The notes beneath the pieces were generated by a model. The model saw only the letters and a program-made list of their open reading frames with translations. It was not told the origin of the DNA and searched no databases. A DNA stretch of 32,303 nt from Aquificaceae bacterium (GTDB lineage Bacteria > Aquificota > Aquificia > Aquificales > Aquificaceae). Of the stretch, positions 1 to 32,303 are shown piece by piece (position 1 is the first letter of the stretch; each line of letters begins with the position of its first letter). Where the stretch lies: positions 1 through 32,303 of the forward strand of contig JBEPZX010000014.1 in the NCBI GenBank assembly GCA_041640635.1, given 5' to 3'. The position numbers and the translations under genes are program-made.

Positions 1-1272
1 CTATTCAAACTCACACCTTACGAGCGTTACGAAATTCTAATGAAAGCTAGCCAGATACTGAAAGAAAGGTCAGAAGAGTTTGCAAAAACTCTAGTTTTGG
101 AGGTAGGCAAGACTATAAGAGAAGCTAAAGCGGAAGTTCAGAGAGCCATACAAACTCTTATATTTTCTGCGGAAGAGGCAAAGAGAATTGGAGGAGAAGT
201 TATACCTATAAATGCACACCCTAATGGGAAAGGTAAGGTTGGCTTTTACATTAGACAACCTGTAGGCATAGTATCGGCTATTACTCCCTTTAACTTTCCC
301 TTGAATCTATCCATGCATAAAGTTGCTCCCGCTTTGGCTTGTGGAAACGCTGTAATTTTAAAACCTTCGGAAAAAACGCCACTTACACCTCTGATGTTGG
401 GAGAGATACTTCTGGAAGCTGGTTTGCCCAAAAAGGCTCTTTCCATACTTCCAGGGTATGCAGACGTAGGTAAAGCCATGACCACACACCCAAAGGTAAG
501 GGTTGTGTCCTTTACAGGTAGTAAGAAAGTAGGTGAGATTATTGCAAGACAAGCAAGTATCAAACGCATAGTTTTAGAGCTAGGCTCCAACTCCGCCATA
601 GTTGTTCACAAAGATGGTGATGTGAAGAAGGCTGTGCAAAAGGTAATTTTAGGCGGTTTTGCTATTGCAGGACAGGTTTGTATATCCGTCCAAAGAGTTT
701 TCGTTCACGAAGATGTGTTTAACGAGTTCCTAAAGGAGCTTTCGGAAAGCATAGAAAAACTAAAAGTAGGAGACCCTATGGATGAAAATACAGATATAGG
801 ACCTATGATATCCGTTTCTGAAGTTATAAGGATAAAAGAATGGGTAGATGAAGCACTGCAAATGGGTTCACAACTCGTTACCGTTGAAAAAGAGACAACT
901 CAACAGCTTTCTTCCATATTCCCACCAAGCATAGTTTCCCTTGTTCCAAAGGAAGCCAAACTCTTCAAAGAGGAAGCATTTGCTCCCGTAGTTGTTGTAA
1001 ATCCTTACAGAAATATAGAAGAAGCCATAGATATGGTTAACGATTCTGATTACGGTTTACAGGTGGGAATATTTACAAAGGATATAAATGTAGCTTGGGA
1101 ATTTATACAAAAGGTAGAGGTAGGCGGCGTTTTAATAAACGAAGGTCCAAACTTTAGAGCGGATCATATGCCATATGGAGGTGTTAAACACTCAGGAATA
1201 GGCAGAGAAGGACCAAAATTTGCTGTCGAGGACTATACAGAAATTAAAATGGTGATATTTGACTTAAGCTGA
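1..1272 (+). CDS. NAD(P)-dependent aldehyde dehydrogenase family protein (5' end outside window)
   Basis: ITPFNFP, KPSEKTP, FTGS, catalytic ELGSN and GQVCIS, EEAFAP and PYGGVKHSGIGREG motifs; frame is open from base 1. Confidence 0.95.
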   Translation, partial: LFKLTPYERYEILMKASQILKERSEEFAKTLVLEVGKTIREAKAEVQRAIQTLIFSAEEAKRIGGEVIPINAHPNGKGKVGFYIRQPVGIVSAITPFNFPLNLSMHKVAPALACGNAVILKPSEKTPLTPLMLGEILLEAGLPKKALSILPGYADVGKAMTTHPKVRVVSFTGSKKVGEIIARQASIKRIVLELGSNSAIVVHKDGDVKKAVQKVILGGFAIAGQVCISVQRVFVHEDVFNEFLKELSESIEKLKVGDPMDENTDIGPMISVSEVIRIKEWVDEALQMGSQLVTVEKETTQQLSSIFPPSIVSLVPKEAKLFKEEAFAPVVVVNPYRNIEEAIDMVNDSDYGLQVGIFTKDINVAWEFIQKVEVGGVLINEGPNFRADHMPYGGVKHSGIGREGPKFAVEDYTEIKMVIFDLS

Positions 1273-1315
1273 GTTGCATTGGTAAAGAAATTTTAAATGC
1301 ATATATTTAAGCATT

Positions 1316-3187
1316 ATGCTTGAAAAGTACGAGATTCTTAGAAACTATAGTAGTCCCATAGACCTAAAGTATATGGACTATCAAGCTTTACAAAAACTCG
1401 CACAAGAAGTTAGAGATTACATTATAGAAGTAACCGCTAAAAATGGCGGACACGTAGCTCCGGGATTAGGAGTTGTGGAGCTCACCATAGCTCTCCTTAG
1501 AGTGTTTGATGTGCCAAAGGACGTTATAGTTTGGGATATTGGACATCAAGCCTACCCTTGGAAAATACTAACAGACAGAAAGGAACAGTTTCCTACACTT
1601 AGGCAATATAAAGGTATATCGGGCTTTTTAAGAAGGGAAGAGAGCATTTACGATGCTTTTGGAGCTGGGCATAGTTCAACTTCTATAAGTGCAGCTCTCG
1701 GGTTTAGGAAGGCTATGGATCTTTTAAAGCAAGACGGATACGTAGTTTCTGTCATAGGCGATGGTGCAATGACAGCTGGAATGGCATACGAAGCACTAAA
1801 CAACGCAGGGCATCTGAAACCAGACAAGTTTATAGTAATACTTAACGATAACGAAATGTCCATATCCCCCAACGTAGGAGCTATTTCCACTTACCTTAGC
1901 AAAATAATAAGCGGGCACTTTGTTCAAGAGGCTAGACAAAGGATAAAAAAGATATTGGAAAGTTTAGGTAACGGTCCTGCACGCCTTGCAAAGCTCACTG
2001 AAGAGTTACTTAAGGGACTTATTAGTCCTGGAGTCTTATTTGAAGAGCTTGGTTTCAATTACATTGGACCCATAAATGGTCATAATCTGGAAGCCTTAGA
2101 AACTACTCTAAAGAATATAAAAGCAATAAAGGGTCCCGTATTGCTACATATCTATACCACAAAGGGTAAAGGTTACAAACCAGCTGAAAACGATCCCGTC
2201 ACATGGCACGGTGTAGCACCTTACAAAAGAGAATCTGGAGAGTTTATAAAAAAGCCTTCACCACCTACTTGGACTTCCGTATTTGGAAAGGCTGTTGTAG
2301 AGCTAGCTCAGATGGATGATAAAGTTGTAGTAATAACACCAGCTATGAAAGAAGGTTCTGGACTTGTAGAGTTCAGTAAGACATTTCCTGATAGATTCTT
2401 TGATGTGGGTATTGCGGAACAACATGCCTGCACCTTCGCTGGTGGACTTGCAGCAAAAGGACTAAAACCCATCGCATCCTATTACTCCACATTTTTACAG
2501 AGAGCTTACGATCAGGTTATTCACGATATAGCTCTTCAAAATCTTCATGTAGTCTTCGCCATAGACAGGGGTGGATTAGTAGGCGACGATGGTCCTACGC
2601 ATCATGGGGTATTTGATTTATCTTATCTTAGATGCATACCCAACATGGTAATAGCCGCTCCTAAGGATGAACAAGAACTAAGAGATCTCTTATACACAGG
2701 CATAAACCATAACGGACCTTTTGCTATAAGGTATCCACGAGGACCTGCTTACGGTGTCCCCACAGAGGGATTTAAAAGTATAAAAATTGGATCTTGGGAA
2801 AAAATTATAGAAGGAGAAGACATAGTCATTCTTGCTACGGGTTACACTGTATATCAGGCTATTATGGCAAGTGAGGAGCTCTTAAAGCAAAACATAAGAG
2901 TAGGCGTTGTAAACTGTAGATTTATAAAACCTATGGATGAGGATATGCTTCTAGATCTTAGCAACAAATACGAAGTGTTTTTGACAGTGGAAGATAACAC
3001 GGTGGTAGGCGGTTTTGGATCCGGAGTTCTTGAGTTTCTTGCAAAGCATAACATAAGCAAAAAGACAATAAATTTAGGCGTGCCAGATATGTTCATTGAA
3101 CACGGTAACCAAAACCTGCTAAGAAATACAGTTGGAATAGATAAAGAAGGAATCATTAAAACCGTTAAAGAACTTTGCACTGTATAG
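1316..3187 (+). CDS. dxs: 1-deoxy-D-xylulose-5-phosphate synthase
   Basis: WDIGHQAY, GHSSTSISAALG, ThDP motif GDGA...LNDN, GIAEQH, DRGGLVGDDGPTHHG; 623 aa. Confidence 0.98.
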   Translation: MLEKYEILRNYSSPIDLKYMDYQALQKLAQEVRDYIIEVTAKNGGHVAPGLGVVELTIALLRVFDVPKDVIVWDIGHQAYPWKILTDRKEQFPTLRQYKGISGFLRREESIYDAFGAGHSSTSISAALGFRKAMDLLKQDGYVVSVIGDGAMTAGMAYEALNNAGHLKPDKFIVILNDNEMSISPNVGAISTYLSKIISGHFVQEARQRIKKILESLGNGPARLAKLTEELLKGLISPGVLFEELGFNYIGPINGHNLEALETTLKNIKAIKGPVLLHIYTTKGKGYKPAENDPVTWHGVAPYKRESGEFIKKPSPPTWTSVFGKAVVELAQMDDKVVVITPAMKEGSGLVEFSKTFPDRFFDVGIAEQHACTFAGGLAAKGLKPIASYYSTFLQRAYDQVIHDIALQNLHVVFAIDRGGLVGDDGPTHHGVFDLSYLRCIPNMVIAAPKDEQELRDLLYTGINHNGPFAIRYPRGPAYGVPTEGFKSIKIGSWEKIIEGEDIVILATGYTVYQAIMASEELLKQNIRVGVVNCRFIKPMDEDMLLDLSNKYEVFLTVEDNTVVGGFGSGVLEFLAKHNISKKTINLGVPDMFIEHGNQNLLRNTVGIDKEGIIKTVKELCTV

Positions 3188-3244
3188 TGTATTAATTTTT
3201 TATTTATCAGTTCCAAAATTCGTTTGAATTATAATTAAGGTATA

Positions 3245-3724
3245 ATGGCTGAAGAAGCTAAAAAAGAAGCTCAGGAAGAAAAAAAAGGAAAGAGTAAAAT
3301 AATTTTTTTAATACCCGTGTTAGTCTTACTAATTGCAGGAGGTGCTGGAGGAGCATACTTTTTCTTCTTCAAAAAAGGTGAAAAAAAAGAAAATAACCTC
3401 GCTTCACCTTCACAGATAGGAATTATGGTAGATTTAGGTACATTTACAGTTAACCTCGCAGATCCTCAGTCGGAAGTGTATGCGAGGATAGCTATAACCA
3501 TGGAAGTATCAGATGAAAAGGTGAAGGCAGAAGTAGAAAAAAGAATGCCTGTAATAAAGGATGCCATTATAGATATAATAAGCAGTAAGGAATCCAATTT
3601 TGTAAGAAGTCCAGATGGAAGAGAGACCTTAAGATTAGAAATCATAAGAAGGATAAACACCATTTTGGTGGAAGGCGGTGTGAGGAACATCTACTTTACA
3701 GAGTTTATTGTACAATCAACATGA
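3245..3724 (+). CDS. fliL: flagellar basal-body-associated protein FliL
   Basis: N-terminal TM helix, FTVNLAD, C-terminal VRNIYFTEFIVQ; first gene of the fliOPQR cluster. Confidence 0.93.
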   Translation: MAEEAKKEAQEEKKGKSKIIFLIPVLVLLIAGGAGGAYFFFFKKGEKKENNLASPSQIGIMVDLGTFTVNLADPQSEVYARIAITMEVSDEKVKAEVEKRMPVIKDAIIDIISSKESNFVRSPDGRETLRLEIIRRINTILVEGGVRNIYFTEFIVQST

Positions 3725-4014
3725 CGGATTTTTTTATAGATTTGCTAAGAAGTGTCCTGGCTTTGGGAATAGTTCTAGCCATAATTCTTTTGGTACTTCC
3801 GTACCTTCCTAGGTTAATGTCTACATTCAAGTTACCTATAAAAAGCGAAGGACACTACGTAAACATTAAAAGAGTAATTCCTATAAACAGGGGAGGATCA
3901 CTCGTAGAAATGCAAATAAAGGAAAAGTACTATGTAGTTTATTTTACCAATACTTCTGCTACTATAGTATATAAAGAAGATGAAGAAAACAATAGCAATA
4001 ATTCTACTTCTTAA
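3721..4014 (+). CDS. fliO: FliO-like flagellar export accessory protein
   Basis: Single N-terminal TM plus small beta-rich domain; lies between fliL and fliP. Confidence 0.65.
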   Translation: MTDFFIDLLRSVLALGIVLAIILLVLPYLPRLMSTFKLPIKSEGHYVNIKRVIPINRGGSLVEMQIKEKYYVVYFTNTSATIVYKEDEENNSNNSTS

Positions 4015-4717
4015 TTTACCAGCTATTGCTCAGACGCAACTGCTACCTAACGTAGATCTACGCGTAGGTACTGGTCAATTAGATACATCCATAAGACTAC
4101 TAATATTACTCACCATCCTTTCTCTGGCACCATCCATAATTATTATGACTACATCTTTTATAAGGATAGTTATAGTCCTTTCTATACTAAGGCAAGCAAT
4201 AGGTATCCCTAACGTGCCACCAAACCAAGTGATAATATCCTTAGCACTTTTTCTAACATTTTTTATAATGAAGCCCTTTGTAGATAGAATAGATCAAGAA
4301 GCTTATCAGCCCCTAATTAAGGGTCAAATAACCGATAGCATTTTTTTTGAGAGAACATCCAGCATCTTAAAGGATTTCATGATAAAAAACACGCGCAAGG
4401 AAACATTAAAGGTTTTTTTAGATTCTTCCAATATTCCAAAAGAGGAGAGAAACAACATAAAGTCTCCTCAGGATGTACCTCTGAGTGTTATCATCCCAGC
4501 TTTTATGGTTAGCGAGATAACTACGGCTTTTAAAATAGTTTTTTTGCTTTACCTACCGTTTTTGATCCTCGATTTAGTTGTTGCCTCCATCCTTATATCC
4601 ATGGGGATATTGATGATACCGCCGCAGATTATATCCTTACCTTTTAAAATAATGCTCTTTGTTTTAGCAAACGGGTGGGAACTTGTTATACTATCCTTAG
4701 TGAGGAGTTATTCATGA
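3980..4717 (+). CDS. fliP: flagellar export gate protein FliP
   Basis: MTTSFIRIVIVLS, PPNQV, PAFMVSEI, ISLPFKIMLFVLANGW motifs. Confidence 0.97.
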   Translation: MKKTIAIILLLNLPAIAQTQLLPNVDLRVGTGQLDTSIRLLILLTILSLAPSIIIMTTSFIRIVIVLSILRQAIGIPNVPPNQVIISLALFLTFFIMKPFVDRIDQEAYQPLIKGQITDSIFFERTSSILKDFMIKNTRKETLKVFLDSSNIPKEERNNIKSPQDVPLSVIIPAFMVSEITTAFKIVFLLYLPFLILDLVVASILISMGILMIPPQIISLPFKIMLFVLANGWELVILSLVRSYS

Positions 4718-4983
4718 CACCAGATATGGTTGTTTCCTTTGTGCAAAAGGCTCTTGAGCTTGGTCTAATACTAGCTAGTCCCGTCTTAGTGATTACCTTT
4801 TTGGTTGGGCTGATTATAAGTATTCTTCAATCTGCTACACAGATACAAGAAATGACGCTAAGCTACATACCTAAAATCATAGCCGCATACATAACTGTCC
4901 TAGTTTTAGGTGCATGGATGCTTTCTAAAATCCTTGATTTTACCAAGTACTTAATTGTGAATATTCCTGTTTGGATTAAGTGA
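4714..4983 (+). CDS. fliQ: flagellar export gate protein FliQ
   Basis: QSATQIQEMTLSYIPKI motif; start moved to the ATG at 4714 overlapping the fliP stop (ATGA), giving 89 aa. Confidence 0.95.
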   Translation: MTPDMVVSFVQKALELGLILASPVLVITFLVGLIISILQSATQIQEMTLSYIPKIIAAYITVLVLGAWMLSKILDFTKYLIVNIPVWIK

Positions 4984-5005
4984 TAGTGCTAAAAAGTATT
5001 AAATC

Positions 5006-5767
5006 ATGCTTGCGCTAAATGAGTATGCTTTGCTTACCATACTCCTAGTTTACATAAGAATATTCTCCTTCCTATTTTTAGTTCCTTTCTTTGGGAAAGA
5101 GTCTATCCCTAACATAATAAAGGTTTATTTAACTACAGCAGTAGGTTTCTCCATATTTTTGTACATAGACATAAAACCAATTGAAGTAGATAGTCTTCTT
5201 GAGTTTTTCCTCTTGGCTTTTGGTGAGTTTCTTCTCGGATTTGTAAGCGGTTTAATACTTAGGTTTCTACTTGACGCAGTTATGTATGCAGGAGAGCTAA
5301 TTGGTATAAATATGGGTCTTGGTTTAGCAACGGTCTTTTTGCCTCAACAACCGCAGGCTAACATTATGTCTGTATTTTTCATGTTGCTTGGTTCGCTTTT
5401 CTTTATAGCTGTAGGCGGACCTGAAATTATCTACTTTGCACTGGTTAGAAGTTTTGAAAAACTTCCCATTGGAAGCTTCAGCATATACAACTTTAATCCA
5501 GATGTATTTCTCAAGTTTTTCTATGAAAGTTTTAGCTTAGCTTTTAGAATAGCGCTTCCAGTGATTCTTACCTTACTAATTTTAAATATAGTTCTTGCTA
5601 TAATAAACCGTTTCATTCCTCAGATAAACGTCTTTATCGTTGGACTTCCATTACAAATCTTCGTTGGCTTTATTGTTTTAATTATAGTTTTGCCTATAAT
5701 TACATTGGTACTCTCATCTTACGTTAGGAGCTATATAATTAGATTAGTAAACATTCTGGGGAACTAA
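5006..5767 (+). CDS. fliR: flagellar export gate protein FliR
   Basis: Polytopic membrane protein with AGELIGINMGLG and RFIPQINVFIVGLP; between fliQ and flhB. Confidence 0.95.
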   Translation: MLALNEYALLTILLVYIRIFSFLFLVPFFGKESIPNIIKVYLTTAVGFSIFLYIDIKPIEVDSLLEFFLLAFGEFLLGFVSGLILRFLLDAVMYAGELIGINMGLGLATVFLPQQPQANIMSVFFMLLGSLFFIAVGGPEIIYFALVRSFEKLPIGSFSIYNFNPDVFLKFFYESFSLAFRIALPVILTLLILNIVLAIINRFIPQINVFIVGLPLQIFVGFIVLIIVLPIITLVLSSYVRSYIIRLVNILGN

Positions 5768-5769
5768 AT

Positions 5770-6822
5770 ATGGCACAGGAAAATAGGACAGAAAAAGCTA
5801 CTCCGTATCGAAGAAAAAAGCTGAGGGAAGAGGGAAATGTAGCAAAAAGCATAGAAATCGCGTCAGCCTTAACTGTACTTTTGGGAACAGTAGCTTTATT
5901 TTATGCAGGCTACAGTATATTTACAGAAACGGTGAATCTTTTAGCTTTTGCATCTCAAAACCCCTTTACGGATTTTTCGTATCTACTAAGTTACATTAAC
6001 AATCGTATACCTAAGTTACTTGTACCATTTTTTATACTTACCATAATTACCGTAATCGCATCTCACATTGGTCAGTTTGGTTTTATATTTACAACTAAAC
6101 CCTTGGAAGCCAAATGGAATAGGTTAAACCCTTTCGAAGGTATAAAAAGAATATTTTCTCTGACTCTCTTATTTGAACTTTTGAAGAATTCCCTAAAGGT
6201 TATTATCCTTTTAGGAATAGTTTACTTAACCTTAAAACAGGATGTTTCAATTATCGTCAACTCAGCTTTGGTAAGCCCGGCTCAAGGATTATTAAATGGT
6301 GTGTTTCTTGCATTTAAAGTAGTGATTGTAATTGCCATATTTGCTCTTTTTATAGCAATTTTAGATTTTGCTTATAAAAAGTGGGATTACGAAAGAAGGA
6401 TAAGAATGAGTAAGGAAGAAATAAAAGAAGAATACAAACAACACGAAGGGAATCCACTTATAAAAGGTGCTATAAAGAAACGTATGAGAGAGTTGAGAAA
6501 AGGCAGGATGATGCAGGAAGTACCAAAAGCTAGCGTAGTTATAACAAACCCAACACATATAGCTATAGCATTAAGGTATAATCCACAAATAGGAGACAAC
6601 GCTCCTATTGTTTTGGCTAAAGGTAAAGGTGCCGTAGCTGAAAAGATAATACAGGTAGCTAGACTCAACGATGTGCCAGTTGTAAGAAGAGAGGAATTAG
6701 CAAGAGCTATGTATCCTATCGTAGAAGTAGGAGAAGAAATACCACCTAAATTTTACAAAGCTGTGGCACAAATACTAGCATTTATAATTAGGAAGGATAA
6801 AAGGTATGAACGAACTGGGTAA
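5770..6822 (+). CDS. flhB: flagellar export switch protein FlhB
   Basis: RTEKATPYR, EGNPLIK and autocleavage motif TNPTH. Confidence 0.97.
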   Translation: MAQENRTEKATPYRRKKLREEGNVAKSIEIASALTVLLGTVALFYAGYSIFTETVNLLAFASQNPFTDFSYLLSYINNRIPKLLVPFFILTIITVIASHIGQFGFIFTTKPLEAKWNRLNPFEGIKRIFSLTLLFELLKNSLKVIILLGIVYLTLKQDVSIIVNSALVSPAQGLLNGVFLAFKVVIVIAIFALFIAILDFAYKKWDYERRIRMSKEEIKEEYKQHEGNPLIKGAIKKRMRELRKGRMMQEVPKASVVITNPTHIAIALRYNPQIGDNAPIVLAKGKGAVAEKIIQVARLNDVPVVRREELARAMYPIVEVGEEIPPKFYKAVAQILAFIIRKDKRYERTG

Positions 6823-7018
6823 ATTTTTCATATTGTTAGGTATACTCATCATATTTGTCGGTATAGCCATCACTCTTGTACCTAAACTACCTACGTGGAA
6901 ACTACCTGGCGATATACTTATAAGAAGAGATAACACTACCATTTATATACCAATAGCTACATCTCTAATAATTAGTCTAATTTTGACTCTTATAATAAAT
7001 ATCCTTTTAAGGAAGTGA
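6806..7018 (+). CDS. small two-TM membrane protein (DUF2905-like)
   Basis: LPGDI...IYIPIATSLIISLILTLI pattern. Confidence 0.85.
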   Translation: MNELGKFFILLGILIIFVGIAITLVPKLPTWKLPGDILIRRDNTTIYIPIATSLIISLILTLIINILLRK

Positions 7019-7173
7019 GCCAATTAACCATCAATCCATATAGCAAGCAAAAGATCTACTTTCATTACATGTGTAGTGATACTTGAGTAAATCTCCTTTC
7101 TAAAGACATGAAAGCATCTAAAAGAGACATGGAAAACTTCGATATAAACAAGAAGTGCAGATAGGAAAACTGA

Positions 7174-7797
7174 TTAAGGCAACACTTCCACTTCACCTCT
7201 AGCTGTAATCGTAGCTCTAAGAACTTTTTCCAACCCTTCAGGTTTGACTCTTATAACTTTACCTATGTTTCCAGTATCCAAAGCCTTACAGCTAAACTTT
7301 ATGAGAATCTCTTTTTCCTTGTACATACATCTTACTATTTCTCCATACCTAACAACAGGAATGGGTCTTAAATATACCTTCCTCAGGTACGCACCTTTAA
7401 GAATATTAGTTCCTGTTACATAATTGGGGAAATCTTCCGAAGATATTCTGAGATCAGAAGGAACTGTCCTTACCCATATATAGTCCTCTTCAAACATAGA
7501 AATATCTATCGGGCTTCCTCTCGGAATATTCTCTTTAGCCTTGTACACTTTTACTTTCCAGAGCAGGTCGAGAAATACCTTAACTTCCCTTTCATCGCTT
7601 ATTACATAAGCTATGGATTTAAAGCGTCCGTATTCAACATCCAAACTAATGTCCTGTATGTCCTTTATTTGACCTAAGGGTTTAATTTTCAAAAGCCTTA
7701 CAGTATCACCAAACTTTTTATGTAATTCTTGTTTTATAGCATCTTCCAAATTTGCAAAGGCTAAATTAAAAAGAGCTATCAATAGGATAAGTACCAT
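7174..7797 (-). CDS. flgA: flagellar P-ring formation chaperone FlgA
   Basis: Signal peptide; C-terminal VVRYGEIV...KALDTGNIGKVIRVK...VLRATITARGEVEV. Confidence 0.8.
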   Translation of the reverse strand: MVLILLIALFNLAFANLEDAIKQELHKKFGDTVRLLKIKPLGQIKDIQDISLDVEYGRFKSIAYVISDEREVKVFLDLLWKVKVYKAKENIPRGSPIDISMFEEDYIWVRTVPSDLRISSEDFPNYVTGTNILKGAYLRKVYLRPIPVVRYGEIVRCMYKEKEILIKFSCKALDTGNIGKVIRVKPEGLEKVLRATITARGEVEVLP

Positions 7798-7798
7798 T

Positions 7799-8473
7799 TC
7801 AAGCTTTTTGGAAAGTCATGAGCTCCCTTATTAGTGTTGCAGGATGCACTTCTTTTGGACATGCATTATTGCACTTGTTACACGAAAGACAGTACATTAG
7901 TTTACTTTGTTCTATAGCCTGATTCAATCTATCTTGGTCATCTCTTGGATCTAAAGCATATCTGTAAAATTTGGCAAAAAATAGCGGTCCAGCGTAATTT
8001 TCATCCAGAACTTGTGGACAGTAAGCTTGACAAGCCAAGCATAAAATGCAGTCTGCAGCATCTTCTATTTTTTTACTTATTTGCGGCTGTATCTTTAACA
8101 CTTGGTCTTTTTCCTTTATCCAAAGGTGAAATTCCTTTATGCGTTTTATAACTGGTTCACTATCTATTACAAGATCCTTAATTACTGCAAAGTTTTTTAG
8201 TGGTTCTATAAGAACCTCTTCACCTAGTATTACGTAGGGTAAAACTTGCTCTTTACAAGCCAATTTAGGAAAACCGTTAATGAGCACACTACAAGTACCA
8301 CATATACCAGCTCTGCAGAAATGTCTAAAGGAAAAGCTCTCATCGATTTCTTCTTTAATCCTATTGAAAGCTCTCAAGAATGTCATTCCTTCTTCGTAAG
8401 GAACCTCAACATTTTGATACCAGGATTTGCCTGATTGGTATCTTTTTAACTTTAGCTTAAGAACCATACCCAT
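7799..8473 (-). CDS. succinate dehydrogenase / fumarate reductase iron-sulfur subunit (SdhB/FrdB family)
   Basis: [2Fe-2S] motif CRAGICGTC...LAC plus two CxxCxxCxxxCP motifs. Confidence 0.93.
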   Translation of the reverse strand: MGMVLKLKLKRYQSGKSWYQNVEVPYEEGMTFLRAFNRIKEEIDESFSFRHFCRAGICGTCSVLINGFPKLACKEQVLPYVILGEEVLIEPLKNFAVIKDLVIDSEPVIKRIKEFHLWIKEKDQVLKIQPQISKKIEDAADCILCLACQAYCPQVLDENYAGPLFFAKFYRYALDPRDDQDRLNQAIEQSKLMYCLSCNKCNNACPKEVHPATLIRELMTFQKA

Positions 8474-8551
8474 GATAATTAAAAATATAAAACCCTTCTC
8501 TGCTTTGTGCTTTGTATTTATTAAAAACCAAAACTAAATAGAAATATTTAG

Positions 8552-8580
8552 AAAACTTTAGTCTGTTATGCTAAAATTTT
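8552..8580. promoter_or_regulatory. HAIR-like inverted repeat (putative HspR operator) upstream of groES
   Basis: AAACTTTAGT-N7-GCTAAAATTT, 8/10 dyad symmetry; same N7 spacing as HAIR CTTGAGT-N7-ACTCAAG. Confidence 0.5.
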
Positions 8581-8593
8581 TATATAAAACCCC

Positions 8594-8622
8594 TTGACAA
8601 AGACAATTTATGTTAATATAAT
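8594..8622 (+). promoter_or_regulatory. sigma70 promoter of groESL
   Basis: Perfect TTGACA-N17-TATAAT; SD AAGGAGG before the groES ATG. Confidence 0.9.
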
Positions 8623-8654
8623 CTTTATTAAAAATCTCTAAAGGAGGTGAAGAC

Positions 8655-8948
8655 ATGGCAAAACTTAGACCTTTATACGATAAGGTCGTAGTTAAACGAT
8701 ACGAAGAGCAAGAACAAAAAACAGCGTCAGGAATTATAATTCCAGATACAGCCAAAGAAAGACCACAGATGGGAGAGGTTATTGCCGTTGGTGAAGGAAA
8801 GCTCTTAAACTCGGGCCAAATTGTAGCACCCAAGGTTAAAGCTGGGGACAAAGTAATATTCAATAAATACGCCGGTACAGAGGTAGAACTCGACGGCGAG
8901 AAGTATTTAATAATGTCTGAAGATGAGATTTTAGCAATTGTAGAATAA
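8655..8948 (+). CDS. groES: co-chaperonin GroES
   Basis: [32 protein letters not shown]. Confidence 0.99.
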
Positions 8949-8958
8949 CAGAATCTAA

Positions 8959-10611
<1,653 letters not shown>

Positions 10612-10619
10612 TAATCTAT

Positions 10620-10636
10620 GGGGGGCTACGCCCCCT
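10620..10636. terminator. hairpin between convergent groEL and polX
   Basis: GGGGGC-TAC-GCCCCC at 10621-10635. Confidence 0.7.
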
Positions 10637-12368
10637 ATTCTAAAAGTTTTCTCTTTTTATTGACAAATTCTCTTACACCTTCCAAATCCATAGTGTTTAA
10701 CACATATTTGCTGACAGCCCATCCACGCCTTGCAATACCAACACCAAGCTTCAAATAACTTAGGTGTGATGCAGCATGCGCATCCGTAACCACAGCTATA
10801 GTTACACCATTTTCCATACATAGTCTAATATTTTCTGGCGAAATGTCCGCTCTAAATGTATTTAGCTCAAGTGCTGTGCTGGTTTCTTTGGCAATCTGTA
10901 GTACTTTCTTAAAATCTAAAGGATAGCCTGCCCTGCTACCGTAAGCCTTTCCTGTAGGATGTCCTATAAGGTTAACGTAGGGATTTTCTAAGGCTTTGAG
11001 TATGCGGTAAGTGTTATCTTGGTTAAAGCGTGTATGAATAGAAGCTACAACAAAGTCAAACTCTCTAAGAATATCATTTGGTAAATCTAAAGAACCATCT
11101 GGAAGTATATCCACTTCACAACCCTTTAGTATATAAAAACCAAGTGGATTATACTGCTTGTTTAGCTTATCTATAAGTTTCCACTGTTGTGTATATCTTT
11201 TTACATCTAGACCATTTGCTACTTTAGAAGACTGGGAATGATCTCCAATTACTATATACTTAAGACCCATTTTGTATGCTGTTTCAACCATTTCTTCTAG
11301 ACTAGATAAACCATCACTCCAATTGGTATGCATATGAAAATCACCCTTTATCTCTTCGTAATCTACAAGCTTGGGTAATTGATGCTTTTGAGCAAGCTCT
11401 ATCTCTCCCAAATTTTCGCGAATTTCTGGTGGTGGAACTTGCATATCAATTAAGGTGTACACTTCTTCCTCCGTTGAACCACCTATCCATTTCTCAGTAT
11501 TAGCATCAAATACACCATATTCACTTATTTTTAGCCCCTTCTCTTTGGCTATGTCTCTAACTCTTATGTTATGCTCTTTTGAGCCGGTAAAGTACTGAAG
11601 TGCAGCACCCCATTGATGTGGTTCTACAGTTCTCAAATCCACTTGTTTGTTATTTTTTAGCAGTATACTGGATTTGGTTTCCCCCTTTAAAATTACCTCC
11701 AAAACACCCGAGTAATGAACAAAGTGTTCATGTATATCTTTCCAATTATGTTTTTCAGCACTGACAAGAATATCTATATCTCCTATCGTTTCTTTCCTTC
11801 TTCTTAGACTCCCAGCGAGTTCTATATTCAAAATTATCTTTAAAGCTTTCATGTGTCTAAGTATCTCTTCACCTAGTGTGTAAGCTTCTATCAATGTCAT
11901 CCTTTCCTTAGATTTTTCCCATATTTCTAGACCCCTAAGTATATTTTGAACCTTCTTTTCACCAAAACCTGGCAATGTGTTAATCATTCCGCTTCTTAGA
12001 GCTCTCAAAAAATCATCCTTTGTTCTAACTTTTAGTCTATCGTAGACGAGCCTCAAAGTCTTTGGTCCTATCCCAGGAACATCTAAAAGCTCTAAAAGAT
12101 CTTCTGGAACTTGCTTCTTTAGTTCTTCATACTTACTTATCTTCCCAGTTTTTATATACTCTACTATTTTTTCTAATGTGCTCTCTCCTATACCAGGTAT
12201 ATGATGTATTTTCCCTGTTCTTAGCAGATCATCTACATCTTCACTTAAATTTGAGAGTACTTCCGCTGATCTTCTATAGGCAGATATTCTATACGGATTA
12301 TCCCCTAAAAACTCTAAGATGTCTGCTATCTTTTCTAAAATTTTAGAAATCTCTTTATTTTTGCTCAT
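10635..12368 (-). CDS. polX: DNA polymerase X with C-terminal PHP domain
   Basis: AGSLRR, GDIDIL, VDLR, FTGSKEHN; PHP motifs HMHTNWSDG, GDHS, GHPTG, TDAH. Confidence 0.96.
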   Translation of the reverse strand: MSKNKEISKILEKIADILEFLGDNPYRISAYRRSAEVLSNLSEDVDDLLRTGKIHHIPGIGESTLEKIVEYIKTGKISKYEELKKQVPEDLLELLDVPGIGPKTLRLVYDRLKVRTKDDFLRALRSGMINTLPGFGEKKVQNILRGLEIWEKSKERMTLIEAYTLGEEILRHMKALKIILNIELAGSLRRRKETIGDIDILVSAEKHNWKDIHEHFVHYSGVLEVILKGETKSSILLKNNKQVDLRTVEPHQWGAALQYFTGSKEHNIRVRDIAKEKGLKISEYGVFDANTEKWIGGSTEEEVYTLIDMQVPPPEIRENLGEIELAQKHQLPKLVDYEEIKGDFHMHTNWSDGLSSLEEMVETAYKMGLKYIVIGDHSQSSKVANGLDVKRYTQQWKLIDKLNKQYNPLGFYILKGCEVDILPDGSLDLPNDILREFDFVVASIHTRFNQDNTYRILKALENPYVNLIGHPTGKAYGSRAGYPLDFKKVLQIAKETSTALELNTFRADISPENIRLCMENGVTIAVVTDAHAASHLSYLKLGVGIARRGWAVSKYVLNTMDLEGVREFVNKKRKLLE

Positions 12369-12377
12369 TTTATTGCT

Positions 12378-12468
12378 TGGCGGAGGGGGAGGGATTCGAA
12401 CCCCCGGTGGGCTGTTAACCCACTGGTGATTTCAAATCACCCGCCTTCGTCCACTCGGCCACCCCTCC
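12378..12468 (-). tRNA. tRNA-Ser(UGA)
   Basis: Reverse complement GGAGGGGTGGCCGAGTGG...GGTGA-TT-TGA-AA-TCACC, long variable arm, GGTTCGAATCC, encoded CCA. Confidence 0.97.
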
Positions 12469-12496
12469 TTATAATATAAGTATAATATTAATTCTT

Positions 12497-12778
12497 ATGA
12501 ACATAATGGATTTAATAAAGAATATTAAGAACTTTGAAGAGCTTTTAAGATCCGTAAAAGAAGAGTTAAGATTGAAAAAAGAAACGATACAAAAGGATAA
12601 CATATCTATCACTTTCAATGGTCTTGGTGAAATAATAGAAATAACACATCCACAGGATATGACACTTGATAGCGCAAAAAGCATACTAATTGAACTAATA
12701 AACCAGACCCAGGATATGGCGAGAGATAACATACTAAAAGAAATAAATAAAAGATTTGGAGGTTTGTTTGGCTTTTGA
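12497..12778 (+). CDS. YbaB/EbfC-like nucleoid-associated protein
   Basis: Helix-beta-helix pattern (ISITFNGLGEIIEI); directly upstream of recR. Confidence 0.75.
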   Translation: MNIMDLIKNIKNFEELLRSVKEELRLKKETIQKDNISITFNGLGEIIEITHPQDMTLDSAKSILIELINQTQDMARDNILKEINKRFGGLFGF

Positions 12779-13382
12779 GGATTTTTTTCCAGAAATACTG
12801 AAGAAAGCGTTGGAAAGTGTAACACAAATACCAACCTACGGCGAACGTGGAGCTGGTAGATTTATGTATAATTTGCTAAAACTCGAGTCAGAAAAAAGAA
12901 ACGATATCTTAAACACTTTGTTAAAAGCTTCAGAAAATCTTAAGAAGTGCTCCCTTTGTGGTCTTATATCTGATGGGGATCCATGCAGAATATGTAATAG
13001 TCCTATAAGAGATAAAAGAATGATCTGCGTAGTTGAGGAATCCCAAGATGCATATGCTATAGAAAGGATAGAAAAGTATAGCGGGCTTTATCACGTACTA
13101 AATGGGAGAATAGCCCCAATGGAAGGCGTTACTCCGCAGGAACTAAATATAGATTCACTAATTTCGAGAATAGAAAGTCTAAATGTAAGGGAAGTTATAT
13201 TAGCCACAAATCCCAACGCAGAGGGAGAAGCAACGGCTAATTACCTATTAAGATTGTTGAAAAAAAGGTTTCCCAAATTATCCATAAGCAGAGTTGCATA
13301 CGGAGCCCCATTTGGAGCTTTTCTAGAATTCTTGGATGATGTATCTATTGAACATTCACTAGAAAATAGGAAAAGGCCCTAA
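12768..13382 (+). CDS. recR: recombination mediator RecR
   Basis: C4 zinc finger CSLC...CRIC, ICVVE, TOPRIM EVILATNPNAEGEATA; likely TTG start at 12768 after SD GGAGG. Confidence 0.96.
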   Translation: MAFEDFFPEILKKALESVTQIPTYGERGAGRFMYNLLKLESEKRNDILNTLLKASENLKKCSLCGLISDGDPCRICNSPIRDKRMICVVEESQDAYAIERIEKYSGLYHVLNGRIAPMEGVTPQELNIDSLISRIESLNVREVILATNPNAEGEATANYLLRLLKKRFPKLSISRVAYGAPFGAFLEFLDDVSIEHSLENRKRP

Positions 13383-13390
13383 TTGGGCCT
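13374..13390. terminator. hairpin between convergent recR and DsrE-family gene
   Basis: AGGCCC-TAATT-GGGCCT, preceded by an A run (U tract on the minus strand). Confidence 0.6.
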
Positions 13391-13403
13391 GTGCTATTTG
13401 TAC

Positions 13404-13778
13404 TTACCAAGTTAAAACCTTTCCTGCCATCCCCAAGGTAGGAAGTGCTGCCGTTGGTGTTAAGAAAGGAATGTTATAACCTATCTCCTCTTGGCTTATA
13501 CCATTAAGATCTAAAGATTGCAAGCATCCTACAAGTTGCACACCATTATCCATTGCAAGTTTCATAAAATCTGCTATGCTCTTCCCTCCTTCTATAGGGT
13601 ATAGATTTTCAGCTACACCCTTCTTCAAAAGCATAGTGGCAGGACCTGTAAAGTAGATAACAACATTCATGTCTTCAGCCGCTGCCGTTGCTGCTAAGAA
13701 AAAGGCTGAAGGGAGCCTCTTTGGATTCTCTGGACCAGTCAATAGAATTATTACTAGATCTGGTGCCTTTTGTTCCAT
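13404..13778 (-). CDS. DsrE/DsrF-like family protein
   Basis: AFFLAATAAA, VVIYFTGPAT.LLKKG, GVQLVGC with conserved Cys; SD GGAGG. Confidence 0.8.
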   Translation of the reverse strand: MEQKAPDLVIILLTGPENPKRLPSAFFLAATAAAEDMNVVIYFTGPATMLLKKGVAENLYPIEGGKSIADFMKLAMDNGVQLVGCLQSLDLNGISQEEIGYNIPFLTPTAALPTLGMAGKVLTW

Positions 13779-13926
13779 GACAAAACCTCCATAAGTTTAT
13801 AATTATATTATAAAAACCTTATCACACCTCAATTTATAAATCACTCTTATACAGATATAAGAATTACTTAATATTTTAAAGGCTGGTTTAAAAGATACTA
13901 TAATTAACTACAAGGGAGGAATTTAT

Positions 13927-14352
13927 ATGATAGATGGAGATGTTTTATTACTAGCATTGGTAAATATGGCCAGTGGCGTTAAAACATTAATAGGAGACAG
14001 GGGAGCAAAAGCTGTTATGCGTGATGCTGGTAGGCACGCAGGTCATAAACTCCTGGAAAGTTTAATAGGACACTTTCCAGAAGTTTTGTCCAAAGAGGAA
14101 GCAATAGTAAGAACTTGCAACATTCTAGAAGACCTCGGTTTTGCCCAATCCATGATTGTTAAAGAAAATAAAATTGATATCACAGAAGATGCTTTTACAG
14201 ATGCAATAGAAGATGAAGATCTTAATAACTCACCTATTGTTTACTTTCTCGCTGGCTTAATAGAAGGGTTTGTTGCGTTTATGAGTAACGATAAAGTAAT
14301 ACTAATCCCTCAGAATGTACAAAAGGGAAGAATTGTTTATAATTTCAATTAA
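13927..14352 (+). CDS. hypothetical protein, V4R/4-vinyl-reductase-like fold suspected
   Basis: GAKAVMRDAGRHAG...LEDLGF...FLAGLIEGF pattern; strong SD. Confidence 0.5.
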   Translation: MIDGDVLLLALVNMASGVKTLIGDRGAKAVMRDAGRHAGHKLLESLIGHFPEVLSKEEAIVRTCNILEDLGFAQSMIVKENKIDITEDAFTDAIEDEDLNNSPIVYFLAGLIEGFVAFMSNDKVILIPQNVQKGRIVYNFN

Positions 14353-14750
14353 TGGAGCAAAAAAAAGTAAAGCTACAGTGGATATCTAACAATGACTACA
14401 TAGCTACTACATCATACGGAAGCCTGCAAGTAGGGGAATCTTATCACAGACCTATGGAACTGCTGCTTATAGCTCTTGGTGGCTGTATGGGAGTTGATAT
14501 ATCTACAATTCTTAGAAAAAAAAGACAAGATATAAAAGATATAAACATAGAGGTCCTTGGTGAACGAAAAGAAGATTTTCCAAGAGTTTATGAGAATATA
14601 AAAATAGTATGCCATGTAAAAGGTAACAACTTAAATAAAAAGGCAGTAGAAGATACTGTAAATTTATCCATAAGTAAATATTGCAGTGTTTACGCTATGC
14701 TTAGCAAAGCAAGTAATATAGAGGTGGAAATAAAGATATGGGAAGGTTAA
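14352..14750 (+). CDS. OsmC/YhfA family protein
   Basis: RPMELLLIALGGC and SISKYCSV two-Cys signature. Confidence 0.92.
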   Translation: MEQKKVKLQWISNNDYIATTSYGSLQVGESYHRPMELLLIALGGCMGVDISTILRKKRQDIKDINIEVLGERKEDFPRVYENIKIVCHVKGNNLNKKAVEDTVNLSISKYCSVYAMLSKASNIEVEIKIWEG

Positions 14751-15523
14751 AAGATAAATTTGAAGAGATAAAAGCCAAAGATCAAAAAGCACTAGTATCT
14801 TATATGATGGTAGGTTATCCTGACTTAGAAACTTCCTTGGACGTTTTCAAAGTCCTTTTAGAAAATGGCACAGACATTTTAGAAATAGGTTTTCCTTTTT
14901 CGGACCCAGTTGCCGACGGTCCTGTTATACAACAAGCTCACGAAGTAGCACTAAAAAATGGTATAAAATCAAAAGACGTCTTTGAACTATCTATGACTTT
15001 GCGCAAAAAATTTCCAAATACGCCTTTCCTTTTGATGACATACTATAACCCCATATTCAAAATAGGAATAGAAAAATTTTGTCATAAAGCCGCGGAAAGC
15101 GGTATAGATGGTTTTATAGTTCCAGATCTCCCACCAGAAGAAGCCTCAACTTTAAAGGAAAGCGCCAAAAAGTACGGTTTATCTTTGGTCTTTTTGGCTT
15201 CACCTACCAGCACAGAAAGAAGGATAAAACTAATATGCGAGAACAGTGATCACATGGTTTACTTTGTTTCTATAACAGGTACCACAGGTGAAAGGGAGAA
15301 ATTACCAATTGAAAGATTAAGTAAAGACTTAGTAAGATACAGGAATGTGTGTGATAAAAATGTTGTAGTTGGTTTTGGAGTATCCAAATATGAACAAGCT
15401 AAACAAATAACCGAGATAGCCAATGGTATAGTAGTAGGTAGCGCTTTTGTAAAACTTGCGGGTAACAAAGACCTGAAAGGAATAAGCGAAAAGGTAAAGG
15501 AGTTAAAGTTAGCGTTAATGTAA
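14738..15523 (+). CDS. trpA: tryptophan synthase alpha subunit
   Basis: EIGFPFSDPVADGPVIQ, MTYYNP, VPDLPPEE, GTTG, VGFGV, IVVGSA. Confidence 0.98.
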   Translation: MGRLKDKFEEIKAKDQKALVSYMMVGYPDLETSLDVFKVLLENGTDILEIGFPFSDPVADGPVIQQAHEVALKNGIKSKDVFELSMTLRKKFPNTPFLLMTYYNPIFKIGIEKFCHKAAESGIDGFIVPDLPPEEASTLKESAKKYGLSLVFLASPTSTERRIKLICENSDHMVYFVSITGTTGEREKLPIERLSKDLVRYRNVCDKNVVVGFGVSKYEQAKQITEIANGIVVGSAFVKLAGNKDLKGISEKVKELKLALM

Positions 15524-15584
15524 AGGGATTTATTTGATAAATAAAAGCATTGAAATAAACGCTTCTTAGTAGAAGATATTACTT

Positions 15585-17603
15585 ATGAGAGCTGTTTTTA
15601 AAGTAGGTGGTATGACATGTGTAAACTGTGCTAAAGCCATAGAAATAAACCTAAGGAGATTAAAGGGAATAGAAGATGTCAAAGTTTCGTTTGAATTAGG
15701 TAGGCTGGATGTAACCTTTAACGAAAAACTCTTGGATACTCAAGACATAAAAAAAGTGGTAGAATCTCTTGGGTATAAAGTAATAGAAGGAAAGGAAGAA
15801 AGATCAAAGGAAGTTTACATATTAGTTTCTTGTATCTTGGCAAGCATCCTTTTGATGATACTTATGTTTGTGCATGAAACTTGGAGTCTTTACGTTCAAT
15901 TGGTATTATCTTCTTTAGTTCAATTAATTGGCGGATATAGGTTTTACAAATCCGCTTTGCACTCACTAAGGTCTGGTATAGGAAATATGGATGTTCTAAT
16001 TGCCTTAGGCAGCACTTCAGCTTACTTATATAGCTTTCTTACATTACTTGGAGTACTACCAGGTCAGCCTTTTTTTGAAACTTCAGCTTTACTTATAACT
16101 TTTGTAAGGTTGGGAAAGTTTATAGAAGAAAGCATAAAGGATAAAGCTCTAGGTATGCTAAAGGGTCTATTTCTCTTGCAAACAGGAAAAGTTAAAGTTT
16201 TAAAAGAAAATAAAGAGGAAGAAAAACAGATTATGAACCTTTTCAAAGGAGAAACAATTGTTTTAAAAACGGGTGACGTAGTACCTGTAGACTGTAAAAT
16301 ACTGGAAGGAAACTTGGAATTAGATGAGTCACTAATAACGGGTGAAAGCTTACCAGTTATAAAAGGGGCCAGTGATCAAATACTTTCTGGAAGCATGGTT
16401 GTTAGCGGTTTTGCAAAAGCAAAAGTAGAAAAAACTTTCAGCGGTAGTTATGTATCAGCAGTTATAAGTATGATAGATACAGCCTTAAAAGAAAAACCAT
16501 CAATACAGAGAATAGCTGATAGATTTTCCCATTACTTTGTTCAGTTTGTTGTAGGACTGGCAGTTTTGGTATTCATTTTTTGGTACTTGACAACCTATGA
16601 CTTACAAAAAAGCGTAAATTTTGCTCTCTCTGTCTTGGTGGTTTCATGCCCGTGTGCCTTTGGAATAGCTGTACCTTTAGCTGTAGCTGTAAGTCTAACA
16701 AAGGCTTATAAAAAAGGAATCATCGTTAAAAATCCAGCTGCATTGGAAAAGCTTTTACAAATAAACTTGGTTCTTATAGATAAAACAGGAACTTTAACTG
16801 AAGGAAAACCTAAAGTAATCGATACCAAAATATATTCAGAAGAAGCACTAAGCATAGCATACACTTTAGCATCAAAATCTAACCATCCTTACTCTAAAGC
16901 CATCAAGGAGTATTGCGAAAAGCTGGCAACATGCAAAGCACTGGAATTTAGCAGTTGCAAAGAGGTGGCTGGTGTAGGCGTAATGTGTGAAGATTACCTT
17001 TTAGGTAGGTCTAAAGAAGGAAATCCTGCTCTGATGCAAAAAGACAAGGTATTGGTAGAATTTGTTATAGAGGATAGAATAAGGAAAGAATCGTATCAGG
17101 TGATAAGTTTTTTAAAGGATAAAAATATAAAGCTAGTAATGCTTACTGGTGATTCTTTAGAAAAAGCTTCACATGTAGCAAAAGCTTTAAACATAGAAGA
17201 ATTTATAGCAGAGGTGAAGCCAGAGGATAAACTAGGTATTGTTAAACATTATCAGGAAAAGGGGTACAAGGTTTGTATGATAGGAGACGGTATAAACGAT
17301 GCTCCTGCAATGGCTCAAGCTCATGTATCTATAGCAATGTCAGAAGGAACGGATATAGCTAAAAAAGTTGGTGATATAGTTTTACCCAACATAGGACTTT
17401 TAAAGGATGCATTTATTACTGCTGAAAAATCTATAAAAAGAGTAAAACAAAATATATTTTGGGCCTTTTTATATAACACTGTTAGTATACCTGTTGCTGC
17501 TGGTGGGCTGTTGAGGTATGGACTTTCTTTGACACCTGAGTTAGCAGGACTTATGATGGTATTGTCATCTTTGAGTGTTGTTATAAATTCTGTTAGAAAA
17601 TAG
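15585..17603 (+). CDS. Cu(I)-translocating P1B-type ATPase (CopA-like)
   Basis: HMA motif GMTCVNC, TGES, CPC, DKTGT, GDGINDAP, YN and MxxSS transmembrane ligands. Confidence 0.92.
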   Translation: MRAVFKVGGMTCVNCAKAIEINLRRLKGIEDVKVSFELGRLDVTFNEKLLDTQDIKKVVESLGYKVIEGKEERSKEVYILVSCILASILLMILMFVHETWSLYVQLVLSSLVQLIGGYRFYKSALHSLRSGIGNMDVLIALGSTSAYLYSFLTLLGVLPGQPFFETSALLITFVRLGKFIEESIKDKALGMLKGLFLLQTGKVKVLKENKEEEKQIMNLFKGETIVLKTGDVVPVDCKILEGNLELDESLITGESLPVIKGASDQILSGSMVVSGFAKAKVEKTFSGSYVSAVISMIDTALKEKPSIQRIADRFSHYFVQFVVGLAVLVFIFWYLTTYDLQKSVNFALSVLVVSCPCAFGIAVPLAVAVSLTKAYKKGIIVKNPAALEKLLQINLVLIDKTGTLTEGKPKVIDTKIYSEEALSIAYTLASKSNHPYSKAIKEYCEKLATCKALEFSSCKEVAGVGVMCEDYLLGRSKEGNPALMQKDKVLVEFVIEDRIRKESYQVISFLKDKNIKLVMLTGDSLEKASHVAKALNIEEFIAEVKPEDKLGIVKHYQEKGYKVCMIGDGINDAPAMAQAHVSIAMSEGTDIAKKVGDIVLPNIGLLKDAFITAEKSIKRVKQNIFWAFLYNTVSIPVAAGGLLRYGLSLTPELAGLMMVLSSLSVVINSVRK

Positions 17604-17641
17604 AAAAATTTATGTTATAATAGACAGGATGGAGGAAAAAA

Positions 17642-17881
17642 ATGGCGCTTAGGATAAGGCTTGCGAGATTCGGAAGGAGACATCACCCAATATACAGAAT
17701 AGTAGTAATGGATTCTAAATCGCCAAGAGAAGGAAAATATATAGATATACTTGGAACATACGATCCAATTAATAAAAAATTCCTTGATATAAAGCCTGAA
17801 AAGGTAAAAGACTGGATTTCTAAAGGAGCGGAAGCAACTGATAGAGTGCAAAGCTTACTAAAATTATCAAAAATACTCTAA
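17642..17881 (+). CDS. rpsP: 30S ribosomal protein S16
   Basis: IRLARFGRRHHPIYRIVVMDS...LGTYDP. Confidence 0.98.
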   Translation: MALRIRLARFGRRHHPIYRIVVMDSKSPREGKYIDILGTYDPINKKFLDIKPEKVKDWISKGAEATDRVQSLLKLSKIL

Positions 17882-17895
17882 AAGGAGGTAACGTT

Positions 17896-18135
17896 ATGAG
17901 CCAACTCAGAGACATAGTTGAAATTACTGCAAAATCTCTAGTCGACAGCCCAGAAAGGGTTAATGTAGTAGAAATCGAAGGGGAAAAAACTGTAGTTATT
18001 GAACTTAGAGTTGATCCCAAGGACTTGGGGAAAGTAATAGGGAAGCAGGGGAGAATAGCAAGGGCATTAAGAACTATACTTTCTTCTATGGGAAGAAAGA
18101 TAAACAAAAGGGTTGTTTTGGAAGTTTTAGAATGA
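17896..18135 (+). CDS. khpA: KH-domain RNA-binding protein KhpA
   Basis: DLGKVIGKQGRIARALR; usual position downstream of rpsP. Confidence 0.95.
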   Translation: MSQLRDIVEITAKSLVDSPERVNVVEIEGEKTVVIELRVDPKDLGKVIGKQGRIARALRTILSSMGRKINKRVVLEVLE

Positions 18136-18148
18136 TCCAGCTATATAT

Positions 18149-18173
18149 ACCTTCCCAAGTGGGAAGGTGTTTT
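18149..18173 (+). terminator. intrinsic terminator after rpsP-khpA
   Basis: ACCTTCCC-AAGT-GGGAAGGT followed by GTTTT. Confidence 0.8.
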
Positions 18174-18225
18174 ATAAACTTAGTGCTTAAGAATAATAAA
18201 ATAAAGTTTATAATTTTAAATTAAT

Positions 18226-19017
18226 ATGACAAAAGTTTATGTAGTAACTTCTGGTAAAGGTGGGGTAGGTAAAACGACGGTAGTAGCCAATATATCCGTT
18301 GCTCTAGCTAAATTTGGGAAAAGAGTTCTCGTGGCAGATGCAGACATAGGGCTTAGAAACCTGGATATGATTCTTGGTTTAGAAAATCGTATAGTCTACG
18401 ATGTATTGGACGTCTTGGAAGATAGGGTACCCTTCCACAAGGCTTTGGTTAAAGACAAGAGAGGGCTTCCTCTATGGCTATTACCTGCAAACCAGACTAA
18501 GAACAAAGATGCAATAGATAAAGATAAATGGGATAAATTGATGACGGAGATAAAAGAAGCTAACGAGTATGATTATATATTTATAGACTCCCCTGCAGGA
18601 ATAGAAAAAGGTTTTCAGATAGCTGTATCCCCTGCTGATGCTGCGCTGGTAGTTGTAAATCCGGAAGTCTCATCTATAAGAGATGCAGATAGGATAATAG
18701 GATTCCTTGAAAATAGGAAATGTGACGATATATCCCTAATAGTCAATAGGATAAGATGGGATAGTGTAAAAAAAGGTGAAATGCTTTCTGTAGAGGATAT
18801 AACAGATATATTGAAGGTTCCTTTAATTGGGGTTATTCCAGAAGAACCAAAGCTTGTTGATTTTACTAACAGAGGTGAACCTATTGTTTTAAATGAAAAT
18901 TACAACGCATCTAAAGCTATAATAGATATAGCAAGGCGTATAATTGGGGAGGATGTGCCTATAATTAATTATGGAAAGAAAAAGGGATTGTTAGAAAGAA
19001 TCTTTGGGGGTGAGTAA
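18226..19017 (+). CDS. minD: septum site-determining ATPase MinD
   Basis: KGGVGKTT, DIGLRNLD, DSPAGIE, SSIRDADRIIG, C-terminal membrane-targeting GLLERIFG. Confidence 0.98.
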   Translation: MTKVYVVTSGKGGVGKTTVVANISVALAKFGKRVLVADADIGLRNLDMILGLENRIVYDVLDVLEDRVPFHKALVKDKRGLPLWLLPANQTKNKDAIDKDKWDKLMTEIKEANEYDYIFIDSPAGIEKGFQIAVSPADAALVVVNPEVSSIRDADRIIGFLENRKCDDISLIVNRIRWDSVKKGEMLSVEDITDILKVPLIGVIPEEPKLVDFTNRGEPIVLNENYNASKAIIDIARRIIGEDVPIINYGKKKGLLERIFGGE

Positions 19018-19020
19018 ATA

Positions 19021-19263
19021 TTGCTTGATTTGTTTAATTTTAGGAGAAACAAAAGCAAGAATGAAGCTAAACAAAGATTAACTATGATACTTGCCTACGA
19101 AAGGAAAGGTTTGCCTCCTAACTTTGCTGAAAAGTTAAAAGATGATCTTATATCCGTCTTTTCAAAATATTCTCAATTTGATGTAAGAAAGATAGAAGTT
19201 AATGTAAAACGGGATGAGTCATCCTTTGATGAACTTTGGATCAGCATACCATTCAAAGAGTAA
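19021..19263 (+). CDS. minE: cell division topological specificity factor MinE
   Basis: SKNEAKQRLTMILAYER; TTG start immediately after minD. Confidence 0.92.
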   Translation: MLDLFNFRRNKSKNEAKQRLTMILAYERKGLPPNFAEKLKDDLISVFSKYSQFDVRKIEVNVKRDESSFDELWISIPFKE

Positions 19264-20059
19264 AGTAGCATTCCTTATAGACCTAGATGGTGTCCTTGTC
19301 AAGGATAAAAAGTTAAATTTATTCGAAGACACGGAGAAATTTCTTAACTTCTTGAGAATAGAAAAAGTACCGTTTAGGATACTTTCCAATAATTCTACTA
19401 GAGCACCAAAAAGCATAGTAGAGGATTTAAAAACTAAAGGGCTTGATATAAAAGATGAAGAATTTATTTCACCACTTAAAATGCTTCCTGATTACCTAAG
19501 GTCTATAGGTATAAAAAAATGTTTGGTAATAGGCACACCCATGCTAAAGGAATTCCTAAAAGAGTGGGGATTTGAAATTTTAAACTCTTATAGAGTCGAT
19601 GCTGTAATAATTGGTCAAGATAAGGAGCTAAACTTTGAGAAGCTAAAACTTGCTGTATCGGCAGTTTACTTAAATGGTTCAAAAATAATCCCTGTTAACT
19701 TAAGTAGAATAGTAAAAGACGATGATGGACTGTACTTTTTGGGATCAGGATCTATTGCCCTGAGTATAGCTCATGCATGTAACTACAAAGAAGACATCCC
19801 CAATTTGGGTAAACCCTCGAGCGAATTTATAGAGTATGCATTAAAGGATATGCCAAAAGACGAAGTTTATATAGTGAGTGATGATATTTATACTGACCTT
19901 CTTGGAGCGAGCAAGTTAGGACTAAAGACCATCTTTTTAACTACCGGCAAATACTCTGCAAGAGAAATTGAAAAAAGTGGATTTAATCCAGATTATACCT
20001 TTCATAGTCTGACACAGCTAATTGATTTTATATCGGAGGTTATGAAAAATAAAGTTTAA
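19214..20059 (+). CDS. HAD-IIA family hydrolase (NagD-like); exact start uncertain
   Basis: DLDGVL, SNNS, GKPS, SDDIYTD, TGKY. Confidence 0.92.
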   Translation: MSHPLMNFGSAYHSKSKVAFLIDLDGVLVKDKKLNLFEDTEKFLNFLRIEKVPFRILSNNSTRAPKSIVEDLKTKGLDIKDEEFISPLKMLPDYLRSIGIKKCLVIGTPMLKEFLKEWGFEILNSYRVDAVIIGQDKELNFEKLKLAVSAVYLNGSKIIPVNLSRIVKDDDGLYFLGSGSIALSIAHACNYKEDIPNLGKPSSEFIEYALKDMPKDEVYIVSDDIYTDLLGASKLGLKTIFLTTGKYSAREIEKSGFNPDYTFHSLTQLIDFISEVMKNKV

Positions 20060-20129
20060 AAAATTCCCTACAATGAAAATGCAAAATTCTTAATAATTGC
20101 TCTTTTAAATTATTCCTATTCTTGGCTTT

Positions 20130-20549
20130 TTAAGTTGAAAGACTTTTGATTCTTTCCTCCTTGCCTATTATCTCAGTAATCCTCACACCAAATTTGTCAC
20201 CTACTATAACCATCTCGCCTTTAGCTATAAGCTTACCGTTCACTAGTATGTCTACTGGATCCTCTATTCCTCTATCCAACTCTACAACGGATCCTGGACC
20301 AAGTTGTATAAGATTGCCCAAAGGTAACACGGTAGAGCCAATAATCACTTCTATATTAAGTGGTATATCTAAAAGACGTTGAATTTCTTTTGAGATATCT
20401 TGTGTTTGATAAACTGGTTGTTCCTGGGTTTCTACCTCTTCTTCTTTTTTTTCTGACTTTAAGGCTTCTTCCTGCTCTTTTAATGCCTCAGCCCATATAT
20501 CCATTAAATTTTCTTGTGTAACATCCTGCTCTTGCTTTTTTTCTTCCAT
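20130..20549 (-). CDS. fliN: flagellar motor switch protein FliN
   Basis: DIWAEAL, LLDIPL, GSVVELDR, VNGKLIAKGE, FGVRITEI. Confidence 0.96.
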   Translation of the reverse strand: MEEKKQEQDVTQENLMDIWAEALKEQEEALKSEKKEEEVETQEQPVYQTQDISKEIQRLLDIPLNIEVIIGSTVLPLGNLIQLGPGSVVELDRGIEDPVDILVNGKLIAKGEMVIVGDKFGVRITEIIGKEERIKSLST

Positions 20550-20552
20550 AGC

Positions 20553-21503
20553 TTACTCCAGGTATTTGTATATTTTAATAGCCTTAGACATTCCTAACTG
20601 ACCTAACACTGCCTTAAATTTTAGTATACCTCCTACCTTTACATCTATTGGTTCTTTTAGGCTTCTTTTCAAAGTTATAGTATCACCCTCTTTTAGCCTT
20701 AAAAGATCTTCTAATGTAATATTAGTTTTACCTAAAAGGGCTTCAATCTTAACGGGAACGTTTTTTATAGCTTGAGAAGTACTAAGTATGATCTTCCCTT
20801 CATTTTCTCTCACCCCTTTCAATAATTCTATGTAGGGTTTTATAGCTTCCTCTGGAATAGCCAAGTAAACAAATCCAGAAATATTTTCCAAATCAAAATT
20901 AAGCTTTAATAGAATTACTTTTTCCCTAGGTTTAGAAACAGTAAGCAATGTAGGATTTATTTCTATGCCTGAAAGAGAAACCTTTACACCCATGACAGAA
21001 TTCCAAGCAACTTCAAGCTCAGTAAGCATAGCTTTTAGTATTTTTTCTATTATCTTAAGCTCTATTCTTGTAAATTCTTTACCTTCTATTTTATAAGGCT
21101 TTGTTGTGCCGCCAAATATGCTACTAACCGTTGCATAAACTATCTTAGGATCTATAATGAGAAAACACGAACCCTTCAATGGACTTATACTAACCAAACC
21201 AATAGCGGATGGGACTGGTAGTTTCTGAATAAATTCAGAAAACTTAATTATGAAAGTTCCTTCCTTATATACTCCACTTATACCCGTCATTATGGGGGAA
21301 AGCGCTCTTTTAAGATTTGAGGTCCATCTTTCAAATATAAGTTCAAGCCCAGATATCCTACCCGCAGCTATTTTTTCGAATATATCAGGATTTATAGGTT
21401 CAACTTCGCCTGTTTTTCTTTGTGCTTCCTTTGGTATCTCTTCCTTTCCTAAAGTCTGCAATAGGAGTTCTACTTCTTCCTGTGAAAGAATTTGATCTGC
21501 CAT
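20553..21503 (-). CDS. fliM: flagellar motor switch protein FliM
   Basis: ILSQEEVELLL, IFGG, EFTRIE, C-terminal SpoA-like domain. Confidence 0.95.
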   Translation of the reverse strand: MADQILSQEEVELLLQTLGKEEIPKEAQRKTGEVEPINPDIFEKIAAGRISGLELIFERWTSNLKRALSPIMTGISGVYKEGTFIIKFSEFIQKLPVPSAIGLVSISPLKGSCFLIIDPKIVYATVSSIFGGTTKPYKIEGKEFTRIELKIIEKILKAMLTELEVAWNSVMGVKVSLSGIEINPTLLTVSKPREKVILLKLNFDLENISGFVYLAIPEEAIKPYIELLKGVRENEGKIILSTSQAIKNVPVKIEALLGKTNITLEDLLRLKEGDTITLKRSLKEPIDVKVGGILKFKAVLGQLGMSKAIKIYKYLE

Positions 21504-21505
21504 AG

Positions 21506-23020
21506 CTATTTACCTCTTAACCAAGACTTTATTACCTTTGCAACCTTTTCAGCATCGCTTTTTGCGGCTCTAGATATGGCGTCCACAGTTACTAGTTCTT
21601 TTGCTCTTGCTCTAAGTTCCTCTATCTCCTTAACTTCTTCCAACTCTTCCGGTATGGATGGAGTAGTAACAGTAGCAGGAGCCATAACAACAGCCTCCTT
21701 TTTTCTGAATCTTCGCAGTATAAAGAAAAGAACAATCAGTCCTACGAGCAATAAAGCGGCAAAAATTGCATACTTTACGTAGTTTTCGTAGGGTAATTTT
21801 TCGGGAAATGCCTGTGTAGCCCGAAAAGGCAAGGTTTCAACACTTACCACATCACCACGTTGTAAATCTATACCAGCAGACGCTACAACTATATTTCTGA
21901 CCTTATTCAGATCCAAATCTTTGAGATTGGCATCTAAAATTACACCCACACTCAATCTTTTCACTTTAAAATTTGGTCCTTCTGTATACGTTTCTTTCTT
22001 GCTAACTTCATAATTAGTTATAGTCTCACTTTTTTCTGATATAAATTGACCACCAGCAGCTACACCCGCTCCAGGAGGAATGTTTGCCTGTGCACCTGGT
22101 ACACCACCAGCACCCGTACCTTCAGTTCTTTCCTTTTTCTTCTGCTGACTAACAACGGCAGTCATATCTGGATCAAACAATTCTTCTTTTTGTTTAAATT
22201 TGGAAAAATCTAAATCTGCATTAACCCTAACTTTTACCCTTCCAAAACCTAGTGTGGATTCCAAAGCTGCCTGTACCTTCTTTTCTACATTTTTTTCGTA
22301 TTCAAGTTTAAGCTTTAATTCCTTTTCACTCACCTTTATGTCTTCTTCCTCTTCCAAAAGAGCAGTAAGATCTATACCTTTGTCATCTATAACTACCACA
22401 TTTTGAGGCTTGAGTTTAGGGACACTAGAGGATACGAGATTTCTGATAGCTTTTACTTGATCTTTCGTAAGCTCATAGCCAGGTTTAACCTTTACAAAAA
22501 CGCTGGCGGATGGTTCCTCTTCTTCTCTTACAAATATAGATTTTTCAGGTAAAGCTATATTAACCTTGGCATCCTCTATACTCGAAAGCTTTAGTATAGT
22601 TCTTGCTAACTCTCCCTCTATAGCTCTTTTGAAGTTTACTTGTTGTTGAAAATCAGAAACTGCAAAGCTTGTCTTGTCAAAGAGTTCATAACCAATAATA
22701 CCTTTGTTTGGCACCCCCTTGGCAGCTAGTTTGAGCCTTAAATCTGCCACCATATTTTCTGGCACTGATACAGTTTTACCATCCTGCCCTATTTTATAAT
22801 TCACACCCTCTTTATCGAGCTCCATAAGGACCGCTTGCATATCCTCTTGAGAAAGACCTGTGTATAATGTAGCATAATTTGGAGAAGACGCATATATACC
22901 TAAAATTAAGAACGCAATTAAAATAGATGAGGGTAAAGCTAAGAAGAAGATTTTTTTCTGTAGTGGAAGTTCCATAAACCTATTTTTGTAATCTAGTAAA
23001 GTTTGTTTCCAATCTGCCAT
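21506..23020 (-). CDS. fliF: flagellar MS-ring protein FliF
   Basis: GYELFD, RAIEGELARTI, PSASV, GGVPGAQAN, TNYEVSK; two TM helices. Confidence 0.97.
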   Translation of the reverse strand: MADWKQTLLDYKNRFMELPLQKKIFFLALPSSILIAFLILGIYASSPNYATLYTGLSQEDMQAVLMELDKEGVNYKIGQDGKTVSVPENMVADLRLKLAAKGVPNKGIIGYELFDKTSFAVSDFQQQVNFKRAIEGELARTILKLSSIEDAKVNIALPEKSIFVREEEEPSASVFVKVKPGYELTKDQVKAIRNLVSSSVPKLKPQNVVVIDDKGIDLTALLEEEEDIKVSEKELKLKLEYEKNVEKKVQAALESTLGFGRVKVRVNADLDFSKFKQKEELFDPDMTAVVSQQKKKERTEGTGAGGVPGAQANIPPGAGVAAGGQFISEKSETITNYEVSKKETYTEGPNFKVKRLSVGVILDANLKDLDLNKVRNIVVASAGIDLQRGDVVSVETLPFRATQAFPEKLPYENYVKYAIFAALLLVGLIVLFFILRRFRKKEAVVMAPATVTTPSIPEELEEVKEIEELRARAKELVTVDAISRAAKSDAEKVAKVIKSWLRGK

Positions 23021-23021
23021 A

Positions 23022-23303
23022 TCACACCTGCATTCTGTTTAGTTCTTGATAAGCTTCCAAGAGCTTGTTCCTTATCTGTATTAGAAGATCGAGGGCGATC
23101 TTAGCCTTTTGGGATTGTAAAACCAATTCGTGTAAAGCTACTTCCTTTCCTTGAAGGATAGCCTCTTTTAAGGATTCTGACTTTATTTGCTCAGTATTTG
23201 CTGCCTCTATAAGCTTTTGTAGCTCTCTTTCAAAGGCTGACTTAGCTATACCTTTAGTTTTACCTCCTTGAGGAACATTTATACCAAGACCTATTATCTC
23301 CAT
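23022..23303 (-). CDS. fliE: flagellar hook-basal body protein FliE
   Basis: QIRNKLLEAYQELNRMQV C-terminus. Confidence 0.95.
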   Translation of the reverse strand: MEIIGLGINVPQGGKTKGIAKSAFERELQKLIEAANTEQIKSESLKEAILQGKEVALHELVLQSQKAKIALDLLIQIRNKLLEAYQELNRMQV

Positions 23304-23707
23304 AGCTCTAATGTCCTCCTTGTTATATCCACCGTCGTGTTAAAAGCATTAAGATTTGCTTCGTAACTTCTGGATGCTGTTATCATGTCTGCCATTTCTT
23401 TGACCAGTTCCACATTGGGCAACCTCACATAGCCTTGAGCATCCGCTCTTGGATTTGTTGGATCATAAACTAGCTTAAAGGGTTCACCTGATTCCCTTAT
23501 GGCAACTACTTTAACGGGAATTGTAAAATGGTTAATGTTTTTTTGGTCTTCCGCCGCCTCAAATACAGGCATGAGCTTTCTAAAAGGTTCACCACTTACC
23601 TTATAGGATTCATAATTAGCTATGTTTGATGATGCTACACTTATCCTTATTCTTTGAGCATACATTCCAGATGCTGATACTTCTAGTACTTTAAATATAT
23701 CATTCAT
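23294..23707 (-). CDS. flgC: flagellar rod protein FlgC
   Basis: SASGMYAQR, SNIAN, YDPTNPRAD.GYV.LPNV, ASRSYEAN. Confidence 0.97.
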   Translation of the reverse strand: MNDIFKVLEVSASGMYAQRIRISVASSNIANYESYKVSGEPFRKLMPVFEAAEDQKNINHFTIPVKVVAIRESGEPFKLVYDPTNPRADAQGYVRLPNVELVKEMADMITASRSYEANLNAFNTTVDITRRTLELWR

Positions 23708-23708
23708 A

Positions 23709-24077
23709 TTATCTTCCCTCCCTTATGATACGCTCCAGTTCTTCCACATTGCCTGTAGCCATTTTCATATAGACTTCGTACGCAATTTTATTTTGTGCCA
23801 TCTTTGCCATCTCTTCCTCAACGCTAACGTTGTTAAGATCGTTACCAACCAAACCTCTATTTACCTCCACGACTTTAAAGTCTTCTTTGCCCGAAGGTTT
23901 TATGTGCTTGTGTCTTGTAACTTTTAAATCACCTCTACTTTCCAAGCTGAAAATAACATCTTTAGCCTTGTACATAGGAGTATCGGCATTTGCTATATTG
24001 CTAGATATTATTTTATGACGTTTCCAAGTGTATTCAAGAAAAGGTTTGATCTTATCAATACCTTTGAAAATATCCAT
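23709..24077 (-). CDS. flgB: flagellar rod protein FlgB
   Basis: SNIANADTP.YKAKDV, NNVSVEEEMAK. Confidence 0.95.
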   Translation of the reverse strand: MDIFKGIDKIKPFLEYTWKRHKIISSNIANADTPMYKAKDVIFSLESRGDLKVTRHKHIKPSGKEDFKVVEVNRGLVGNDLNNVSVEEEMAKMAQNKIAYEVYMKMATGNVEELERIIREGR

Positions 24078-24081
24078 TCTT

Positions 24082-25890
24082 TTACCCCCAAAGTTCTATT
24101 ATTGCTTTACTTATTATATTATCCTTATTTTTAACTTTATCAATCACCCAATTTAAAGTTTCTTCATCTTTTAGCATTTTTGATGAAAAAGCTAGTCTAA
24201 AAATAGATATCCAGTAGATATTATCCTCTTCTTTTGATGTTTCCACAAGTTTTTTGTAAAGCTCCTTGGCTCTTTTATAGTTTTTGCTCTTATAGTATAT
24301 GTCTGCTAGTTCGAAAACAGCAGGTTGTGTGTAACCACTCAACCTTGCAGGTAAGTTATCATCTTTTAGAGCTTCTTCAAGATACTTGGCATTCTTTTGC
24401 ATTATACCTAATATAAGGAGAGCTTCTTGTCTATCTTCGCCATGCAGATCTTTCAGAGATCTATCTATAAGTTTTAAACCATCCAACTTTCCTTCTAGGA
24501 GCATAGCTTGTCCAGAAAGGAAGTATCCTATGGAATTGGTCAAAGACGTTGCAATATGCAAAGCCTGTGGATCTCCAATATAAACTAGAGATCTAGCCAG
24601 TTTCTCAAGGGAAAACAAAGTTACGTAGTTCTTTGGATTAGTTTGATAAAGGTTTTTTAAAACCTCTGCCCATTCTTCAGAATAAGGATCAACTTTTTCG
24701 TATGCCTGTCTTAGAGTAATTAACAATGGATCCAAATTGGCTTTTAAACCTACTATCTGAACTTCCTGATTTAAAGATACCTCCTTTAACTTAATGAGGG
24801 CTTCGTCATAAATTTTCCCTTCCGTTAAGGCAAAATAGTATACTCCTAAAATAGCAGGTATGGATAATTGGTTGTTTATATCTATCCAAGCAGTATAAAC
24901 CAGTAATTTGGCATAATTGGGAAACTTATCTTTATATTTTTTCATGAAGTCCGGGTAAGCCCAAAGTTGAGAGTATAGAAGTCTAGCCATGGGTTTAGAT
25001 AGCAAATTCCCCTTTATTAGGCTTTCTATCCTTGTAAAAGCATCTTTGTGATTGTCTGTCTTGAGATATATAAGAGCTAAGTAGTAATCCACAAAATCCT
25101 TATACTTTTGGTATATATCTTTTCTAGTTAAGATTTCCATATAGAATGAAGCCTTTTTCCAATCACCTATCATATAGTAGCTTACGGCGTATCTGTATAA
25201 GAAGTGCTCGTTGTCTTCAAGATACCTATTCATTTCTCGAGCTTTAGTTAAGTAATCAATAGAAAGGGGATAGTTGCCTAAATTAAATTGATAAAACCCT
25301 TGTATTAGATAATACATATATTCATCTTCTCCTATGTCCTTGGGGTTTATACTAAGTAAAGTTTCCGTTTCCATGGTGCCAGTCATTACTCTAGCGTATT
25401 CCAGTTTAAGCAGATAAGTGGATGCTGCACTTTTCTTATACAGATTAAAAAATATATCCATCGCTTTATCATACATATCCAGAAGAAGGTAAGAATCTGC
25501 TATAAATTCTAGCTGTAGATTTACATAATTGTTTCTTTTGTAAAAAAAAGGATACATATTTAAAAACCCTATTGCAGAATAGACTCCTTCCTTTTTTCCA
25601 GAATAATAAGAAAGTAGCGCATAAGATTTACCAATGTAGATATAAGCAAGTTCCCCATAAGGTCCGTATCTGTCACTTGTGTAAGCTTTTGTAAAATCCT
25701 GGATAGCTTCGATGTAGTTCCTATTTTGTAAGTTTTCATAGCCCTGGGAAAAATAAAGTTTTGCACTGCTGGCATCTAACCTTTCTGCGGAGAAACTAAG
25801 AATGAAAATGACTAAAAGAATTACTATCTTCCTAGTAATTTTGCCATGTGTGAGCAAAGTACTTTCCGTAGAACTCCTTTTTAAATGCAT
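24082..25890 (-). CDS. exported TPR-repeat protein (true start probably downstream of 25890)
   Basis: Hydrophobic signal-like segment followed by several TPR-like helical repeats (e.g. ELADIYYKSKNYKRAKELYKKL). Confidence 0.7.
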   Translation of the reverse strand: MHLKRSSTESTLLTHGKITRKIVILLVIFILSFSAERLDASSAKLYFSQGYENLQNRNYIEAIQDFTKAYTSDRYGPYGELAYIYIGKSYALLSYYSGKKEGVYSAIGFLNMYPFFYKRNNYVNLQLEFIADSYLLLDMYDKAMDIFFNLYKKSAASTYLLKLEYARVMTGTMETETLLSINPKDIGEDEYMYYLIQGFYQFNLGNYPLSIDYLTKAREMNRYLEDNEHFLYRYAVSYYMIGDWKKASFYMEILTRKDIYQKYKDFVDYYLALIYLKTDNHKDAFTRIESLIKGNLLSKPMARLLYSQLWAYPDFMKKYKDKFPNYAKLLVYTAWIDINNQLSIPAILGVYYFALTEGKIYDEALIKLKEVSLNQEVQIVGLKANLDPLLITLRQAYEKVDPYSEEWAEVLKNLYQTNPKNYVTLFSLEKLARSLVYIGDPQALHIATSLTNSIGYFLSGQAMLLEGKLDGLKLIDRSLKDLHGEDRQEALLILGIMQKNAKYLEEALKDDNLPARLSGYTQPAVFELADIYYKSKNYKRAKELYKKLVETSKEEDNIYWISIFRLAFSSKMLKDEETLNWVIDKVKNKDNIISKAIIELWG

Positions 25891-26971
25891 TAAATCTCCC
25901 CTCCTGTATGGAGCGTTTAATATTTTCCATGAGCTTATGGTAGAAGCGTAAATTATGTATAGTGTTCAGTATATAGGCGGTTATTTCTTCTACGTTGTAG
26001 AGATGTCTCAGATATGCTTTTGTGAAATTTTGACAGGTATAACAATCACATTCTTCATCGGGGGGTGTAAAATCATTTTTGTAAACTTCATTTCTTATGT
26101 TAATACGTCCATAAGTAGTAAAAAGCGTACCAGTTCTTGCCATACGTGTAGGTGCAACACAATCGAACATATCCACACCGTAGCTTACAGCTTCTAGTAT
26201 ATCTTCTGGCATACCTACACCCATTGCATATCTCGGCTTATCCCACGGTAGAAGGTTACAGGTAACATTAATGATATTGTGCATAATTTCCTTAGGTTCA
26301 CCAACGGACACACCACCTATAGCATATCCAAAGGGACTTCTTTCCATGGTCAACATAGCAGATTCGAGTCTAAGATCTTCGAAAAAAGCACCTTGAACTA
26401 TTCCAAAAAGCACTTGATCTTCCCTTTTCTTACGCTCTATGCTTCTGTCTAACCATCTGACAGTTCTCTCTAAGGCAGATTTTGCATAAGCGTAAGTTGT
26501 AGGGTATTCTACACATTCATCCAAAGGCATAATAATATCGGAACCTAGTATCTCTTGAATTTCTATGACTTTCTCCGGTGTGAAAAAATGGTAATCCCCT
26601 GCTAGGTGATCTCTAAATTCTACTCCCTCTTCCGTAACCTTCACTTTTGCTTTCCCATCTCCTCTACGTTTTGAGAGAGAAAAGACTTGGAACCCTCCAC
26701 TATCTGTAAGTATTGGTTTGTTCCATCCGATAAACTTGTGTAGACCTTGTGCTTTTTTTATGGTATCCACACCAGGTCTTAGGTAAAGATGGTATGTATT
26801 ACCTAGTATTATTTGGGTTCCTATTTCTAGCAAAAGGCTATGAGTCATAGCTTTGACCGTTCCTTGAGTACCAACTGGCATGAAAACTGGTGTCTGAATT
26901 GTTCCATGTGGTGTTATGAATCTGCCTACTCGAGCCTTTCCATCCCACTTTAAAACCTCAAAACTAAACAT
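25832..26971 (-). CDS. tgt: tRNA-guanine transglycosylase
   Basis: TPVFMPVGT, NTYHL, TDSGGFQ, DCVAPTR, Zn site CDCYTC...H. Confidence 0.98.
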   Translation of the reverse strand: MFSFEVLKWDGKARVGRFITPHGTIQTPVFMPVGTQGTVKAMTHSLLLEIGTQIILGNTYHLYLRPGVDTIKKAQGLHKFIGWNKPILTDSGGFQVFSLSKRRGDGKAKVKVTEEGVEFRDHLAGDYHFFTPEKVIEIQEILGSDIIMPLDECVEYPTTYAYAKSALERTVRWLDRSIERKKREDQVLFGIVQGAFFEDLRLESAMLTMERSPFGYAIGGVSVGEPKEIMHNIINVTCNLLPWDKPRYAMGVGMPEDILEAVSYGVDMFDCVAPTRMARTGTLFTTYGRINIRNEVYKNDFTPPDEECDCYTCQNFTKAYLRHLYNVEEITAYILNTIHNLRFYHKLMENIKRSIQEGRFNAFKKEFYGKYFAHTWQNY

Positions 26972-26981
26972 GGTATTAAGT

Positions 26982-27692
26982 TTAAAGTATTATCACAAGA
27001 AAACCCAATACTAAAACGGAAAGAGCAACAAGACTTTTAAAGTTTACGTTTGTAATTCTTTTGGAAAGTAAGCCACCGAGCAAAACACCAAGAGGAACAC
27101 CTAACATACATTGAAGTATTATTTCTTTGTTTAAATATAGGATGTTTTCCTTGTGGTAAAAAAGCAATCTAAATAAAATATTGGATGTAAAGTAAACATT
27201 TAACATAAGTTTAAAGCTTTGCATACTGTCTGTATTTTGATTTAAATAAACTGCTGGAGGAGGTCCACCTAATCCTACTAAACCAGCCGAAAGTCCACCC
27301 AAAAACCCTGCCAGAGGTCCTAAGTTTTTTCCTAGTCTAAAGCCTAATTTTCCTTTCTGGTGCATGTAGTCATACAGTCCTAAGGCAATTATAAATGTGC
27401 CTATAACAAACTTTAAAAACTCTTTATCTATTATGCTCAGTAAATACGAACCTATGTATATACCAGGTATGGAGGACAGTATCAAGGAAGCTAAAAGCGG
27501 GAAATTTACTTTACCTTTCCGATTTTGGATTAGGATAAGTAGAGTTCCTACTAAATTTGCTATGGCAGAGCTTACTATAACTTCTTTTGGGTTATAAAAA
27601 AGTGAAAGAAAACCGACTATAAATATCCCTGCTCCAAATCCTGTAAAAGATTGAAAAATCCAAGCAAGGAAGGTAGTAAAAAAAGGAATCAT
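26982..27692 (-). CDS. TauE/SafE (TSUP) family membrane transporter
   Basis: Two repeats with GFGAG and GLGGPP motifs; about eight TM helices. Confidence 0.85.
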   Translation of the reverse strand: MIPFFTTFLAWIFQSFTGFGAGIFIVGFLSLFYNPKEVIVSSAIANLVGTLLILIQNRKGKVNFPLLASLILSSIPGIYIGSYLLSIIDKEFLKFVIGTFIIALGLYDYMHQKGKLGFRLGKNLGPLAGFLGGLSAGLVGLGGPPPAVYLNQNTDSMQSFKLMLNVYFTSNILFRLLFYHKENILYLNKEIILQCMLGVPLGVLLGGLLSKRITNVNFKSLVALSVLVLGFLVIIL

Positions 27693-28144
27693 TTACCTAG
27701 AATTTTTCGAATTTTGCTGAAAATCCCCCCAAAGCGTCTCTTGAACTCTAGATTTAGTATTTCTACCCAATAACCTATCTTACCAGAAAGCTTGGAAAGG
27801 TAAGATTTGTCTTTTATACTATCTTTGTAGAGGAACTCTTTTAAAACTTGGTTTGTTTCGTCTAGAGCGCTTATTATTCTTTTTAGCTCTTTTTCGGAAT
27901 CTAAATTGGTTCTATTTATCCTATCCTCGAGGTATCTTTCTATACCTATAAGTGCGGCGTTAAAGCTTGCATTCATAGTTTGAGCATCCGTAGAAAACTG
28001 ATTAATTAGCTCTATTAGTTTAGACCTTAGCCTAAATCTATATTCTGAGATCTCCAAATTGAATGGTTCTTTTGAATTTATATCATCCATAAATTCCTTC
28101 ACTATAATTATCACTCTTTCTTCAATGCTGTAAATTTTTTCCAT
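27689..28144 (-). CDS. hypothetical alpha-helical protein
   Basis: Long ORF overlapping the TauE start by 4 nt; start moved to ATG 28144 to avoid overlap with tRNA-Val. Confidence 0.7.
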   Translation of the reverse strand: MEKIYSIEERVIIIVKEFMDDINSKEPFNLEISEYRFRLRSKLIELINQFSTDAQTMNASFNAALIGIERYLEDRINRTNLDSEKELKRIISALDETNQVLKEFLYKDSIKDKSYLSKLSGKIGYWVEILNLEFKRRFGGIFSKIRKILGK

Positions 28145-28174
28145 AGATTGTATTATAATAGATTCTTGCACAGA

Positions 28175-28250
28175 AGGCACGTAGCTCAGACGGGAGAGCG
28201 CTGGCCCGACACGCCAGAGGTCGGCGGTTCGAGTCCGCCCGTGCCTACCA
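28175..28250 (+). tRNA. tRNA-Val(GAC)
   Basis: Acceptor AGGCACG/CGTGCCT, anticodon arm CTGGC-CC-GAC-AC-GCCAG, GGTTCGAGTCC, encoded CCA. Confidence 0.95.
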
Positions 28251-28251
28251 C

Positions 28252-29238
28252 TTACTCATTTATCATTTCTATGCTTACAAATTCAGCTCTTCTGTTAGTA
28301 AAACGACCTATATCCGACGTATTTTCTGCTATATAGTTAGCTTTTCCGATACCTGCAATTTCTATTCTTGAAGCTTCTATACCTTGTTTTACCAAGTATT
28401 CTTTTACCGTTTGAGCTCTTTTCATGGCTAGTCTTTCATTGTAATCTTTAGATCCTATATTATCTGTGTATCCTGTTACCTTAAGCTTCATCTTAGGATT
28501 TTCTTTCATAACCTTTACAACTTCATTGAGAACAGGAATATACTCCTTTTTTACATGATACTTGTTAAAATCAAAGTGTATTTTTGTATCCAATTTTAAG
28601 GGTACTTCTGAAAATTTCTCCTTTTGGGTTTTATCTTCATACTTAGCGGTTGTATCTTCCTTTTTGGTTTCTTCTTTCGCTTGAGCTACTTTTATAGGTT
28701 TACCAGTGTAGCATGGTAGCTCCTCTCTCTTAGCTATATCCACTCTATACTGCGCATCTCTTATCCATTTAGAAATTTTGCTTCTTAAATCGAAAAGGAA
28801 ATTTTCATTAGGACGCTCCTTTGCCAATTCGTAATTTAGAAGTTCGTAATACGCTTCTGCCTTTCCTAAACTGTCAGGAGCACATGACATCCCCATATTA
28901 TTCCTTACATACTTTATCCTTTCAGCTAAGGCTTTTTCTGAAGAGTTTTCAAAAGCATCCAACTGTTCGTTTGACAGTAGGGCTTTAATTAAAGAGTTAA
29001 AACTTTTTATAGCGAAGATTTGAGATCCTACTTTATCCCCATAACTAGCCAAAAGAATAGATGCATCGTTATAAGCTTTAGCTTTTTCATAATGATACTT
29101 AGAATTTTCGTAGGCTCTTACATTATACCCAAACTCTAACGTTTTTTGACTTTGAATTAAATAGTCCATTGTTCTATTTTCATTAGTTATTGCAAAGCTT
29201 AGTGATGTAAATAAACCTATAACAAAAAACTTTTTCAT
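28252..29238 (-). CDS. exported protein with C-terminal OmpA-like peptidoglycan-binding domain
   Basis: Signal peptide MKKFFVIG after SD AGGAGG; IHFDFNK, GYTDNIGS..YN.RLAMKRA, NRRAE. Confidence 0.92.
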   Translation of the reverse strand: MKKFFVIGLFTSLSFAITNENRTMDYLIQSQKTLEFGYNVRAYENSKYHYEKAKAYNDASILLASYGDKVGSQIFAIKSFNSLIKALLSNEQLDAFENSSEKALAERIKYVRNNMGMSCAPDSLGKAEAYYELLNYELAKERPNENFLFDLRSKISKWIRDAQYRVDIAKREELPCYTGKPIKVAQAKEETKKEDTTAKYEDKTQKEKFSEVPLKLDTKIHFDFNKYHVKKEYIPVLNEVVKVMKENPKMKLKVTGYTDNIGSKDYNERLAMKRAQTVKEYLVKQGIEASRIEIAGIGKANYIAENTSDIGRFTNRRAEFVSIEMINE

Positions 29239-29280
29239 TCTCCACCTCCTTTTTATATAATACTGTAAGTTTAACACAAG

Positions 29281-29724
29281 ATGCGAGCTGTATTACAGAG
29301 GGTTAAAAACTCAAGTGTTGTAGTAGAAGGAAAGCAAGTTGGTTATATAGAGCACGGTCTATGTATACTCCTAGGTATAAAAGTTGGTGATACAGAAAGG
29401 GAAGTGGATAAGCTGATAAACAAGATTATAAACTTAAGAATATTCGAGGATGACTCGGGAAAGTTTAGTAAATCTCTTTTGGATGTGGGAGGGTCTGTTC
29501 TTGTTGTGTCACAATTTACTTTGTATGCAAACACGCGAAAAGGTAGAAGACCAAGTTTTGAACTTGCAGAAAAGCCTGCGATAGCAGAGAGCTTATATAA
29601 CTACTTTGTAAAAAGGATTTCCCAGTACGTCAACACGCAAACAGGAATATTTGGCGCTACGATGGATGTTTACATCCTCAATTACGGACCTGTAACTATA
29701 ATACTCGACTCAGAAGAACTTTAA
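29281..29724 (+). CDS. dtd: D-aminoacyl-tRNA deacylase
   Basis: MRAVLQRV, LRIFED, SQFTL, GRRPSF, N.GPVT. Confidence 0.98.
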   Translation: MRAVLQRVKNSSVVVEGKQVGYIEHGLCILLGIKVGDTEREVDKLINKIINLRIFEDDSGKFSKSLLDVGGSVLVVSQFTLYANTRKGRRPSFELAEKPAIAESLYNYFVKRISQYVNTQTGIFGATMDVYILNYGPVTIILDSEEL

Positions 29725-30335
29725 TGTTGAAGGTTGTTCTAACTGGCAATATAGGATGTGGCAAATCTACAATTGCGAATATGTTTAAGGAATTATCTTG
29801 TTATGTGTTTGATGCGGACAAAATAATAAAAGGATTCTATGATGAAAAAGGCAGTGTTTACAAGGAAGTTGTAAATAGATTTGGGGGAAGCATACTGGAT
29901 AGCCAGGGCAATATAGACAGGAAAAAACTTGCCAATATTGTATTCAAAAACAAAAAAGACTTAGAGTTTTTAGAAAGCGTTACACACAAAGCTCTGTATG
30001 ACAGGTTGGAAGAAATATTTAAGACGCTTCCAAAAGATTCTATTGTGATAGTCGAGGCTTCTTTGGTTATAGAAAAAGGCACTTATAAAAACTACGACAA
30101 AACAATCGTTGTTTACGCACCTTACGAAATATGCAAAAAAAGAGCTATAGAGAAAGGCTTTACCTCAGAAGATTTCGAAATAAGATGGAATAAACAAATG
30201 CCAATAGAGGAAAAAGTAAAATATGCTGATTACGTAATAGACAACTCTAATGGAGTGGACAAAACAAGAGAACAAGTAGTTGTCGTTTACCAAAAGCTAA
30301 GAGAAGAACTAAGCAAAAGAAGCTCGCAAACTTAA
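29724..30335 (+). CDS. coaE: dephospho-CoA kinase
   Basis: LTGNIGCGKST, DADK, IDRKKLA..VF, ADYVIDNS. Confidence 0.97.
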   Translation: MLKVVLTGNIGCGKSTIANMFKELSCYVFDADKIIKGFYDEKGSVYKEVVNRFGGSILDSQGNIDRKKLANIVFKNKKDLEFLESVTHKALYDRLEEIFKTLPKDSIVIVEASLVIEKGTYKNYDKTIVVYAPYEICKKRAIEKGFTSEDFEIRWNKQMPIEEKVKYADYVIDNSNGVDKTREQVVVVYQKLREELSKRSSQT

Positions 30336-30359
30336 GGTTAAAACTGACAGGATATAAAG
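30331..30359 (+). repeat. highly degenerate CRISPR-repeat-like sequence (R0)
   Basis: ...TTAAAACTGACAGGATATAAAG; last 11 nt identical to R2, last 10 nt identical to R1. Confidence 0.45.
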
Positions 30360-30584
30360 GCTTTTGTGAAAACTGCATCGAACGGGGGAAATGGTAGATA
30401 TGCTTCTGAGCCTTGATACATAACGCTCCGATGGTGATTTTTTTTAAAATCTGAAAAACCTTAATGGAAGTTCGATGCAAAATACATTCATACGAAACGT
30501 ATTGACTTTTTCTGTAATTAGGTTGTTACAATAAAGACAACAAAAGAATTTTGAGCCCCAAGGCGCCCTCCGTGACATGTTTGG
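30360..30584 (+). promoter_or_regulatory. putative CRISPR leader
   Basis: Non-coding stretch abutting R1; 10-bp inverted repeat TGCATCGAAC (30374)/GTTCGATGCA (30470); TTGACT (30502) and extended -10 TGnTACAAT (30524-30532). Confidence 0.7.
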
Positions 30585-30748
30585 GTTTTATCTGAACTAT
30601 GTGGGATATAAAGATTACAATTGACAATTAAACAAAAAGGTATATATTAATTTACCTAAATTAAACTATGTAGGATATAAAGAAATAAAGATTTAACTTT
30701 TTTCTTCCGTAGACCACACGTTTTATCTGAACTGTGTGGGATATGAAG
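30585..30748 (+). CRISPR. orphan CRISPR mini-array: R1 30585-30613, S1 40 nt, degenerate R2 30654-30682, S2 37 nt, R3 30720-30748
   Basis: R1 GTTTTATCTGAACTATGTGGGATATAAAG; R3 differs at 2 of 29 positions; R2 matches 21 of 29 (18 of the last 19); periods 69 and 66 nt; GTTT...AAAG ends typical of Cas6-processed class 1 repeats. Confidence 0.85.
30621..30648 (+). promoter_or_regulatory. sigma70-type promoter inside spacer 1
   Basis: TTGACA (30621-30626)-N16-TATATT (30643-30648). Confidence 0.65.
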
Positions 30749-30774
30749 TAATTTTTGCAAGGAGGTAAGTAATT

Positions 30775-31293
30775 ATGGCTAAGGAACAGGGGAAGAAAAA
30801 CCAGGGGGACAAAACCAAGAAAGAGTTATACACCCTAACCGAGCTATCTGAGCTTTTAGGTATCAAAGAGGGGGTGTTAAAGGAGTGGTGTGAGAGGGGA
30901 GAGATTGCATGTGTGAGGGAGGTAGGACCTAATGGTGTAGTGTATGCGGTAAGAGAAGAGGATGTGGAAAGGGTTGTGAAGAAAGCTAAGGAGTGGATAG
31001 CTGATAGAAAAGCTACTAGCTCCCTGCTAAGAGTTGCTGGCGTTTTTACAGGAATTTTGGCTTGGCTGTTTTTTGTAGGAGGTATTTTCTCTGAGGGTGG
31101 TACCCTTTGGGCTATGACTGGTATTTTCTTCCTCTCTTTTGTGGGACTAATGGTCGCTTCTAATATTATCTCCCCTCAAAAGGAATATAGAAGAAGGAAA
31201 AGGGATGATTGGTGGGAAGATGACAGGAGAAATGATTATTTGGATAATCCAAAGGACTTTGCTAGCCCGCTCTACAGAAGTCCATTTGATTAA
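30775..31293 (+). CDS. excisionase/MerR-like HTH domain fused to two TM helices and a charged tail
   Basis: LYTLTELSELLGIKEGVLKEWCERGEI...YAVREEDVE; two hydrophobic segments; SD AAGGAGGT at 30759-30766. Confidence 0.75.
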   Translation: MAKEQGKKNQGDKTKKELYTLTELSELLGIKEGVLKEWCERGEIACVREVGPNGVVYAVREEDVERVVKKAKEWIADRKATSSLLRVAGVFTGILAWLFFVGGIFSEGGTLWAMTGIFFLSFVGLMVASNIISPQKEYRRRKRDDWWEDDRRNDYLDNPKDFASPLYRSPFD

Positions 31294-31392
31294 AACTTTA
31301 GTGGAAAAGGAGAAAGAAAAGGGGGAAGGAAAAGTAGAAGGGAGGATGAATGGTGGAGTAATCCAATGCACCCAGCTTATCCGCATGATTAA
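31294..31392 (+). pseudogene. in-frame second version of the C-terminus of the preceding gene
   Basis: After the TAA the same frame reads NFSGKGERKGGRKSRREDEWWSNPMHPAYPHD*, paralleling RRRKRDDWW...DNP...SPFD*. Confidence 0.6.
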
Positions 31393-31425
31393 AATTAACT
31401 AAATTTCTCTCCACAATTGGGGGAG

Positions 31426-31468
31426 TAAAGAAGTAGACCTGATCGATCCTGCTTCTATTACTTCTTTA
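31426..31468. terminator. inverted repeat between convergent genes
   Basis: TAAAGAAGTA (31426-31435) / TACTTCTTTA (31459-31468). Confidence 0.5.
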
Positions 31469-31472
31469 TTAT

Positions 31473-32303
31473 TTATGGACCTGCAGGGGTTCCGTCCTTT
31501 GTTATCGTAGGGGAGTCATTAGGTCCGAGTTTCTGTTTTATCTCTTGTAGAGCTTGTCCAGTGCGGTTAATAAATTCCCCTACATCTTCAAGCCTTCTGA
31601 TGAAGACGCTGTCTTTTGGATTATCTAACGCTGTGCTTCTTAATTTTTCTATTTTGGGTTTGTATTTATTGTACAGATCGTTGTATTCTGCTTTAATTTT
31701 ATCTATCTGGGCTTGTACATCTGCTAAATCTACCTTCTCTTTATTTATCTTGTCCATAATTTTGATCGCTTCTGAATACATAAGCTCTAATTGTTTTATG
31801 TCTTCCTTTTCCATTTGTTTTTCGATTTCAGCTTGTGTTCCGGCAACCTTTTGTTGAGTTTGTGCTGTCTTTTCTTCTACCTTCTTACCCAAAAAGCCTG
31901 CGTCCCTTGCGGCGTCTTCAAAATATGTTGTGAGATTTTCACGATTGGTGCTTTCTGCCGCTATTTTTTGAGCTACTTCATCCTTTATACCAAAACCTTT
32001 GAGATCCTGAGCCATCTGCTCCTTGCTTTTAGTCCCAATAGCTAAGTTATTCAACACTGCTATAGCTGCTACTACCGCTTGTTCTTTCGAAAGGTTGTAG
32101 TCCCTCATATAACGATTAGCCAGATTGTCCACCATCTTAGGCACTAAATCAACACTTATCGTATCCGCTTTGTTATACGTTTCTATGGCTTTTTCTATGT
32201 GTGATGCACTTTCTTGGTCACTTATGCTGTGGGCAAGATTTCTTACAAACTGCTGACTATCCTGCCTGCTTAAACTTTCCTCAATAAGTTTCTTTATCTC
32301 TCC
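31473..32303 (-). CDS. C-terminal part of a large coiled-coil protein, TraG (F-type conjugation)-like; 5' end outside window
   Basis: Frame stays open to the window edge (GEIKKLIEESLSRQDSQQFVRNLAHSISDQESASHIEKA...ISVDLVPKMVDNL); helical, S/Q/A/K-rich; family assignment by resemblance only. Confidence 0.45.
   Translation of the reverse strand, partial: GEIKKLIEESLSRQDSQQFVRNLAHSISDQESASHIEKAIETYNKADTISVDLVPKMVDNLANRYMRDYNLSKEQAVVAAIAVLNNLAIGTKSKEQMAQDLKGFGIKDEVAQKIAAESTNRENLTTYFEDAARDAGFLGKKVEEKTAQTQQKVAGTQAEIEKQMEKEDIKQLELMYSEAIKIMDKINKEKVDLADVQAQIDKIKAEYNDLYNKYKPKIEKLRSTALDNPKDSVFIRRLEDVGEFINRTGQALQEIKQKLGPNDSPTITKDGTPAGP

Follow-up and report, generated by a model that had tools for sequence, protein, structure and literature searches.

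Does a short CRISPR array whose first spacer reads like a promoter, and whose next repeat is altered around the predicted start of transcription, encode an independent guide RNA, or does it serve some other purpose? Positions 30585-30748 of an Aquificaceae contig raise this question. The contig (C14) belongs to a genome of 1.43 Mb in 52 contigs with about 37% G+C (G000), and it makes up the whole of the window, that is, the 32.3-kb stretch of DNA (32,303 nucleotides) that we analysed. A first-pass annotation, made from the sequence alone, had read the unit from the second to the third repeat (R2-S2-R3) as an independently transcribed guide that borrows host Cas6/Cascade and only mimics ordinary array spacing.

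The array, its leader and its neighbours

A repeat search of the window found a CRISPR array of three 29-nt direct repeats with two unique spacers (40 and 37 nt) and start-to-start distances between repeats of 69 and 66 nt. The array and the features around it are as follows.

29724..30335, plus strand: coaE (dephospho-CoA kinase; Pfam CoaE, E=1.1e-43), the last housekeeping gene before the array
30461..30584, plus strand: CRISPR leader, with the conserved distal motif TTAATGGAAGTTCGATGCAAAATAC at 30461-30485
30585..30613, plus strand: repeat R1, the reference copy, GTTTTATCTGAACTATGTGGGATATAAAG, identical to the repeats at the end of contig C7
30614..30653, plus strand: spacer S1, 40 nt, holding a -35 element TTGACA (30621-30626) and a -10 element TATATT (30643-30648)
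30647..30664, no strand: perfect palindrome (8+2+8), TTAATTTA-CC-TAAATTAA, formed by the end of S1 together with the changed first part of R2
30654..30682, plus strand: repeat R2 (R2' for the altered copy), 72% identical to R1, with the 8-nt handle ATATAAAG at 30675-30682
30683..30719, plus strand: spacer S2, 37 nt
30720..30748, plus strand: repeat R3, 93% identical to R1, with two mismatches (A15G and A26G)
30759..30765, plus strand: strong ribosome-binding site AAGGAGG, read directly, 9 nt before the ATG
30775..31293, plus strand: HTH_17 gene, 172 aa, with an N-terminal HTH_17 domain (excisionase/MerR-type; Pfam E=1.9e-7)

The Rfam family CRISPR-DR43 matched R1 and R3 above the gathering score and did not detect R2, even at E<=1. 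Arrays of near-identical repeats occurred in 7 of the 41 related genomes searched, the present genome included. In the relative G034, the genes cas6-cas8b1-cas7-cas5b-cas3-cas4-cas1b-cas2 are followed by an array of this repeat family in the same orientation, and G028 shares this layout. Because it is the 3' end that has decayed in the terminal repeats of C7 and of the relatives, it is reasonable to read the repeat on the plus strand with an 8-nt handle; this handle length is that of type I-B processing in the available text of PMC3479195. The first 8 nt of S2 (AAATAAAG) are a near-copy of the handle, and the sequence beginning at the handle position 30675 is AUAUAAAG.

The array at 30585-30748 is genuine and chromosomal, and belongs to a type I-B repeat family. 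The only public run that contains the stretch is a DNA run labelled as a hot-springs metagenome (X1), which is probably the source sample. A 227-nt Logan contig from this run spans 30586-30812 with no differences, so the sequence of the array unit is seen in reads, and the array appears to be fixed in the population. Elsewhere in the genome, copies of the repeat were found at the end of contig C7, where two perfect repeats are followed by a terminal copy decayed at its 3' end and the contig breaks off inside the array, and as a solitary copy on contig C12 (104-132), of which the first 23 nt are intact. A candidate remnant of an older fourth repeat at 30342-30359 (GGATATAAAG) was rejected, as its 10-mer is present 32 times in the genome, and the repeat fragments on contigs C27 and C1 were chance matches inside coding sequence.

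The distal motif of the leader matched the leaders of the type I-B arrays in G028, G034 and G040 at 21 of 25 positions. It was present in seven of the eight leaders compared, with an offset from the first repeat that was equal within 4 nt, and it occurs once in the present genome; its shuffle P value of 0.021 leaves the position out of account. The claim that the array only mimics ordinary spacing is therefore contradicted by a leader that is homologous to type I-B leaders at the same offset, and by the housekeeping flank, the array being placed between coaE and a gene of chromosomal appearance. By eye, a candidate leader promoter can be read as TTGACT (30502-30507), a 19-nt gap and TGT-TACAAT ending at 30532; a gap of this length falls outside the range of our promoter scan, which covered gaps of 16-18 nt.

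Upstream of the array, 30 kb of sequence carry flagellar genes, tgt, tRNA-Val, dtd and coaE. The downstream side holds the HTH_17 gene and ORFans for 1.5 kb, up to the contig end at 32303. One of these ORFs (31473-32303, minus strand) could be assigned to no family in Pfam, NCBIfam or PHROG, and a search of 1.84 billion representatives gave it no relative. A search for contig-end overlaps that would extend C14 found none. The coaE gene has 83% DNA identity to that of a genome of the same genus (G001), the contig of which stops just past the coaE terminator. In X1, a loose end of G001-type sequence runs directly into the leader motif at 30466; this joins the G001-type coaE to the leader, so that the sister population also has coaE and then this leader. 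A synteny test for insertion after coaE was uninformative, since the genes around coaE are ordered differently in each of the other genera compared. Among the X1 Logan pieces, none bridged the leader, R1 and S1, and the contigs break inside R1 (30225-30597 and 30586-30812); the adjacency of leader, R1 and S1 thus comes from the assembled contig alone.

A promoter-like spacer and an altered repeat

The promoter scan found in S1 the sequence TTGACA, a 16-nt gap and TATATT at 30621-30648, a score of 11/12, which confirmed the first-pass description of a 40-nt spacer with a perfect TTGACA and a TATATT 16 nt later. Both elements lie inside the spacer and are directed down the array. None of the 174 spacers from four related genomes reached 10/12 on the sense strand: 164 had no qualifying site, eight scored 8/12 and the best two 9/12. 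When S1 itself was shuffled 200,000 times (mononucleotide shuffles), a score of at least 11/12 was reached with P=0.0016. The G+C content of S1 is 15% by direct count; the 174 spacers average 32% (sd 8), the lowest value among them being 15.4%.

In the whole genome (1.43 Mb, both strands), 69 sites scored at least 11/12. Non-coding DNA, which is the 7.6% outside ORFs of at least 100 aa, holds 41 of them, and 25 are both non-coding and no more than 200 nt upstream of the start of an ORF on the same strand. This scarcity and non-coding bias suggest that near-consensus sigma-70 sites are meaningful in this organism. The S1 site is among the best of them in the genome, and it is beyond chance. Start sites usually lie 6-9 nt past the -10 element, and the spacing to the -10 element here predicts a start at about 30654-30657.

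The S1 site is 126 nt upstream of the start codon of the HTH_17 ORF. Within the scanned region 30200-31000, there was no promoter-like site downstream of 30648 (with gaps of 16-18 nt allowed) and no terminator-like site, and only 26 nt separate the end of R3 (30748) from the ATG, which leaves no space for another promoter. From this short gap and the lack of a terminator after the array, it follows that the HTH_17 gene is probably transcribed from within or through the array. As nothing terminates in between, the leader promoter alone could also drive the gene.

R2 differs from R1 at eight positions, seven of which are among the first 10 nt. Direct comparison thus agreed with the first-pass annotation, according to which R2 is degenerate over its first 10 nt (3/10 matching) and keeps its 3' part with the handle (18 of the last 19 nt). 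It agreed also in that the decay is in the middle of the array, with two mismatches in R3 and eight in R2. The single change in the 3' part of R2 (G19A) is also present in repeats of G001 and of another related genome, G010. Such decay of a middle repeat is unusual. Only 3 of the 189 repeats in the arrays of the relatives had five or more mismatches, and all three were terminal copies decayed at the 3' end. According to the available text of a survey covering 701 type I-B arrays (PMC12839519), internal repeats carry 3.2 mutations per 1000 nt and terminal repeats 51; R2 has 8 in 29 nt.

The 13-nt block GTTTTATCTGAAC, which is gone from R2, is the most conserved and nearly invariant part of the repeat across genera, and the handle region varies between genera. 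The clustering of seven of the eight R2 changes in 10 of the 29 positions, with the register kept, has a probability of about 0.003 by our own binomial estimate. The changed bases are exactly accounted for by the perfect palindrome at 30647-30664, the arms of which extend to 13 nt (30642-30669) with 85% complementarity and the centre of which is at the predicted start. When the canonical repeat was substituted for R2, the best arm was 5 nt. An 8-nt arm arose in shuffles with P of about 0.05, which is marginal for such AT-rich DNA. A palindrome placed across the -10 element and the predicted start may be an operator. Folds of single repeats were weak and no better than those of shuffles. The possibility that S1 and R2' are the remnant of a second leader, resembling the leader ends of G028 and G034, was rejected: the local alignment score of 21 was matched by 60% of shuffles and by 76% of AT-rich genomic 51-mers.

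The gene behind the array, cas genes and spacer targets

The HTH_17 protein has, by eye, two hydrophobic stretches after the HTH domain, and its matches to PHROG excisionase families were weak. Members of its gene family were found in 4 of the 148 genomes of the order: two copies in the present genome, one pseudogene in G001 and two weak matches. A search of 5.8 billion proteins returned only the protein itself, and the viral, metagenome and genome contig collections contained no relatives.

The second copy, on C12, has an identity of 32% across the whole MAFFT alignment and of 40% within the matched stretch. Its start codon is about 140 nt past the solitary repeat, and argF follows directly after the gene. 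Downstream of the solitary repeat, this paralogue has its own, weaker promoter-like site (9/12), so that the linkage of repeat and gene needs no transcription through repeats. In X1, a contig from a related and more abundant population also joins the repeat to a homologue of the HTH_17 gene, with joints from 30616 to 30713 and from 30745 to 30818; together with the C12 copy, this indicates that the arrangement of a gene behind a repeat recurs. At the first of these joints, S1-R2-S2 had no alignment at 85% identity or more, and thus the two populations apparently do not share the spacer with the promoter. The conservation across strains that the first-pass annotation had proposed as a check therefore seems not to extend to this sister population.

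The same annotation had suggested comparing the repeat with other arrays and cas loci in the genome; the other copies were those on C7 and C12, and no cas locus came to light. The families Cas1, Cas6_C and RAMP had no match in this assembly, which is 98% complete by marker genes, and none of the cas ORFs from the loci of three relatives matched it in tblastn searches (the 3 of 26 ORFs that did match lie outside the cas genes). In X1, many different repeat-spacer-repeat units occur at depths of 20-78, compared with about 65 for this genome. A cas locus may therefore exist and be unbinned, and with so many such units in the source metagenome, Cascade probably exists in the community.

The best matches of S1 and S2 in their own genome were 16-17 nt long, of low complexity and off the seed. 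S2 had no target with a PAM and a consecutive seed match in the genome or in the neighbourhood, the cas promoters being absent from the assembly; seed-type matches near the locus were at background level, with 689 genome-wide. Five exact 20-mers from S1 and S2 found no real protospacer in IMG/VR, where six matches to the low-complexity 5' 20-mer of S2 extended over only 21-26 of 37 nt. A split S1 pattern had no match in the JGI metagenomes, nor had a split S2 pattern in the species-representative genomes. These scans relied on exact matches of 20-22 nt and would miss diverged protospacers.

Positions 17-26 of S2 (30699-30708) can base-pair with 30791-30800, a stretch within codons 6-9 of the HTH_17 gene, with the paired core TTTTTCTTCC in S2 against GGAAGAAAAA in the gene. 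A 10-nt complement this near had P=0.006 by S2 shuffles and P=0.017 by random genome windows. Of 200 shuffles of the predicted transcript 30655-30800, 199 had a poorer fold than the transcript itself (z=-2.5), mainly because of this pairing. We regard the pairing of S2 with the codons as a lead only.

Explanations and known systems

We tentatively favour the explanation that, in a genuine array, the S1 promoter mainly drives the HTH_17/membrane-protein gene, either alone or with the leader promoter. S1 would be a working sigma-70 promoter, and transcription would run from about 30655 through the R2 remnant, S2 and R3 into the gene, with R2'-S2-R3 as the 5' untranslated region of the HTH_17 mRNA. 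The 5' end of R2 would have been overwritten, giving with the end of S1 the 18-bp palindrome across the -10 element and the start; the palindrome would sit where operators usually do, and would possibly be bound by the HTH protein itself. Cas6, if present in the cell, would cut at R3 and leave a crRNA-like by-product. In favour of this explanation, besides the score of the S1 promoter, the 26-nt gap before the gene, the leader homology, the housekeeping flank and the palindrome, we count the C12 paralogue and the X1 homologue behind a repeat, the coaE-leader junction in X1 and a precedent in Clostridium thermocellum. Against it, we count that the leader promoter is sufficient, that the palindrome has a P value of about 0.05, that S1 is apparently not shared with the sister population, that the C12 paralogue has its own promoter-like site, and that the join of leader, R1 and S1 is known from the assembly alone.

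The precedent is spacer 103 of CRISPR locus 3, a type I-B locus, which Richter et al. (2012, PMC3479195) described as an internal promoter. According to the available text, the start was mapped by RNA-seq to spacer position 29, and 26 of the 28 nt upstream are A or T; the authors also remarked on a changed repeat tag close by, and their speculations included a fusion of arrays and remnants of a leader. The two cases share a type I-B-family array, an extremely AT-rich spacer that acts, or here would act, as a promoter, and a start at or near the end of the spacer. In C. thermocellum, as described there, the promoter lies in the middle of an array with more than 100 spacers and boosts the downstream crRNAs, whereas the array studied here has two spacers and a predicted start. 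Here, unlike the case described in that text, the repeat after the promoter is without its 5' block, and the first complete downstream product is a protein-coding gene.

The strongest competitor, although on balance we consider it unlikely, is that the promoter arose by chance or was captured in a decaying orphan array, S1 being an old spacer, perhaps from the promoter region of a mobile element. R2 would then be merely damaged, no function would have been selected, and the HTH_17 gene would be expressed by read-through from the leader. Such an origin agrees with the lack of cas genes in the assembly, with S1-R2-S2 apparently not being common to the related population, and with an array that is fixed and assembled through, unlike the contig-breaking array on C7. 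Very AT-rich spacers also exist in relatives (minimum 15.4% G+C), and cryptic promoters are a known by-product of AT-rich spacers, as the available text of PMC10883916 describes. However, a score of 11/12 is rare for the composition of S1 (P=0.0016), with 0 of 174 real spacers coming near it; the R2 changes are clustered (P of about 0.003) and give rise to the palindrome where transcription is predicted to start; and no S1 protospacer was found by exact 20-22 nt matches. The guide model of the first-pass annotation, in which R2'-S2-R3 would be a CreA/CreR-like or crlRNA-like unit taken up by the host's type I-B Cascade for repression or targeting, we consider improbable. Part of it stood: the promoter is beyond chance, lies directly upstream and points into R2-S2-R3, R2' keeps the handle and R3 has hardly changed. 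The layout is the psiR-psiS-psiR layout of CreA/CreR (10.1101/2023.03.10.532045, 10.1101/2023.03.03.530964, as far as their available text goes), the repeat family is type I-B in the relatives, and Cascade is probably available in the community. The borrowing of host Cas6/Cascade did not fare as well, since no cas gene was found in the 98%-complete assembly, the unit is neither in nor beside a cas locus, and S2 has no target with a PAM and a consecutive seed match, the nearby seed-type matches being at background. In addition, R2' has lost the most conserved block of the repeat family, and a start near 30655 would place about 20 extra nt ahead of the handle; these two features make maturation into a guide doubtful.

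An assembly artefact, in which the leader of the C7 array was mis-joined through the 29-nt repeat to an S1-R2'-S2-R3-HTH trailer, seems quite unlikely. The X1 Logan contigs break inside R1, nothing independent links the leader to S1, and the assembly has one leader for three repeat-carrying loci. The core finding would nevertheless be unaffected, because a single error-free piece carries S1, R2', S2 and R3 together with the beginning of the gene. Typically, modern assemblers work with words of more than 29 nt, and a join would then need real reads. We consider it very unlikely, and the least probable of the explanations, that a block extending from the HTH_17 gene is mobile-element cargo which carries a promoter-driven mini-array or decoy and recombined through the repeat to the leader and R1. 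The excisionase-type fold of HTH_17 and its weak PHROG excisionase matches would fit such cargo, as would the neighbouring ORF (31473-32303, minus strand) without relatives among 1.84 billion and the contig end 1.5 kb downstream. The available text of PMC10651486 and 10.1101/2024.10.29.618823 documents Racr and mini-arrays of viruses. However, the sequence up to the contig end at 32303 shows no integrase gene and none for replication or structural proteins, and the depth of 30744-31787 in X1 is chromosome-like. The C12 paralogue is a lone gene between the solitary repeat and argF, and so not part of an element; relatives of the HTH_17 gene are absent from the viral, metagenome and genome collections; and S1 with R2' did not significantly resemble any other sequence.

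Hardly more probable than such cargo is a form of Cas-sensing control, in which the array remnant would regulate a lineage-specific, membrane-anchored HTH regulator. The mRNA from the S1 promoter would carry a crRNA-like leader (R2'-S2-R3), S2 would pair with codons 6-9, and a Cas6 cut at R3 would free the gene of this inhibitory pairing. Expression of the regulator would then report that the CRISPR machinery is present and free, and possible binding sites of the protein would be the palindrome at the start site of its own gene or the repeats themselves. Such control would explain why both paralogues and the sister homologue are directly behind CRISPR repeats, and why the C12 repeat has kept 23 of 23 nt despite protein identities of 32-40%.

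Other known systems resemble the locus in part, as far as the available texts describe them. CreA/CreR and the regulatory mini-arrays of Shmakov et al. also have a promoter, a degenerate repeat that keeps the handle, a spacer and a better repeat, and the same type I-B repeat family (10.1101/2023.03.10.532045, 10.1101/2023.03.03.530964). In these descriptions, the units lie in or beside cas operons, and the spacer matches a nearby promoter, for CreA/CreR that of a cas or toxin gene, with a PAM and about 11-15 consecutive nt, whereas no cas locus or such target was found here and the unit is part of a three-repeat array with a canonical leader. Racr and the phage crRNA-like RNAs are likewise repeat-derived, with their own promoter and outside the cas locus (PMC10651486, 10.1101/2024.10.29.618823), and a solitary partial repeat also exists in this genome (C12). 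Those described are on phages, prophages and plasmids; here, only weak excisionase-type matches were found before the contig end. The arrays of Sulfolobales are similar in that AT-rich spacers make promoters and transcription of the array is linked with a DNA-binding protein, the cryptic spacer promoters being suppressed by Cbp1/Cren7 (PMC10883916). Their promoters are archaeal (TATA/BRE) and their arrays very long in that account, in contrast to the near-consensus bacterial -35/-10 pair here; the HTH protein is unrelated, and its binding to the array is at most putative.

For annotation, the locus is a caution that a layout of promoter, half repeat, spacer and repeat is not sufficient evidence for a CreR-like guide. 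For type I-B arrays, promoters carried by a spacer are known from the available description of C. thermocellum. The occurrence of a family with an HTH_17 domain and membrane segments behind repeats, at two loci and in the sister population, hints at an unrecognised array-associated factor. If our preferred explanation is true, a spacer has come to serve as promoter for the protein-coding gene beside the array, and the next repeat has been remodelled around the start. Spacers are usually seen as passive memory; in this lineage, array DNA would then have been turned to ordinary gene regulation.

Sequences in and around the window array

Spacer S2 of the array (30683-30719) begins with 8 nt, AAATAAAG (30683-30690), that are a near-copy of the handle of the preceding repeat, ATATAAAG. 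Further along the spacer, a CU-rich stretch (30699-30708) has its complement in codons 6-9 of the HTH_17/membrane gene behind the array; it is also complementary to purine-rich sites elsewhere, such as 17 nt at positions 8260-8276 of contig C16 of the same genome. Two further features were recorded in the window.

30377-30450, directly after coaE: long hairpin (CATCG...CGATG) with a T-run behind it, read by eye
31473-32303, minus strand: open-ended ORF of at least 276 amino acid residues, helical and Lys/Glu-rich by eye

The hairpin with its T-run looks like the coaE terminator; it was not called by the terminator scan, and it is kept in the same-genus genome G001. The ORF fell into none of the Pfam, NCBIfam, or PHROG families, and no relative was found among 1.84 billion representative proteins.

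A solitary repeat on contig C12 and a repeat-like sequence on C45

Two other contigs of the genome carry a partial repeat or a repeat-like sequence.

C12, 104-132 and 271-981 (locus L006): solitary partial repeat and a paralogue of the HTH_17/membrane gene
C45, 800-828 (locus L007): repeat-like sequence (24/29)

In the C12 repeat, the 23 nt at the 5' end are exactly those of the array repeat; a different sequence stands in place of the 3' end. The paralogue, whose protein has a long Ser/Asp/Trp-rich tail, lies about 140 nt downstream of this repeat, and argF follows 19 nt after the paralogue. Between the repeat and the paralogue is a promoter-like site (9/12), which is overlapped by a 13-nt inverted repeat.

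The repeat-like sequence on C45, a contig of 2.9 kb with a low G+C content (32%), directly follows an RNase HII-like fragment. Also encoded on this contig are a helicase fragment and a protein resembling the large subunit of exonuclease VII. The contig may belong to a mobile or defence island.

cas genes and the second array

The assembly, which is 98% complete, contains three loci with repeats of the type I-B family. No cas genes were detected in it by searches for the Cas1, Cas6, and RAMP families or by tblastn with the ORFs of the type I-B loci of three relatives. In the type I-B operon of the related genome G034, a gene for a Doc (death-on-curing) family toxin is located between cas4 and cas1 (L037, 8650-9039).

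C7, 75633-75797 (end of locus L005): trailer end of a second array

The repeat of this array is identical to that of the window array. Contig C7 ends within the array, and the leader on the window contig is the sole leader in the assembly. In X1, a public DNA run labelled as a hot-springs metagenome, we found many distinct repeat-spacer-repeat units at depths of 20-78; these numerous differing units indicate that a long, variable array is present in the population.
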